Source of the DNA: Planctomycetota bacterium | GTDB taxonomy: Bacteria > Planctomycetota > B15-G4 > SIAN01 | NCBI GenBank assembly: GCA_031409275.1 | Contig: JANNXA010000022.1 | Span: 128,001 to 192,000, forward strand | Direction: 5' to 3' | Length of the DNA: 64,000 nucleotides | Shown here: one piece after another, positions 1 through 64,000 of the stretch | How positions within the stretch are numbered: position 1 is the stretch's first letter | How the letters are laid out: the number at the start of each line of letters is the position of its first letter | The notes under the pieces: model-generated | What the model was told of the DNA's origin: nothing | What the model saw: the letters and a program-made list of their open reading frames with translations, nothing else | Databases searched by the model: none | Program-made: the position numbers and the translations under genes

Positions 1-627
1 TCCCCGGCCGAGTCGCATCACGCGCAGCCGAGTCAGTCGCTCGACGATTTCCTGCGCCCGCTCGGCACCCGCTGCCGCATGGCGAAGCGCGACACGGCGC
101 GGGCGCGCGCGGCGCTCCTGGCGCTGCGCCGCATCGATCCGCGCTTCACCGATCAGGGCGGCAAGAAGCGTCGGCGCCGCGGCGGATCGGGCGACTTCCT
201 GCGTCGCGAGTTCTTCCACGACGCGTTGCTGCTGATGGAGATCAGCTACCAGGCGGAGTCGCTCGACCTCGCCCCGGTCCTCGAATGGCAACAGAAACGC
301 GATGAGCTCGGTGGTAGCGGCCCACGCCCAGCCGGCTCGCGCAGTGGCGCCGGCCGCTCGCCCCACGGTGGACGCGGCGCTCCTTCGCGGAGTGCGGCCG
401 CAGACGGCGACGAGGTCGACGAATCGGACGGCGCGGCCGAGGCGGCACCTGAAATGGGCGGTGACGCGCGCGCTCCGTCGCCGCGATTCGGCGCGCGACC
501 GGCAGCGACCAACTCGCCGCCGAGCGGGACGGATGGCGATGTGCTGCATCGGCGGCGCCGCCGCCGCCGCCAGCGCAAGAGCCAGCTCTTCGGATCGCCG
601 CAGCGCGATGAAGGTGACCCGGCCTGA
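1..627 (+). CDS. pcnB: 5'-truncated CDS, probable poly(A) polymerase I (PcnB-like) C-terminal region
   Basis: Frame is open from base 1 to TGA at 625-627. KKRRRR...FLRREFFHDALLL resembles the PcnB C-terminal helical region and is followed by a disordered tail with an Arg-rich HRRRRRRRQRK block. The catalytic N-terminus is outside the window. Confidence 0.5.
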   Translation, partial: SPAESHHAQPSQSLDDFLRPLGTRCRMAKRDTARARAALLALRRIDPRFTDQGGKKRRRRGGSGDFLRREFFHDALLLMEISYQAESLDLAPVLEWQQKRDELGGSGPRPAGSRSGAGRSPHGGRGAPSRSAAADGDEVDESDGAAEAAPEMGGDARAPSPRFGARPAATNSPPSGTDGDVLHRRRRRRRQRKSQLFGSPQRDEGDPA

Positions 628-658
628 ACCGTCGCAGCCTTCGGTTCCGGCGTCGCTC

Positions 659-3274
659 TCAGCGCCCTTCGCCGGCCGGAACCGGCGATCGCTTCTCCGC
701 CAGGATCCGGGCCTTCGCGGCCTCGTAGAGCTCGGTCTGCTTGTTCACCAGGCGGACTGGATGACCGGCGATGAACTCGAAGCGCACGTGCGTGCGCAGT
801 TCGAGCGGGTCGCCGTCGGTCACGATCACGTTCGCGCGCTTGCCGACGTCGAGGCTGCCGAGCTGGTCGCCGAGCCCGAGCATCTCGGCCGGAGCCAACG
901 TGACCGCGCGCAGTGCGGCGTCACGCGGCAGGCCGAAGGCAGCGGCCATCCCCGCGTGGTGGCCGAGCTGGCGCACGTTCTCCTGTTCCATCGTCACGAT
1001 CGCGATCGTCACGCCGGCCGCATGCAGCCGCCCGGCGTTGTGGTAGGCCGCGTCGTAGCGCTGATCGCCTCCCGGCATCCCCAGCGGTTTCTCGACCAGG
1101 CAGCGCGCACCGTGCTGCTTCAGGAAGTCGGCGACGCGCCACCCTTCACCACACCCGAGCAGCAGGTAGTTCAGCTGGTGCTTCTCGGCGAAGAGAACCG
1201 CCGTGCGCAGCTGATTGGCGCCGTTGGCATCGATCACGAACAGCTGCCTTGGACGCCCCCCTTCGCTGCGAAGGAAGGGCAGCAGCGCTTCGTGGCCGGG
1301 CGCACGCGGGGTGTTCGGGTCGGCGGCGCGCGCCTCGCCGTGCCGCAACGCCGCCGCGAACCAGCCATCGAGCCGCGTGAACTCCTCCCTCTCGAGCGCC
1401 TTCTCGGGTGACTCCTCGTCGCTGACGGAGGGGCATGCGAGGCGCTGCACGAGGCCGTCGGCGACCGTCATCTCCTCCCACGTCGCTCCAGCGAGGTCGA
1501 TCACGCTGCCGCGTCCCGGCAGCGCCCCGCCCGACGGCAGCACCAGAGAGTGAGTGATGCCATCGCAGCGGGTCACGGCGATGTGGCTCGATCCAGGGTG
1601 GATCGAGGCGGTCACGCGCAAGTCGGGCTCGATCCCACCGATCTCGTTTGAGTCCTGGCCGCCGGCCACCGATCCGATCTCGCCGAGGCCGAGGGTGTCG
1701 CCCGCATCGAAGAGGCCGGGATAGACGTGCAGGCCTTCGCAGCGCACGACTTCAGCGTGGTCCGGCACGCGTACGTCGCGACCGACGGCGACGATCTTGC
1801 CGCCCTCGATCAGGACCACGCCCTGCTCGAGCGCCGGGCCGCTCACCGGATGGACGGTCCCGCCGACGAGCGCGTAGATGCCGCCGTTGCCAGGCAACGG
1901 GAGCGCGGAGGGATCGGGGCAGTCGATCGGTCCGAAGGCGGGCCCGGTCGCGTTCAGGGCGCGCGCTTCGCCGGCGCCGAGCTTGCGTTCGAAGTAGCAC
2001 TCGCCATCGACGAAGGTGTACTCGCAGCGCGAGTAGACGCTGAGCGGGTGGCCGTTGAAGATCGCGAGGTCGCCATCCTTGCCGACTTCGAGGCTGCCGA
2101 CGCTGCCGTCGATCCCGAGCTGCCAGGCGGGGTTGATGGTGACCTGCGCCAACGCGTGGGCCTCGTCGAGGTTCCCGTAACGCAGCGTCTTCGCCGCTTC
2201 GTGATAGAGCCGGCGCGTCAGGTCGACCGAGTCGGAATTGACCGAGCAGCGCACGCCGGCGAGTTCGAGCAGCGCGGCGTTGTGCGGGATGCCGTCGTAG
2301 GCCTCGAGCTTGTAGGCCCACCAGTCGCTGAAGGTGGAGGCGCCGGCGCCGTGGCGGGCGATCTCCGGCGCGACTTTGTAGCCCTCCAGCACGTGCTGCA
2401 GCGTCTTGATGCGGAAGCCGAAGTCCTCGGCCACGCGCATCAGCATCAGGATCTCGTCGGCGCGGTAGCAATGGCTGTGGACGAGGATGCGGCCTTCCAT
2501 GATGTCGACCAGCGCATCGAGGCGCAGGTCGCGGCGCGGTTCGAGCGACGGCTCGCCGCGCGCTTCCGCAGAGCGATGGTTCGCCCACTCGCGCCGATAG
2601 TCCTGCGCGCGCGTGAAAGCGCGGCGCAGCGCCGCCTCGACCCCCATCCGCGACCCCGGATAGCGGCGCGATCGGTCGAAGCCGCCGCCGTTGTTGCTCT
2701 GCTTGGGGTTCTCGCCCAACGCGAACTTGACGCCGCGCGGCGCGCCGGCGAAGAGCATCTCGGCAGCGCTCTTGCCCCAACGCATCTTGACGATCGCGTT
2801 CTGGCCGCCGATCACGTTGGCGCTGCCATGCAGCAGGTTCATCGTGGTCGTGCCGCCCGCGAGGGCGAGCCAGATCGACGGATCGCGGTGGTTCACCTCG
2901 TCGAGGATGCGCACTTCGGGGACGATCGAGAGCGTCCCCTCGTTGACGCCGCCCTCGATCGCGGCGTGGCTGTGGCAGTCGATCAGCCCCGGCATCACGA
3001 ACAGGCCCGTTCCGTCGAGGAGCGTCACTCCTGCCGGCGCGACGAGATCGCTGCCGATCGCCGCGATCTTCCCGCCGCGGATCAGCAGGTCACCCAGTTC
3101 GATCGTTCCTTGAGTCACGGTGAGCAGCGTGGCGTCGCGGACGAAGAGGTCGCCTCCCGTCCGCAGCGTCGGCACCCGATCAGCGTCCGTGACGAAGTCG
3201 TCGCTGCCACCCTCGCCGCCGCGCGCCACCGCGGCGCACGCGACCGCCACGAACCCGATGCGCCAGCTCTTCAT
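659..3274 (-). CDS. Secreted double-domain amidohydrolase (metal-dependent hydrolase family)
   Basis: GGAGG RBS before ATG 3274, which overlaps the upstream stop (ATGA). Signal peptide present. Domain 1 has PGLIDCHSH, KFALGENPK, HSHCYRADE and GSLEVGKDGD. Domain 2 has PGLFDAGDTLG and GSLDVGKRAN. Confidence 0.9.
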   Translation of the reverse strand: MKSWRIGFVAVACAAVARGGEGGSDDFVTDADRVPTLRTGGDLFVRDATLLTVTQGTIELGDLLIRGGKIAAIGSDLVAPAGVTLLDGTGLFVMPGLIDCHSHAAIEGGVNEGTLSIVPEVRILDEVNHRDPSIWLALAGGTTTMNLLHGSANVIGGQNAIVKMRWGKSAAEMLFAGAPRGVKFALGENPKQSNNGGGFDRSRRYPGSRMGVEAALRRAFTRAQDYRREWANHRSAEARGEPSLEPRRDLRLDALVDIMEGRILVHSHCYRADEILMLMRVAEDFGFRIKTLQHVLEGYKVAPEIARHGAGASTFSDWWAYKLEAYDGIPHNAALLELAGVRCSVNSDSVDLTRRLYHEAAKTLRYGNLDEAHALAQVTINPAWQLGIDGSVGSLEVGKDGDLAIFNGHPLSVYSRCEYTFVDGECYFERKLGAGEARALNATGPAFGPIDCPDPSALPLPGNGGIYALVGGTVHPVSGPALEQGVVLIEGGKIVAVGRDVRVPDHAEVVRCEGLHVYPGLFDAGDTLGLGEIGSVAGGQDSNEIGGIEPDLRVTASIHPGSSHIAVTRCDGITHSLVLPSGGALPGRGSVIDLAGATWEEMTVADGLVQRLACPSVSDEESPEKALEREEFTRLDGWFAAALRHGEARAADPNTPRAPGHEALLPFLRSEGGRPRQLFVIDANGANQLRTAVLFAEKHQLNYLLLGCGEGWRVADFLKQHGARCLVEKPLGMPGGDQRYDAAYHNAGRLHAAGVTIAIVTMEQENVRQLGHHAGMAAAFGLPRDAALRAVTLAPAEMLGLGDQLGSLDVGKRANVIVTDGDPLELRTHVRFEFIAGHPVRLVNKQTELYEAAKARILAEKRSPVPAGEGR

Positions 3275-5235
3275 CGCGAATCCTCCGGATGGGCGCCGCA
3301 ACCGCAGCCCTCCCCATGGTCGTGCGCGTCCAGCAGACCCGGACGCCGTGCCGTGAACGGGCTCGGTTCGCCAAACGGAGTGGCGAACTTGCCGGTGAGC
3401 GATTCCTTGGTCGCCGTGCCCGTCAGCTGGAACTCGAACTTGCGGCCCTGGAACTCGGCGCTGATGGTGAGGGCGAAGGCATCGCCTTCGAGCTTCCCGC
3501 TCGAGATCGCAGCCGTCCCCATCTCGCTCTCGAGCGAGCCGCTGAGAGTTCCTCCCTCCTGCTTCAAGGTCAGTGTCGCCGTGAAGCCGTTGGCGCCATC
3601 GCCCTTCAGTTGCCAGGTGCCGGTGAGGTCGAGCGGCTCCGTGACCGCGGCCGGCGGCGTCGCGCCGCCAACTTGGCTAGGGTCGCCGCTGCTCGCGTCC
3701 TTCTTCGCCTCGGCTTCCTTCTTCTTGACCGGCCCGACGTAGTGGTCGCTCCCGATGAAGACGTGCCGGACGGCTCGCTCTTTGGAGGCGAGGTCGCCCT
3801 CCACCACGATCAAGTTGGCGCGAGCGCCGACCCGGATCGAGCCGAGTTCACGCTCGCTGCCGAAGAGGCGCGCGGGGGTCGTCGTCAACGCCGCGATCGC
3901 CGCGTCCGCGGCGAGCCCATGTTCGAGCGCGACGCGCAGATCGGCGAAGAAATCGCTCGGCCCGCTGCTGCCACGTTGCGACAGGGCGACGTCGACGTGG
4001 GCGGCGAGCAGCCGCTCGACGTTCTCGACCTCGTCGATCCAGGCGGCTTCGCGCTGTTCGAAGAGTTCGAGCGGCTCGGCGAGAAGGGCGTCCTCGACCT
4101 CCCATTCCTGCACGGGCTTCGCGGCGTTCTCCACGGCCGCCACCTCCGCTGGAGCGGTGGCCGGCACCGCCGCGCTCTCCGCGGGAACAGGGGCGGGCGT
4201 CGCCGCGGCTGCCGCCTCCGTCTTCTTGCGCTTGGCGCCGCGCCGTTCCGGGGCGTCGGGGAAGGCGAGGCTCGCGATCACCGGCGTCTTCGTCGCCGCG
4301 AGCTCGGCGGCGCACTTCCACGCCTCCTTGCCACCGACGATCCAGGGGGCGAGCCCGAACTCCTGCGCCAGCGCGAGGGCGCGCCGGATGTCGTTCTCGC
4401 GATCGACGAGGAACGCGACTCGCAGCTTTCCGTTCAGCGCCAATCCAAGCGTCTCGAGGCACTCGTCGTCCGGCGGCCGTTCCACACCGGCCTGCTCACG
4501 ACTCCACGCCTCCTGCCATCGCGTCAGATGGCGTGCGTCGAGGAAGGCCTGGCGCAGGTGAGCGAGCGCACCCATCAACGTGGTCGGGTAGCCGAACTCG
4601 CCGTCGTCCCGCGGGCGGCCGCGTCCGCCGCCCCCACCGCCGCTCGCGCTGCGGTACTTGAGCAACAGCACTCCCGGTTCGCCGATCACGGCGCGGCGCG
4701 GCGGCGCGTCCGAAAGTTCGAGCAGACACGCCTGACCGGGCAACAACCCCTCGAGCGGTGCGAGCAACTGGGCCGTGAAGCCGGCGAAACGCAGCTTGTC
4801 GAGCGCGTCATGGTTCGGAGCGCCAAGCAGCGCCCGCGCCCGCAGCTCGGGCCGCAGGCCGCGGCGGCTCGCTTCGGCGGTCTCAGCGAAGGCCGCCTTC
4901 CCGTAGTCCTGCGCCTCGCCATCGCTCTTCGGGAGCAACGGCAACCCCGACTCCTTGTCGAGGGCGAGTTCGCCGAAACCGTCAATGAAGCCGGGCCACA
5001 CGGTGAGTCCGCTCACGTCGAGGCGCTCGCATCCCGCGGGTAGCGGCAGCTCGGCGCCGATGGCGGCGACGCGGCCGTCGACGATCAGCAGGGTCACCCC
5101 GTCCTGGGTGCCGCTCGCGCTGACCACCCGCGCTTTCTCGAGTGCGATCGACTCTCCCGCCGGCGCGACGGGCGCCAACAGCCAGAGGCCCGACAGCGCC
5201 AAAGCGCGTCCCGGATCGTGTCGCGTGACCCCCAT
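3271..5235 (-). CDS. Amidohydrolase-family protein with a degenerate metal site, a C-terminal beta domain and a His/Cys tail
   Basis: Signal-like N-terminus; motifs VWPGFIDG, YPTTLMGALAHLRQ, TTTPARLFG and GSIRVGARAN. Ends in HDHGEGCGCGAH. Confidence 0.85.
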   Translation of the reverse strand: MGVTRHDPGRALALSGLWLLAPVAPAGESIALEKARVVSASGTQDGVTLLIVDGRVAAIGAELPLPAGCERLDVSGLTVWPGFIDGFGELALDKESGLPLLPKSDGEAQDYGKAAFAETAEASRRGLRPELRARALLGAPNHDALDKLRFAGFTAQLLAPLEGLLPGQACLLELSDAPPRRAVIGEPGVLLLKYRSASGGGGGGRGRPRDDGEFGYPTTLMGALAHLRQAFLDARHLTRWQEAWSREQAGVERPPDDECLETLGLALNGKLRVAFLVDRENDIRRALALAQEFGLAPWIVGGKEAWKCAAELAATKTPVIASLAFPDAPERRGAKRKKTEAAAAATPAPVPAESAAVPATAPAEVAAVENAAKPVQEWEVEDALLAEPLELFEQREAAWIDEVENVERLLAAHVDVALSQRGSSGPSDFFADLRVALEHGLAADAAIAALTTTPARLFGSERELGSIRVGARANLIVVEGDLASKERAVRHVFIGSDHYVGPVKKKEAEAKKDASSGDPSQVGGATPPAAVTEPLDLTGTWQLKGDGANGFTATLTLKQEGGTLSGSLESEMGTAAISSGKLEGDAFALTISAEFQGRKFEFQLTGTATKESLTGKFATPFGEPSPFTARRPGLLDAHDHGEGCGCGAHPEDSR

Positions 5236-5367
5236 CGCATGCTCCTACGGCCGACGTAGCGCCGGCGATTCGTCAGATTGCCAAGTGCGGTGACGGCGAT
5301 ACAGGCTGCGCACCGCACGAGCGGAGCGCCGTTGAGTTCCGCCTCGCCACCACGGAGACTGCCGCGC

Positions 5368-6327
5368 ATGAATCAAAAAGCCGCCTCCGACCCGTCGAGT
5401 CCCCGGCTCGCCGAGCGGCTGCGTCCACCGCTTTCGCGCGCGCTGCTCGGCAAGCCGGACGCCATCGACGCCCTCCTCACGGCGCTGTTCGCGGGCGGCC
5501 ACCTGCTGCTCGAAGACGTTCCAGGGGTCGGCAAGACGATGCTGGCGAAGGCGCTCGCGCGCTGCCTCGACCTCTCGTTCCACCGCATCCAGTTCACCGC
5601 CGACCTGCTCCCCGCGGACCTGCTCGGGGTCGCGGTGCTGCAACCGGAACGCGGCACGTTCGAATGGAAGCCGGGCCCGATCTTCGCGCACGTCGTGCTC
5701 GCGGACGAACTCAACCGAACCCCGCCACGAACGCAGTCGAGCCTGCTCGAGGCGCTCGAGGACGGCCACGTGAGCGTCGACGGCCAGGTTCACGAGTTGC
5801 CGCAGCCGTTCTTCGTCGTGGCCACGCAGAACCCGGTCGAGTTCGCGGGTACCTATCCGCTCCCGGAGTCGGAGCTCGACCGATTCCTCTTGTGCACCTC
5901 GATCGGCCACCCCGATCGCGCCACCGAGCGGCGCATCCTCGAAGCGCATCGCAGCGGCGCGCCGATCGACTCGCTGCAGCCGGTTGCGACGGCGGCGGAC
6001 GTGCTGGCCGAGCGGGCGGCCGTCGCGAAGGTGCGCATGGACGCAAGCCTCCTCGAGTACCTGCTCGACATCGTGGAAGCGACGCGCCGCGACGGCCGCA
6101 TTCGCCTCGGCGCGAGTCCGCGGGCCGCGATCGCCTTCGAGCGCGCCGCGCGGGCACGGGCGCGCGTGCGCGGGCGCGACTACGTCGTGCCAGAGGACGT
6201 GAAGGAGCTGGCGATTCCGGTGCTCGCTCATCGGATCGTGGTGAGCGGCGCGGGTGGCGAGGGCGGTCGCAGCCACGCGGCGCGTGTGCTCGGCGAACTG
6301 CTCGAGCGGCTCGTCGTGCCCGCGTGA
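5368..6327 (+). CDS. moxR: MoxR family AAA+ ATPase
   Basis: GHLLLEDVPGVGKT (Walker A), RIQFTADLLPADL, LADELNRTPPRTQSSLLEA, ATQNP, YPLPESELDRF, GASPRA. Confidence 0.95.
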   Translation: MNQKAASDPSSPRLAERLRPPLSRALLGKPDAIDALLTALFAGGHLLLEDVPGVGKTMLAKALARCLDLSFHRIQFTADLLPADLLGVAVLQPERGTFEWKPGPIFAHVVLADELNRTPPRTQSSLLEALEDGHVSVDGQVHELPQPFFVVATQNPVEFAGTYPLPESELDRFLLCTSIGHPDRATERRILEAHRSGAPIDSLQPVATAADVLAERAAVAKVRMDASLLEYLLDIVEATRRDGRIRLGASPRAAIAFERAARARARVRGRDYVVPEDVKELAIPVLAHRIVVSGAGGEGGRSHAARVLGELLERLVVPA

Positions 6328-6340
6328 CGTTCGCGCGCCG

Positions 6341-7474
6341 ATGAACGTGCGGCGACGCTTCAGTCCGGCCGGCAAGCTCTGCCTGCTCGCGTCGGCGGCG
6401 TTCGGCGTGACGGCGCTGCTCTTCGGTCATCCTTTTCCCGCGCTCGCCGCGGGATTCACGCTCGGTCTGCTGGCGTTCAGTTCGCCGGGTCGCGCCACGT
6501 TCGAGCGCCTGCGTTTCCTGCAGCTGCCGCCGGCGCGTCTCCTCGAAGATGACGAGCGCTGGCTCGAGATCGACTATTCGCTCACCGGAGCGGTGGCGCC
6601 GCTGGCGGTGTCGTTGCGCGCGCATGGACCGGCGGCAGCGCTCGAGGCGGCGACGCCCGCGCTCCTGCCGACGCCGCTCGGCCGGCTGCCGATCCGCGTG
6701 CGTGCCCTCCGCCGTGGCCGGCACGAAAAGCTCGCGTTCGAAGTGCAGCTTCGCGGCGCGTTCGGGCTGCGTTCGCAGATCGCGATGTTCGAGGTACCGA
6801 CCGATCTGTGGGTGCTTCCGCGACCGCGCGTCCTGCGCGAGCGCGTGCTGGAGCAGATGCTGGCGCTGCGCCCGTGGGGTAGCGAGCGACCGCAACCCTC
6901 CGGCCCCGGCGAAGGCGACTTCTACGCGCTGCGTGATTGGCGCGAAGGCGACGCCGAGCACGCGGTTTCGCCGCGCCTCTCGGCCCGGCGCGGCCGCAAG
7001 GTGGTGCGCATCTTTCGCGGCGAAGCGCCGCCGGTGGTCCACGTCGTCGTCGACCTGCGAGTGGCGCGCGGTGGCAAGCGTTTCGGTCAGGTCGACTTCG
7101 ACGAGGCGATGCGCTTTGCGGCGGGGATCGTGAAAGTGCTGCTGCGCCGCGCCGTGCCCGTGTCGCTGACATTGCTCGAAACGGATGGCGCGCGCCTCGC
7201 CGTCGCCGCGAGCTGCCGCGACCTCCATGCCTACCTCGGCGCGCTGGCGCTGGCGCGGCCGCAGCCGTGCCTGACGCCGCCCGACGCTCCGGTCGGGGTC
7301 GCTGCGACGCTCGCGGGTCGCAAGGTATTGCTCCATCTGGGCCAGATCGCGGAGGAGCAGCTGCCGAGTGGCTGGCTCGCCATCCGCGTCGGCGCTCGCC
7401 GCTACTACCAGTTGCTCGACCTGCAGCTCTCGGCGTCGCCCACGCCCGAAGCGGAGGTGCGCGATGAGCGATGA
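6341..7474 (+). CDS. DUF58 domain membrane protein
   Basis: Two N-terminal hydrophobic helices and GEGDFYALRDWREGD, a DUF58-like motif. Lies directly after moxR. Confidence 0.8.
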   Translation: MNVRRRFSPAGKLCLLASAAFGVTALLFGHPFPALAAGFTLGLLAFSSPGRATFERLRFLQLPPARLLEDDERWLEIDYSLTGAVAPLAVSLRAHGPAAALEAATPALLPTPLGRLPIRVRALRRGRHEKLAFEVQLRGAFGLRSQIAMFEVPTDLWVLPRPRVLRERVLEQMLALRPWGSERPQPSGPGEGDFYALRDWREGDAEHAVSPRLSARRGRKVVRIFRGEAPPVVHVVVDLRVARGGKRFGQVDFDEAMRFAAGIVKVLLRRAVPVSLTLLETDGARLAVAASCRDLHAYLGALALARPQPCLTPPDAPVGVAATLAGRKVLLHLGQIAEEQLPSGWLAIRVGARRYYQLLDLQLSASPTPEAEVRDER

Positions 7475-9542
7475 GGGGGCGTTGCGGCCGCGCTTTCCGT
7501 TGCGCGAGCTCTTCGGCGGGCTGCTGATCGCGCTGGCCGCATCATCGTGCGGAGCGCCGAGCCTCGCGACGGCGCTCGCGCTCGCCGGAACGATCCTGCT
7601 GGCGGCGGCGATCCGAGCCTGGACGATGCGCGGCCGCGACCGCATGGGCACGCTTCGGCGCGCCGCGCTGCCGCTCACACTCGCCCTCGGCGCGGCGCTG
7701 CTCGCGGTGTGGGGCCATTCGCCGGAGCACGCGGCGCCGCGCTTCCAGGTGAGCTGGTGGTTGCTGGTCGGAGTTCCATTCGCGATCTGGGTGGCGCAGG
7801 ATGCGGAAGGCGTGTTGCCGCGCGTTCCGGCGCTCGCCGCCTGTTTCTACTTCGCGTTGATGCTCGGCCTGTTGGGAGCCGAGCCATGGGATCAGCGCGT
7901 CGGCCGGATGTTGGTGGCGGCGCTGGCCGTGGTGGGCGTCGCCGCGGCGGCGCTCGATGCGACGCGCCGGATGCTGCCGCGCGGGGCGCCCGCGCCGTCG
8001 TCGTCGAGCTGGCGCCGCGCGATCGCCACGTGGATCGTGGTTGCGTTGCTGGCGCTGCTGTGTGGAGTCGGACTCGACCTCGCTCTTGGCCCACTCCCGC
8101 GGTCGTGGCTCGAGCCACCGCCGCCGCCGCGCAACGATGCGCTCGGGGCGCGGCTTCCGGCACCGACGGCGGGCGACCCGACGCGAACGCTCGCACTGGT
8201 CCGGTGGCTCGGCGATGGCGCGGCGCCCCCCGCTCGGCTCTATCTGCGCGAGCGAGTGCTCGACGAGCTGATCGAAGGCGACGACCTGCTCTACCTCGGT
8301 GCGCGCATCGGTGCGGCGAGCTGGCGGCGCGACGATGAGGATGGCGTGCTCGACCACCGCGTCGTCGCGCCCGAAGCGGCGTCAGGAGCCGCCGCGACGG
8401 ACGAGGTGGCGTTCCAGGTCACGTTGCTCGGAGCGGCGCCGCGCGTGCTGTTGCGGGTCGATGCGCCGCGCTGGATCGACGGCGAGAGCTTCACGATCGG
8501 GCCCGACCTCGCCTTCGAGCGACCCAACGCTCAATCGGAAGCGTTCAGCTATCGAGTGGGCGCCGCGCTGCCCGACGCGCTGCTGGCCGCGAGCGGGTCA
8601 TGGAGCGCCGCGCCGGATCTGGAAGGCCGGCGATTGCCCGACAAGTTCGACGGCCGCGCGACGTTCGAGGCGCTGCTCGCCAAGCTGGCGGTGCCCGCAG
8701 GCGACGCGCGGTCGCAAGTGCATGCGCTTGTCGAGAACTTGCGCAGCACCGGTCGCATCGACGCTTCGCAACCGTTCCGAAGCTGGACCGACTTCCTCGC
8801 CCTGCGCGCCGGATCGCCGCTCCATTTCGCGCAGAGCGCCGCGTTGCTCGCGCGGCTCGCGCGTTTCCCGGCGCGTGTCGTCGCCGGCTTCGCGACCGAC
8901 CGTTTCGTCGCCGCGGAGCGCAGCTTCGAAGTGCGCGCGAACGACGCGCACTACTGGATCGAGGTGGCGTTCGACGAGCGCGGCTGGGTTGGCTTCGATC
9001 CGTGCCCGCTCCTGGCCGGAGCGTCCGACTCGGAAGTCGCGGAGGCCGCGCTGGAACAGCAGGATCAGGTCGATCGCAAGTCCCTGCGCAACACGTTCGT
9101 GCAGCAGCGGCCGCTGATCGTCGGACTCGCGTTGTTGCTGCTGGTGGCGGCGATCTTCGCCTTCCCGACGCTACGAACGCGGGTCGAGCAGATGCTGCGC
9201 AGCCGCGGCCCGGCCGGCGTCGCGCCGCCCGCTCGCCGCGCGTGGCGCTTCTGGCAGGAACTCATCGAGCGATGCCGACGGCACGGGCTCGCCCCCCATC
9301 CCTCGTGGACGGCGAGCGAGTTCGCCAGCGCACTGGCGGCAGCGTTGCCGTCGCAGCGCGACGGGCTCAGCGACCTTTTGCGTCTCTATCACGAGGGACG
9401 TTTCGGGAACGCGACGCTGGCCGAGGCGGACGAGGCGCGCGTGCGCGAGGTGCTCGATGCGGAGTTGCCGGCGGCGCTGACGATCTGGCAGCGCGAGCGG
9501 AAGGCGGCGACGCCAGACGCTCCGGACCGCAATAGACGTTGA
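7464..9542 (+). CDS. Membrane transglutaminase-like (TgpA-type) protein with a C-terminal DUF4129-like domain
   Basis: GGAGG RBS; multiple N-terminal TM helices; PARVVAGF, DAHYWIEV and GWVGFDP motifs; C-terminal WTASEFA...LYHEGRFG. Fits the usual moxR-DUF58-TGase gene order. Confidence 0.85.
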   Translation: MSDEGALRPRFPLRELFGGLLIALAASSCGAPSLATALALAGTILLAAAIRAWTMRGRDRMGTLRRAALPLTLALGAALLAVWGHSPEHAAPRFQVSWWLLVGVPFAIWVAQDAEGVLPRVPALAACFYFALMLGLLGAEPWDQRVGRMLVAALAVVGVAAAALDATRRMLPRGAPAPSSSSWRRAIATWIVVALLALLCGVGLDLALGPLPRSWLEPPPPPRNDALGARLPAPTAGDPTRTLALVRWLGDGAAPPARLYLRERVLDELIEGDDLLYLGARIGAASWRRDDEDGVLDHRVVAPEAASGAAATDEVAFQVTLLGAAPRVLLRVDAPRWIDGESFTIGPDLAFERPNAQSEAFSYRVGAALPDALLAASGSWSAAPDLEGRRLPDKFDGRATFEALLAKLAVPAGDARSQVHALVENLRSTGRIDASQPFRSWTDFLALRAGSPLHFAQSAALLARLARFPARVVAGFATDRFVAAERSFEVRANDAHYWIEVAFDERGWVGFDPCPLLAGASDSEVAEAALEQQDQVDRKSLRNTFVQQRPLIVGLALLLLVAAIFAFPTLRTRVEQMLRSRGPAGVAPPARRAWRFWQELIERCRRHGLAPHPSWTASEFASALAAALPSQRDGLSDLLRLYHEGRFGNATLAEADEARVREVLDAELPAALTIWQRERKAATPDAPDRNRR

Positions 9543-10383
9543 GGCGGTCGTCGCGCACGAAGGCGACGAGAGTCTGTCCACCCGCCTGCGCCAGTTCGAC
9601 CGCGAGCGAACTCGGCGCCGAGACTGCGGCGACGATCGGGATGCCGGCGACGCGCGCCTTCTGGACGATCTCGTAGCCGGCGCGACCGCTGACGAAGAGA
9701 AGGGCGTTCGACAGCGGCAACAGGTGGGCGCGCATCGCAGCACCGATCACCTTGTCGACGGCGTTGTGACGGCCAACGTCCTCGCGCAGCGCCACGATCT
9801 TCAGCCCACCTCCGTGCGGCACGCACAACGCCGCCGCATGGAGTCCGCCGGTGCGCGCAAACGCCGGTTGGCGTGCACGTAGCGCGTTCGGCAGCGCCAG
9901 CACCCAATCGGGATCGAGGCGTGGGCCTGGCGCGACTGGCGCCGCGCGAGTCGCCAGATCGTCGATGGTCTGGCGCCCGCAGATGCCGCACGCGCTGCTC
10001 GCCATGAGCCGGCGGCGGGCGCGTGCGAGCGTCGCGCGTGGCGCGCCGCGACGCGTGACGAGCACGACGTTGCCCGCGGCGGCGGCGGGGCTTCCGGATC
10101 GGCAGTGGCCGATCGCCGCGATCTCGGTGGAACTACGAACGAGACCTTCGGCGAGGAGCAGGCCACGCACCAGGTCGAGATCGTCCCCAGGAGTGCGCAT
10201 CAGAACGGCGAGCGGGTGGCCATCGACGCGCAGTTCGAGCGGCTCCTCCACCACGATCTCGTCGTGGTCGGCGGCGAGAGGTCGGGAGCGTCGATGGCGC
10301 CAGACGTTGACGGGGCGGACCAGCGGCCCGAGGTGGGTGGCGAGCGGTTCGGTCGGGGTCACGGGACGGCGCGGCGACGGCAT
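9367..10383 (-). CDS. fdhD: Formate dehydrogenase accessory sulfurtransferase FdhD
   Basis: EEPLELRV, MRTPGDD, SSACGICG, TGGLHAAAL, EDVGRHNAVDKVIG, SGRAGYEIVQKA, SAPSSLAV. Confidence 0.95.
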   Translation of the reverse strand: MPSPRRPVTPTEPLATHLGPLVRPVNVWRHRRSRPLAADHDEIVVEEPLELRVDGHPLAVLMRTPGDDLDLVRGLLLAEGLVRSSTEIAAIGHCRSGSPAAAAGNVVLVTRRGAPRATLARARRRLMASSACGICGRQTIDDLATRAAPVAPGPRLDPDWVLALPNALRARQPAFARTGGLHAAALCVPHGGGLKIVALREDVGRHNAVDKVIGAAMRAHLLPLSNALLFVSGRAGYEIVQKARVAGIPIVAAVSAPSSLAVELAQAGGQTLVAFVRDDRLNVYCGPERLASPPSARAARSSAPPATPHRAPRARAPRPPRPASRSRNVPRDRDAKGR

Positions 10384-10449
10384 GCGGGGATCGTAGCGGG
10401 CTGCTCTGCGCGCTCGTGCGCGGACGTCGCGGGCCTGGACGGCCCTGGA

Positions 10450-10620
10450 TCAGTGGCGCAAGGCCACCCAACTGCCGATGGCGAGGGCGACGCCCACCAC
10501 CAGGGCGAACGAGAGCCAGCCAAGTCCGCTGGTGTTGCCGACCGGGTGCTGGATCCCCCCCCACATGCGGTAGCCGCGGTGCGATTGGTAGCTGCTCGAG
10601 GAATCGTCGTCGCGGATCAT
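10450..10620 (-). CDS. Small single-TM hypothetical protein (56 aa)
   Basis: GGAAAGGA RBS 5 nt before ATG 10620. Has a C-terminal hydrophobic helix (WLSFALVVGVALAIGSWVAL) and fills an otherwise empty gap upstream of fdhD. Confidence 0.55.
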   Translation of the reverse strand: MIRDDDSSSSYQSHRGYRMWGGIQHPVGNTSGLGWLSFALVVGVALAIGSWVALRH

Positions 10621-10787
10621 CGGAGTCCTTTCCGCGGGCGAGCTTGCGCTCCTCCGCTGGAAGCTGCATCGGTTGTTGCCGACCCGTGTTGCGCTTCGCG
10701 GAAGCAATTTCTGCTGCGGCTGAACTCGCGACCGGGTCGAGTTATCGTGCGCGTCCCAATTCCGCACGGACCCGAGGGTGGAAGCCG

Positions 10788-11702
10788 ATGAGCGAACGCG
10801 TTCAACAGATCCTGAGCTGGTACGAGTCGGACAGCCCGGGGACCAAGGCCAACCTCTATCGCCTGCTGATGAGCGGGCGCCTGGCCGGCACCGGCAAGTT
10901 GGTGATCCTCCCGGTCGACCAGGGCTTCGAGCACGGTCCGGCGCGCAGCTTCGCCAAGAATCCGGCCGGCTACGACCCGAACTACCACTTCGAACTCGCG
11001 ATCCAGGCGGGCTGCAATGCGTACGCCGCGCCGCTCGGATTCCTCGAAGCGGGCGCTGGGAAGTACGCCGGCCGCATCCCGCTCATCCTGAAGCTGAACA
11101 ACAGCGATTCGCTCTACAAGGACAAGGATCCTTGCTCGGCGGTGAGCAGCTCGGTGAAGGAAGCGCTGCGGCTCGGGTGCGCGGCGATCGGCTTCACCAT
11201 CTATCCCGGCAGCTCGCTGCGCAACGAGATGTACCAGCAACTGCGTGAGCTCACCGAGGAAGCGAAGCGCAACGGGTTGGCGGTCGTCGTCTGGAGCTAC
11301 CCGCGCGGCACCGGCCTGTCGAAGGCCGGCGAGACCGGGATCGACGTGGTCGCCTACGCGGCGCACATCGCGGCGCAACTCGGCGCGCACATCATCAAGG
11401 TGAAGCCGCCGACGGAGCACCTCGAACAGGACGAGGCGAAGAAGGTCTACCTCGAGCAGAAGATCGCGATCGGGACGCTGGCGGATCGCGTGCGCCACGT
11501 CGTCCAGGCCTCCTTCGGCGGCCGTCGAATCGTGATCTTCTCCGGCGGCGAAGCGAAGGGCACCGACGCGGTGCTCGAAGAGATTCGCGGCATCCATGCG
11601 GGCGGCGGTTTCGGTTCGATCGTCGGCCGCAACAGCTTCCAGCGCCCGCTTCCGGAAGCGATCAAGCTGCTGCAGTCGATCCAGGACATCTATCGCGGTT
11701 GA
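10788..11702 (+). CDS. fbaB: Class I fructose-bisphosphate aldolase (DhnA/FbaB type)
   Basis: GTGKLVILPVDQGFEHGPARSF, GCNAYAAPLG, WSYPRG, AQLGAHIIKVK (Schiff-base Lys), GSIVGRNSFQR. Confidence 0.95.
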   Translation: MSERVQQILSWYESDSPGTKANLYRLLMSGRLAGTGKLVILPVDQGFEHGPARSFAKNPAGYDPNYHFELAIQAGCNAYAAPLGFLEAGAGKYAGRIPLILKLNNSDSLYKDKDPCSAVSSSVKEALRLGCAAIGFTIYPGSSLRNEMYQQLRELTEEAKRNGLAVVVWSYPRGTGLSKAGETGIDVVAYAAHIAAQLGAHIIKVKPPTEHLEQDEAKKVYLEQKIAIGTLADRVRHVVQASFGGRRIVIFSGGEAKGTDAVLEEIRGIHAGGGFGSIVGRNSFQRPLPEAIKLLQSIQDIYRG

Positions 11703-11758
11703 CCGCCGCTGCGCCGCTGCGCGCATCGGGCCCGCGCCGCTTCGAGGAGGTGGCCTGC

Positions 11759-13474
11759 ATGCGCGACGTCGCCGTTCCCGCGTTCGTAGCGATCGTCCTG
11801 CTCGCGGCAGGTCGCGCCTCGGCGTCGCATCAGGAGGCCGGCGCGCTCGACCTGCGCGCGTCGTACGACGTGCGCGACGTGCGGCTCGACCTCTTCGTCG
11901 ATCCGGCGGCGAAGGTCGTGCGCGGCTGCGGGGTCACGACCGCGACCGTCACGGCAGAGACGTTGTCGACGATCGTGCTCGACCTTGATCGCCGGTTGCT
12001 GGCCCAGGCGGTGCATCGGGTCGATGGCGATCCGTTCCGCAAGCTGCTGCCGGCGGGCGACCCCCTGCTCTTCGATCATGACGGCGACCAGCTGCGCATC
12101 ACCTTGCCGACCCCGCTTGCGCGCGGCGACCGGTTCGGAGTCGCCGTGTGGTACTCGGGCCGACCGGTGCGCCAGGACGACTTCAACGGCTTCCAATGGG
12201 CGACGACCCCCGACGGTCAGCCGTGGATCGCGACCTCGTGCCAGACGATCGGCGAGCACACCTGGTGGCCGTGCAAGGCGGCCTACTACCATCCGGAGGA
12301 CAAGCCGGAGCGGGTGGCCGTCAACGTGACGGTACCGACCCCGCTCGTCGCCGCGAGCAACGGCCGTCTGATCGACGTCGAGCGCGGCGCCGGGGTCACG
12401 ACGTGGCGCTGGCAGCTCGACGACTCGATCCCGAGCTACGCCATCGCCGTCGCGATCGGGCCCTACGAAGTGATCGAGTCGGAGGTCGCGCTGCCCGGTC
12501 TCGCGGCGCCGCTGGCGCTGCGCTACTTCGTCCTGCCGCAGAGCGTCGCGAAGGCGAAGAAGCAGTTCGCGCAGGTTCCCGAGTTGCTGCGGTTCTTCAG
12601 CGAGAAGTTCGGTCCCTTCCCATTCCCCGAAGCGAAGTTCGCGTTGGCCGAGACGCCGATCTGGGGCATGGAGCACGCGACCGTGATCGCGTACGGAAAC
12701 AGCTTCCCCGACGCGATCCGCGGCACCGGCGAAGTGGATCCCTACGAGCTGCGCAACAAGCTCTTCGACTACGTGCTCGTCCACGAGGCCGCGCACGAGT
12801 GGTGGGGCAACTCGGTCACGGCCGGCAGTTGGGGCGACTTCTGGCTGCACGAGGGATTCGCCACCTATGCCGAGGCGCTGTGGGTCGAGCACGTCCACGG
12901 CCTCGACGTGGCGCTCGATTTCATGCAGTCCAAGAAGGCGGGCGTCGCGGAGCTGGCCACCGTCTATCGCCCGCGCCGCACCACCGCGGCGAGCGCCTAT
13001 GACACGCAGATGTACGACAAGGGCGCCTGGCTCCTCCACATGCTGCGCTACGTGATGGGCGATGAGCCGTTCTTTGGCGCGCTGCGCGACTTCGGGACCG
13101 ATCCGCGCTGGAAGCACTCGACCTGCAGCAGCGCCGATTTCCAGGCCGCGTGCGAAGTGCGTCACGGTTCCTCGTTGCGCAGCTTCTTCCAGCCATGGCT
13201 CTATGGGACGCGCTGGCCGAGCTTCACGGTCCGCAAGCCCAAGCTCGAGGGGCACAAGGCGACGTTGTCGGTCGAGTGCAAGAGCAGCGGACAGTTCCGC
13301 TACGAGCTGCCGCTCGACGTCGAGGCGACCTGCGAGGATGGGTCGCGCTTGCGCCAGCGCTTCACCGTCGTCACCGGCAGCAACAGCTTCGAGATGACCG
13401 CAGCCGCGCCGATCGTCTCGGTGCGCTATCCCGGTTTCCGCTGGCTCTTGTGCGACGTGCGCGAGGTGCCTTGA
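11759..13474 (+). CDS. M1 family zinc aminopeptidase, secreted
   Basis: GAGGAGG RBS and signal peptide; WGMEH; HEAAHEWWGN...WLHEGFATYAE (HExxH-x18-E); YDKGAWLLHMLR. Confidence 0.93.
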   Translation: MRDVAVPAFVAIVLLAAGRASASHQEAGALDLRASYDVRDVRLDLFVDPAAKVVRGCGVTTATVTAETLSTIVLDLDRRLLAQAVHRVDGDPFRKLLPAGDPLLFDHDGDQLRITLPTPLARGDRFGVAVWYSGRPVRQDDFNGFQWATTPDGQPWIATSCQTIGEHTWWPCKAAYYHPEDKPERVAVNVTVPTPLVAASNGRLIDVERGAGVTTWRWQLDDSIPSYAIAVAIGPYEVIESEVALPGLAAPLALRYFVLPQSVAKAKKQFAQVPELLRFFSEKFGPFPFPEAKFALAETPIWGMEHATVIAYGNSFPDAIRGTGEVDPYELRNKLFDYVLVHEAAHEWWGNSVTAGSWGDFWLHEGFATYAEALWVEHVHGLDVALDFMQSKKAGVAELATVYRPRRTTAASAYDTQMYDKGAWLLHMLRYVMGDEPFFGALRDFGTDPRWKHSTCSSADFQAACEVRHGSSLRSFFQPWLYGTRWPSFTVRKPKLEGHKATLSVECKSSGQFRYELPLDVEATCEDGSRLRQRFTVVTGSNSFEMTAAAPIVSVRYPGFRWLLCDVREVP

Positions 13475-13477
13475 CGC

Positions 13478-13696
13478 GTGGACCTCACTGCCGGTTCGCT
13501 GCTCGCTTCGCTGTTCGCAAGTTCGATCGGCTTCAGCCTCTATCTCTACGGCAAGAAGCAGGCGCGGTCGCCTCAGCTCATCGTCGGCATCGTGCTGATG
13601 GTCTTCCCGTATTTCATCGACGGCACGCTCGAGATCGCCGCAATCGCCGCGGCGCTCGTCGGCGCGATGTGGCTGGCGATCTGCTACGGCTGGTAG
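13478..13696 (+). CDS. Small conserved-looking membrane protein (72 aa)
   Basis: Starts 3 nt after the M1 peptidase stop. Two to three hydrophobic segments with YGKKQ and LMVFPYF motifs. Confidence 0.7.
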   Translation: MDLTAGSLLASLFASSIGFSLYLYGKKQARSPQLIVGIVLMVFPYFIDGTLEIAAIAAALVGAMWLAICYGW

Positions 13697-13730
13697 CGGC
13701 GGACGGAGCGACGCACCGCGAGGATCGCGC

Positions 13731-15515
13731 TCAACGGATCTCGAAGTCGGGGCAGCTCGTGCCACCGCGCCGGCTGGCGCCGGTCAGGACCGTTCCGGTC
13801 GGCCCGTCCGGGCGCGCGCTGTAGAGCTCGAACCGTCCGAGCTCCCGTTCATCGGCCGCGTAGAGCAGCAGCTCGGCGTCATGCCAGCACAGCCGGCAGA
13901 CATCGCCGCCGCTTGGTGCGAGGCTTCCCGAGACGCGCTGCAGCAGGGAGCCGTCGCACAGCGCGGCGAACGCCTCGAAGACGCCGTCGACGTTCTGGTC
14001 GGCCACCCACGCGAGACGCAGGCTGTCGGGCGACCATTGGATCGCGGGATCGATCGCCGTGTAGGCCGGATTCTCCGCATCGGACGCGAACAGCACATCC
14101 GCATGCAGGTCGTTGCGGCTGATCAGGAACAGGTTCGATCCGTCGGCGCGCGCGCAGAGCAGGTCGTAGGTCTGCAACGAGATCTCATTGGCGATGTAGG
14201 CCAGCCGGGACGAGTCGGGCGCCCAGCGAAACCTCTCGACGTTCTGCCCGAGCAGCGGCAGCTCGGTGTTGACGCGCTCGTTCGACCGCGATCTTGCGAG
14301 GGGATCGGCGACGTAGAGCTCGACGATGCCGCGTCGATCGAGGTCGCCGCGGAACGCGACCCGTGAGGAGTCGGGAGCCCACTCGAAGGCATCGGGCTCG
14401 AGGTAGATCACGCCGCCGTCGCGATCGAGCGGCCGCTTCGAGATCGGGGTCGCGTCGACGTCAGGATCGGTCGAGCGCGGATCGATGCTCCACAACTCCA
14501 CCAGGTCGGCCTTGATCCCGTCCGTCGCGTAGACGAGGCGACTGCCGTCGGGGGCCCATGCAAACCGAAGGTCGTCGGGATCGAGGTTGGCCGGGTCGAA
14601 GCGCGCCGAAAGACGGCGGTCGTCGCTGCCATCCGCGGCGACGATGCGCAGCTCCGAACCGGCCGCGGCGCCGCTCGCTTGCGCCACGAGGAACGCGAGA
14701 TGCCCCGCGAGGTCGCCCGCCGGCGCCCATCCGAACGGCAAGTAAGGGCGCTCGAATTCGCGGTCCATCGGCAGTCCGGGCGCCGAGGCGAGCGCGGGAG
14801 CGATGCGAAGCGCGTTGCTTCCGTCGGGAGCGACCACGTAGAGATGGAAGTGGCCCGTGGCAGGGTCCCGGGTCGCGCAAGCGAGATGGCTCGAGTCGGG
14901 GTTCCACTCGAATGCGGCCCGCGTCGCGGCGAAGTCTCGGCTGAGCGGGAACGCGACCGGTCCGGCCGCGTCGGGCGAGACCTGGACGAGGTCGGTGCCG
15001 TTCTCGCGGACGGTGAAGAGCTGGGGCACTCCGGTCGTCACCGCATCGGCGACGTAGGCGATTCGCGACGAGTCGGGCGCCCAGACGAAGTCGCGGACTC
15101 GCTGTCCATCGGCGAGGTCTGGATGCACCTTGAAGGCGGGCGTCGTCGTCCGCAGGTCGACCACCCACAACTCGTCGATGTTGGTGAAGACGCGCGCAGC
15201 GACGAACGCGAGCCGGTTGCGATCGGGGGAGATGCCGATGCGCTTGACGGTCCCGCCGCCGAGTTGCGTCGCCGACAGAGAGATCTGGCTCGATCCGTCG
15301 AGGACGACCGCGAACGCTTCCTTCGTCTGGTTGAAGCGCAGGTCGCTGGCGACGACGACATCGACGGCGAGCTTCACGGTCGGCGAGGAGCCGCCGCCTT
15401 GTCCCGGTTTCGACGCCGCGGTGATCGCGCCGGCGCCGCAGGCCGTGAGCATTCCGGCGGCCGCCGCGGCGAGCGCCGCGCGGCTTCTGGTCGAGGCGTT
15501 CATCAAGGTGTCCAT
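13731..15515 (-). CDS. TolB/PD40-like beta-propeller lipoprotein
   Basis: Lipobox MLTAC and about eight repeats of W(A/S/N)PD(S/G)SRxA...LYxxxxDG. The start could instead be ATG 15503. Confidence 0.8.
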   Translation of the reverse strand: MDTLMNASTRSRAALAAAAAGMLTACGAGAITAASKPGQGGGSSPTVKLAVDVVVASDLRFNQTKEAFAVVLDGSSQISLSATQLGGGTVKRIGISPDRNRLAFVAARVFTNIDELWVVDLRTTTPAFKVHPDLADGQRVRDFVWAPDSSRIAYVADAVTTGVPQLFTVRENGTDLVQVSPDAAGPVAFPLSRDFAATRAAFEWNPDSSHLACATRDPATGHFHLYVVAPDGSNALRIAPALASAPGLPMDREFERPYLPFGWAPAGDLAGHLAFLVAQASGAAAGSELRIVAADGSDDRRLSARFDPANLDPDDLRFAWAPDGSRLVYATDGIKADLVELWSIDPRSTDPDVDATPISKRPLDRDGGVIYLEPDAFEWAPDSSRVAFRGDLDRRGIVELYVADPLARSRSNERVNTELPLLGQNVERFRWAPDSSRLAYIANEISLQTYDLLCARADGSNLFLISRNDLHADVLFASDAENPAYTAIDPAIQWSPDSLRLAWVADQNVDGVFEAFAALCDGSLLQRVSGSLAPSGGDVCRLCWHDAELLLYAADERELGRFELYSARPDGPTGTVLTGASRRGGTSCPDFEIR

Positions 15516-15571
15516 CGAGCCAATCCAATGAGGGCGCATCTTCGCGCCCGACTGCGGTGCGAAACGAAGCG

Positions 15572-16348
15572 TCAGTCGCCGCCCGCTCCGGTGGGCGACT
15601 CCCACGCGCGGATCCGGGTTGCGACGCCATGCGCGGCGGTGGAGATGACCGCGTCGAGGATCAGTTCAGCGACCGCGTCAGGGTCGTCCTGGTCCATCGC
15701 GGAGACGAAGTGTGGCGGGATCAGGAGGCTCATCACGTACGGCAGCGGCGCTCCGCCGTTTCGATCGATGAAGTCGGACGTGATCGGCTCGTTGCCGACC
15801 TGGAACTTCCCGACGTTCCGATCGCTCCGCGCGACGCCTTCGAACAGCGCGATCTCGATCTCGATCGGCGACGCCTGGTCGTAGTCATCGATGAAGAGCG
15901 AGGGGATCCCGACCAGCAACCACCCCACCGTGCCGGCGATCGCGCCACCCACCTTGCCGCTGCGCTCGGCCTCGCGCCGGATCACCTTCGCCACGATCGC
16001 GAGCTGCGGCGGAGGCTCCTGGTCCCAGGCGTAGTCGAGGTCGTTCGCGAAGGGCCGCGGCAGGAGCGCGACCGCCCCACGTCCGCATTCCTTCTCGATG
16101 GCCGCGTGAAGGCGAAGCGACAAGCGATCGTCGAGACACGGGGCGAGGATGGCCGCCGTCACGGCATCCTTCGTGGTCGGCGCAACCTCGCGCAGCTCCG
16201 ACGCATCGACCCGGAACAGCGCGACGCGCGATCGGATCGCGGCCGGGTGGTCGGACTGCACCGCTTCGGCGCTCGACGACGATTGGCATGCCGCGAGAGT
16301 CGCGAGCAGCGCTACGAGAGCGAGCGGGCGCAACGAGAGGTTCGCCAT
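15572..16348 (-). CDS. Hypothetical lipoprotein
   Basis: GAGGAG RBS; signal peptide with lipobox LAAC; starts 1 nt after the kinase gene stop. Confidence 0.75.
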   Translation of the reverse strand: MANLSLRPLALVALLATLAACQSSSSAEAVQSDHPAAIRSRVALFRVDASELREVAPTTKDAVTAAILAPCLDDRLSLRLHAAIEKECGRGAVALLPRPFANDLDYAWDQEPPPQLAIVAKVIRREAERSGKVGGAIAGTVGWLLVGIPSLFIDDYDQASPIEIEIALFEGVARSDRNVGKFQVGNEPITSDFIDRNGGAPLPYVMSLLIPPHFVSAMDQDDPDAVAELILDAVISTAAHGVATRIRAWESPTGAGGD

Positions 16349-16349
16349 G

Positions 16350-19040
16350 TCAGCGGCTCCTCGCGAGCCGGTAGATCGGACGGAAGCCACGCGACGCCCC
16401 CGGACCATCTTGGAAGAACTCCTGGTTCGCGATCTGGCAACGCGGCGCAGCGCAGTGGCTGCTGCCGCCGCAGAAGGGCCGGATCACCGTCGTCGCGTCG
16501 CTCGACCCCAAGAGTCGGCTCCACTCCTCGTCCTCGCGCAGGCACGCCTCCCAGACGTTGCCTTGGACGTCGAAGAGCCCCAGAGCGTTCGCGGCGCGCG
16601 TCCTCGCCGGCCGCACCTCGCCCTCGGAGTTGTCCTTGAACCATGCCGTTTCCGCGAGCGCGGCGGGCGTTGAAGCAGGGTCCTGCGGAGCGCCACCGAG
16701 CGCGAGGTAGCGCCACTCGGCGCTGTAGGGCAGCTCGAGCCCCATGTCGGCGCAGAAGCGGACGATGTCGCGTCCGCTGACCTGGACCACCGGCAGCGAA
16801 CCGTCTCGCGGCGCCGAATCCTCGAGCGGGCGCCAACGCTGCCAGGCGTCGTTCGTGCATTCGGTCTCCGCGACCAGCAGGACGAAGGGCGAGCTGGTTT
16901 CGGGCGCTGTCGTCGCGAAGCGCGGGATCGTGTTCACCACCGCGAGCGGCAGCTCGACTTCGACGAAGCGCAGGCCGCTCTTCCGGTGGATCCAGACGCG
17001 GCGATCGCTCGCCGTTCGCCCGGCCGGATCGAACGACGCTGCCAGCTCGGCAAGACGGCTCGCGCTCTCGTTCGCTGCCACGATCTCCGCCGTCGGCGTG
17101 GTGGCGGCGGGAGTGGCCACGTCGGGCGCGGCGCACTCGGGCGCCTTCGAATCGACGTCGACTTCGGGTGTCGTGGTCGCCGCCACGATGGGCTCGGTGA
17201 CGGGTTCGGATGGCTCGGGAATCGGTGCGGGGTTCCTCGCTCCCGCATCCGCCACGAGCGGCGCCGCCGCCGCGACGGGCGCCTTCACCTCACGCGCGCC
17301 GAGAAGAGTTCCGTCGAGTCTCCGGAAGGTGACCGTCGCTCGGTCGACGCCGGATGGCAGATCGAGCTCCGCGACGAAGCGTCCGTTCGGCAGCACGGTG
17401 CACTGCGGAGGCACTCCGGTCGAAGAGTCGATCTGCAGGAGGTCGAGTCGTTGCGGCGAGAGCGTCGCTCGAATCGAAGCGCGACGATTCGTCGCTTCCA
17501 GCGGGCCGTTGTCCTCGAAGCTCAGTTCGACGGCGGCAGCCTCGGCAACGAAGTGGGTGATCCGGGCCGCGGTGGCATTCCAATCGTCCATCGCCGGCGA
17601 GGCGAAGACGTCCGTCTTGAACTCGCCGAGCGTCGCTTCCCACGCCGATCGCGAGGCGAGGAACTGGCGCGCACGGGCGTAACCGCTGGCGCCGGAGAGC
17701 GGCCAAGGCACGAGCGGCGCGTTGCGGATCAGTGGCTGGATCGCCGCGCGTCGTTGCGCTTCATTCCTTCGCGGGGCCTCGACCACGGGCGGCAGCTCGA
17801 TGCGCCCCTCCAGCGACTTGGCCAGCGCCGGCGGTGGCGCGATCGGCGAGGCTTCGTCCGTGTGGCGCGGGCGATGAGTCGCACTCCAGGCGTTGAGCGC
17901 CACGATCGCGCCGATCACTCCGATCAGGAGCATCCAACTCTTGACGCGTGTCGTCGTCGGTGCCGGCAGCACGGCGCCCGGGCCGCTCAACGCTGCTGCG
18001 ACCAGGGCGCGCTCCTCGACTCGCGCCGCGGCCACGTCGGGTGGCTGCGATGCCGACGCGACGGCCGCCGTTTCGGGGACGACCGATTCGGGGGCGAGCA
18101 TCGGCGTGTCGCGACGCTCGGCCGCTTCGGCCGGGATCGCGGTCGCTTCAAGAAGCGGCGGCTCGGCGGGCAGCTCCGCCGCGGGCAGCGTCGTCGAGGC
18201 GACCGGCGGCGGCTCGAGCGCAGGAGTCGGAAGGATCGCCTTCTGCATGGCGCCGTGCGGCTCGGCGACGCATGCGTTGCGGATCGCGTTCGCGAAGGCG
18301 CGGCAACTCGGATCGCGTCGCGCGAGATCAGGGTCGAACGCGCGCATGACGGCGGTCGCGACGGCTTCGGAAAGGTCAGGGCGCCATTCGCGGATCGGCC
18401 GCGCGGTCGACGCGCTCGCCCTCGGCGAATGGGGCAATTGGCCAGTGAGCGCCTGGTAGACGACGACGGCCAGTGCATGCCGATCGTCGACCAGGTTGGG
18501 TTCCGGCCAGGCGTCGATCGCAGTCGCCATGCCCACATCGGACAGGAAGGCGTTGCCTCCGGTGTCGAAGAGGATGTTGGCTGGATTCACGGCGCCATGG
18601 TGGACGCCGCGCGCATGGCAGAAGTCGAGTGCCGCCGCGATCTCCGTCAACCAGCCGACGACGCTCATCGGCGCGGGGAGGCGGCGACGATCGTCGCCCG
18701 GCATCCGATCGGCGAGCGAGCCGCCGCTCAGGAAGGGCATCACGAAGAAGGGCGAATCGCGGTGCTGGCCGACGTCGAGGATGCGGACGATGGCGCGGTG
18801 CTCGAGACGATTGACGTTTCGCACCTCGCGTTCGAATCGCTCGCGCGGTTCGGGATCGTCGACGAGTTCGCGATGCGGGAACTTCAGCGCGACGAGCGTA
18901 CCGAGGCGGCGGTCCTCTGCCCGATAGACCGTCGACCGGTTGCCGCGCCCGAGCTCGCCGGTCACGACGTAACGGTCGTTGATCCACTCTCCGACGACTG
19001 CCGATGGAGGAACGCTAGGCACAATCCACCTCTTGCACAC
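16350..19040 (-). CDS. Ser/Thr kinase-like (probable pseudokinase) - TM - FGE-sulfatase (SUMF1) domain protein
   Basis: N-terminal LGRG...VALK...RFERE...LEHRAIV...GGSLAD; Pro/Ala linker; one TM helix; C-terminal LPYSAEWRY and NALGLFDVQGNVWE...GFR. Start codon uncertain. Confidence 0.85.
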   Translation of the reverse strand: MCKRWIVPSVPPSAVVGEWINDRYVVTGELGRGNRSTVYRAEDRRLGTLVALKFPHRELVDDPEPRERFEREVRNVNRLEHRAIVRILDVGQHRDSPFFVMPFLSGGSLADRMPGDDRRRLPAPMSVVGWLTEIAAALDFCHARGVHHGAVNPANILFDTGGNAFLSDVGMATAIDAWPEPNLVDDRHALAVVVYQALTGQLPHSPRASASTARPIREWRPDLSEAVATAVMRAFDPDLARRDPSCRAFANAIRNACVAEPHGAMQKAILPTPALEPPPVASTTLPAAELPAEPPLLEATAIPAEAAERRDTPMLAPESVVPETAAVASASQPPDVAAARVEERALVAAALSGPGAVLPAPTTTRVKSWMLLIGVIGAIVALNAWSATHRPRHTDEASPIAPPPALAKSLEGRIELPPVVEAPRRNEAQRRAAIQPLIRNAPLVPWPLSGASGYARARQFLASRSAWEATLGEFKTDVFASPAMDDWNATAARITHFVAEAAAVELSFEDNGPLEATNRRASIRATLSPQRLDLLQIDSSTGVPPQCTVLPNGRFVAELDLPSGVDRATVTFRRLDGTLLGAREVKAPVAAAAPLVADAGARNPAPIPEPSEPVTEPIVAATTTPEVDVDSKAPECAAPDVATPAATTPTAEIVAANESASRLAELAASFDPAGRTASDRRVWIHRKSGLRFVEVELPLAVVNTIPRFATTAPETSSPFVLLVAETECTNDAWQRWRPLEDSAPRDGSLPVVQVSGRDIVRFCADMGLELPYSAEWRYLALGGAPQDPASTPAALAETAWFKDNSEGEVRPARTRAANALGLFDVQGNVWEACLREDEEWSRLLGSSDATTVIRPFCGGSSHCAAPRCQIANQEFFQDGPGASRGFRPIYRLARSR

Positions 19041-19115
19041 GCCGCGCGGGGCGCCAGATCGGCCAGACGCAGTTGAGCGACTGCGTGGGCTCTCGAGACA
19101 CGCCTACTACGCGGC

Positions 19116-19679
19116 TCAGCTGCGATTCTTTTTCTCTTCGAGAAGGGCGCCACGTCCCGCGGCATCCCCCCTCGCGCCGGAGCTCTCCGGCGTGCCGTTG
19201 CTCTGCCGCTGCGAACCGGTCGTGGGATCGGCGCCGACGCGCAGCAACACCAATCGAGGCGTGCCGTCGACCACGATCTCGCGAGCTTCGACCATCTCGA
19301 TCGCCAGGGGACCGAGCAGGTCGGCCGCTCCGTGCAGCGAGTCGGAGAAACGACGCGCGATCAGGACGATGCGCGGATCCGTTCCGAACGTGAGCCCCTT
19401 CTGCGGGAAGAGGCGATCGAGGAGGTGCCACATGCGCCGGACATCGGCGAGGACACAGACGCTTCGGCCAAGCAGCGCCTCGGCTCCGCCGCTGCCTTCG
19501 CCGAGGACCACGACGGGCCGCGCACTGCGGTCGACCATCAGCAGATCGAGCACGACGCCCGGTGTCAGCCGCAGAGCGACGTCGATCAGTTCGAGCCCGG
19601 CCTCGAGCAAGGTGGGGTTCTCGACCAGCGGCTGGAGCGACAGCGGCGCCTCGAGGTTCTGCAGTGCCGGGTTCATCAT
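19116..19679 (-). CDS. Hypothetical protein resembling a degenerate NucS/EndoMS-type PD-(D/E)XK domain
   Basis: AAGGA RBS; ENPTLLEAGLELID...LDLLMVDRSARPVVV...PRIVLIARRFS parallels the NucS C-terminal domain pattern. Confidence 0.55.
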   Translation of the reverse strand: MMNPALQNLEAPLSLQPLVENPTLLEAGLELIDVALRLTPGVVLDLLMVDRSARPVVVLGEGSGGAEALLGRSVCVLADVRRMWHLLDRLFPQKGLTFGTDPRIVLIARRFSDSLHGAADLLGPLAIEMVEAREIVVDGTPRLVLLRVGADPTTGSQRQSNGTPESSGARGDAAGRGALLEEKKNRS

Positions 19680-19820
19680 GGTGTGCGTCCTTGCGAGAGT
19701 CGGCCCGGGCGGGCCCACGCGGCGAGATCCTAGTCACTCGCCGGGAAATTTCTGCGTCTCCGCGTGTCCGAGGCGCAGGAGCACCCTGAAAAAGGTGCCG
19801 AGTCCCGGCGCGAACGTGCT

Positions 19821-20867
19821 TCAGCTGGCGGGGAGATCGCTTCGCCCGCGTCGCTCGCGCGCCATCGAATAGAGCGATTCAAGGGCGTCGAGTTCGCGCT
19901 GCGGGTCGTGGTGCGCGGCGATCCATGGCGGGCCGCGCGCGGCGACCGCGGCGACAGCGGGCTCGCGGCGCAGTGCCGCGATGCAACGCTGCGCGAATCC
20001 GGGGCGATCGGTGAAGAGCAGCGCTTGCTCGCCGTCGCGCAGCCACTCGCGGTTCCCTGGCACCGCGTGCGCGACGACGGGTCGGCAAAGCGCCAGCGCT
20101 TCCAGCAGCGCGTTGGAGAGCCCTTCGTAGTCGGAGCAATTGAGGACCGCGTCCGCCGCGGCGTAGACGCCGCCCATCGATTCGCCCGGAAGCGGACCGA
20201 GCCACCACGCCCACGGCGTGCAGGCCAATCTCGCGCGAACCTGTCGAGCGTAGTCGGCGTCGATCGCGGCGCCGACCAGCACCAGGCGGGCGCGCGGCTC
20301 GACCGCGACGACATCGGCAAACCAATCGAGCGCGCGCAGGTTGCCTTTCACCGGTCGAATGCCAGCGACCAGCAGCGCGAGACGCTCGTCGCCATGGAGC
20401 GAGAGCCGGCGGCGCAGCGCGAAGTCGCCGCTCGGTGCGACGACCCCCTTCGGCACGACGCGCACGCGTCCACGCAGGCTCGGCCAGGTCGCCTCGACGG
20501 CGGCCTGTTGCTCTGGCAGCGCCACCATCGCCGCGTCCGCGCGCGCGACTTCGTCGGCGATGGTCGCTCGTCGCTCGATCGCCATCGGAAGTCCCGGCAG
20601 ATCGCTGCCGGCGAAGGTGACCACCCGCGCCGGCCGGATCGCACCGACCCCGAAGTCGAGCGGCGTCGCGGCCCGGAAGGCGTGATAGACGTGGACGACG
20701 TCGAATCGGTCCGCTGCGCTTGCCGCTTCGGCCAGCGCCGCGCTGCCAGCATGGAACCGGGTCACGTGGTGGCCGCGCCGCATCAGTCCGGTCGCGAGGC
20801 GACTCACGGTCTGCTCGTTTCCGGTCGCGAGCGCCGGTGGCCGCGGCTCGATCAACGCGATCCTCAC
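19821..20867 (-). CDS. GT-B family 4 glycosyltransferase (GLT1D1/SenB-like subgroup)
   Basis: GTG start overlaps the upstream stop (GTGA). Motifs TGNEQTVSRL, HAFRA, FAGSD, AGIRPVKG, NCSDYEGLSNALLEA and VPGNRE. Confidence 0.9.
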   Translation of the reverse strand: MRIALIEPRPPALATGNEQTVSRLATGLMRRGHHVTRFHAGSAALAEAASAADRFDVVHVYHAFRAATPLDFGVGAIRPARVVTFAGSDLPGLPMAIERRATIADEVARADAAMVALPEQQAAVEATWPSLRGRVRVVPKGVVAPSGDFALRRRLSLHGDERLALLVAGIRPVKGNLRALDWFADVVAVEPRARLVLVGAAIDADYARQVRARLACTPWAWWLGPLPGESMGGVYAAADAVLNCSDYEGLSNALLEALALCRPVVAHAVPGNREWLRDGEQALLFTDRPGFAQRCIAALRREPAVAAVAARGPPWIAAHHDPQRELDALESLYSMARERRGRSDLPAS

Positions 20868-21706
20868 GCGGGGGGCTCTCCGCCTGGCAGGTCCGTTGGA
20901 AGATCGCGCCCCATCGCCTCGAGTGGCTCTTGCGTCGATTGCCGCGCCAGCGCGCGACGGAATCCGACGAACAGGCCGCGTAGCAGGCTGCAATCGGCGT
21001 GTTCGCCCCCACCGCGGTCGAACAGGTCGATGAAGCGACGCACGATCCGACCATGCAGGCCACCGTCGGCGCCGGGCGCGAGGCCGAAACGCGTCAAGGT
21101 GTCGGCGCAATCTGCCCGGAGCGCCGAGCGGTCCTCGGCCGTCGCGCTGCGAGCGCGTGCTCGCGTCGGCAGCGGCGCAAGCGACGTGGCGCGCGCCACC
21201 TCCCAAAGTGCGATCGTCGCGGCGTGCGAGAGGTTCATCACCGGATCGGCACCTGGCACCGGAATCGTCACCAGTTCGTGTGCCAGGTCGACCTCTTCCG
21301 TCGTGAGCCCTTTGTCCTCGCGGCCGAAGAGCAGCGCGGGAGCGGCATCGCGATCGGCGGCGATCTGCTGCGCCGCCGCGGCAAGGTCGCGGCGCGGTTG
21401 ACGGAAGCGGCCGACGCGAGCGCTGAACGCGAAGACACGGCCGCACGCGACGAGCGCGCTCGCGACATCGTCGTGACAGGTCACCTGATCGAGCAGCGCC
21501 GCCCCGTGGCAGGCGCGCGCGCGCGCGTCGGCGTTCAGCAGCTTCTCGCGGCGCGCCGGCGACGCGACGACGAGCCGCAACGAGCGCGCCCCGAAGTTCC
21601 ACATCGAACGGGCGATCGCGCCGACGTTGCCTGGCTCGTTGGGCTCGACGAGCACCAGCGTGACATGGTCGAGCGGCAGCGCTGCCGGCGGCTCCGCACG
21701 TTCCAT
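20864..21706 (-). CDS. trmJ: TrmJ/LasT family SPOUT RNA methyltransferase
   Basis: VLVEPNEPGNVGAIARSMWNFG, LLFGREDKGLTTEE, MNLSHA. Confidence 0.88.
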   Translation of the reverse strand: MERAEPPAALPLDHVTLVLVEPNEPGNVGAIARSMWNFGARSLRLVVASPARREKLLNADARARACHGAALLDQVTCHDDVASALVACGRVFAFSARVGRFRQPRRDLAAAAQQIAADRDAAPALLFGREDKGLTTEEVDLAHELVTIPVPGADPVMNLSHAATIALWEVARATSLAPLPTRARARSATAEDRSALRADCADTLTRFGLAPGADGGLHGRIVRRFIDLFDRGGGEHADCSLLRGLFVGFRRALARQSTQEPLEAMGRDLPTDLPGGEPPA

Positions 21707-21762
21707 CTCGTCTCGCTCTCCTGTCTGGCTCGTTCCGGCCGCAGCAACGCGGAGCACGTTAG

Positions 21763-22722
21763 TCAACGCGCCGCCGCGGCGAGCGTGGCGGCGAGGTCGA
21801 CGTGTGCCTCGCGCGGCCCTTCGCCGTGCCAGCCGGCGGTGAGTTCGAGCCAGAGGACGAGCCCCTGCTGAGTCTGAAATGGCGCGTAGCGCCGCGCGAT
21901 GGCGCGATCGCCAGGCGGCTTGCGACCGGGCGCGCCGAAGAGCTTCGCGAAGCGGGCGCGACACCACGAATCGAGCGCGAGGTCGTCGTGACGACCCAGC
22001 AGTCGCAGGGCTTGGCCGGCTGCGTAGGGACCGAAACCGTCGAGCGCCAGGAGCCGGTCGCGCACGGTGGCGGTCGGCAGCGCTGCCTCCTCGAAGTGGA
22101 CGGCGTCGAGTTCCCCGGTCGCGAAGCGCTCCGCGAGCTTGCGGGCGCTCCGCTCGCGATAGCCGACCCGCACGACCTCGCGCCAGAACGCTCCATTGGC
22201 GCTGGCGCAGACGGTGGCGGAAGGGAAGGCGGCGCGGCCCGACGGCGCCCGCGTCCCGAGCGCTTCGACGAGTCGCTCCACCATCAACCGCGTTGCCGAC
22301 CAGGAGCAGTTCGTCGTGAACAGCAGCTTCAGCAGGTCCTCGAACAACGTCGCGCTGGCGAGCAGACGGCCGCCGCCGCGTCGCGCCACCCACGCGAGGT
22401 GCGGCTCCTTCGCGCAGAGCGACCAGAGCTCGGAGTAGTCGTGGTCGAGCCGCAGGATGCGTCGTACCGCTCTCCTCAGCGCGGCGCGAACGGGCTTCGC
22501 GCCCGCAGCGGCACGCGCGGCGCTTCCGGTCACGGTGAGAAGCTCGCCGCGCGCCGTCACCGCGACGTCGTGCGCCGGTCCGCCGGCGTCCACCACCGTC
22601 TCGAAGCGATCGCGGGTGGCGTCGAAGCGATGCGGCGCCAGGTCGATCCAGCCGTGGCCGAAGAGGACGAGCGGGAGTTCGAACGGGGTTCTGGTCGTGA
22701 GCGCGAGGCGAGTCCTGCTCAA
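21763..22722 (-). CDS. HhH-GPD DNA glycosylase-like protein (AlkA/Ogg-like)
   Basis: TTG start overlaps the upstream stop. Motifs GHGWIDLAP, GRLLASATLFEDLLK...TTNCSW, VGYR, LLALDGFGPYAA (HhH) and LALDSW. Confidence 0.8.
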   Translation of the reverse strand: MSRTRLALTTRTPFELPLVLFGHGWIDLAPHRFDATRDRFETVVDAGGPAHDVAVTARGELLTVTGSAARAAAGAKPVRAALRRAVRRILRLDHDYSELWSLCAKEPHLAWVARRGGGRLLASATLFEDLLKLLFTTNCSWSATRLMVERLVEALGTRAPSGRAAFPSATVCASANGAFWREVVRVGYRERSARKLAERFATGELDAVHFEEAALPTATVRDRLLALDGFGPYAAGQALRLLGRHDDLALDSWCRARFAKLFGAPGRKPPGDRAIARRYAPFQTQQGLVLWLELTAGWHGEGPREAHVDLAATLAAAAR

Positions 22723-23810
22723 ACGATGGCCGCTTTCACGCAGGTGATCGGCGGCAGGTTGGCGGCGACGCACTCGAACTCCTCGCCGCCGTCGCGTCCG
22801 CGCCACAACTGTCCCGTCGTCGTGCCGAACCACAGCGACGCGTTCTTGCCGTCGTCGACATCCAGCGAATCGCGCAGCACCGTGAACCACGCCTCCTTCT
22901 TGGGCAGACCGCGGCGCTTGGGCGACCAGGAGTCGCCGCCGTCGTCACTGCGCCAGACGGTCGGCTGCGCGCCAGGACAGGTGCGTGTGGCGGTTTCGAG
23001 TGGCACGACCCAGATCGTGTCGGGCGCATGCGGATGGACGGCGATCGGGAAACCGAAGTCGCTTGGCAACCCCTTGGCGATGCTCTGCCAGCTGCGGCCG
23101 CCGTCGTCGCTGCGCAGCACGCTCAGGTCCTGGCGGTCCTCGGCGCCACCGTGATTCTGCAGGTAGAGACGCTGCGGCCGGCTCGGGTGGACGGCGATCT
23201 TGTGGACGCACTGGCCGAACTCCGGGTCGCGCTTGGGCTGGAAGTGCGCGTCGATGCCGCGATTGTTCGGCTCGAAGGTCTGGCCGCGATCGCGACTGCA
23301 GTAGTGGCCGCCCGCGGAGACGGCGACGTGCATCGAATCGGCGAGCGGCAGGATGGTGTGCAGGATCAAGCCGCCGGCACCCGGGTGCCACTCCTTCGCG
23401 TGCGGATGGTCGTTCAGCGGCGCGACCGATTCGAAGCGCTTGCCGCCGTCCTCGCTGTGGAAGAGCGCGGCCGGCTCCACTCCGCACCACAGGTCGCGCT
23501 TGCCGCGACCCGCTGCGAGCGACCAGATGTTCTTCATGGTGCGACCGTCGTCGGCGGCGAAGGCCGGGACGCCGCCCGTCGGCTTGAAGCGCTTTCCAAG
23601 GTCGGTCGAGAGCTGCAGCGTGGTTCCGAACCAGGGCGACGAGGGCGCGACGTAGACGCGCGGCGCCGCACGCCGATCGATCAGCGCCGCGTTCACTCCC
23701 AGACCGGGGAAGAACGGTCCGCGCACCACCATTCGTTTGCCGCGCGCGGGCCCTTCGAGCATGAAGGTGCCTTTGCGCGTTCCAACGACCACCAGTGCTT
23801 TCTCGGCCAT
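22719..23810 (-). CDS. BNR/Asp-box repeat beta-propeller (sialidase/xyloglucanase-like fold), no signal peptide
   Basis: GGAGG RBS; VGTRKG start; repeated Asp boxes (STDLGKRF, SEDGGKRF, SRDRGQTF, SDDGGRSW, SDDGGDSW, RDGGEEF); GQCVHKI and QNHGG. Confidence 0.88.
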   Translation of the reverse strand: MAEKALVVVGTRKGTFMLEGPARGKRMVVRGPFFPGLGVNAALIDRRAAPRVYVAPSSPWFGTTLQLSTDLGKRFKPTGGVPAFAADDGRTMKNIWSLAAGRGKRDLWCGVEPAALFHSEDGGKRFESVAPLNDHPHAKEWHPGAGGLILHTILPLADSMHVAVSAGGHYCSRDRGQTFEPNNRGIDAHFQPKRDPEFGQCVHKIAVHPSRPQRLYLQNHGGAEDRQDLSVLRSDDGGRSWQSIAKGLPSDFGFPIAVHPHAPDTIWVVPLETATRTCPGAQPTVWRSDDGGDSWSPKRRGLPKKEAWFTVLRDSLDVDDGKNASLWFGTTTGQLWRGRDGGEEFECVAANLPPITCVKAAIV

Positions 23811-23814
23811 GGCT

Positions 23815-24102
23815 TCAACCTCCGGAGACCGCTGGAAGGATGGTGACCCGATCGCCGGCACGCAACCGCGCCGCGGGGCTGGCGCGCGGCCGGACGAGTT
23901 CGTCGTTCAAGAAGAGCGACAGGTGCGGTCGCAACGCCCCCTGCTCGTCGCACACCATCCGGTACGCCTCGGGCCAGCGCTGCGCGAACGCCGCGAGCAG
24001 AGCGGTCACGTCCGCGGCGACGAGCGCGACGCTGGTGGCACCGCCGCAAGCGGCGCGCACCGCGGCCGGCAGAAGGAGTTCGACTTCGAAGGGCGGCGCC
24101 AT
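23815..24102 (-). CDS. MoaD/ThiS family ubiquitin-like sulfur carrier
   Basis: 95 aa beta-grasp pattern with LRPHLSLFLNDE, ending GDRVTILPAVSGG (C-terminal Gly-Gly). Confidence 0.92.
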   Translation of the reverse strand: MAPPFEVELLLPAAVRAACGGATSVALVAADVTALLAAFAQRWPEAYRMVCDEQGALRPHLSLFLNDELVRPRASPAARLRAGDRVTILPAVSGG

Positions 24103-24124
24103 CGTCGACGAGGCTCCGGTGCGA

Positions 24125-25432
24125 TCAAGTGCCAGGCGGGATGCGTTCGGGCGGCAGGAGCAGCCGCCCCTCGCTGCGCGCGATCACCAGCGCGCCGACC
24201 AGATCGCCGGTGACGTTGGGAACAGTGCGCGCCATGTCGACCAGCCGATCGACTCCGAGCACCAGCGCCAGCAGCGACGGGTCGATGCCGACCTGCTGCA
24301 GCACGGTGACGATCAGCGGCAACGATCCACCTGGTACTCCCGCCGCGCCCACCGCCGTCAGCACCGACAGGAGCACGACGAGGAGCTGAGTGGAGAGCGG
24401 CAGGTCGAGCCCCGCGACCTGCGCGAGGAAGAGCACGACCACTCCTTCGAAGAGCGCGGTGCCGTTCATGTTGAGCGTCGCGCCGAGCGGGATCACGAAG
24501 CCGGCGATGTCGCGCGGAACGCCGAACTCGTGCTCGGCGGTGGCCAGTGTCGTGGGCAGCGTCGCGTTCGATGAGGAGGTGGAGAACGCCGTCGCCATCA
24601 ATCCGCGCGCGCGCCGGAAGAGGACGCCGGGTGGCACCTTGGCGAAGAGCCAGCACAGCCCGCCCAGCACGACGAACTGCTGGATCGCGAGGCCGCCCAA
24701 CGCCACTGCGAGGTAGGCGGCGAGCGAATGGAGGATCGAGGCGCCAAAGAGCGCCGACTTCTCGAAGACGAGGCCGGCCACGCCAAACGGCGCCAGCTCC
24801 ATCGCCCAGCCGATGATCTTGGTCGACGCGGCCGCGACGGCGTCGAGCACCTGCAGCAGCGGCCGCTTCTGCGCCTCGGGCAGGGTCCCGGCCGCGAGCC
24901 CGAAGAGGAGCGCGAAGAAGATCAGCCCGAGCATGTCGCCGTCGGCGGCCGCCTTGACCGGATTCTTCGGCACGATCGCCAGCAGCATGTCGACCGAGAA
25001 GCCGCCGCTGCCCTGCGCCAGCGCGATCTTCTTCTCCGCCTCGGCGCGCGATGCCGCGACCAGTTCGTCGCGCATCGCCGGCGCCACCGTGTCGCCGGGC
25101 CGGAACAGGTCGACGAGGCCGATGCCAAGCATCGCCGCGAACGCCGTGGTCAGCAGGAACCAACAGATCGTCTTGAAACCGATGCGGCCGACCTTCGAGC
25201 CACCGCCGAGCCCCGCGACCCCGAGCGCCAGCGACGTGAAGACGATCGGCACGACGATCATGAAGAGCAGGCGCATGAACAGCTCGCCGAACTTCGCGGC
25301 GACGTGCGTCGCGAACCAGCGCAGCCGCTCGTGGTCGTGGCCCCAGATCGCGTTGCAGGCGATTCCGGCGCCCACCCCGATGACGAGGCCGAGGAAGATC
25401 CGAGTCGCGCCGCCTTTTCGGGCGCCGCTCAC
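24125..25432 (-). CDS. Dicarboxylate/amino acid:cation symporter (DAACS, GltP-like)
   Basis: GTG start overlaps the upstream stop. Motifs AFSTSSSNATLP, PLGATLNMNGTALF, GAAGVPGG and DRLVDMARTVPNVTGD. Confidence 0.95.
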   Translation of the reverse strand: MSGARKGGATRIFLGLVIGVGAGIACNAIWGHDHERLRWFATHVAAKFGELFMRLLFMIVVPIVFTSLALGVAGLGGGSKVGRIGFKTICWFLLTTAFAAMLGIGLVDLFRPGDTVAPAMRDELVAASRAEAEKKIALAQGSGGFSVDMLLAIVPKNPVKAAADGDMLGLIFFALLFGLAAGTLPEAQKRPLLQVLDAVAAASTKIIGWAMELAPFGVAGLVFEKSALFGASILHSLAAYLAVALGGLAIQQFVVLGGLCWLFAKVPPGVLFRRARGLMATAFSTSSSNATLPTTLATAEHEFGVPRDIAGFVIPLGATLNMNGTALFEGVVVLFLAQVAGLDLPLSTQLLVVLLSVLTAVGAAGVPGGSLPLIVTVLQQVGIDPSLLALVLGVDRLVDMARTVPNVTGDLVGALVIARSEGRLLLPPERIPPGT

Positions 25433-26865
25433 CGTCCTGCTCCACGGTCGTCGTTCAGCTGCGGGAAGAGGCTCGGCTCCTCCATGACCCGCTCGACGGC
25501 GTCGATCTCCTTGGGCAGCGCCGCGGTCATCACGATGCATCCCTCTTCAGTGACCACGACGTCATCTTCGATGCGCACGCCGATCGAGTGGAAGCGCGCC
25601 TCCACGTTCGGCGACCCCGGCGCGATGTAGCAGCCCGGCTCGATCGTGAGCACCATGCCCGCCGCAAGGCGCACCTCGCCGCGTCCATCCTCGGCGCGAT
25701 AGGGGCAGTCGTCATGGACATCGAGACCGAGCCAGTGGCTGACGCCATGCGGCAGCAGGGCGAGCCCATGGTCGCGCTCCTTCACCACTCCGCTCTGCAC
25801 GAGCGCATCGCCGAGCGCGCGGCGCGCGGCTTGATCGATCGCGCGCAGCGTGGCACCCGGCTTCACTGCCGCGATCGCGGCCTTCTGCGAGTCGAGCACC
25901 GCCTGGTAGACGAGGCGCTGCTCGCGGCTGAAGCGGCCATCCGAGGGCAGCGTGCGCGTCACGTCCGCCGTGTACATGCCGAACTCGGCGCCGACGTCGA
26001 TGACGATCGTGGCGCGCGGCGGGACCCGCTCGCGGTTGCTGTCGTAGTGCAGGATGCACGAGTTGGCGCCGCTGCCGACGATGCTCGAGTAGCCGAGCCG
26101 GCGCGAGCCGAGCAGCGTGTGCGTCGCCTCGATCACCGCCTGCAATTCGTACTCGTAGATCCCCGGCTCGGCATGGCGCATCGCGTTCAGTTGCGCCGCC
26201 GTCGTGATGTCGATGGCGCGTTGCAGGAGGGCGAGTTCGGCGGGCGACTTGATCAGCCGCAGCCGACCGATCGCCTGGCGCAGTTCGCTGCGATCGACGG
26301 AGAGGCCGGCCGGCACCGCGGCGTCGAGCAGCGCGGAATGCTTGGGATCGCCCGATTCGGCGCTGAAGATGCGCTTGGTCGTGGCGAGTTCGCTCTTGAG
26401 CGCCGCCGCGAGCGTGGCGTTCGAACGCGCCTCGTCCGCGAGCGGAGCGGCGCCCTCGACGCCGAGTCGCTTGCCGTCCCACATCTCCGAACCGGGATCG
26501 CGTGGCGGCACGAACAGGGTCGCGTGCGGCTGCCCTTCGCGGGTGGTGAGCAGCAACGCGGCGCCCGGCTCGCCGAATCCGGTGAGGTACCAGAAGTCGC
26601 TCGCGGGCCGATACGGGTGATCGACGTCGTTGTTGCGCGCTTCGACCGGTGCGGTGAAGAGGACCACGACCGCGTCGTCGCCGAGTCGCTCGAGCAGGGC
26701 GGCGCGGCGAGCCGCGAATTGATCGGGCTCGAGCTCCTCGACTCGCGCGGCCCGGATCGCCTCGCCGCGAACGGCGCTCGCCGCCGGGAACGGCGCCGGC
26801 GCGAGCGCCAGCCAACCGGTCACGCAGAGCTCGATCGGCGTGGACCACGTGCTCATGAAGTTCAT
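25429..26865 (-). CDS. pepP: Xaa-Pro aminopeptidase (M24B, aminopeptidase P)
   Basis: NNDVDHPYRPASDFWYLTGF, LRLIKSPAE, LHY, IDVGAE, ADVTRT, HWLGLDVHD, TIEPG, GVRIEDD. ATGA overlap with the upstream gene. Confidence 0.93.
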   Translation of the reverse strand: MNFMSTWSTPIELCVTGWLALAPAPFPAASAVRGEAIRAARVEELEPDQFAARRAALLERLGDDAVVVLFTAPVEARNNDVDHPYRPASDFWYLTGFGEPGAALLLTTREGQPHATLFVPPRDPGSEMWDGKRLGVEGAAPLADEARSNATLAAALKSELATTKRIFSAESGDPKHSALLDAAVPAGLSVDRSELRQAIGRLRLIKSPAELALLQRAIDITTAAQLNAMRHAEPGIYEYELQAVIEATHTLLGSRRLGYSSIVGSGANSCILHYDSNRERVPPRATIVIDVGAEFGMYTADVTRTLPSDGRFSREQRLVYQAVLDSQKAAIAAVKPGATLRAIDQAARRALGDALVQSGVVKERDHGLALLPHGVSHWLGLDVHDDCPYRAEDGRGEVRLAAGMVLTIEPGCYIAPGSPNVEARFHSIGVRIEDDVVVTEEGCIVMTAALPKEIDAVERVMEEPSLFPQLNDDRGAGR

Positions 26866-28316
26866 GAAGGAACTCCTGCCGTCGAGCGCAGCAGCGCGGC
26901 GCACTCCTCGCGCAACTGCTCGACCGCTTCGTCGACTCGCTCGACATGGGTCCGGAACGAAAGCACGCAGAGGCGCAGCGCGAAACGGCCGCGCAGCAGC
27001 GTGCCCGACAGGAAGACGCGCTGCCGCGCATTGACTCGTCGAAGCAGTTCACGCGAGAGTTCGTCCCCGGCGGCACCGGCCCGCGCGACGCGGAATGCGA
27101 AGAGGGAAAGGTCGCACCCGCTCGCGAGCTCGAGGCCGGGGATGGTCGCGATCGCGGCGGCCGCGCGCTCCGCGAGTTCGAGCTTCTCCGTGAGCGCGGC
27201 ACGGAACGCGGCGGCGCCGAACGTCTTGAGCGACAGCCAGACGCGCAGGCCGCGGAAGTCGCGCGACAGCTCCGGCGAGGCATCGGTGAAATCCTGCAGC
27301 GCGTCGCCCTGCGCGGTCGGCGGCAGGTAGGCGCTCGCTTGCGCAAAGGGGCGGCGCAGGTCGGCGCCATCGCGGATCAGCACGGCACCCGTTCCGTACG
27401 GCAGGAAGAGTCCCTTGTGGGGATCGATGGTCAGCGAGTCGGCCCGCTCGATGCCGACGAGGCGCGCGCGACCGCGCTCGCACAGCTGGAAGCAGCCGCC
27501 GTACGCGCCGTCGACGTGGAACCAGAGCCGTTCGCGCGCGGCGAGTTCCGCCAACGCCGGCAGCGGATCGACGGCGCCGGTGTGGACCGTGCCCGCGCTC
27601 GCGATCACGATCGCCGGCAACAGGCCCGCCGCCCGATCGGAAGCGATGGCGCGCGCCACGGTGTCGGGGTCGAGGCGACCGTGCTCGTCCGCCGGCAACT
27701 CGCGCAGGTTCGCGTGGCGAAAGCCGACGACGTGCGCCGCTTTGTGGATCGAGTGGTGGGTCTGATCGGAGGTGTAGATCGTGGCGCGCGCGAGCCCCTC
27801 TTCGCCGACCGACTTGTCGCGCGCCGCGGCCAGCGCCACGAGGTTCGCCATCGAGCCGCCCGAGGTGAAGACGGCGCGCGCCGCCGGCGGGAAGCGGAAC
27901 TCGTCGAGCAGCCAACGCAACGTCTGCACTTCGAGCGCCACCAGCAGCGGCGCTGCGGCGGCGATTCCGACGAAGCGATTGGTGAGGCCGGCGACGAGGT
28001 CCGCGAGCGGCGCCGTCGGCAGCCCGCCGCCCGGAATGAACGCCAGGTAGCCGGGCCCCGCCGTCGTGAACGACTTCGGCACCCAGTCGCGGATCAGCCG
28101 CTCGAGCAGCGCGCGCGGGTCGCTCCCCGCTTCGGGAATCGGCTCGGCAATCTCCGCCAGCTCGGCGGCGGTGGGTGCCGGCCCGTGAGCCGGTTGCGTC
28201 GGCAGCTCGGCGACGTGGGTCAGCGCGAGGTCGACGGCCGCATGGAACCAAGCCGCGACCAGCTCGTGCGGCGGTTCGAGCGGCGACAGGGAACTGGCGG
28301 CGCGCGCGGCAGTCAT
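26862..28316 (-). CDS. Group II PLP-dependent (aromatic amino acid/glutamate-type) decarboxylase
   Basis: YLAFIPGGG, FTSGGSMAN, HHSIHKAA, AGTVHTGAVDP, HVDGAYGG, DSLTIDPHK (PLP Lys), ELSRDFRGLRVW. Confidence 0.93.
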   Translation of the reverse strand: MTAARAASSLSPLEPPHELVAAWFHAAVDLALTHVAELPTQPAHGPAPTAAELAEIAEPIPEAGSDPRALLERLIRDWVPKSFTTAGPGYLAFIPGGGLPTAPLADLVAGLTNRFVGIAAAAPLLVALEVQTLRWLLDEFRFPPAARAVFTSGGSMANLVALAAARDKSVGEEGLARATIYTSDQTHHSIHKAAHVVGFRHANLRELPADEHGRLDPDTVARAIASDRAAGLLPAIVIASAGTVHTGAVDPLPALAELAARERLWFHVDGAYGGCFQLCERGRARLVGIERADSLTIDPHKGLFLPYGTGAVLIRDGADLRRPFAQASAYLPPTAQGDALQDFTDASPELSRDFRGLRVWLSLKTFGAAAFRAALTEKLELAERAAAAIATIPGLELASGCDLSLFAFRVARAGAAGDELSRELLRRVNARQRVFLSGTLLRGRFALRLCVLSFRTHVERVDEAVEQLREECAALLRSTAGVPS

Positions 28317-28430
28317 CGCGGCAGCGTAGCCGCGTCGAAGCCCTTTGCTACCGTGCCGCGCCGACTGCGATTCGATGCGCGGCGCGGTGCCGATGCGTGA
28401 CCGTGCGTGACGATGATGAGGAGCGATCCG

Positions 28431-30662
28431 ATGCGAAGCGTGCGCCGCGATTCCCCTGCCAGCGTCGCCTGGGCGGCGTGGGCGGCGTTGCTCCCGCTCC
28501 CGTTGCAGTCGAAGCCGCCGCTCACGATCGAGCAGACGATGGGCGCGGGCCGCGTCTCGTTCACCGCGACGCCGCCCTCGGTCACCTTCGCTCGCGATGG
28601 CCTCTCCCTCGAACGGCAGAAGGACGGCAAGGCGATCTGGGTCGATCCGCGCACGCACGCGGAACGGGAACCGGAGCCGGCCGATGCGACCACGCTCGCC
28701 GCGGCGTCGACGCGCGAGGCGGCGCTGTTGGCCGCGCTCTCGGCGCTGCCGGGCTTCGATGAGGCGGCAGCGAAACGGCTGGCCACGAGCCGCCGCGGCA
28801 GCAGCGCGGACGGACAGTCGCTGCTGCTCGCCGGCGAGAACGACCTCTTCTTCTTTCGATTCGGTGGCGAGCGCGCGCTCCGATTGACCGATGGTCCCGA
28901 AGCGGAAGAGAACTCGCGCTTGTCGCCGGATGGCCGCTTCGTCTCGTTCGTGCGCGGCAACGACCTGTTCGCCGTCGAGACCGATGGCGCACGTGAGCGT
29001 CGCATCACCAAGGACGGCAGCGCGGAGAAGCTGAACGGCAAGCTCGACTGGGTCTATCAGGAGGAGATCTACGGCCGCGGCAACTTCCAGGCGACCTGGT
29101 GGAGCCCCGACAGCCGGCACGTCGCATTCCTCGCGCTCGATCAGAGCGGCGTCCCCCACCACCCGATCGTCGACCACGTTCCCAACCGCGCCGAGCTCGA
29201 GGACACGCGCTACCCGAAGGCGGGTGACCCCAATCCGACGGTTGCACTGGGTGTGGCGCGCGCGCGCGACGCGAAAGTCGTCTGGATCGACCTCGCGAAG
29301 TACGCGAAGGATGAAGCGCTGGTCGTGCGCGTCGGTTGGAGCCCGGACGGCAAACGGCTGATCTACCAGGTGCAGGATCGCGAGCAGCGCTGGCTCGAAC
29401 TGCTGGCCGCCGATCCCGACAGCGGTCAGCCGACGCTGCTTGTGCGCGAAGAGTCCGCCTCCTTCGTCAACGTTCTGGAAGAGCCGCAGTGGCTGGCCGA
29501 TGGCAGCTTCCTCTGGCAATCCGAGCGGACCGGTTTCCGCCACGTCTACCGCTACGCGGCGGATGGCAAGCTGCTCGGCGCGATCACGCGCGGCGATTGG
29601 GAAGTGCGAAGCGTGACCGCGGTCGACGAAGGCAAGCAGCTGCTCTGGTTCACCGCGAGCAAGGATTCCTCGATCGGCTCGAACCTCTATCGCTGCGGAT
29701 TCGATGGCAGCGGTCTGATCCGGCTCACCGATGGCGGCGGCAGCCACAGCGTGGAGTGGAACGCCGACAAGAGCCTGTTCCTCGATCGCGTGTCGGGCCT
29801 CAACTTCCCGCCGGAAGTGCGCCTCTGCGATGGCGCGAGCGGCAAGGTGCTCGAGGTGGTCGCGCGCGCCGAAGTGAAGGCGCTCGCCGACTTCGACTAC
29901 TCGGTGCCGGAACTGCTCAAGATCCCGACGGCCGACGGCTTCGTGATGGATGCGACGCTCGTGAAGCCGATCCCATTCGATCCGGCGAAGAAGTACCCGG
30001 TCTGGCTGCCGACCTATTCGGGTCCCGATGCGCCGTCGGTGTTCGATCGCTGGAACGGCGACCCGTGGCCGCAGTTCCTGGCGCAGCAGGGGTACGTCGT
30101 CCTGCAGGTGAACAACCGGACCTCGAGCCAGCGTGGGCACGTTCATCTGGAGAAGTGCTGGCAGCAGCTCGGTGTCCTGGAGCTCCAGGATCTGGAGGAG
30201 GCGTTGCGCTGGCTCGGAGCGAACCGGCCGTGGCTCGACACGACCCGCGTCGGGATCACCGGATGGAGCTACGGCGGCTTCATGACCGCCTACGCGCTCA
30301 CTCACAGCAAGGCGTTCAAGCTCGGAGTCGCGGGTGCGGGCGTCTACGACTGGCGCCTCTACGATTCGATCTACACCGAGCGCTACATGCGGACGCCGCA
30401 GAACAACGCGGAGGGTTATGCGCGCACTTCGTGCATCGAGGCGGCGAAAGAGCTGTCCGGCTACCTCGTCCTCGCGCATGGAACCATGGACGACAACGTG
30501 CACGTCCAGAACACCGTGCAGCTGGCCGGGGCGCTCCAGAAGGCCGGAATCGACCGCTTCGAAGTGATGGTCTATCCGCGTTCCCGCCACGGGCTCGGCA
30601 GCGTCGAGCAGAACAGCCACTACCGAAGGCTGACGTGGAAGGCGATCCGCGAACGGCTCTAA
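28431..30662 (+). CDS. S9B dipeptidyl peptidase IV
   Basis: GAGGAG RBS; DWVYQEEI, YPKAGDPNP, GWSYGG (catalytic Ser), YDSIYTERYM, HGTMDDNVH and YPRSRH. Confidence 0.95.
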   Translation: MRSVRRDSPASVAWAAWAALLPLPLQSKPPLTIEQTMGAGRVSFTATPPSVTFARDGLSLERQKDGKAIWVDPRTHAEREPEPADATTLAAASTREAALLAALSALPGFDEAAAKRLATSRRGSSADGQSLLLAGENDLFFFRFGGERALRLTDGPEAEENSRLSPDGRFVSFVRGNDLFAVETDGARERRITKDGSAEKLNGKLDWVYQEEIYGRGNFQATWWSPDSRHVAFLALDQSGVPHHPIVDHVPNRAELEDTRYPKAGDPNPTVALGVARARDAKVVWIDLAKYAKDEALVVRVGWSPDGKRLIYQVQDREQRWLELLAADPDSGQPTLLVREESASFVNVLEEPQWLADGSFLWQSERTGFRHVYRYAADGKLLGAITRGDWEVRSVTAVDEGKQLLWFTASKDSSIGSNLYRCGFDGSGLIRLTDGGGSHSVEWNADKSLFLDRVSGLNFPPEVRLCDGASGKVLEVVARAEVKALADFDYSVPELLKIPTADGFVMDATLVKPIPFDPAKKYPVWLPTYSGPDAPSVFDRWNGDPWPQFLAQQGYVVLQVNNRTSSQRGHVHLEKCWQQLGVLELQDLEEALRWLGANRPWLDTTRVGITGWSYGGFMTAYALTHSKAFKLGVAGAGVYDWRLYDSIYTERYMRTPQNNAEGYARTSCIEAAKELSGYLVLAHGTMDDNVHVQNTVQLAGALQKAGIDRFEVMVYPRSRHGLGSVEQNSHYRRLTWKAIRERL

Positions 30663-30694
30663 CACCCATCGCGACGTCCGAAAGCTCGCGCGGC

Positions 30695-31555
30695 TCAGGG
30701 AGACGCGCAGCGCACTCGGACACAGCCGTTGTGGGTCGAAAGGGTGATCGTGCCGGCGGCCGGATCGGGGAAGCGCAGCTCGAAGTCGTCGCCGTTGATC
30801 AAGACCGTGGGCCCGCCGCTGCCGCGCCAGTCGAGGCCGCCGAATTCGCCGTCGCCTTGGATCGTCCCGCGCATGCCGCTTTGAAGGTCGAGCTCGAGGT
30901 CGCCGTGGTGCGACGTCAGCGTCGCGTCGATGGCCGTCGCGCTCGTGCGGAGGCGGACGTCGCCGTGATGGGACGACAAGGCCACTTGCGAGCCGCTCGT
31001 GGCGCAAGCGACCGTGCCGTGATGCGAACTCGCCGCGACGCATCCACGCAGGTCGAGCAGGTCGACGTCGCCGTGGTGGCTCGAGGCGGCGACCGGACCC
31101 GCGAGGCCCGTCACCGAGACGTCGCCGTCGTGCGACGCGAGCGTGACTCCGAAGCGCGCGGGAAGCGTGATCTGGAACGAGACGGTCGCTTCCCAGCGAT
31201 CGGGCGCCTCCTGCAGCCACTCCGCTTGCAAGGTCAGCGTGCGGCCCTCGCCGCGGTGCGCGACCCGAAGTGCGGCGAGCGCGGTGTCGGCGTCGCTCGG
31301 GTCGCGTCCGCCGGCTTGCTTGTGGGCAACGATCGTCACCGAGTCGACGCCCGCCGCCGCCGATTCGACGTGGATCGAGCCGCGATGAGTGGTCACCGCC
31401 AGCGCATCGAAGTCGGCAGCTGCAACGACGATCGTCTCATCGGCAGAGGCGAAGCAGCTCGGATCGCGCCAGTGGCCCAGATGGATCGCACAACCGCCCG
31501 CAAGCAGAAGCGCGGCGGCGGCGGGCAACGTGGCGATGACGGTCGAAAGGCGCAT
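30695..31555 (-). CDS. DUF4097-like beta-strand repeat lipoprotein
   Basis: GGAG RBS; lipobox LAGGC; repeated (S/T)HxG(D/T/S)(V/I/L) beta-solenoid units. Confidence 0.8.
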   Translation of the reverse strand: MRLSTVIATLPAAAALLLAGGCAIHLGHWRDPSCFASADETIVVAAADFDALAVTTHRGSIHVESAAAGVDSVTIVAHKQAGGRDPSDADTALAALRVAHRGEGRTLTLQAEWLQEAPDRWEATVSFQITLPARFGVTLASHDGDVSVTGLAGPVAASSHHGDVDLLDLRGCVAASSHHGTVACATSGSQVALSSHHGDVRLRTSATAIDATLTSHHGDLELDLQSGMRGTIQGDGEFGGLDWRGSGGPTVLINGDDFELRFPDPAAGTITLSTHNGCVRVRCASP

Positions 31556-31634
31556 CGAAGGTCTCCAACTTGCCCGGGAGGAGCCGCCATACTCCGCGAG
31601 GGTTGCAATCGCCCTGCCCACTGTTGGAGTCGTC

Positions 31635-32201
31635 ATGGTCCCGCCCGAACTTCCGCCCGCTGCGCCGCGCCCCTGGCCCCTGCTCCGCACGACGGCCGGT
31701 CCCAGCCTGAAGCTGTTCCAGATCCTGCATGAACGGCGCGAGAACCCGCGCAACGGCCACGCGATCGATGCGGTGGTGCTCGAGTCGGCCGACTGGGTCA
31801 ACGTCGTCCCGATCACCCCCGCCGGCGAGATCGTCTTCGTCCGCCAGTACCGCTTCGGCATCCGGGCGAACACCCTCGAGATCCCGGGCGGGCTGATCAG
31901 TCGCGGCGAGGCGCCGCTGCTCGCCGCCACGCGCGAGCTGCGCGAAGAGACGGGAATGGTGGCGCAGCGCATCACCTCGCTCGGCGCCGTCGAACCCAAC
32001 CCCGCGTTCCTCACCAACCTCTGTCACCAGTTCCTTGCGCATGGCGTTGAACCGGAAGGGGAGCTTCTGCTCGATCCGGGCGAGGACGTCGTGGTCGAGC
32101 GTCACTCCTTCGCCGCGGTGCGGCGCATGGTCGGCGATGGGACGATCCGCCACAGCCTCGTGCTCACCGCACTCGCTCGCGTCCTCGACCTGCGCGGGTG
32201 A
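31635..32201 (+). CDS. NUDIX hydrolase (ADP-ribose pyrophosphatase-like)
   Basis: GGAG RBS; VRQYRFG, LEIPGGLISRGEAPLLAATRELREETG (Nudix box), PNPA and DPGE. Confidence 0.92.
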   Translation: MVPPELPPAAPRPWPLLRTTAGPSLKLFQILHERRENPRNGHAIDAVVLESADWVNVVPITPAGEIVFVRQYRFGIRANTLEIPGGLISRGEAPLLAATRELREETGMVAQRITSLGAVEPNPAFLTNLCHQFLAHGVEPEGELLLDPGEDVVVERHSFAAVRRMVGDGTIRHSLVLTALARVLDLRG

Positions 32202-32369
32202 CCCGCTACCGCGCAACCGTTTCGTAGCGCGCGCGCCAATCGTTTTCCTGGCCTGCGCAATCGTCGATCACGAGCACCCAGTCGCGCCATCGCCCGTGTC
32301 GATCGATCCCGAGTCGCCGCTCTCCGCCGCATCTCCGTGGCGGTCGCGGCAGCCGGGAGTGCCGTTCGT

Positions 32370-33731
32370 ATGCAACTGGGACTGCGCGCAAAGTTCGGGC
32401 TCGGAATCGGTTTCCTCTCGCTGGCCGCGTGCGGCGCGAAGGTGAAAAGTCCGAGTCGTGTTCCTTACGTCGAAGTCTGGCCGCTCGCCCAGTTCGGCGA
32501 TCTCGAGCAGGACTACGGCGCCTCGCTTGCGCTGGCGGACAGCGACGCCGACGGTGACCGCGAGCTGATCGTTGGCGCCCCCGCCCGCGATCCGGCGATG
32601 GACGGGGTCGTGCTGTTCGTCTCGCTCGGAACGTTGACGGTCGTGAATGCGGTGCTGCCGTGGCGCCCGTCCGGCGACGACTCCGCTCATCACGACGAGT
32701 TCGGCCGGAGCCTGGTCTGGGGCGACTGGAATCGAGATACGCGCCTCGATCTGGCCGTCGGCGATCCTGGGGCCGACGTCGGCAACGTCGGGAACGCCGG
32801 CGAGGTGTGGGTCTTCTTCGGGCCGATCGACTCGGCGGTGGCGACGCGGATCTCGAGCAGCGTGCCCGCCAGCGGCGCCCGGTTCGGAGAGACGCTGGCC
32901 GCCGGCGACTACGACTTCGATGGTTACCAGGACCTCGCGATCGGCGCCCCGCATCCGGCCGATGTCGCGGTGGATGCCGATGGTCCCTCGCTCGAAGTGC
33001 TCTACGGTCCCGATTTCTCGCGCCGCGAACGCTGGGAAGCGGGCGGTGCCGGCGGTTCCTTCGGCGCGGCGTTGGTGAGCGTTCCGCAGCCGGGTGGCGG
33101 CGCGGCGCTGGTGGCCGGTGCGCCGGAGTTCGCGCACGCCGACGGAGCGCAGGGCGGCCTGTTCGCGTGGGAGCGCTTCGTCGACGCGTCCGCGCGTCGA
33201 GTCGGCTCGCCGCGCGCCGCCGACGCCGAGCTTGGCCGTGCGGGCAGCTACGGCGATTTCGATGGCGACGGGGACGGCGAACTCGCCGTCGCGGCATTGG
33301 CCGGCCGTGGCGCGGTCTACTTCTTCGAGCGCGACCAGTTCCGCGAACAGGGCCGCCTCACGCTGCCATCGGTCCTCACCGCACGCGCGGGTGCCCCGCT
33401 CTTCACGACGCCCGACCTCACCGGCGACCACGCCGAAGAACTGCTCCTGCTTTCCGCTCGCGCCGAGGACCCGGCGGCGCTGCTCTTCTCGCCCGGTCGC
33501 GGGCTCGCGCACCTCGCGCTCGATTTCGCGGCGGCTTCGGCGATCTCCGCCAACTTCGACTGGGACGACGCGCCCGAGCTCCTGCTCGCCACGCCCACCG
33601 GCTTGCGATCGGGTGGCGGTCTCTCGCAGCTCAGCCTCGTCGATGTCAGCTGGCAGGACGTGCATTCGCTCGCGTCGCCGAGGCCGGCTCCGATCGTGAT
33701 CCCCGGCATCGCCGCGCTGCGCGAGCGCTGA
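32370..33731 (+). CDS. FG-GAP (integrin alpha-like) repeat lipoprotein
   Basis: Lipobox LAAC; Ca-binding repeats DSDADGDRELIVGAP, DWNRDTRLDLAVGDP, DYDFDGYQDLAIGAP and DFDGDGDGELAV. Confidence 0.85.
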   Translation: MQLGLRAKFGLGIGFLSLAACGAKVKSPSRVPYVEVWPLAQFGDLEQDYGASLALADSDADGDRELIVGAPARDPAMDGVVLFVSLGTLTVVNAVLPWRPSGDDSAHHDEFGRSLVWGDWNRDTRLDLAVGDPGADVGNVGNAGEVWVFFGPIDSAVATRISSSVPASGARFGETLAAGDYDFDGYQDLAIGAPHPADVAVDADGPSLEVLYGPDFSRRERWEAGGAGGSFGAALVSVPQPGGGAALVAGAPEFAHADGAQGGLFAWERFVDASARRVGSPRAADAELGRAGSYGDFDGDGDGELAVAALAGRGAVYFFERDQFREQGRLTLPSVLTARAGAPLFTTPDLTGDHAEELLLLSARAEDPAALLFSPGRGLAHLALDFAAASAISANFDWDDAPELLLATPTGLRSGGGLSQLSLVDVSWQDVHSLASPRPAPIVIPGIAALRER

Positions 33732-33746
33732 GACGATCGGCGCGAG

Positions 33747-34567
33747 TCAGCGGTCGCGGCGCCGCAGCGCGCCGAGCACGCAGCAGACGACGAACAGGCC
33801 CGCGAGCGCCAGCACCACCGCGCCACCGGTCGGCACGGTGAACCAGGTCGAGAGGAGCAGCCCGAACACGCCGCCGAGCAGAGCGATGGCGATGCTCGCC
33901 GCGACGTGACCGCGCAACGTGGTCGCGATCTGGCGCCCGGCCGCCGCCGGGATCACCACCCACGCCTCGACCAGCAGCGCGCCGACCACTTTGAGGCTCG
34001 CCACGATGGTGGCCGTCAGCAGCAGCACGAAGAGGTAGTCGAGCCGCGTGCGCTGGCTTGCCGTGGTTGGCGCGACCGCAGGCGCGACACTGTCGAGGAG
34101 CAGGGCGTTGTAGTGGCGCGCCAGGAACGCGGCCGCGATGAGGAGCAGCGCGCCCAGCAGCGCGAGGTCGCCGTTCGTCACGGTGAGCAGGCTGCCGAAC
34201 ATCAGCGCTTCGATCTGGTGGACGTTGAAGCGTTGCGTCACCGCGACGAGCAGGCAGATCCCAAGCCCCAGCGTGAACGCGACGAAGACGCCGATCAGCG
34301 TGTCCGCCGGAAGCGCCGCGCGCCGCTTGAGCCACACCATTCCCAGCGCCGCCAGCAGGCAGAAGCCGAACATGCCGCCGTACGGCGCGGCGATCGGTTC
34401 CCCGAGCGCCAGCCCGATGGTGAGTCCGGTGAGCGCCGCCTGGCCGAGCGCGGTCGACAGGAAGGCGAGCCGCCGCGCGACCACGAGGTGCGACAGCGTG
34501 CCGAGCAGCGGCGCCAGCAGCAGCACGGCGGCGAGTCCGCGTTGCAGGAACGGGAAGTCGAGCCAGT

Positions 34568-34571
<4 letters not shown>
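33747..34571 (-). CDS. Metal ABC transporter permease (ABC-3, FpvE-like)
   Basis: Multi-TM; AALTG...LGEP...PYG..FGFC, DTLIGVF, LMFGSLLTV and SLKVVGALLVEA. Confidence 0.92.
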
Positions 34572-35196
<625 letters not shown>

Positions 35197-35200
<4 letters not shown>

Positions 35201-36144
35201 TGTTTCTGCGCCGCGGGCTTCAACGCGCGCACGATCGTCGCGGCGTTCTGAGCCATCTCCTGCTCGAACTTCTCATCGGTGTAGTCGCCCGTCGCGACGT
35301 GCGAGAGGAGGAACACGTCGGCCTGCGCCGACTGCCGCACCACGTCGAGCAACGCCGGCGGAAAGCTCTCCTCGCTGAAGAGGACGCGCAGCTGCCGGTC
35401 GCGCAGCTCGGTGATCGCGTGGCCGAGTTCGAGCGCCGACGGGACCAATCCGTGCGCGGGCTCGATCACGACGGCGACTTCGATCCCGAACTCCTGCAGC
35501 AGGTAGGCGTAGCCATCGTGAACGGTCGCGACGCGCGCCGCTTCGACGTCGGCGAGCTCGAGCGCTGCCGCCGCCTTGATCTTGCGCAGCTTGCGGGCGT
35601 ACTCGCCGGCGTTCTTGCGGAACAGCGGCGCGAGCTCGGGGCGCAGCTCGCTGAGCGCGTGCTCGATCGCGTAGGTCTGCTGGATGGCGTTCGTGAACGA
35701 GAGGAAGGTGTGGCTGTTGATCGCTTCGCCGTGTGCGCCGTGCAGGGTCGGCGTCGCGTCGCTGGGTCGGATGCGCAGCAACCGGCCATTGCCGGAGGCG
35801 ACGATCATCGGTTCGAGGAAGTCGTCATGGCCCAGTCCGTTCACGACCACGGCATCGAGGTCGGCGAGCTTCGCGATGCCGGCGGCGCGCGGCTGGTAGT
35901 TCCCGGCGTCGACGTCGCCTGGCAGCAGCGGGCGCACTTCGACGTCGCTGCCGGCGACCACGGCGCGCGTCCATGAGTAGTAGGGATGGAGCGTGACGCC
36001 GACCTTGAGCGGGGCTGCCGTGCGCGGCATCGGTTGAGCGGGCAGAGCGGACGCCGGAGGAGCCTGCGCTGCCGCCTCGGCGGTTGCCGCGATGAGCCAG
36101 CAGAGGAGGGTGGCGCAGACGTCGCGACGATCGAGGCGAATCAT
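35197..36144 (-). CDS. Metal ABC transporter substrate-binding protein (cluster A-I, FpvC-like)
   Basis: Signal peptide; GVTLHPYYS, NGLGHDDF, NSHTFLS, VHDGYAYLLQEFG, IEPAHG and LSHV. Confidence 0.92.
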
Positions 36145-36854
36145 GGAGAGCGCTCCGGCGGCGACGATTCGTTGGTTCGAGCCGATGGACCGATGAGGAC
36201 CTGCCGCAATCCGTGCAGCGCTGGATCGGCGAGGAATCCCTCCGGCAGCGCGCTGGCGCCATCGGTCGCGATCCAGAAAGAGACGTGAAGCAGCGTGCCG
36301 TCGCGCAGCCGCCGATGCTGCTCGTCGAGCGCGACGGGCACCCGCGGGTCGCGGCCCTCGAGCTCTCCTGGCTGCGGCTCGAGGATCTGCAACAGGAGCG
36401 CGCCAGCCGTCGCTCCCGCGGCGGGTCGTCCGATGTACTGCCAGGCGCCGGCGCGCTGCTCGCGGGCGAAAGTCGCGTCACGCTTCGCGGCAGCGCCCGC
36501 GAACGGCTCGATGCCATCGGCCGCGAGGGTCGCGACGTCGGGCCATGCGCCGACCTCGTCGCGCAGGCGCAGCAGTTCGAGGGCGGCCTCGTGCAGCTCA
36601 CGAACCGCGCGCTGCGCCGAGCCCGGCAGACCAGCGAAGAGGCGCTGCCAAGGCTGCTCGGTTGCGGCGTTGTCGGCGCCGCCGAGCGCTTGGTTGCCGC
36701 GGCCGATCCAGAGCAGCGCCACGACGGCAATCGCAACCGCGGCCCGCACCACCGCCGCCGTCTCGCCACGCCGGTCGGGCGGCGTCACGGTGACGAGTCG
36801 CGAGTCGTCGCCTTGCTGGCCGCGGTTGGCGTTCGTAGCGTCGTCCACAATCAT
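36141..36854 (-). CDS. Single-TM hypothetical protein (DUF6162 / FpvH-K-like)
   Basis: N-terminal VTPPDRRGE followed by one TM helix; WPDVATLAADGIEPF and YIG motifs. First gene of the metal ABC operon, with an ATGA overlap onto the SBP gene. Confidence 0.65.
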   Translation of the reverse strand: MIVDDATNANRGQQGDDSRLVTVTPPDRRGETAAVVRAAVAIAVVALLWIGRGNQALGGADNAATEQPWQRLFAGLPGSAQRAVRELHEAALELLRLRDEVGAWPDVATLAADGIEPFAGAAAKRDATFAREQRAGAWQYIGRPAAGATAGALLLQILEPQPGELEGRDPRVPVALDEQHRRLRDGTLLHVSFWIATDGASALPEGFLADPALHGLRQVLIGPSARTNESSPPERSP

Positions 36855-36929
36855 GCTCGAGCAACGAAAGTCGTGGCGGGATCGGATGGCGTGCGGCGCA
36901 GACGTTAGCTCCACGTCGAGGGGACGCGC

Positions 36930-37721
36930 GTGAGCGATCCGCTGCCCCCGCCGGCGCTCTCCGTGCGCGAGCTGCTCACGCTGAACGCGGCGGCGACGGC
37001 GACCCAGCTTCCGGCGCTGCTGCTGCTCACGCTGCTCTTCAGTGCGCCCAACGGCTGGCTCGACTGGCGCGATGCTGAACAGCTCGCGACGGGCGCCAAG
37101 GAGCACCTCTCGCCGTGGTGGCTCGGGCTCGCCGTCGCGCTCGCGACTGACACCGTACTGCAGGGCATGGCGAGCGGACTCGCGTTGCGCCGCCTGGCCG
37201 GGGCCCCCGCTTCGCTCGCCGAAGCGTTTTCTCTGCCGATCCGCCAGCTGCTGGCGCTCCTGGTCATCGCGCTGTCGCTGGCAGCGCTGGCGCTGGTGGC
37301 CGTCGGGTTGCCGGGCGCGCTCTACTCGGCGCAACCCAACCTCTCCACTCTGGTGGTCTTCGCCGCCGGCGCGATCGTCACGCTGATCGCGTCGTCGGGG
37401 TGGCTGCTGGCAGTGCCGCTGGTGATGGCGGAGCGGCTTGGCCCGCTCGCCGCCCTCGCACGCAGCTGGCAGCTCACCAACGGGGTGCGACGCAAGTGCT
37501 TCGTGCTGCGCGCGCTGCAGGGCGTCGCCGTCATCGCCGCCGCGCAGTCGGGGGTCGCGCTGGGGGAAGCTTCGGCGGAAGGCGGCGGCGTGCTGTTCGC
37601 ATTCGCGCTGCGCGTCTTCGCGACCGCGCTCCTGATCCTGTTGCCGACGGTGACCTACGTGCGGCTGCTCGCGGTGCGCGGTGAAGCGCTGCCCGAGAAA
37701 CTCGAGGAGCTGTTCCGATGA
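36930..37721 (+). CDS. Multi-pass membrane protein (similar to the GDPD membrane-domain class)
   Basis: About six hydrophobic helices and the AVPLVMAERLGPLAALARSWQLT motif. Its stop overlaps the next ATG. Confidence 0.7.
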   Translation: MSDPLPPPALSVRELLTLNAAATATQLPALLLLTLLFSAPNGWLDWRDAEQLATGAKEHLSPWWLGLAVALATDTVLQGMASGLALRRLAGAPASLAEAFSLPIRQLLALLVIALSLAALALVAVGLPGALYSAQPNLSTLVVFAAGAIVTLIASSGWLLAVPLVMAERLGPLAALARSWQLTNGVRRKCFVLRALQGVAVIAAAQSGVALGEASAEGGGVLFAFALRVFATALLILLPTVTYVRLLAVRGEALPEKLEELFR

Positions 37722-38539
37722 GCGAGGCGGCACGCCGAGATGGCTCGCGCTACCACGTCAGCGACGAGGAGAAGGCGCGATTCGCGGCCGACGGCTGGGT
37801 CCATCTGAAAGGGGTCCTGTCGGTCGAGGAGCTGGCGGCAGTCGCCATCGACTACGAGCGCTTCCTGCGTCGCGAGATCGCGGTCGCCGGCAAGGACTTC
37901 TGCGACATGTCCGGCGACTACGACAAGCCGGTCGAGTCGTTTGCGATCGTGAACGTGATGCTGCCACGCCGCTACCACCCCGCCTGGCAGGGCAGCCTGT
38001 ACGAACAGCGCGCCCACTCCATCGCCGAGCAGCTGCAAGGGCCGGGGATGGCGCTCGACTACGACCAACTCCTGGCCAAGCGTCCGCAGCGACCGGACGC
38101 GGTCTTCGCCTGGCATCAAGACCTCGCCTACTGGCCGACCGATACGCCGGATACGCGCACCGCCACCTGCTGGCTCGCGCTCGATGACTCGACGCCCGAG
38201 AACGGCTGCATGCGCTTCGTTTCGGGGACGCAGGCGGCGCCGCTGCGCCCCCACCGGCCGCTGCATGGCGACCGCTCGAAGTCGCACACGCTGGTGACCG
38301 ACCTCGTGAAGGGCGATCGAGTGACGCTGGCCCGCCTCGCGCGCGGTGACATCACCGTTCACGACGAGCGGGTGCTGCACGGGTCGGGCGGCAACGCGAG
38401 CAGCGGATGGCGTCGCGCCTACATCGTCGCCTTTCGCAGCGCCGCCACCGTCGCCGAGGAGCGCCGCCGCGGCTTCACCCACTCGCACAACGACGAGGCC
38501 AACGTGCTCGATCGCGTCGGGTTCGCGCAGGGGCGCTGA
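37718..38539 (+). CDS. Phytanoyl-CoA dioxygenase (PhyH) family Fe/2-oxoglutarate oxygenase
   Basis: GAGGAG RBS; WHQD (HxD), [25 protein letters not shown] and RRA. Confidence 0.92.
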
Positions 38540-38569
38540 GCCAGCGGCGGCAGCGCGCCAGCCGTTGTC

Positions 38570-39325
38570 TCACGCGCGGCTGCGTGCCCCGATGGCGACG
38601 GCGATCGCGACAACGACCAGCACCAGCGCGAAGCTGCGCTGCAACGCCGAGGCGGCCATTCGCGGTGCGACGACCACGCCGAACGCGCTGCCGACGCTCC
38701 CGACCGCTGCGACGAGGCCGACCAGCGCGAGGTCGATCGTGACGCCACCGCGAGCGTGGTGGGCGGCGAAGGCCACGCTCGAGTTGATCGCGATCACCAC
38801 CAGGCTCGTCGCTGCCGCGCGCGCGATCGGAAGGCCGCCGAACAGCAACATCGCCGGCACCAGCAGGAAGCCGCCGCCGACCCCGAGGAACCCGGTCAAC
38901 ACCCCCACTCCAACGGCGGCGCTGACGGCCTTGGCCGGCTGCCAGGCGGTTGGATCGCCCGGGACTTTCGGGGCGACGGCACGACGCCACAGGGCCACCG
39001 CCGCGCTGGCAACCAGCGCCGAGAAGGCGAGTTCCGTCGCGCGCTCCGGCACCGCGGCGTGGAGGCGCGCGCCGATCGGAGCGCCGAGCGCGCCGACTGC
39101 CGCGAAGAGGAACGCGATGCGGAGGTCGACGAGTCTCCGGCGCGCTTGCATCAAGGCGCCGACCGCGCTGATCAGCGCGACGATCACCAGCGATTCGACC
39201 GTTGCCTGATGTGGCGTTCGGTGGAGCAGCAGCGTCAGCAACGGAACCGTGAGGATCGAGCCGCCCGACCCGAACAGGCCGAGGCTGACTCCGACGACGG
39301 CGGCGCCGATCCAGGCGGCGATCAT
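38570..39325 (-). CDS. Sulfite exporter TauE/SafE (TSUP) family
   Basis: Duplicated motif [13 protein letters not shown] / [13 protein letters not shown]; about eight TM helices; ATGA overlap with the upstream gene. Confidence 0.93.
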
Positions 39326-40623
39326 CGCCGCGGAGCCGCGCAGCCTCCGGCCGAGCAGCCCCCACCCTCCGCGGTCGCGGACATCGGCGCGGCGCTCGAG
39401 CGATTCCATGGCATGCGCGCCAACAGCAGCCCCATCCCGCACCAGTCGGTGATTCCGGCGAAGAGGAGGCCACCGCCGACGAACGCGGCGAGACCGACGA
39501 ATGCCGGATGGAGCAGCAGCGCCAACACGGAGGAGAGCAGGACGAGGCTGCCGGCGACGATTCGCACCTGCCGTTCGAGCGAGAGGCGCGCCCGCCCCTT
39601 CACGGTGTCAACGCCCGCGGCGCGCAGCGCTTCGAGCCCTCCTTCGACGACCGTCGTTCCGCCGACGCCGAGCGCCAAGAGCCGCTCCTGCGCCTGCGCT
39701 GCGCGAGCGCCGGTTCGGCAGAGCAGCAGGCGTGGCGCTGCCACTTTGCGGATCTCGTCGATTCGCCCTTCGAGTTGATCGAGCGCTACCAGGCGCGATC
39801 CGTCGACATGCTCCGTCTCGAATTCGGCTCCGCTGCGCACATCGATCACGCTGTGGGCGCTGCCGTTGGCGATGCGTGCCACGAGTTCGGCTGCCGGAAG
39901 CGAGGCGGCGATGGGCGCGCCGTCGCGATTCAGCGCCAGCAGCAGCTCCATGTTCGCGGGACGCGGCGGCCCCGGCCCCGCCAGCGCCTTCGCGAAGGCG
40001 TCGCGGTCGGCGTGGGCCAGCCAAGGATTGTCGCGCCTCTGTCCACCCAGGGTGCTCTCGATCCGGCCGTGGTAGTCGTGGCCGGGAAACAGGCGGGTGG
40101 TGTCGGGCAGTTCGCGCAGCAACCGCTGCAACGTGTCGAACAGGACGCGTGCGTCGCCCCCGAGGAAGTCGGCGCGCGCGATGGTGTCGATCAGCAACGT
40201 GTCGCCGGCGAAGAGCGCGTCGCCAATCACCAGCACGAGATGATCTTGCGTATGACCGGGCGCGTGGAGCACCCGCACGCGCTGCTCACCCAGCGGCAGT
40301 TCCTCACCGTCGGCCGGCATGCGCGTCACTCCGCGATGAGCCGCCAGCGGATGGGCAACGCGGGTCGCTTGCAGTCGGATCGCGAGGGAGGCCGATCCGG
40401 AGGGGTGATCGGCGTGGGTGTGGGTGTCGACGACGAAATCGACCGTGAGCTGGTCGCGGTTCACTCGATCGACGATCGCATCGACGAGATCGAGATGCGG
40501 GTCGACCACGAGCGCGCGTCGGGAAGGCGCGTCCGCGACGAGCCAGCTGCGGCACCCTTGCGGGTGGAGGAACGGGACGACGACGAGGTGGCTCGCGGAA
40601 CGGGTGGGCGCATCGAGTTTCAT
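39322..40623 (-). CDS. Persulfide dioxygenase (ETHE1/Blh-like MBL) - rhodanese - DUF2892 fusion
   Basis: AGGAG RBS; DTHTHADH, PGHT, GDTL, ARADF and PGHDY; rhodanese IDVR...CRTGAR; C-terminal LERQVRIVAG...AGITDWCGMGLLLARMPWN. Confidence 0.92.
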   Translation of the reverse strand: MKLDAPTRSASHLVVVPFLHPQGCRSWLVADAPSRRALVVDPHLDLVDAIVDRVNRDQLTVDFVVDTHTHADHPSGSASLAIRLQATRVAHPLAAHRGVTRMPADGEELPLGEQRVRVLHAPGHTQDHLVLVIGDALFAGDTLLIDTIARADFLGGDARVLFDTLQRLLRELPDTTRLFPGHDYHGRIESTLGGQRRDNPWLAHADRDAFAKALAGPGPPRPANMELLLALNRDGAPIAASLPAAELVARIANGSAHSVIDVRSGAEFETEHVDGSRLVALDQLEGRIDEIRKVAAPRLLLCRTGARAAQAQERLLALGVGGTTVVEGGLEALRAAGVDTVKGRARLSLERQVRIVAGSLVLLSSVLALLLHPAFVGLAAFVGGGLLFAGITDWCGMGLLLARMPWNRSSAAPMSATAEGGGCSAGGCAAPRR

Positions 40624-40706
40624 GACGGGCTCCTGCGGGTGGACGAGTCGCTCTTCCGGCAGGAGAGAGGCACGTTCCACGCCAGCGTTCCCGCGGAGGA
40701 GCGCGA

Positions 40707-40730
40707 CGCCACCCGCACGCGCGGGCGGCG
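40707..40730 (-). terminator. GC-rich stem-loop just after the ECF sigma stop codon (possible terminator or RNA stabiliser)
   Basis: Minus strand CGCCGCCCGC-GCGT-GCGGGTGGCG forms a 10-bp stem with one G-U pair. There is no U-tract, so termination is uncertain. Confidence 0.35.
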
Positions 40731-40735
40731 CGCCG

Positions 40736-41551
40736 CTAGGAGGTGGACGCTCCTTCACGCAGTTCGCGTGCGAGCCAGTCGCGCAGCGGCTGGGGGAGTT
40801 TTCCTTCGCCAAGCTCGCGGCACAGCTCCTGCCCCCAGTCGAGCGAGGCGAAGACCGTCGCGCACCGCTCGCAGACGAGCCCACGCGGGAACTCGAAGGC
40901 GACCCCGCGATCGAGTGCCTCCTGCTTGGCGCGCAGCAAGTCGAGGCAGAGCTGGCGCTCGTATCGCGGCGGTGCCACCGCCTCCCGTGGCAGCACCGCC
41001 TCGAGTGCCGCGCGCAGCCGCAATCGGGCGCGATGGACGCGCGTGCGGACCGTGGCGGGCTCGATCCCGAGCAGCGCCGCCACCTCGCTCACCTCGAGTC
41101 CGACGATCTCGCGCAGCACCAACGGCAGCCGGAAATCGAGCGGCAACTCCGCGATGGCCGCCTCGAGTTGCTGCTTCGCTTCGCGGCGGACGGCCGCGGC
41201 GACCGGAGTCGAGTCGTCGGGAACCGTTCCGAGCAGCGGTGCCGCGAACAGCGCCTCCGGATCGAGCGGCGCGAGTTCCGTCGGAGCCCCGGCGCGCGGG
41301 CGGTGCATGCGCTGGCAGGCGCGAGCGGCGATCGACCAGAGCCACGTCGCCGGCGATGAGCGCCCTTCGAAGCGATCCCACGCGCGCCACGCCTGCAGGA
41401 AGGTCTCCTGCACCAGCTCACGCGCCTGCTCGTCATCGCCGCAGAAGCGCCGACCGAGTGCGTAGAGGCGGCTGCCCTGCTCGTCGACCAGTCGCGGCAG
41501 CGCTTGCGCGCGCGGGTCGCCTGCGCGAACGGGTGGCGACGTCTCGCTCAA
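40736..41551 (-). CDS. ECF sigma-70 factor with a Cys-rich C-terminal extension
   Basis: TTG start overlaps the upstream stop. Region 2 ELVQETFLQAW...FEGRSSPATWLWSIA; region 4 LPLDFRLPLVLRE...EVAALLGI...TVRTRVHRAR; tail contains C...CERC...C. Confidence 0.9.
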   Translation of the reverse strand: MSETSPPVRAGDPRAQALPRLVDEQGSRLYALGRRFCGDDEQARELVQETFLQAWRAWDRFEGRSSPATWLWSIAARACQRMHRPRAGAPTELAPLDPEALFAAPLLGTVPDDSTPVAAAVRREAKQQLEAAIAELPLDFRLPLVLREIVGLEVSEVAALLGIEPATVRTRVHRARLRLRAALEAVLPREAVAPPRYERQLCLDLLRAKQEALDRGVAFEFPRGLVCERCATVFASLDWGQELCRELGEGKLPQPLRDWLARELREGASTS

Positions 41552-43164
41552 GAGCCGAGGTGATCGATGCGCAGCACGGCGAAGCGCGTCGCGTCGTCCG
41601 CGCTCGCGCCAAGCAGCCCCCACGTGGCGAGCCCATCGTCGGAGCGCGCGTCGAGCAGCAGCAGCGCCAGTCGCGCGAGCCGCTGCTTCGAGGGCACGAA
41701 GAGCGTCCCCGCGGGCAGCTCGCCCTGCCACGCTCCGTCGCTGCCGCCCCACTCGATGAGTCGATGACCCTGGAATGGCCGTTCCGATTCGCGGCGATCC
41801 CGGATCACCATGGCGGTTCCGCGGGCCGGAGCCGCCGCCGCGAAGCGCTCGACCACGAGGCCGTGGCGGCGCAGCAGCTCTTCGAGCTCCGCGCTCGCAC
41901 CCGGAATCGCGAAACCGGCGAGAGGCAGCGCGAGCGGCTCCAACCCCCCGAAGCTCACCTGCGCCGGAAGCACCACTTCACGCACGACACCGGTGTCGAT
42001 GACCCGTTCGAGTCCCGTCACGGCGTCGGGCTCGCTGCGGCACTCACCGACCAGCACGCGGTCGTTCGCGCGCGTCACGGTCAGCTTGCCGCGTCGGGGC
42101 ACGGCCGCGCCGCCCGCCCGCTCGATCCCGTCGGCGTCGGCGTCACGGCGAAGCTGCGCGATGGTGTCGGCACGCGCTGCGGAAAAGCGCAGCGCCGCCC
42201 GCACGAAGGCGCCAGTCACCTGCACGCGCCGCTCGAAGGTCTCGTGGCTGTAGGCCTCCGAAAGGAGCGTGAGGCGGTTGCAGAGGCCGAAGTAGTTGAT
42301 GCCGTAGCGCCCGCGGTGGTCGAAGGTCGCCCAGCCGAGTTCGGGCTGCTTGGAATCGACGAAGTCGCCGTAGTCGTAGGTGGCGAATCCGGCGCCCGCC
42401 ATCGTCGCGCGCAAGGCCGGCAACAGCGTTCCTTGCGCGAACGCCAGCATCTTCGGTTCGGTCGCCGGATGGAGCGGCGGGGCATAGGTGAGGTCGTAGC
42501 CGTGGAAGCTGCCATCGGTCGTGTGCAGATCCATCACCAGCGCGGCGTCGAGCGCGTTCACCGCAGCGATCAGCCCGCGCGTCTCGGGCGCTTCGAGCTT
42601 GATGAAGTCGCGGTTCAGGTCGAGCTGCTGTCCGTTGGCGCGTTGACCGACGCCTTCGACCGGCCCGTTCTGGTCGGGGCGATTCTTGCGATCGATGGCG
42701 TCGTTGCCGTCGGGGTTGTAGTTCGGCACGAACGCGATCACCAGGCGCGTCAGGAGCTCGGTGTGCTGGCCCGCCGCGAACTCGCGCAGGAGCTCCTGCA
42801 CCGCCTCTTTGCCCTCGACCTCGCCCGCGTGGATGTTGGCGCAGACCAGCACGGCGAGCTTGCCGCTCGCGCGCGCGATGGCCAACGTCGGGCAGGGCGG
42901 CTCGGCCACGAGCACCAGCGGCACCGCGCGCCCTTGCGTCGATGTCGCGATCTCGAGGCGCACGAGGCGTGGCGAGGCGGCGACGCAGGTCGCCACGAAC
43001 CGCTCGACCTCCTCGCTCGTCGAGGTGCGCGTGAAGCCGGACGCCTCGGCCACGGTGCGTGGTAGTGCGGGTGGCGGTCCCGGCGACGCGTCCTGCTGCG
43101 ATGCGCGCGCGAGCGACGCGGACAGGAGGAGAGCGAGCGGGGCCAGCAGCCGGCGCGGGCTCAT
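41548..43164 (-). CDS. M14 family zinc carboxypeptidase, secreted
   Basis: Signal peptide; NIHAGEVEG (HxxE), YNPDGN, DLNRD, DLHTTDG and LSEAYS. Confidence 0.92.
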   Translation of the reverse strand: MSPRRLLAPLALLLSASLARASQQDASPGPPPALPRTVAEASGFTRTSTSEEVERFVATCVAASPRLVRLEIATSTQGRAVPLVLVAEPPCPTLAIARASGKLAVLVCANIHAGEVEGKEAVQELLREFAAGQHTELLTRLVIAFVPNYNPDGNDAIDRKNRPDQNGPVEGVGQRANGQQLDLNRDFIKLEAPETRGLIAAVNALDAALVMDLHTTDGSFHGYDLTYAPPLHPATEPKMLAFAQGTLLPALRATMAGAGFATYDYGDFVDSKQPELGWATFDHRGRYGINYFGLCNRLTLLSEAYSHETFERRVQVTGAFVRAALRFSAARADTIAQLRRDADADGIERAGGAAVPRRGKLTVTRANDRVLVGECRSEPDAVTGLERVIDTGVVREVVLPAQVSFGGLEPLALPLAGFAIPGASAELEELLRRHGLVVERFAAAAPARGTAMVIRDRRESERPFQGHRLIEWGGSDGAWQGELPAGTLFVPSKQRLARLALLLLDARSDDGLATWGLLGASADDATRFAVLRIDHLGS

Positions 43165-44015
43165 GCGCGGCTCGCGAAGAGCAGCGTGCGCAGGCCGTTG
43201 CGTTCCTGGCGGACGTGGTCGATCTCGATGCGGGGGAACCCGGCCAAGGTGAGCGCCTCCTTCAGTCCATCGAGCGGGAGCCAGCGCGCGAAGTCGAGCG
43301 TTCCGGCGAAGGGGTTGTCGGGCTGGTCCTCGCGGAAGCGTCGGAACGCGAAGCGGCGTCCCCCCGCCTCGTAGCTCTCGGTGGCCTGCTCAGGCGCGGC
43401 GATCGAGGTGTCGAGCATCATTCCATCGCGCACCAGCTCACCGAGCGCCAGCAGATGGGCGACCGGATCACGCAGGTGGTAGAGCACTCCGACGTGATGG
43501 GCGACGTCGACCTGCAACTCTGGCGGCGGCGTCGCGCGGCTCTCGACGTCCCATGGGAAGACGGTCGGGTGGACGCCGAAGAAGGCGCAGCGCACGATCG
43601 TCTTCACCACGTTCTCGACGCGCGCATCGATGGCGGTGACGGCTTTCGCGCGCTGGCACAAGGCGATGGTGTGAATCCCCTCGAAGCAACCGATCTCGAG
43701 CACTCGCTTGTCGGCGAGGTGGAAGCGCGCGTCGAACTGCACGATGCGCGGATCGGGAATCGGCTGCGGCGACTCGCGTTTGCCCTCTTTCGCCGGGCAG
43801 CCGAAGCGGCGTCCGTGGCCATCCGCGGTGAAGCAGTTCCAATCGAGCAGCGTGTTCAGCCGGTCGAGTTCGCCGTCGGAGAGGCGATCGACGAGCGGCG
43901 CGGCCACGCGCCCCTCGGTGAAGCCGCTGCGCGGGAAGCTGGCGCGAAACCTCGCCTTGGCGGCCGCGCGCGCGGCGCTGCGGTCGAATCGTTCGAGCAA
44001 CCAGCGGGCAAGCAT
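43161..44015 (-). CDS. Class I SAM-dependent methyltransferase
   Basis: GGAGG RBS; VLEIGCFEG (motif I), AIDAR and GVLYHLRDP. Confidence 0.9.
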   Translation of the reverse strand: MLARWLLERFDRSAARAAAKARFRASFPRSGFTEGRVAAPLVDRLSDGELDRLNTLLDWNCFTADGHGRRFGCPAKEGKRESPQPIPDPRIVQFDARFHLADKRVLEIGCFEGIHTIALCQRAKAVTAIDARVENVVKTIVRCAFFGVHPTVFPWDVESRATPPPELQVDVAHHVGVLYHLRDPVAHLLALGELVRDGMMLDTSIAAPEQATESYEAGGRRFAFRRFREDQPDNPFAGTLDFARWLPLDGLKEALTLAGFPRIEIDHVRQERNGLRTLLFASRA

Positions 44016-44029
44016 CGAGGGCCTCCGGA

Positions 44030-45223
44030 TCAGCGGCGTCGCAGCGCCTCGGTCGGCGCCAGGCGCGCCGCGCGCCAGGCCGGCACGGCGCCGCCGAGCA
44101 GCCCGAGCGCGAGTGCGAAGGTGATGGCACCGCCAAGCACCGGCAGCGTGACGCGGAAGGCAAACGCGACTTCGGTGAAGGTCGCGAAGTTGGTGGTGCC
44201 GGTCTCGATGCCGTTGATCGGAAGCGCCAGCAGGCACCCGACCGCTCCGCCGATCAGGCCGAGCACCAGCGCCTCGAACAGGAAGGAGAGGAAGATCGGG
44301 AAGGGCCGGAAACCCAGCGACAGGAGGATTCCGATCTCGTGCGTTCGGCTGGCCACCGCCGACAGCATGGTGTTGGTGGCGGTGAAGGTGGCGGCGAGCC
44401 CCATGATCACCGACAGCCCGATGCTGAGCGCGAGCAGCGTGGTCGCGAGCGCGCCGGTCATCGACTCGAGGTACGCGCGCTCGGTGAAGACCTTCACCTT
44501 CAGGTCCTGGTAGGTCGACCCGTCGGCGAGCATCGCGGCGAATGCGTCGTATTCGTCGCCGACGATCTCGGGATTGAGCTTCGCCACCACGCGATTGGCC
44601 ACCGGTCGCTGCAGCGCGACGAGCATGCGCTCGAAGTCGCCCCAGATCTCCGACTCGAAGGGGCCGTCGCATTCGAAGATGCCGACCACGCGAAACGGCG
44701 TCGTGTTGAGCTGGACCACGTCGCCGAGCCGGCAGTTCTCGATGCGATCGACGAGCTTGCGCCCCACCACGACCTCGTCGGCGCCGAACTGCAGCGCGCG
44801 CCCCTCGGTGAAACGGAACGAGTCCCCGCGAATCGCGAGGCTCGCCGCCTGCACTCCGCGGATCGGGACGTTGGTCTCGCCGCTGCCGTCCGCCTTGTTG
44901 CGTCGGACGGCGAGGTAGCACTCCATCGCCGCGAGTGGCGCGCCTTCCGGGCCGCCCGACTTCGCGATCTGCGGAAGGGTCTTGATCAGCCGATCACACG
45001 TTTCGCGCGTGATCCCGCTTTCGCCTTCGCTGGTCGCCCCCTGGCGCAGGAAGACGGCGACATCGTCACGGCCGTTCTGGACGAACAGCGAAGTGAAGCC
45101 GGCTCGCAACGCCAGCACTCCGGCCAGCACGGCGACCGTCGCCCCGATGCCAAGCACGGTCAGCAGGGTCGCGCTGCGGCGGACGAAGAGGCTGCGCAGG
45201 GTGTAGGAGAGTGGTACGAGCAT
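44030..45223 (-). CDS. ABC exporter permease (MacB/FtsX family)
   Basis: N-terminal TM, a periplasmic domain, NTM...RTHEIGILLSLGF and three C-terminal TM helices. Confidence 0.92.
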   Translation of the reverse strand: MLVPLSYTLRSLFVRRSATLLTVLGIGATVAVLAGVLALRAGFTSLFVQNGRDDVAVFLRQGATSEGESGITRETCDRLIKTLPQIAKSGGPEGAPLAAMECYLAVRRNKADGSGETNVPIRGVQAASLAIRGDSFRFTEGRALQFGADEVVVGRKLVDRIENCRLGDVVQLNTTPFRVVGIFECDGPFESEIWGDFERMLVALQRPVANRVVAKLNPEIVGDEYDAFAAMLADGSTYQDLKVKVFTERAYLESMTGALATTLLALSIGLSVIMGLAATFTATNTMLSAVASRTHEIGILLSLGFRPFPIFLSFLFEALVLGLIGGAVGCLLALPINGIETGTTNFATFTEVAFAFRVTLPVLGGAITFALALGLLGGAVPAWRAARLAPTEALRRR

Positions 45224-45226
45224 CGG

Positions 45227-46393
45227 TCACTCCACCGATCGCAGCGCTTCGACCACGCGAAGCGCGCGTGCGCGAAGCGCCGGCATGACGCCGGCGACGA
45301 GGCCGATGGCGAGCGTGAGCCCGGTGGCCAGCAGCAGCGTCTCCGACGTCACCTCGTAGCCGGGGAACATGCTGCCGAGCGCGGCGCGCAGTCCCGGCTC
45401 GCTCAACTTCGCCAGCGCGATGCCGCCGAAGCCGCCGATCCCGCAGAGCAGCAGCGACTGGGTCAGCATCATCCCGGCGACGCTGCCGTCGGTGAAACCG
45501 ACCGCCTTCAGGATGCCGGCGTCGTGCAACTGTTCGCGGAAGGCCATCAGCATCGTGTTGATGCAGGCGAGCACGATCGCGATCAGGACGCCCCCGCCGA
45601 TCGCCGAGACGAAGAAGGGTACGTTGCCGACCATCGAGACGAACTGCGCCTGGAACTCCGCCTCGGTGCTGCAACTGACGCGCTGCGGCCCGTTCTCGAA
45701 CAGCTGCTCGACCGATGCCGCGATCGCGACCTGGTCGGCATCGGGGGCGGTGCGCAGGAAGTAGGTGCCGGTGCCGGGCGCTTCGCCGAACGACGCCTTC
45801 ACCGTCTCTTCGAAGTAGTTCCAGTGGAAGAACATCGTGTTGCCGTCGACGGCGCTCGAGGTGGGCTCGTAGATCGCCCGGACGGTGAACTCCCACGCGC
45901 CGCCGTCGGGGGCCGGGAAGATCGTCGCCAGCAACGGCACTGTCTGGCCGACCTTCCAGTCGAACTGCTTCGCGAGCGAGCGGCCGACCAGGCAGCCGCG
46001 TCGATCGGCGGCGACGTCGGCCCAACTGCCCTCGACCAGCGACACTTCCGGATACAGGTCGTTGAGCTGGTCCATGTCGACGGCGAACTGCGCGAAGAAG
46101 GCGTCCTCGTCGCCGTAGCGGCCGCCGAACCACTGCCATTTGCAGAGGGTCTGGACCCCTTCGACAGCGGCGATCTTCGCCTGGTAGCTCTGCGGCAGGT
46201 CGACGAAGAGGCTCACGGCGGATTGCACGACGAGGCGATCGCGCTTGGCACCGCGCACGCCGGCGTCGAGCGCGACGACCAGCGAGCGCAGCATGCAGAG
46301 CAGGAACAGCGCCACCACCAGCGAAGCGATGGTGAGACCCGAGCGAACCTTGTGCTTGCCGAGGTAACGGCGAACCAGGCGGAAGGAACTCAT
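45227..46393 (-). CDS. ABC exporter permease (MacB/FtsX family)
   Basis: RSGLTIAS, WFGG, NTMLMAFRE...GILKAVGF and GLVAGVMPA. Confidence 0.92.
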   Translation of the reverse strand: MSSFRLVRRYLGKHKVRSGLTIASLVVALFLLCMLRSLVVALDAGVRGAKRDRLVVQSAVSLFVDLPQSYQAKIAAVEGVQTLCKWQWFGGRYGDEDAFFAQFAVDMDQLNDLYPEVSLVEGSWADVAADRRGCLVGRSLAKQFDWKVGQTVPLLATIFPAPDGGAWEFTVRAIYEPTSSAVDGNTMFFHWNYFEETVKASFGEAPGTGTYFLRTAPDADQVAIAASVEQLFENGPQRVSCSTEAEFQAQFVSMVGNVPFFVSAIGGGVLIAIVLACINTMLMAFREQLHDAGILKAVGFTDGSVAGMMLTQSLLLCGIGGFGGIALAKLSEPGLRAALGSMFPGYEVTSETLLLATGLTLAIGLVAGVMPALRARALRVVEALRSVE

Positions 46394-46397
46394 GCGC

Positions 46398-47108
46398 TCA
46401 GGCCCGACCGGCGACGACGGGGTTGGTCTCGATCCGGCCGAGCTGCCCCTTGTCGAGGTGGACGATCATGCTGGCGCGCGCCGCTGCGAACGGGTCGTGC
46501 GTCACCATCAGGATGGTCTTCTTGAACTCCTGGTTCAGGCGCACCAGAAGGTCGAGCACGTCGCCGGCCGACTTGCGGTCGAGATCGCCGGTGGGCTCAT
46601 CGGCGAGGATCACTTTCGGGTCGCTGGCGATCGCGCGCGCGATGGCGACGCGCTGCTCCTGACCACCCGAGAGTTGTTGCGGACGATGCTCTTCGCGGCC
46701 CTCGAGCCCGACCAGTTTCAGCGCGAAGCGCGCGTGGTCGCGCCGCTCCTTCTTGGAGAGGGGCGTCAGCGTGAGCGGCAGTTCGACGTTCTCCTGCGCG
46801 GTCAGCACCGGGATCAGGTTGAAGCCCTGGAAGACGAAGCCGACGTTGGCCGCGCGCCACCGCGCGAGTTCGCCGGAGGAGAGCTCGGAGAGGTTCGAGC
46901 CTGCCACGACGAGCTGTCCGTCGTCGGCCTGGTCGAGCCCGCCAATCAAGTTGAGCAGCGTCGTCTTGCCCGAACCCGACGGCCCCATCAGCGCATAGAA
47001 GCGCCCCTCGTCCATCGTCAGGTCGAGTCCGTCGAGCACGGTCAGCGTCTCGCCGCCGCGCTGGTAGCGCTTGAAGACTCCGCGCGCCGAGATCATCGGA
47101 TTGCTCAT
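46398..47108 (-). CDS. ABC transporter ATP-binding protein (LolD/MacB-like)
   Basis: GPSGSGKTT, GFVFQ, LSGGQEQRVAIARA, ADEPTGDLD, VTHD. Confidence 0.95.
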   Translation of the reverse strand: MSNPMISARGVFKRYQRGGETLTVLDGLDLTMDEGRFYALMGPSGSGKTTLLNLIGGLDQADDGQLVVAGSNLSELSSGELARWRAANVGFVFQGFNLIPVLTAQENVELPLTLTPLSKKERRDHARFALKLVGLEGREEHRPQQLSGGQEQRVAIARAIASDPKVILADEPTGDLDRKSAGDVLDLLVRLNQEFKKTILMVTHDPFAAARASMIVHLDKGQLGRIETNPVVAGRA

Positions 47109-48541
47109 GGCTGCTCCTTCGACTTCGCTTGCACCCGATCCCCGTCGGCGAGGTCCGCCGGCGGGTCGACCACCACGCGATCACGCGCGGCAAGTCCCTT
47201 GGTCACCAGTACGCGCCCGCCGCTCGGTTCCCCCGCGGCGACTTCCGTTCGCTGCACTCGATCGCCGCGCACGACCCACACCACGAGCGCCGCGCCGTCG
47301 CGCTGCAGCGCTCGTTCCGGGACCAGCACGCCGACGATCGGTACGGCGCCTCCCGCGGCCGGGGCCGGCGCATCCTTCGTTCGAAACACGACGCGTGCCC
47401 CCATCTCGGGGCGCAGCTTCGCGTCGGGCGCGGCGAATCGCACGCGCACTTCGATCGTCGCCTTGCTTCGACTCGCGGTCGGCCAGATCCGGGTGACCTC
47501 GCCGTCGTATCCCTGCTCCGGCCACGCATCGAGGAAGATGCTGGCTGGCGCGCCGACCGTGACGGCGTTGATGGTCCGCTCCGGCATCTCGACCTGCACT
47601 TCGAGCGACGCGAAGTCGACCATGGTCGCCACCGAGCCGCGGCTGTTGGCTCCCTGCGAGTTGGGTGAGACGACCTCGCCGACTTCGGCGTCCTTCAGCA
47701 CGACCACGCCGTCGAAAGGGGCGCGCACTTCGGTCTTGTCGTAGGTTGCCTGCGCCTGGTCGCGCTGCGCGGAGGCGACCGCCACCCGCGTGAGCACCTC
47801 GGCCGCGAGCGACTCCTGCACGGCGACTTGCCGCTCTCCCTGCACGATCGCCGATTGCGCGGCGGCGAGCTGAGCGACGGCGGCACGCTCCGCGGCGGCG
47901 GCCCGCGCCGCCTCGGCGCGCGCATCATCGAGCCACTGCTGGCTCTCGATGTCGTCGGCCACCATCTTCTCGGCGCGAGCGAGCCGTTGTGCCGCCTGCG
48001 CGCTCGTGGCGCGCGCCTCATCTTGCTGCGCGGCGGTGGCGTCGCGAATGCGCTCGAGGCGCTCGATGTCGCTGCGAGCGGCGGCCAACTCCTGCTCGGC
48101 GCGGGTGACGGACGCCTTCGCGCTCGCAAGCTCGGCGGTGGCATGGGCGAGCGACGCGCGGTACTCGTCCGAGTAGAGACGGGCGACCACGAAGCCCTTC
48201 TTGACGACCATTCCTTCGGTCACGTTCATCTCGACGATGCGGCCCGGCGCATCGGCGGAGAGCGCGGCGCGTTTGCTGGCGACGACGTAGCCGTTGGCCG
48301 AGGTCCCGGCGACGGCGCTCGCGGCGAGCGGCGTCGGGGCGAGGGCCACGGCGATCTCGACTTCCGGCAGGCGCACGCGATCGACCCACTGGCGCAACCG
48401 CGGCCAGAACAACGCGATCCCGCCGACGAGCAGCAGCAGCCCGACGATCCTGGCGCCGGAGCCGCCGCGACGCGGTGGTCGGCCGGTTCCTGCTGCGCCC
48501 GCGTCCTGCTTTCGCTCGATCCGCAACGGACTGAGATCCAC
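47105..48541 (-). CDS. Efflux periplasmic adaptor subunit (MacA/HlyD family)
   Basis: One N-terminal TM, ANGYVVA, a long coiled coil and VRAPFDGVV. The GTG start at 48541 is inferred. Confidence 0.9.
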   Translation of the reverse strand: MDLSPLRIERKQDAGAAGTGRPPRRGGSGARIVGLLLLVGGIALFWPRLRQWVDRVRLPEVEIAVALAPTPLAASAVAGTSANGYVVASKRAALSADAPGRIVEMNVTEGMVVKKGFVVARLYSDEYRASLAHATAELASAKASVTRAEQELAAARSDIERLERIRDATAAQQDEARATSAQAAQRLARAEKMVADDIESQQWLDDARAEAARAAAAERAAVAQLAAAQSAIVQGERQVAVQESLAAEVLTRVAVASAQRDQAQATYDKTEVRAPFDGVVVLKDAEVGEVVSPNSQGANSRGSVATMVDFASLEVQVEMPERTINAVTVGAPASIFLDAWPEQGYDGEVTRIWPTASRSKATIEVRVRFAAPDAKLRPEMGARVVFRTKDAPAPAAGGAVPIVGVLVPERALQRDGAALVVWVVRGDRVQRTEVAAGEPSGGRVLVTKGLAARDRVVVDPPADLADGDRVQAKSKEQP

Positions 48542-48633
48542 GACGCAAAACCCTCCGCCCAAGACGAGCGGCGCACGTTAGCAGCCGGCTCAAGAAGTCG
48601 ACTCGCGCGGGCCGCGTCGCGAACCGCTGCCGC

Positions 48634-50124
48634 TCACGGCTGCTTGCGCAGTTCCTTGTCCTTCAGGCCCGGATGGTCGGCGGGGATGCGCGTGGCGCGG
48701 AACAGCGCATGCGGCGGTGCGGGCTGTCCCTCACCGGGGTCGGCGTCGCCGAACGGATGGAGGTACTCCCACACCATCGTGCCGTCTGCCTTCACCTCGA
48801 AGACGCGACCGCTGGCGCCTTCGCAGATCAGCGTGTGGCCGTTGCGCAACCGCTGCGCGCCGGAGATGAAGTTCGAGAAGAAGTCGCTCTTGGTGGGCGC
48901 CGTGTAGCTCCAGACCGGCGCCGCCGGTCCGGCCGCGACGAGTGGCTCGAGCAGGAGACCGCCATCCTTCTGGCGCGGCAACTCGAGCTCGATCACGGCC
49001 GAGTAGTTGCCGTCGGGTCGACCCGCGCCGTTGTTGTAGATCAACAGGTGTCCGGCGCCGGGGAAGCCGGACGGGATGAAGCGCGCGTTGTGCTGAAAGA
49101 AGAGCGTCTGGTCGCTCTTGCCGCCGGCGCCGTAGTTCTTCGGATTCCCCCAACGCCACAGCAGGTCGCCGCCCTTGCCGCTGAGGCCGCCTTCGCTGCC
49201 GGCCGCTTCGTCGGAGGTCGTGCTGTGGTCGAGGATCCAGACCTCGCCTAGATGCGGCGAACTCAGCACGATCTGGTCGTGCTCGACGTCGTAGTGGATC
49301 GCGTTGGTATGCAGCCAGTCCGCCTGCAGCTCGCCGGCGGCCGGCTTGGCGTCGATGTAGCCGAGCTTCTGCAACTCGGCGATGTCGGCGTCGCTGGGCA
49401 GCTCTCGGCGCAAGTCGCAGTTGAGGTCGAGTCGCTCGGGATGACTTGCGACATCGCCGTAGTTGGCCGCATCGGGATCGACATCCTGGATCAGGTGATC
49501 CCATGCGTGCCATTGCCAGATGATCTCGGCGCCATCCTTCCCGCTTGGCTCGATCTCAAAGACGCAGTCGCTCCAGATGCCGTTGAGCCCGACGTGCGCG
49601 GGATGGCGACCGGCGGCGATCGCCTCGGAGCGCGTCTTGTACTCCCATGCGATGAAGAGGATCGTCCCATCGGGGGTGAGCGCGATGTCGTGGTGCTGCA
49701 GCGTCTCTTCGCTGGCGAACTTCCAATCCCACACGACGCTGCCGTCCCAATCGAGTTCCTGCAGCCGACCGCAGGCACCTCCTGCCTTGAAGCGCTGGAT
49801 GCCCGGCTCCTTGCTGCAGCGCAGCAGATGGCCGTTGTCGAGCAGGTACTCGCTGCCTGGCATGAAGCCGGTCTTCCACTCGTGCGCCAGGTTCCCTTCG
49901 AGATCGACAAGGCGAATCGTCTTGCTGCGCAGCGGCGCGATCAGCGTGTAGCCGGGAGTGGCCTCCGCCGTGCGCAGCGCGAGTCCGCGCGGGCGACTCG
50001 CCGGCGGCTCGCCGGGCGGGGCGCCGCCGGGTGGCGGTGGCGGCGCGCCTTGCGCCACGACGACGCTCGCCAAGGTCGAGAGGGTCGCGCAGAGGTGCAG
50101 CAGTCGGGTGGCGATCGAAGTCAA
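48634..50124 (-). CDS. Aryl-sulfate sulfotransferase (ASST) family protein, secreted
   Basis: GGAG RBS plus TTG; signal peptide; GYTL, QHHD, DWLHTNAI, LLWRWGNP, QHNA, ISGAQRLRNGHTLICEG. Confidence 0.88.
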   Translation of the reverse strand: MTSIATRLLHLCATLSTLASVVVAQGAPPPPPGGAPPGEPPASRPRGLALRTAEATPGYTLIAPLRSKTIRLVDLEGNLAHEWKTGFMPGSEYLLDNGHLLRCSKEPGIQRFKAGGACGRLQELDWDGSVVWDWKFASEETLQHHDIALTPDGTILFIAWEYKTRSEAIAAGRHPAHVGLNGIWSDCVFEIEPSGKDGAEIIWQWHAWDHLIQDVDPDAANYGDVASHPERLDLNCDLRRELPSDADIAELQKLGYIDAKPAAGELQADWLHTNAIHYDVEHDQIVLSSPHLGEVWILDHSTTSDEAAGSEGGLSGKGGDLLWRWGNPKNYGAGGKSDQTLFFQHNARFIPSGFPGAGHLLIYNNGAGRPDGNYSAVIELELPRQKDGGLLLEPLVAAGPAAPVWSYTAPTKSDFFSNFISGAQRLRNGHTLICEGASGRVFEVKADGTMVWEYLHPFGDADPGEGQPAPPHALFRATRIPADHPGLKDKELRKQP

Positions 50125-50272
50125 CTTGGAACTCCAGCGAAGGGCACGGTCACTCCGGCCATCTTGTCGAGGCGCCCACGCGCGGTGAAGGGCGCGCTCG
50201 AACCCGACTTCATCCGCGAGTCCCGCTACGATCTCGCGCTCCCGTCGATCTTGGCCTCCGCGGAGCTTCACG

Positions 50273-52426
50273 GTGCCGGCACGTTCCACTTGTCGAATGG
50301 CCCTGCTCCTCGCACTCGGCGCCACCAGTTGCGTCGGATCGAGCGGTCAGCGCCAGAAGAGGCTCGCGCCCGGCAGCGCGCTCCTCCACCAGGCCTCGCG
50401 CCTCTTCGACGGAAAGAGCGGCGTCGAGGTCGGTTGGGAAGCGGCGTTGTCGCGCCTCGCCGAAGCGGACGTCGTGTTCCTCGGCGAGACGCATCTCGAC
50501 CGCCTCACCCACGACGCCGAACTCGAGTTCCTGCGCGAACTCACCGAGCGTCGCGACGGGCAGACCGCGCTCGCGCTCGAGATGTTCGAGCGCGACGTGC
50601 AGCCGTTCCTCGACGAGTACCGGGCCGGCCGCATCGACGAGCGCCTGTTCCTCCAGCATTCGCGGCCGTGGGGCAACTACGCCACCGACTACCGGCCGCT
50701 GATCGAGTTCTGCAAGGCCGAGCAGCTGCCGATCATCGCGTCGAACCTGCCCGCCGAGCTGCGCCGCAAGCTCGGCCGCGGTGGTGCTGAAGCGCTCGCG
50801 GCGTTGACTCCCGACGAGCGCGCGCTGGTGCCGGAGCCGCTGTTCGAGAACCGTCCGGACTACTGGAAGCGCGTCGACCACGTCACGCGCGGTCACGCCG
50901 CCATGGGGATCGTGCCCGCCGAAAGCCGCCTCTTCGACGGGCAGAACCTCTGGGACAACACGATGGGCGACTCGATCGCGCGCGCGCGCGCGGCCGACCC
51001 CGAGCGCCAGGTGATCCACGTGAACGGCGGCTTCCACAGCGACTATGGCGACGGCACCGTCTGGCAGCTCCTGCAGCGCGCGCCCGCCACCGCCGTCGCG
51101 ACCGTTCAGATCGTCGCCACCACCGACCTCGCCGACGTCCGCGTCGACGTCGCGACGCCGCGCGCCGATTTCGTCCTCTTCGTCGAGGCGCGCGCGAAGG
51201 CGGCCGAGGACGGTGTGGCCGCGGTGAATGTCGCGCGTGAGCACGGATGGCGCTTGTCGCGACCGGCCGGCGCGAGCGCCCCGGTCCCGTTGCTGATCTG
51301 GCTTTGCGACGACGGTCAGGAGAGCGCCGCCGCCCAGAAGCTGTGGCAGCCGGCGATCGGCGACGGCGCCGCGCTGCTCACGCTCGATCCCTCGTTCCCC
51401 TACCTCGGCGCCGATGGCAGCAAGCACGGCCGCTGGTTCTTCCCGGGATCTGCCGACAGCGGCGGCGGGCTCGCGACGAGCGCGCTCGACCGGATCTTCG
51501 AGGTGGTCGCGCGTGAGGACCTCGCGGCCGGTCTCTCGCTCGATCGCACACGCATCGTCATCGCTGGAGAAGGCGCCGGCGCGACGATGGCGCTGCATGC
51601 GGCGCGCTACCTCGGCGACGAAGCTTTCTCGACACTCGCCTTCGAACCGCGCGCGAAGAGCGAACTCGCCGAGATGATCGCCCCGCTCTCGCTGTCGGCG
51701 GGTCGGACCACCCGAAAGGTGGCGATCCACTCCAGCGAGGCGGAGGCGGCGAGCTGGCGTGAGCTCACCGCGGGCGATGGCGAGTTGCGCCTCACGACGG
51801 AAGTCGTCGCGCAGCCCGACGCACCGGCCGCGCGCGATGCCGCGCAGGTTGACGCAGTGCGCGCGGCGCTCGGCCTCGCCGCCGCTCCCGAGAGCCGCGC
51901 GGCCGCGGCCGTGATCGAGCAGGCACCCGTGCATCCGGCCGGCGAACTCGTCGCGCGGCAGCTCGCGCGCCGCGTGCGCGCCGCGCAGCTCGCGCAGCCC
52001 CCTCCCATGGCGATCACCGCCGCCGCGTTCGCCGATGGGCAGCGCCTGCCGCGGTCGAGCGGCGCGTTCGGTGGCACCACGATCGTGGTCCTGCCGGCCG
52101 ACGTTGCCGATGGCGAGTGGGCCGCCTGGAAGGCGCTCGAATCACCCGATGTGCTGCAGGCGAAGAGCCGCTTCCATCGGCTGCGGATCGCGCGCGGAGA
52201 CGGGGACGAGTCGCCGCGCGCGGTGATCGAGAAACTGCGCGCCGAGAATCCGCAGCGGCGCGACTTCCTGCTGGTGCCGGCCGAATTCTGCGTCGACGAC
52301 GCCGCGCTCGAGCGGCTGACTGCGGCCATCGGCGCGCTCGCCGACGAACTCCATCTCGAGCTGCTGCCGGGGCTCGGCGCACTGCTGCCGGTCGGTCCGC
52401 CGGCTCCGGCTCCCGCGCCGCATTGA
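50273..52426 (+). CDS. ChaN-family lipoprotein fused to an alpha/beta-hydrolase-like region and an unknown C-terminal domain
   Basis: Lipobox ATSC; ADVVFLGETH, LALEMFERDVQ, YRPLIE, QNLWDNTM and NGGFHSD (ChaN), followed by about 400 extra residues. Start may be ATG 50297. Confidence 0.82.
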   Translation: MPARSTCRMALLLALGATSCVGSSGQRQKRLAPGSALLHQASRLFDGKSGVEVGWEAALSRLAEADVVFLGETHLDRLTHDAELEFLRELTERRDGQTALALEMFERDVQPFLDEYRAGRIDERLFLQHSRPWGNYATDYRPLIEFCKAEQLPIIASNLPAELRRKLGRGGAEALAALTPDERALVPEPLFENRPDYWKRVDHVTRGHAAMGIVPAESRLFDGQNLWDNTMGDSIARARAADPERQVIHVNGGFHSDYGDGTVWQLLQRAPATAVATVQIVATTDLADVRVDVATPRADFVLFVEARAKAAEDGVAAVNVAREHGWRLSRPAGASAPVPLLIWLCDDGQESAAAQKLWQPAIGDGAALLTLDPSFPYLGADGSKHGRWFFPGSADSGGGLATSALDRIFEVVAREDLAAGLSLDRTRIVIAGEGAGATMALHAARYLGDEAFSTLAFEPRAKSELAEMIAPLSLSAGRTTRKVAIHSSEAEAASWRELTAGDGELRLTTEVVAQPDAPAARDAAQVDAVRAALGLAAAPESRAAAAVIEQAPVHPAGELVARQLARRVRAAQLAQPPPMAITAAAFADGQRLPRSSGAFGGTTIVVLPADVADGEWAAWKALESPDVLQAKSRFHRLRIARGDGDESPRAVIEKLRAENPQRRDFLLVPAEFCVDDAALERLTAAIGALADELHLELLPGLGALLPVGPPAPAPAPH

Positions 52427-52441
52427 GTCGCGCGCGCGACG

Positions 52442-53749
52442 TCAGGCCAACAGCTCGCGGACGATCGCGCCCTCGGGATCGACCAGCGTCGCCGGACGCC
52501 GCGACGTCGCCTGGAAGCGCTTCGTTCCGTCGATCCGCAGCAGATGGGCCAAGGTGGCGAACAGGTCTGGAACGGTGACCGGCCGCGCGACGATGGACTC
52601 TCCACGATCATCCGTGCTGCCCACCACGGTGCCCGCCTTCACTCCGGCACCGGCGAGCAGCGCGCAGTAGTTGTGTGGCCAGTGGTCGCGGCCGCGGCGC
52701 GCGCTGATGGCCGGCGTCCGGCCGAACTCGCCCATGCAGACCACCAGGGTCTCCGACAACAGCCCGCGCTGTTCGAGGTCGTCAAGCAACGTCGAGAGCG
52801 CCGGATCGAGCTCGCGGCAGAGCGCCTCCGTCTTCGGGAAGTTGTCGATGTGAGTGTCCCACCCGTCGAAGTGGATCTCGACGGCGCTGACCCCCTCCTC
52901 GAGCAGGCGGCGCGCGAGCAGAGCGCCCTGACCAACCGTCGAGGGGCCGTACGCCTCGCGCAAGCGATCGGGCTCGGCGTCGAGGTTGAAGGCGCGACTG
53001 CGAACGCTCTCCATCAACCGGCGGGCACGCCGCTGCTGCTCGCGGTTGCTGTTCACCTCGACCTCGGCGCCGCGGCGCGCGTAGTCGGCGTCGAGCAGTT
53101 CACGCAGCGAATCGCGCCGATCGGTGCGAATCGCGTCGAGCGGGCGCGCCGCGGCGAGGTTCGCGACCGGGCTGCCGGGGCGGGCCACGAGGAACGGGGC
53201 GTGCGCTACTCCGAGGTAACCAGCCGAGCCGGGCGCGCCGTTGATCTGCACGAAGCTCGGCAGCTCGGCGGCGGGGTCGCCTAGTTCGTGTGAGACGACC
53301 GAGCCGAAGGTCGGAAAGGCGACGCTGGGGTTGGGCGTGTAGCCGGTGTGCAGCAGCAGCCGCGCGCGGGCGTGGCTGCCCTCCTTGGAGTGGAGGCTGC
53401 GGATCACCGCCAGTCGATCCGCACGTTCGCGCAGCTGCGGCAGGTGCTCGCTGAAGCTCCAGCCGGCGCGATCGGTGGGAAGCGCGCGAAACGGCCCGCC
53501 ATTCACGGTGCCGGGCTTGGGGTCGAACGTGTCGAGCTGGCTCGGGCCGCCTTCCAGCCAGATCAGGATCAAGCGCCGCGGCGTGGGCGCGTCGCCGAGC
53601 GCTGCTTCTTGAGCGCACGCGTGGCGCTGCAGCAATCCGAGCAGTCCGGAGCCGATCGATGCGGCACCGATTCCGCCGGCGAGCTGCGCCAGCAGCGCAC
53701 GCCGAGTCAGCTGTCCGGTCCAACGCGCGGATGGCAGCGAGGAGCTCAT
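52442..53749 (-). CDS. DUF1501 domain protein (Tat-exported, sulfatase-like fold)
   Basis: Tat-like TRRALL; WLEGGPSQLDTFDPKP, GWDTH, GEFGRTP, GRDHW and DLFAT. Confidence 0.93.
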   Translation of the reverse strand: MSSSLPSARWTGQLTRRALLAQLAGGIGAASIGSGLLGLLQRHACAQEAALGDAPTPRRLILIWLEGGPSQLDTFDPKPGTVNGGPFRALPTDRAGWSFSEHLPQLRERADRLAVIRSLHSKEGSHARARLLLHTGYTPNPSVAFPTFGSVVSHELGDPAAELPSFVQINGAPGSAGYLGVAHAPFLVARPGSPVANLAAARPLDAIRTDRRDSLRELLDADYARRGAEVEVNSNREQQRRARRLMESVRSRAFNLDAEPDRLREAYGPSTVGQGALLARRLLEEGVSAVEIHFDGWDTHIDNFPKTEALCRELDPALSTLLDDLEQRGLLSETLVVCMGEFGRTPAISARRGRDHWPHNYCALLAGAGVKAGTVVGSTDDRGESIVARPVTVPDLFATLAHLLRIDGTKRFQATSRRPATLVDPEGAIVRELLA

Positions 53750-55611
53750 GGATTGGTGTGGAACTCCGCGCTGTTCACCAGGGCCCAGTAGAGATCGTCG
53801 GCTGAGGCGCGCGGATGGGCGGCATCGAGCGCCGCCACCAACGCGCGCGCTTCCTCGGGCTGCGGAGGTCGCGACAACGTGGCGAGGAACCACGGCGTGA
53901 TCCGTTCGACCTCGCTGTGGCGCGCATCGAACAGCGCGTGCAGGGAGGCATCGTCACGCAAGGCGGCAGGAATGACCGCGGCGTCGCCGTTGCGCAGCAG
54001 CAACGCCAGCGGGATGTTGACCTCCAGCGTGCGATCGTTGGCGTCGGCGCGGCCGGGCGAGCAGCGCTCGAGTTCGCGCAGCAGCTGGGCGCGCTGCTCG
54101 TCGAGGTGCTCCGCGGCGATGTCCGCGTTCCCGAGCCGAAGCACGGTGTTGGCGAGCTGCTCTGGCGTGAAGCTGCGGCGCGGATGGGCGGCGAACCAAC
54201 GTTCGCTGCGTGCGCGCGCCTCGGAGTCGGCGCCAGACGCCGCACCGAGCGCGTAGGCGCGCGTGCGTGCCACCACGCGATAGAGCAGGCGAACGTCGCC
54301 GCCTTGTTCTGCGAGCGCCGCCGCGAGCGCAGCGTGCAGCTCCGGCAGGATTCGATCGGAGCCATCCGCGAGGTCATCGACCGGATCGACGAGTCCGTGG
54401 CCGAGCAGGAGCGAGACGATGCGATTGGACTGCGCCAACGTGAACCAGCGGTTGCCTGGCGCGATGATCCATTCGGCGAGCGCCGCGCGACGCGACTGTC
54501 CGCGCTGCGCTTCGTACGGGGCGTCATCGAGATGCGCCGCGACGCCAAACTTCTCGCGCCGTTCGAGGTAGCGATCGAGCAGGTCGCGTGCGTCGCCAGG
54601 GAGTCGTCCGCGCAGCGACTCGAGCGCTTCACCGTCGGCGAGGAAGGCGAGGATCGGCCGCTCGCCCCCGACGCTCTCGCGCAGCAAGGCACGCAATTGC
54701 GCGACTGCCGCCAACTCGGCGGGCGTCCGGCGCTGCGCGGGGCCCTCGGCGCCCGCGCGCATCGACGGCTTGTCCATCGAGGAGGCGCCCGCCTCGAGTT
54801 CCCTCAGTCGATCGGCGAGGTCCCATTCGGGCGAACGGTCGATGACGCGGAAGCCCGGGCCGCCGATCTCGGAGAGCAGGCCGTGGTCCCCGCGCATCTC
54901 GACGAAGAACCCTACGAAACGGTTGAACTGCTCCCGCGTCCAGTGGTCGTAGGGATGGTCGTGGCACTGGGCGCACTGGATCTGGAGGCCGAGGAACGCG
55001 CGTGCAGAGACGCCAGCAAGCGTCTCGATCGAATCGCGAAAGCTGATCGGGAACGCGAAGGCCCCGGGCGTGCGGGCCGCGCCGGACGCGGCGATCAGCT
55101 CGGTCGTGAGCTGTGGGAAGGTGATGCCCTCGCGGAATCGCTCGGCCAGCCATGGCCTCAGCCAGCGCGTGGTCTTCTCGGCGTCCTTGCCGGCCTCGCC
55201 CACCAGCAGTTCGTTCCATTGGAACGAGAGCTCATCGGCGAATCGCGGGTCGGTGAGTTGCGCCTCGATCTCTTCGGCGCGTCGCGTCGCCGCCGGACGC
55301 GCCAGGAACCGCGCGATCTCCGCCGGTGTCGGCGCGCAGCCGCGCAAGTCCAGGCTCAGGCGACGCAGCCACGTCGAGTCGTCGAGCGGCGTCGCGGCGA
55401 CGAGCCCCTGCTCCTCCCACGCCGCGGCCACCATCGCGTCGAACCGCGTCACGAGCGCGTCGACCGCGGTCGACGGCGGCGCCGCGTCGGGCGCAAGCGA
55501 TGGCGACGCCGTCGCGACGGTCAACGCGAGGGACACCGCGGCGGCAAGGGCAGAAAGACGACTAGGCCAGGCACGCAACCGAACCACTCCTGCAACGACG
55601 AGGCGCTGCAA
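53746..55611 (-). CDS. DUF1549/DUF1553 (PSD1/PSCyt2) domain protein
   Basis: WLRRLSLDLRG, FLGLQIQCAQCHDHPYD (CxxCH), NRI...LGHGLVDPVDD, LATLSRPP and WALVNSAEF. Confidence 0.92.
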   Translation of the reverse strand: MQRLVVAGVVRLRAWPSRLSALAAAVSLALTVATASPSLAPDAAPPSTAVDALVTRFDAMVAAAWEEQGLVAATPLDDSTWLRRLSLDLRGCAPTPAEIARFLARPAATRRAEEIEAQLTDPRFADELSFQWNELLVGEAGKDAEKTTRWLRPWLAERFREGITFPQLTTELIAASGAARTPGAFAFPISFRDSIETLAGVSARAFLGLQIQCAQCHDHPYDHWTREQFNRFVGFFVEMRGDHGLLSEIGGPGFRVIDRSPEWDLADRLRELEAGASSMDKPSMRAGAEGPAQRRTPAELAAVAQLRALLRESVGGERPILAFLADGEALESLRGRLPGDARDLLDRYLERREKFGVAAHLDDAPYEAQRGQSRRAALAEWIIAPGNRWFTLAQSNRIVSLLLGHGLVDPVDDLADGSDRILPELHAALAAALAEQGGDVRLLYRVVARTRAYALGAASGADSEARARSERWFAAHPRRSFTPEQLANTVLRLGNADIAAEHLDEQRAQLLRELERCSPGRADANDRTLEVNIPLALLLRNGDAAVIPAALRDDASLHALFDARHSEVERITPWFLATLSRPPQPEEARALVAALDAAHPRASADDLYWALVNSAEFHTNP

Positions 55612-55669
55612 TAGACGCTCCCGCCGCCGCCGTCAACCTTCGCGCGACGGCGCTGCTAGGATCCGCGGA

Positions 55670-57106
55670 ATGAGACTCCCTTCGGCGCCTCCGTCGTGGC
55701 TCGCGGCTGCCGCCATCGCATTCCACCAGGAAGCGATACCGGTGCCGCCTCCTGCTGCACCGCAGCGACTCGTCGTCGTGACCCTCGATACGGTCCGCGT
55801 CGATCGCCTCGGCTGCTACGGCTACTTCCGCGACACGACTCCGAACCTCGACCGCTTCGCGACGGATGCGCTGCGCTTCACACGCTGCCAGGTGCCGATC
55901 GCGCAGACGACTCCGAGCCACACCTCGTTGTTCACCGGCGTCGGCCCCTTCGAGCATGGCGTCACTTCGAACCACGCGCGGCGCTCCAACGAGGAACCGT
56001 CCGAGATCGGGCTCGAGACTTCGGCGACGTTGCGCACGCTCGCCGAGTCGTTCCAGCAGCGCGGCTTCGCGACGGGGGGCTTCGTCACGGCGACGCCGGT
56101 CAAGCGTTTCACCGGCCTGGCAAAAGGCTTCGACGAATGGAGCGAGCCGGAGCGCGGTCGCCGCATCGGACACGAGGCGATCCGCGACGCGTTGGCCTTC
56201 CTCGACCGTCATAAAGAGGAGTCGATGTTCGTCTGGGTCCATCTCTACGACGCGCATGAACCCTACACCGCGCCGACCCCGCCAAAGCAGTTCCTGTCGC
56301 GCTACTCGAGCGAGCCGCGCCTCCTCGATTGGCTCGCCGCGCGCAACTTCCCGAGCCGATCGGCTGATCTCGAGGCGCACGGTCGCGATGTGATCTCGAC
56401 ACAGAACGACTACGACGGCGCGCTGCGCTTCATGGACCAGCAACTCGGTGTGCTACTCACCCGGCTCGAAACCGAGCCGCTCTACAGCTCCACCACCGTC
56501 GTGTTGGTCGCCGACCATGGAACGGCACTTGGCCAGCACGATCACGTCGGTCACGGGATCTGCTGGGAAGAGCAGCTGCAGATCCCGCTTCTCGTTCGAG
56601 TTCCCGGACTCGCGCCAGGCGTGGTCGACGAGCCGCTCTCGACGCTCGATCTCTGGCCCACTCTGTCGGCGCTGGTGCCGGGACTCCTCGACGCGGCATG
56701 GCTGCCGCAGTGCCGCGGTGCCGACGTGCTGTCACCCGACCACACCCCGGCGCCGCGGTTTGCGATTTCCGGTCGTGACTCGAGCCTCGCTTCCGTGAGA
56801 GCGGGGCGCTTCAAGCTGATCCGCGACGAGCGCCGCGCGACGCAGCTCTTCGATCTCGACGCCGATCCCAACGAAACCAAGGATGTCGCCGTCGACCACC
56901 CCGACGTCGTGCAGCGGCTCAGCGCGCTGGTCGCGGACGAGGTGGCGCGCCAGAAGCGTGCACACGCGCTGCACCGCAGCCCGTCGGGCGAGTCGGGCAG
57001 CGTGGATCCGAAGCTCCTCGAGGAGCTGCGGGAGCTCGGCTACGTAGGCGCCGACGCGGGCAGTGCGGACGAAGAGGGCGGCGGCGATCGGCGCCGTCCA
57101 CGCTGA
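55670..57106 (+). CDS. Sulfatase-like alkaline phosphatase superfamily protein
   Basis: TLDTVRVDRLGCYGY, TPNLD, TTPSHTSLFTG, HLYDAHEPY, YDGALRFMD, ADHG, LFDLDADPNE and LRELGY. Confidence 0.92.
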   Translation: MRLPSAPPSWLAAAAIAFHQEAIPVPPPAAPQRLVVVTLDTVRVDRLGCYGYFRDTTPNLDRFATDALRFTRCQVPIAQTTPSHTSLFTGVGPFEHGVTSNHARRSNEEPSEIGLETSATLRTLAESFQQRGFATGGFVTATPVKRFTGLAKGFDEWSEPERGRRIGHEAIRDALAFLDRHKEESMFVWVHLYDAHEPYTAPTPPKQFLSRYSSEPRLLDWLAARNFPSRSADLEAHGRDVISTQNDYDGALRFMDQQLGVLLTRLETEPLYSSTTVVLVADHGTALGQHDHVGHGICWEEQLQIPLLVRVPGLAPGVVDEPLSTLDLWPTLSALVPGLLDAAWLPQCRGADVLSPDHTPAPRFAISGRDSSLASVRAGRFKLIRDERRATQLFDLDADPNETKDVAVDHPDVVQRLSALVADEVARQKRAHALHRSPSGESGSVDPKLLEELRELGYVGADAGSADEEGGGDRRRPR

Positions 57107-57115
57107 GCCGCAGTT

Positions 57116-59302
57116 TCAGCGGCCGTCGCGGCGAGGGACGCGCCGCTCGTACTCCGGCAGTTCGAGCAGCTTGGGATCGAGTGCCTTGAGCGCGACGTCG
57201 AGCAACTGCGCCGACTCCGCTGGCCCTCGCTGCTGGAGACGCGCCAGCACCATCTTCGCGGTGTCGACGGGAGAGAGGTTCAATCCGTCGAGCGTTGCAG
57301 CGGATGCCGGCGCACGCGTGAAGCAGGCGATCAGCTCAGTCACGGCGGTTGCGTCGTCGTCGCGCTCGAAGGCGATGCGCGCGCGGCCCGCCATGGCGAG
57401 CGCGATGAAATGGTCCGCGGCGCCACGCTCGTCCGGCAGCCGCGCGATCGCCGCTTCGTACCACTCGATCGCCTGCGTGTAGGAGGCGAGCGCGGCCTCG
57501 GCGTCGCCGGCGCGGCGCTCGAACTCGGCGGCCACCATCGCGCCATAACCCGCGAACGAATTCAGCGCCGCCGAAGGCTCTTCGCGCGCGAGCCATTCGC
57601 GGTAGGTCGCCACGATTCCGGCCGGACCGCGCTCGTCGAGCGCGCGCGCCCGCAGCCGTGCGTGGAGCAGATCGGAATCGGGGAAACGGGCCAGTCCTTG
57701 GCGGAGGAAGTTCTGCGCCGGCTGCTTGGCGCCGAGCCACTGCAGCACGTCGTAGTGGCCCGCGATGAGATCGTCCCGGCCCAGCGGATGGCGCGCCATC
57801 GCGGAGTAGGCCGCATTCAGCTCGGCGAGCCAGGCGGGCGGCCATGGCGTCTTCTGACGCAGCGCCTCGCCCAACGCCTGTTCCCGCGAACGCGCGAACA
57901 GCTCGAGCACCGCGAGCGCTTCCGGACGGCTCGGATCGTCGGGAGCGCCCGCGACGATCGCGGCGACCGCGTGCTGACGTGCGTCGGTTTCATCTCCGAG
58001 TTCGCGTGCGGTGACGGCGAGCGTCGTCTCGACCCGATGACCGTGGGCGCCGAGCTCGGCGGCTCGACGCACCGTGCGCTGCGCGTCGGCGAGCACGAGC
58101 TTCGCGAAGCGATCGTCCTCGGTTCGCGTCGCGAGGTCGACCATCGCTTCGCCGAGCTCCAGAAGCGCCGTGGCGTCGCGCCCGACGAGGAGCGCGTCCT
58201 GATCGGTGAGCCGCTGCTGCCAGAGCTGCGCGCGCGCCGCGACCGCGGCGGGATCGGGGGGCAGTGTCCACGCCGCGAGGTCGATCAACGTGGTCGCGGT
58301 CGCGAGCCCCTGATGGACGACGGAGAGCGTGCGCGCGCGGGACGAGCTGGCGCCCAACCGATCGAGCGCCCCCACCAGCGCCGTGCGCTGTGCCGCGTCA
58401 ATGGGGCCCGACAACGCCTCGGCGATCAACGGCACCGCTTCAGGCGCGGTGCTGCGGGCGAGCCCGTCACGAGCCTGCGACGCCAGCGACTGGTCGAACG
58501 AATGGAGCGCGAGCCGCAGCAATTCGACCGGCGCTGCGGCCGGATCGGCGAGCGCCGCCGCGAGCAGCGCCTGGCGCGCCTTCGCGTCGCCCTTCTGCCA
58601 CGAGCTCTCCACGGCCACACGATCGGCCTGATCGCGGCTGGTCACGCGCTCGACGAGCGACCGGTCGCCGCGCACGATCGGTCGCGGCGGCGGACGCTTG
58701 ACGATCGTGGTCGCGATCTGGTCGAGCACCGACTGCACGTCCCACGCGTAGAAGACGTCGTGGAGCTCCGTGCCGTCGACCTCGACCGCGACATGACGCG
58801 GCGCGACGCGCTGCCCTTCGAAGAACTTCTCGAACAGGAACGGCTCGATCGCGATGTGCTCGCCGCAAGTCACGCTGCCGAAGCGCGGACAGAGGATGCG
58901 CTGGCCGGACTCGTCGTAGTCGCGCGGCGTGTGGCGGTAGGTGGAGGCGATGACGCAGACGTAGGGCTCGTAGAGCTTCGCCGCGTCGGGAATTCGGTAG
59001 CGGATGCCGGCGTAGTGCTCGCTGGCGATCTCTCCGTCCATGTTGACGCAGATCAAGATCGGCTTGCCGCTCTCCTTGGCGACCGCCAACGCGTCCTCCC
59101 AGGTGCGCTGGAACGCGATCAGGCACGGCCGCTTCCAATCTTCCGCCGACGGGGCGGGCCAGGTCTGCTCGCGGCTCTGGCCATTGGCCGGCGGCGGCGT
59201 CGCCTGCGCGCGGAGCGGAGAGCCGAGGGCCAGCGACAGCGCGAACGCGAGCGCGATCACAGCCGTGCGACGGAACGAGCGGACAGCGGGCGATGCAGCC
59301 AT
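57116..59302 (-). CDS. Secreted hypothetical protein: thioredoxin-like N-terminus plus HEAT/TPR-like helical repeats
   Basis: Signal peptide; WEDALAVAKESGKPILICVN (Thioredoxin_7-like start); Ala/Leu-rich helical remainder; coding-like GC3 pattern. Confidence 0.7.
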   Translation of the reverse strand: MAASPAVRSFRRTAVIALAFALSLALGSPLRAQATPPPANGQSREQTWPAPSAEDWKRPCLIAFQRTWEDALAVAKESGKPILICVNMDGEIASEHYAGIRYRIPDAAKLYEPYVCVIASTYRHTPRDYDESGQRILCPRFGSVTCGEHIAIEPFLFEKFFEGQRVAPRHVAVEVDGTELHDVFYAWDVQSVLDQIATTIVKRPPPRPIVRGDRSLVERVTSRDQADRVAVESSWQKGDAKARQALLAAALADPAAAPVELLRLALHSFDQSLASQARDGLARSTAPEAVPLIAEALSGPIDAAQRTALVGALDRLGASSSRARTLSVVHQGLATATTLIDLAAWTLPPDPAAVAARAQLWQQRLTDQDALLVGRDATALLELGEAMVDLATRTEDDRFAKLVLADAQRTVRRAAELGAHGHRVETTLAVTARELGDETDARQHAVAAIVAGAPDDPSRPEALAVLELFARSREQALGEALRQKTPWPPAWLAELNAAYSAMARHPLGRDDLIAGHYDVLQWLGAKQPAQNFLRQGLARFPDSDLLHARLRARALDERGPAGIVATYREWLAREEPSAALNSFAGYGAMVAAEFERRAGDAEAALASYTQAIEWYEAAIARLPDERGAADHFIALAMAGRARIAFERDDDATAVTELIACFTRAPASAATLDGLNLSPVDTAKMVLARLQQRGPAESAQLLDVALKALDPKLLELPEYERRVPRRDGR

Positions 59303-59430
59303 GGCGAACTCTTCGGGGTGTTCGTGGCGGTGGAGCGAAGCACGGCAGAACCATAGCGCGGCGAGCTCATCGGTCGGGTGCGAGCGGGGGCCGCTATCCT
59401 GCCCCGCTTCCCGTTTCGGAGCCTGTTGCC

Positions 59431-60420
59431 GTGAGCGCCACCGCCCCACTCGTCGAGCGCCTCGCACCACTGCGCGTCGTCTTCGACGACGTCCTGCGCG
59501 AGGTCGGCGGCGTCATCGTCGGTCAGCAATCGCTGCTCCAGAAGATGGTCATCGGTCTGCTCGCCGATGGCCATGTCCTGCTCGAGGGGGTCCCCGGCCT
59601 CGCCAAGTCGCTCGCCGTGCAGACGCTCGCGCAGGCGCTCGGCGGCACCTTCCGGCGCATCCAGTTCACCCCCGACCTCTTGCCCGCCGACCTGCTCGGC
59701 ACGCAGATCTTCCAGCCGAAGAGCGGCGAGTGGCTGGTGCGCGAGGGGCCGATCTTCGGCCACTTCGTGCTGGCCGACGAAATCAACCGAGCGCCGGCCA
59801 AGGTGCAGTCGGCGCTGCTCGAAGCGATGCAGGAACGGCAGGTGACGCTCGCCGGTGAGACGCGTCCGTTGCCGGAACCGTTCCTGGTGCTCGCCACGCA
59901 GAACCCGGTCGAGCATGAGGGCACCTACTCGCTGCCCGAGGCGCAAGTCGATCGCTTCATGCTGAAGCTGGTGCTCGACTACCCGAGCAAGGACGAAGAG
60001 GTCGCCATCGTTGATCGCATGGCGCGCACCGGCAAGAAGCCCGCGGCGCGTGCCGTGACGAATCCGCAGGCCGTCCTCGAGGCGCGTGCGCTGCTGGATG
60101 AGATCCACCTCGAACCGCGCCTGGCGCGCTACCTCGTCGACCTGGTCGGCGCCACGCGCCGGCCCGACACCGTGGGCCTCGCCGCGCTCGCCAAGCTCGT
60201 TGCCTATGGCGCTTCGCCGCGCGCGACGGTGGCGCTGGCGCAAGCTTCGCGAGCGCACGCGTTCCTCGCCGGCCGCGACCACGTGACGCCGCACGACGTG
60301 AAGTCGCTCGCGCTCGACGTCCTGCGCCATCGGATCAGCCTTCACTTCGAGGCGGCGGCGGAAGGGGTGACTGCCGAGCAGGTCGTCGTCGCCGTCCTCG
60401 CCCGCGTCCCCGTCCCGTAG
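59431..60420 (+). CDS. moxR: MoxR family AAA+ ATPase (Bat-type locus)
   Basis: GGAG RBS plus GTG; GHVLLEGVPGLAKS, RIQFTPDLLPAD, LADEINRAPAKVQSALLEAMQE, LPEAQVDRF and GASPRA. Confidence 0.95.
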   Translation: MSATAPLVERLAPLRVVFDDVLREVGGVIVGQQSLLQKMVIGLLADGHVLLEGVPGLAKSLAVQTLAQALGGTFRRIQFTPDLLPADLLGTQIFQPKSGEWLVREGPIFGHFVLADEINRAPAKVQSALLEAMQERQVTLAGETRPLPEPFLVLATQNPVEHEGTYSLPEAQVDRFMLKLVLDYPSKDEEVAIVDRMARTGKKPAARAVTNPQAVLEARALLDEIHLEPRLARYLVDLVGATRRPDTVGLAALAKLVAYGASPRATVALAQASRAHAFLAGRDHVTPHDVKSLALDVLRHRISLHFEAAAEGVTAEQVVVAVLARVPVP

Positions 60421-60428
60421 TGCACCTG

Positions 60429-61352
60429 ATGGCGATCCAGAGCGCCCCGCCGGATGACGCCGAGCTCGCGCGGCTGTTGCGCGAGGTGCAGCGCATCGAA
60501 GCGGAAAGCGGTCGCGTGGTGGCGAGCCTGATGTCGGGCGCGTGGGCGTCGCGCTTCCGTGGCCAAGGGCTCGAGTTCGAGGAGGTGCGCGAGTACATCG
60601 CCGGAGATGATCCGCGCGCGGTCGACTGGAACGTGACGGCGCGCTACGGACGGCCGTTCGTGAAGCAGTTCGTCGACGAGCGCGAGCGGACGCTCCTCTT
60701 CCTGCTCGACCGATCGGCCTCGATGGAAGGCAGCACGTGGGCCGGGCGGCCGCGCGTGGCAGCGGCTCGCGTCGTCGCCAGTCTCGCGCTCGCGGCCTGC
60801 GCCAACCACGATCGAAGCGGATTGCTGGCGTTTGGCGCTCGGGTCGATGCCGTCGTGCGCCCGCAAAGTGGTCGCGCGGCCGCGCTGCGGCTGGTGCGTG
60901 ACACGCTGGCCTTGCCCGCCGAGCGTGGCGCCGCGGCACTGCCGTCGGCGCTCGCGCTCGCCACGGCACGCTTCCGGCCGGGCGCGATCGTCGTGCTCTT
61001 GTCGGATTTCGCGGACGAGGGCTGGCGCGATGCCGCCGCGCGCTGCTCGCAGCGCCACGACGTGGTCGCCGTGCGTCTCGCCGCCGATGAGTTGCCGCCG
61101 GCCGCCGCGGGTCTCGTCGAGCTTTGCGATCCCGAGTCCGGCCGGCGTGAAGTCGTCGACTGCGCGAGTGCGCGAGTGCGAGCCGCGGCGCAGTCGCGCT
61201 CGCTGGCCGCCCGCGAGCAGTGGCACGCGTTGGCGCGGCAGGCGGGCGTCGATCGACTCGAACTGCCGGTCGCGCCAGGCACGGCGCACGCGCTCTCGGC
61301 ACGGCTGTACGGCTTCTTCATGGGGCGCTCGGTGCGGACCTCTCGGCGATGA
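60429..61352 (+). CDS. DUF58 domain protein
   Basis: FRGQGLEFEEVREYIAGDDPRAVDWNVTAR, LLDRSASM and LSDF. Confidence 0.93.
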   Translation: MAIQSAPPDDAELARLLREVQRIEAESGRVVASLMSGAWASRFRGQGLEFEEVREYIAGDDPRAVDWNVTARYGRPFVKQFVDERERTLLFLLDRSASMEGSTWAGRPRVAAARVVASLALAACANHDRSGLLAFGARVDAVVRPQSGRAAALRLVRDTLALPAERGAAALPSALALATARFRPGAIVVLLSDFADEGWRDAAARCSQRHDVVAVRLAADELPPAAAGLVELCDPESGRREVVDCASARVRAAAQSRSLAAREQWHALARQAGVDRLELPVAPGTAHALSARLYGFFMGRSVRTSRR

Positions 61353-62257
61353 GCCCCGCGGCCCTGCTACTCGCTCTCGCGGTGCTGGCGCGCGTGCAGG
61401 GCGAGGTCGCGATCGTGGTCGAAGTGCCGGCGCAACCCGTTGCGCCGGGCGCACCGTTCGAGATCAGCGTGCATCGCGACTGGGATGCGGCGCTCGTCCC
61501 GGCTCCGTTCGAGGAAGGCGCGCTCACCGGCAACGGGCTGGTGGTGCAGCTCCAGGAGGTGATCCGCGGCGGCAGCTCGCTGCGCGTCGAGGAGCACCGT
61601 CGCTATGTCGCGCAGGCGCATTCGCGGCGTCAGATCGCGCTCGATTCGGTGGTCGCGCGCGCCACGAGCAGCGATGGCCGAGTCTCATTCGAGGCGACGG
61701 CGCTGCCGCGAGTGATCGCTCTTGCCCCGACGCTGGCGGCGGACGACGCGTCGCCGCTCGAGTGGCCGGCCGATTTCGCGACTCCGGCCGCGCGCGCGCG
61801 ACGCGACGACTTCCCGAGCCTCGGCTCCTGGATCGTCGCAGCGCTCGCACTCCTCGCGACGCTCGTGGCCTGGTTGGCAGCGCGCGGCCGCGGTGCGGCA
61901 GCGCCGATGGCGGCGGCGCCGATGGCGCGGGGTCGACTCGCGGCCCTGGCGCTCGCGGAAGAGCCGACCCGCGGCGGCGCCGCTCGCCGCGAACTCTGCG
62001 CCGCAATCGCCGACGTGGTTCGCGCCACCCTCGAAGAGGAGCGAGCGATCCCCGCCTCGAGGCGGACGCGCGAAGAGGTGATCGACCTCGCACGATCGGC
62101 CGCGCTGCCGTCCGCAGCGCAGCGCGTCCTCTCGGAGCTGCTCGAACGCGCCGACGCCGCCAAGTTCAAGGCCGCGGCGCCGAGCGAGCCGGAGCGCCTC
62201 GCACTGATCGAACTGGCGCAGCGCTTCCTCGGGCTGCTGCCCGCGGAGCGTCCATGA
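61349..62257 (+). CDS. Membrane-anchored hypothetical protein of the Bat locus (BatD/DUF4381-like)
   Basis: Signal peptide, one TM helix, C-terminal TREE...ADAAKF. ATGA overlaps at both ends. Confidence 0.7.
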   Translation: MSPAALLLALAVLARVQGEVAIVVEVPAQPVAPGAPFEISVHRDWDAALVPAPFEEGALTGNGLVVQLQEVIRGGSSLRVEEHRRYVAQAHSRRQIALDSVVARATSSDGRVSFEATALPRVIALAPTLAADDASPLEWPADFATPAARARRDDFPSLGSWIVAALALLATLVAWLAARGRGAAAPMAAAPMARGRLAALALAEEPTRGGAARRELCAAIADVVRATLEEERAIPASRRTREEVIDLARSAALPSAAQRVLSELLERADAAKFKAAAPSEPERLALIELAQRFLGLLPAERP

Positions 62258-63231
62258 GCGGCCTCTTCCCGCCGTGGAGCGAGCTGCAGTTCGCGACGCC
62301 GCACGCCGCGTGGCTGCTGCTGCTCGTGGCCGCGCTCTCCTTGCAAGGCGTGGTGAGCCGCCCCACCGCGCTGCCGCGCGCAGCTCCCGCTCTCGTGAAT
62401 GCGATCGCCTTGCCGGGCTCGTGGCGTCGACGTTGCGCCGCGCTGCTGCCATCGCTGAGGTGCGCGGCCTGGCTCCTGCTGGTCCTCGCCGCGATGCGGC
62501 CGGTGCGGCGCGTGGCGCTGCCGCAGTCGATCGAAGGGATCGACATCGTGGTGGCGCTCGATCTCTCGTCGTCGATGGCCGCAGAAGACCTGGCGCCGGG
62601 TGAAACGCGCCTGGCAGTGGCGAAGCGGGCACTCGACGACTTTCTGCGGCGACGACCGGAGGATCGCATCGCTTTGCTCTCGTTCGCGCGCTGGCCTGAC
62701 CTGCTGGTGCCGTTGACCCGCGACCATGCAGCGCTGCGCGCGAAGCTGGAGGCGTTGACGCTCGTCGAGCCGGATGGAGCGGAGGACGCGACCGGAATCG
62801 GGACCGCGCTCGCGCGCGCGCTGCAGTTGCTCGAGAAATCGGCGGCGCGCTCGAAGGTGATCGTGCTGCTGACCGACGGCGTCGAGAACGTGGCGACGGC
62901 GCAGACCCCCGACGAGATCGCTCCGCTGCATGCGGCGCAGCGAGCGGCGCAGTCGGGCGTGCGCATCGACCCGATCGTCGTCGGCCGTGGTGACACCGAT
63001 ACGCGCGAGGTCGAGGCGGTCGCTTCGCGCACCGGCGGGACCTGCTTCACCGCGCGCGATGCCGCGGCGGTCGCAGCCGTCTGCGCCCAGATCGATGGAC
63101 TCGAGCGCACGCGGCTCGAAGCTCCGCGCTGGCACGTCGAGGAGTGGTTCGCTCCGTTCGTGGCGGTCGCATTGGCGCTGCTGCTGGCCGCTCGCGCGAT
63201 GGCGGCGTCGGGTCTCGAGGTGTTGCGATGA
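62254..63231 (+). CDS. batA: VWA domain protein, BatA-like
   Basis: N-terminal FATPHAAWLL; EGIDIVVALDLSSSM (MIDAS DxSxS), DRIAL, TGIGTAL and VIVLLTDG. Confidence 0.88.
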   Translation: MSGLFPPWSELQFATPHAAWLLLLVAALSLQGVVSRPTALPRAAPALVNAIALPGSWRRRCAALLPSLRCAAWLLLVLAAMRPVRRVALPQSIEGIDIVVALDLSSSMAAEDLAPGETRLAVAKRALDDFLRRRPEDRIALLSFARWPDLLVPLTRDHAALRAKLEALTLVEPDGAEDATGIGTALARALQLLEKSAARSKVIVLLTDGVENVATAQTPDEIAPLHAAQRAAQSGVRIDPIVVGRGDTDTREVEAVASRTGGTCFTARDAAAVAAVCAQIDGLERTRLEAPRWHVEEWFAPFVAVALALLLAARAMAASGLEVLR

Positions 63232-64000
63232 GCGCGAGCGAGCTGCTGCTTTCGCCCCAATCGTGGCCACTGCCGCTGGCGGTCGGAGTGGTCGGCTGGC
63301 TGCTCGAAGTGGCGGAGCGCCGGCGCGAAGCGCGTCGGTGCGCGGCGCTCGGCGAAGCGCCTCCCACGCGACGTCGCGGCCTCGCCACGCTGGCGATGGT
63401 GCTGGCGGCGTCGGCGTTCCTCGAACCCGCCCGCGGTCAGGGCGAAGCTCCCCTATCGGCGCGTCCCGACCTCGTCGTCTGCCTCGATGTTTCGCGATCG
63501 ATGCTGGCGACGGACGCCTCCCCGAGCCGGCTCGCGGCGGCCCAGGCCGCATTGGTGAAGATGGCGACAGCGGGGCAAGGCGAGCGCCTGGCGCTGGTCC
63601 TTTTCGCGGGGGTGGCGCAGCTGGCCGTACCGCTCACCGACGATGCCGCTGCATTCGCCGAGCAGGTGGAGGTGGCGAGCCCCGATCGGGTCGCGCGCGG
63701 CGGCAGCGACCTCGCGGCCGCGATCGACGTCGCGCTCGTGGCGCTGCGCGCCGCGGAGTCGCGCGGCGGCGCGATCGTGCTGCTCACCGATGGCGAGGAT
63801 CTCTCGCGCGCGGTCGCCGTCGCCGACGCCGCGCAACGCTGTCGCGAACGCGGAGTGGTCCTCCATGCGGTCGGTTTTGGTTCGCCTGAAGGGCGCAAGA
63901 TCGCGCTGCCCACTGCGCAAGGAGAGCGCTTCCTCGTTGACCGCGAGGGACGCGAAGTGATCTCGCGGCTCGATGAGCCGGGGCTGGCGTGGCTCGCGGA
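63228..64000 (+). CDS. batB: VWA domain protein, BatB-like (3'-truncated by the window edge)
   Basis: Read manually from ATG 63228 (ATGA overlap): DLVVCLDVSRSMLATDASPSRL, LVLFAG, PLTDD, GSDLAAAI, LLTDGED and VGFGSPEG. No stop before the window end. Confidence 0.85.
   Translation, partial: MSASELLLSPQSWPLPLAVGVVGWLLEVAERRREARRCAALGEAPPTRRRGLATLAMVLAASAFLEPARGQGEAPLSARPDLVVCLDVSRSMLATDASPSRLAAAQAALVKMATAGQGERLALVLFAGVAQLAVPLTDDAAAFAEQVEVASPDRVARGGSDLAAAIDVALVALRAAESRGGAIVLLTDGEDLSRAVAVADAAQRCRERGVVLHAVGFGSPEGRKIALPTAQGERFLVDREGREVISRLDEPGLAWLA

Follow-up and report, generated by a model that had tools for sequence, protein, structure and literature searches.

In the 64,000-nucleotide stretch of planctomycete DNA analysed here (the window), a gene for an ECF sigma factor with a cysteine-bearing C-terminal tail precedes genes for a persulfide dioxygenase (PDO) fusion and a TauE exporter, which raises the question of whether the sigma factor itself switches these genes on and reads reactive sulfur through its tail. 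The gene order given in the original prediction holds, with all genes on the minus strand: the sigma factor (271 aa, TTG start, 40736..41551) lies directly upstream of a PDO–rhodanese–YgaP membrane domain fusion (433 aa, 39322..40623), to which a TauE/SafE sulfite-exporter family protein (251 aa, 38570..39325) is ATGA-coupled. The TTG start of the sigma gene shares bases, in a TTGA overlap, with the stop codon of an upstream M14 carboxypeptidase gene (41548..43164, minus strand), a context gene that is kept as neighbour only in the closest relative. Neither a sigma70-type promoter nor a terminator was found within 38300–41700, and a search against plasmid sequences gave no match at an E-value of 1e-20.

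Proteins encoded at the locus

The fusion protein carries the Pfam domains Lactamase_B, Rhodanese and YgaP-like_TM, the last of which we take to be the domain formerly named DUF2892. The motifs THTHADH, PGHT, GDTL and PGHDY are found in its metallo-beta-lactamase (MBL) fold, and C302 of the rhodanese domain lies within CRTGAR. Its best solved relatives are the MBL-fold chains 4ysb and 9rhq, BpPRF, ETHE1 and YgaP, the E-values for BpPRF (4e-33) and ETHE1 (2e-23) comparing with about 1e-13 or weaker for glyoxalase II. With HxHxDH, PGHT, GD and PGHDY present and PDOs as the nearest solved chains, the MBL-domain protein is assigned, from its sequence, to the ETHE1/PRF-type persulfide dioxygenases.

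The sigma factor classifies as an ECF (group 4) member predicted to contain sigma2 and sigma4 only: Pfam Sigma70_r2 (residues 22–84) and r4_2 (residues 127–179) both score over cut-off, sigma3 is absent, and TIGR02937 gives 80 bits against a cut-off of 42.9. No Pfam domain covers any part of the tail of about 85 aa, in which residues 199–271 (40739..40957, minus strand) are predicted to form three helices and hold C202, C227xxC230 and C244, which fall within the motifs spelled out in the original prediction; the gene and the four cysteines of the extension, put earlier at about 80 aa, are thereby confirmed. Two more conserved cysteines, C37 and C79, which the original prediction does not name, lie in sigma2. 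The claim that a separate anti-sigma gene is missing also stands: the sole HxxxCxxC in the six frames of 33001–48500 is on the strand opposite the PDO gene, in one of its shadow frames.

Conservation and ancestry of the cysteine tail

Each tail cysteine is kept in 120/120 homologs, these being the best 120 of 287 tail matches and hence a set chosen by the tail, with a median tail length of about 84 aa. Among 49 homologs chosen instead by the core, the four cysteines are kept in 47, 47, 49 and 45 members, respectively, and all four in 42, one or more being missing in the other 7, which are divergent. The likeness to a fused zinc anti-sigma (ZAS) domain without its His, proposed earlier, is borne out by hhalign, which aligns the tail with that of ZAS-fused ECFs at 95.8% (E 8e-9, 42 columns, residues 225–266; reversed control, 0.4%). 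Sister-clade ZAS-fused ECFs match zf-HC2 in 15 of 16 cases, whereas the query sigma gave no zf-HC2 match in the Pfam search; the HxxxCxxC motif is present in just 1/120 homologs, excluding a canonical ZAS, and at position 223, the place of the canonical His, D, E, Q and S predominate. The correspondence of the first tail helix, containing C202, to the class I anti-sigma domain was drawn by eye only. Sister relatives exist both as fused and as two-gene versions, and behind the tail-less sister sigmas lies a free-standing anti-sigma with the same last Cys. These results support derivation of the tail from a zinc anti-sigma (zf-HC2/ZAS) domain that has lost its His together with the helix carrying it.

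An ESM Atlas search with the tail returned a single match, to a zf-HC2 anti-sigma cluster (score 0.80), which we regard as a lead only, and fold searches, whose results were dominated by the core, gave no structural match for the tail itself. The model of the full-length sigma factor (pLDDT 91.9, pTM 0.83) best matches SigW in its complex with RsiW (Z 14.1, 2.8 Å over 150 residues), compared with 27.7 Å for polymerase-bound SigH. The sigma2/sigma4 arrangement is predicted to be closed, like that of SigW bound to RsiW, though the model is only suggestive and may reflect training bias.

A promoter-like motif that follows the sigma factor

The sigma family occurs in 26/401 genomes of the phylum and in 4/301 of a second phylum, a distribution that makes its architecture more than a chance arrangement. 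Relatives were collected with alignment-based searches, an initial single-protein scan of the genome collection having given 1 true relative among 6 loci, and a metagenome scan kept 80 loci, comprising 9 of the family and other-ECF controls. Core sulfur genes (PDO, rhodanese, TauE, YeeE/YedE, DUF442 and YgaP) adjoin 22/36 family loci, or 28/36 when RND/DUF302 genes are counted too, against 5/76 other-ECF loci, in line with the expected association of tail homologs with sulfur genes; the cargo queries for these counts were drawn from those same family loci. Several loci come from one genus or family and are not independent. The remaining 8 loci are without cargo, 6 of them spanning under 6 kb. 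Thioredoxin, OsmC and CMD genes also occur among the neighbours, RND efflux genes adjoin 7/36 loci, no conserved partner gene was found among the neighbours, and the context upstream of the sigma gene varies. In the second phylum the cargo is YeeE–YedE–PDO–SulP at one locus (L300) and a TtrB/NrfC–DsrP-like fusion at another (L303), and uncharacterised proteins with OsmC but no sulfur genes at 2/4. Two-gene sister pairs adjoin sulfur genes in just 2/17 loci. Linkage of the family to sulfur genes, as read from these gene neighbourhoods, is supported.

Within the intergenic segment 40624–40735, pointed out earlier as a candidate regulatory region, there is a conserved motif of the ECF promoter type whose occurrence goes with that of the sigma factor. 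The predicted promoter (40667..40692, minus strand) consists of a -35 element GGGAAC (40692–40687), a 12-nt spacer and the -10 region CGTGCCTC (40674–40667), 68 nt upstream of the PDO start, and conforms to the consensus GGGAAC-N12/13-CGTGYCTC seen ahead of unrelated cargo genes. With a matrix trained without the window site and without locus L001, this site ranks top in its own 5.6-Mb genome (22.4; runner-up, 17.5). A score of at least 14 is reached by 24/28 cargo loci, the own locus and close kin being excluded from training, and two sites each are present at L014, L119, L122 and L126. Two of the 25 training sites (L121 and L129) proved to be wrong picks and are left out of the 24/28 count; the matrix that still includes them was used for the genome ranking and for the scores of sigma-less genomes, distant genes, autoregulation, other-ECF loci, the second phylum and random windows. 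None of 3000 random 250-nt windows reaches 14, and in genomes without the sigma factor the motif was found before 0/24 PDO and 0/9 DUF442 genes. In the second phylum, which lies outside the training set, it stands directly behind the sigma gene in 4/4 loci. The bipartite motif thus follows the sigma factor, not the cargo family, and does so with five or more unrelated types of cargo and in both phyla. None of the refuting outcomes named with the original prediction appeared where sequence comparison could address them. Given the adjacency and the single promoter-like motif conserved in the two phyla, the sigma factor likely activates sulfur-detoxification genes, and that it drives the predicted PDO-fusion/TauE promoter is, on these comparisons, highly probable.

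The reach of this control appears to be local. A pattern search of 27 sigma-bearing genomes gave 60 matches (31 with the reversed pattern), 15 of which are the adjacent sites. Of the 45 non-adjacent matches, 29 were inspected; the majority of these fall within genes and a single one lies ahead of a sulfur gene. A large regulon was rejected. In sigma-bearing genomes the motif precedes 0/10 distant PDO genes, 0/6 distant YeeE/YedE genes reach 14, and it is missing before 7/9 distant DUF442 genes, including the copy in the window's genome (1.6), the two exceptions being those of G004 (23.2) and G082 (16.5). Since the motif is missing before most distant sulfur genes, the sigma factor is not a master regulator of such genes. 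Autoregulation, assessed from the motif, is rare (1/36 family loci). As to other sulfur regulators, a CsoR/CstR search of the window's own genome yielded a single weak match to the CsoR family, at which the open frames are unlike a small repressor. An ArsR search yielded six HTH_5 matches, all outside the window, with no SqrR-like candidate among the five inspected.

Predicted mechanism, alternatives and relation to known sensors

We propose that the sigma factor is produced without autoregulation and would be controlled after translation, the fused, His-less anti-sigma remnant being predicted to keep it closed. C202, C227, C230 and C244, possibly together with C37 and C79, would form a Cys4 Zn site or a dithiol pair, and persulfidation or polysulfide bridging of the tail cysteines would release the tail. 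The opened sigma factor would then direct transcription of the PDO–rhodanese–YgaP and TauE genes; PDO would convert persulfide to sulfite, the rhodanese domain would shift sulfane sulfur, TauE would export the product, and the signal would drop. We consider it probable that the tail is a sensing and inhibitory module, and reactive sulfur (persulfide or polysulfide), which the tail may sense directly, is by a small margin the favoured physiological signal; the mostly local regulon and the OsmC-type cargo at 2/4 second-phylum loci speak against it. As far as the published accounts available to us extend, the targets regulated by known persulfide sensors match the cargo set (PMC13467558, PMC12423496, PMC7315123), and PerR offers a precedent for persulfidation of a Cys4 zinc site (PMC9952342).

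The same one-protein switch and promoter could instead respond to general thiol-redox stress (disulfide or peroxide), the tail acting like RsrA, for which redox release is given in the accessible ECF12 description, and the sulfur genes forming part of a thiol-stress response. The ZAS ancestry of the tail, the thioredoxin, OsmC and CMD cargo, which fits general thiol stress equally, the OsmC-type cargo without sulfur genes at two of the four second-phylum loci and, according to the same source, the Mycobacterium tuberculosis ECF12 member SigH, whose targets during oxidative stress likewise include genes of sulfur metabolism, lend this some weight; however, several unrelated sulfane-sulfur types (PDO, rhodanese-YgaP, TauE, YeeE/YedE and DUF442) dominate the cargo and the regulon is small and local, unlike a broad thiol regulon, and we consider the redox reading unlikely, if a serious competitor. 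That the tail instead has a structural role, is needed for activity or marks the protein for proteolysis, the signal being read by another protein or through sigma expression, seems improbable given its anti-sigma descent, the closed predicted model, the varying upstream context and the lack of a conserved partner gene, in spite of the coupling of the window sigma to an unrelated upstream operon, the 7/49 divergent members lacking tail cysteines and the extensions of ECF41 and ECF42, which in the descriptions at hand are partly or wholly required for activity.

A sensor of Cu, Zn or Cd in control of efflux genes, with sulfur genes induced as a metal-stress buffer, would have its model in CorE and CorE2 (ECF238, formerly ECF44), which in the accessible literature are anti-sigma-free ECFs switched by metal through a Cys-rich tail (PMC8999054), and would account for the RND genes beside 7/36 loci. 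Like these and OrbS, the present protein would be a one-component ECF with a Cys-bearing C-terminal sensor; CorE and CorE2, however, have a tail of about 20 aa with CxC, a metal signal and metal-homeostasis targets, in contrast to the ZAS-derived tail of about 84 aa and sulfur cargo found here. A CorE-like assignment was rejected on this tail length and on CxC in 1/120 homologs. Two RND permeases tested score higher with multidrug models than with CusA/CzcA, all below cut-off, and P-type ATPase and multicopper oxidase genes are absent among 102 neighbours scanned, leaving the metal reading quite improbable. Finally, the sigma factor might be a bystander on a shared mobile island, with a different ECF reading the motif: GGAAC-type -35 elements are common, ECF29 and ECF268 also have GGGAAC in their available descriptions, 13/76 other-ECF loci reach a score of 14, so that another ECF could read it, and the sigma factor is patchy even within the genus (2/5 genomes). 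Against the tracking of the sigma factor by the motif across cargo types and phyla, and the same cargo without the motif in sigma-less genomes, this is extremely improbable.

The proposed sensing of reactive sulfur by a fused sigma factor may be compared with other systems. The class I ZAS pairs RsiW–SigW, RsrA–SigR and ChrR–SigE share homology of zf-HC2-bearing tails and, for SigW, the bound conformation matched by the model, whereas here a single chain without the His, its helix or a zf-HC2 match carries an extra Cys 14 residues past the CxxC and rarely shows autoregulation. In the classification entries available, ECF48, ECF52 and ECF53 likewise have an anti-sigma-like zinc domain fused behind sigma4 and no separate anti-sigma, but belong to actinobacteria and are for the most part long and anchored in the membrane (ECF48s2 being short and soluble), without a described sulfur context; the uncharacterised ECF287 and ECF288 share an extension of about 80–100 aa with conserved Cys and an absent anti-sigma, but are confined to Actinobacteria or Firmicutes, ECF287 having a TCG -35 and a MerR/TetR/hydrolase context. 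As described, ECF287 and ECF48 differ from the present family in taxonomy, promoter and context, and the ECF288 motif CGxxGxGxCxC occurs in 0/120 homologs. ECF29, described there with an extension of about 30 aa, RCE/D and a -10 of CATCCAAT, was also rejected; RC[ED] occurs in 7/120 homologs, the GGGAAC -35 is shared and the -10 differs. CstR, SqrR/BigR and FisR, as far as their accessible descriptions go, would share with it Cys-based sensing and the same kinds of targets (PDO, sulfurtransferases, TauE, YeeE/YedE and RND), but are CsoR or ArsR repressors or a sigma54 activator, in contrast to a sigma factor without a CsoR, ArsR or Fis fold. The available part of a 2026 review of persulfide-sensing regulators includes no sigma factor, the portion of the ECF classification supplement at hand does not mention rhodanese, TauE or sulfite exporter, and the open-access literature searched, to which a more extensive survey of planctomycete ECFs noted in PMC7826278 does not belong, ties no ECF sigma to rhodanese, persulfide or sulfane sulfur.

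Because the sigma factor, predicted promoter and targets are defined to the base, a single gene together with a fragment of 112 nt would be enough to test the proposal in a laboratory host; if true, it would supply a small genetic part for sulfide/polysulfide biosensors. It would also show how a two-gene sigma/anti-sigma system becomes a one-component sensor, since the split form, the canonical fusion and the His-less fusion were all found. We consider the chances evenly balanced that this fused ECF/ZAS protein without His, with a sulfane-sulfur-selective Cys4 or six-Cys site, represents a fourth class of primary persulfide sensor, and the first to be a sigma factor, serving as a portable regulator of adjoining sulfur genes across Planctomycetota, Gemmatimonadota and further phyla with few cultured members; if so, a sigma factor would form a new class beside the CsoR-, ArsR- and Fis-family sensors of reactive sulfur.

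The sigma factor gene, its neighbours and its relatives

The three genes named in the original prediction were all found on the minus strand as described: an ECF sigma factor of 271 aa (41551-40736), a 433-aa persulfide dioxygenase (PDO)-rhodanese-YgaP fusion (40623-39322), which counts BpPRF, ETHE1 and YgaP among its closest solved relatives, and TauE (39325-38570), ATGA-coupled to the fusion gene. The sigma factor gene starts with a TTG that shares bases with the stop codon of the M14 peptidase gene before it, the last gene of a run (41548-48562) that also includes a MacA-like adaptor, an ABC ATPase, two permeases and a methyltransferase. Only the closest relative, L001, has part of this run as well. 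There, PAS and MCP genes are inserted after TauE (L001:9231-11101), both absent from the window. The window's genome also contains a second MBL-rhodanese fusion (L170; G000:C7 66250-67260), which lacks the promoter motif described below.

Pfam matches sigma2 and sigma4, leaving a tail of about 85 aa unmatched. Among the best 120 of 287 matches to this tail, C202, C227, C230 and C244 are each present in 120/120, and the sigma2 cysteines C37 and C79 in 109/109 and 109/110, respectively, where the residue is present. Since this set was selected by the tail, the cysteines were counted again in a profile search of 50%-cluster representatives, which gave 149 proteins, 69 of them assigned by core score and 49 of these having a full homologous tail; C202 was found in 47/49, C227 in 47/49, C230 in 49/49, C244 in 45/49 and all four together in 42/49, so that the predicted conservation of the tail cysteines is borne out in both sets. 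A core-only FastTree places the query and 28 core-selected members in one clade (support 0.951), a partly circular result, since the core score had served to select the members. The close homologs that are named belong to Planctomycetota, with others in KSB1 and Acidobacteriota; the family occurs in 26/401 genomes of the window's phylum, 2/5 of its genus and 4/301 of a second phylum (that of genome G420, whose locus L002 is labelled Gemmatimonadota). One member, P0129 (745 aa), has about 470 aa more beyond the tail, through either a fusion or read-through.

Sulfur genes and a common promoter motif

Genes for PDO, rhodanese-YgaP, TauE, YeeE/YedE, DUF442-type sulfurtransferase or YgaP (tblastn; Pfam names) adjoin the sigma factor in 22 of 36 family loci (window, L001, L010-L018 and L116-L140, which also supplied the queries), compared with 5 of 76 other-ECF loci, in agreement with the sulfur linkage expected of the homologs. 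RND/DUF302 genes occur in 7/36, bringing loci with either cargo type to 28/36; six of the eight loci with neither are under 6 kb. Two of the five sulfur-linked controls are sister sigmas, L031 and L032, which follow genes for PDO-rhodanese, TauE and a TsdA-like cytochrome; they are the only 2 of 17 sister loci (L019-L035) with sulfur genes nearby, a count that weighs against the sulfur reading. L031 has its own separate zf-HC2 anti-sigma, and L032 is cut at the contig end before that position; after the tail-less ECF and its anti-sigma (L031:1537-5096) come an aquaporin and an ArsC-like gene. Because the cargo varies between lineages, the gene neighbourhoods argue for a linkage that reflects function rather than inheritance, although several of the family loci are kin. 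Excerpts of PMC13467558, PMC12423496 and PMC7315123 name targets of persulfide-sensing regulators that match the cargo list.

The sequence before the cargo genes carries a predicted ECF-type promoter, GGGAAC-N12/13-CGTGYCTC, located in the window at 40692-40667 before the PDO fusion; when the window and L001 were excluded from the training of the matrix, this site was the genome's best (22.4; next 17.5; 15 sites reach 14). When each locus and its close kin were left out of training, at least 14 was reached before cargo in 24 of the 28 cargo loci, the others being L120 (13.0) and L121, L129 and L130, with weaker variants. The training set at no point included L016, L018 or the second sites of L014, L119 and L126. 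None of 3000 random 250-nt windows reached 14, and in sigma-less genomes the motif was found before 0/24 strong PDO matches (from 30 loci taken from 50 genomes with a PDO match) and 0/9 DUF442 genes. In the second phylum, it lies directly 3' of the sigma gene in 4/4 loci (18.0, 17.1, 12.3 and 12.9), followed by YeeE-YedE-PDO-SulP in L300, by a TtrB/NrfC-DsrP-like fusion (under NCBIfam cut-offs) in L303, and by unknown proteins and OsmC in L301 and L302. Encoded in the last two (L301:8106-9903, L302:7985-10826) are exported proteins rich in Gln and Met that have no Pfam match, together with an unknown protein, OsmC and a haem-binding protein. The query sigma very probably controls the cargo promoter. 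Only 1/36 family loci has the motif upstream of the sigma gene itself, which fits control of sigma activity after translation.

Other results argue against a wide or exclusive regulon. In sigma-bearing genomes, the motif precedes 0/10 distant PDO genes, 0/6 distant YeeE/YedE genes reach 14, and 2/9 distant DUF442 genes (in genomes G004 and G082) have it, the window genome's own being without it. The latter gene (G000:C24:46931-47413, L250; compared with L233/L249) encodes a DUF442-type lipoprotein 88% identical to the G004 copy, which has a strong site and then a methyltransferase; the site-less ortholog is followed by a different gene, gamma-glutamyltransferase-like by eye. A genome-wide pattern search gave no clear excess beyond adjacent sites (45 versus 31 for the reversed pattern), and at least 14 was reached in 13/76 other-ECF loci because GGAAC elements are common. 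A DUF2202 gene of a sigma-bearing genome (L232:1663-2553), with an intergenic site 61 nt upstream, is a possible distant target.

Origin and predicted structure of the tail

In the lower-ranking profile matches, a canonical zinc finger is fused to the ECF (zf-HC2 matched in 15/16); like the family, these proteins have the two sigma2 cysteines and a further Cys, 14 residues beyond CxxC. Residues 225-266 of the query align with the tails of these proteins in hhalign (95.8%, E 8e-9), against 0.4% for a reversed control; the first helix of the query tail, with C202, is matched by eye only. The AlphaFold tails are one helix apart: a fused sister has four helices and a short turn, with the His ending the second helix, whereas in the query that second helix is replaced by a loop, leaving three. 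Tail-less sisters with a zf-HC2 anti-sigma gene directly 3' were also found. The tail homology, the helix comparison and the existence of fused and separate zf-HC2 sisters support the earlier reading of the tail as a zinc anti-sigma (ZAS) without its His. The fused clade with two extra Cys (A3; P0208, P0216, P0218 and others, L030:5941-6780) matches no described ECF group in the excerpts of literature compared; at L019-L029 and L033-L035, ECF and separate ZAS pairs have conserved surroundings unrelated to sulfur, and their anti-sigmas retain the extra last Cys.

In the query model (pLDDT 91.9, pTM 0.83), sigma2 and sigma4 take up the positions that they have in the SigW-RsiW complex (Z 14.1, 2.8 Å, 150 residues), unlike those in polymerase-bound SigH (27.7 Å), a predicted closed arrangement that suggests self-inhibition by the tail.

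Predicted mechanism and its alternatives

It is most likely that the tail would clamp the sigma factor shut via a Cys-ligated site. Sulfane sulfur would modify the tail cysteines, as has a precedent in the Cys4 zinc site of PerR (excerpt of PMC9952342), and the modified tail would release the sigma factor, which would then transcribe the adjacent clearance genes. We modestly favor this persulfide-sensing mechanism as a whole. A general thiol-redox signal instead of persulfide would fit the OsmC, thioredoxin and CMD cargo, and we regard it as rather unlikely. It is improbable that the signal is read elsewhere than in the tail, still more so that it is a metal, and scarcely credible that the sigma factor is a bystander.

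ECFs with regulatory Cys tails (CorE, CorE2; excerpt of PMC8999054), zinc-finger fusions (ECF48, 52 and 53) and the Cys-rich, uncharacterised ECF287 and 288 (excerpts of PMC7826278 and PMC7671368) are already on record. Motif tests for CorE, ECF29, ECF288 and, for the tail, canonical ZAS were all negative. The family architecture is a variation on known ECF designs. A search with most subscription journals outside its reach found no literature tying an ECF to persulfide, sulfane sulfur or rhodanese; if true, a role as reactive-sulfur regulator would be new for an ECF sigma factor.
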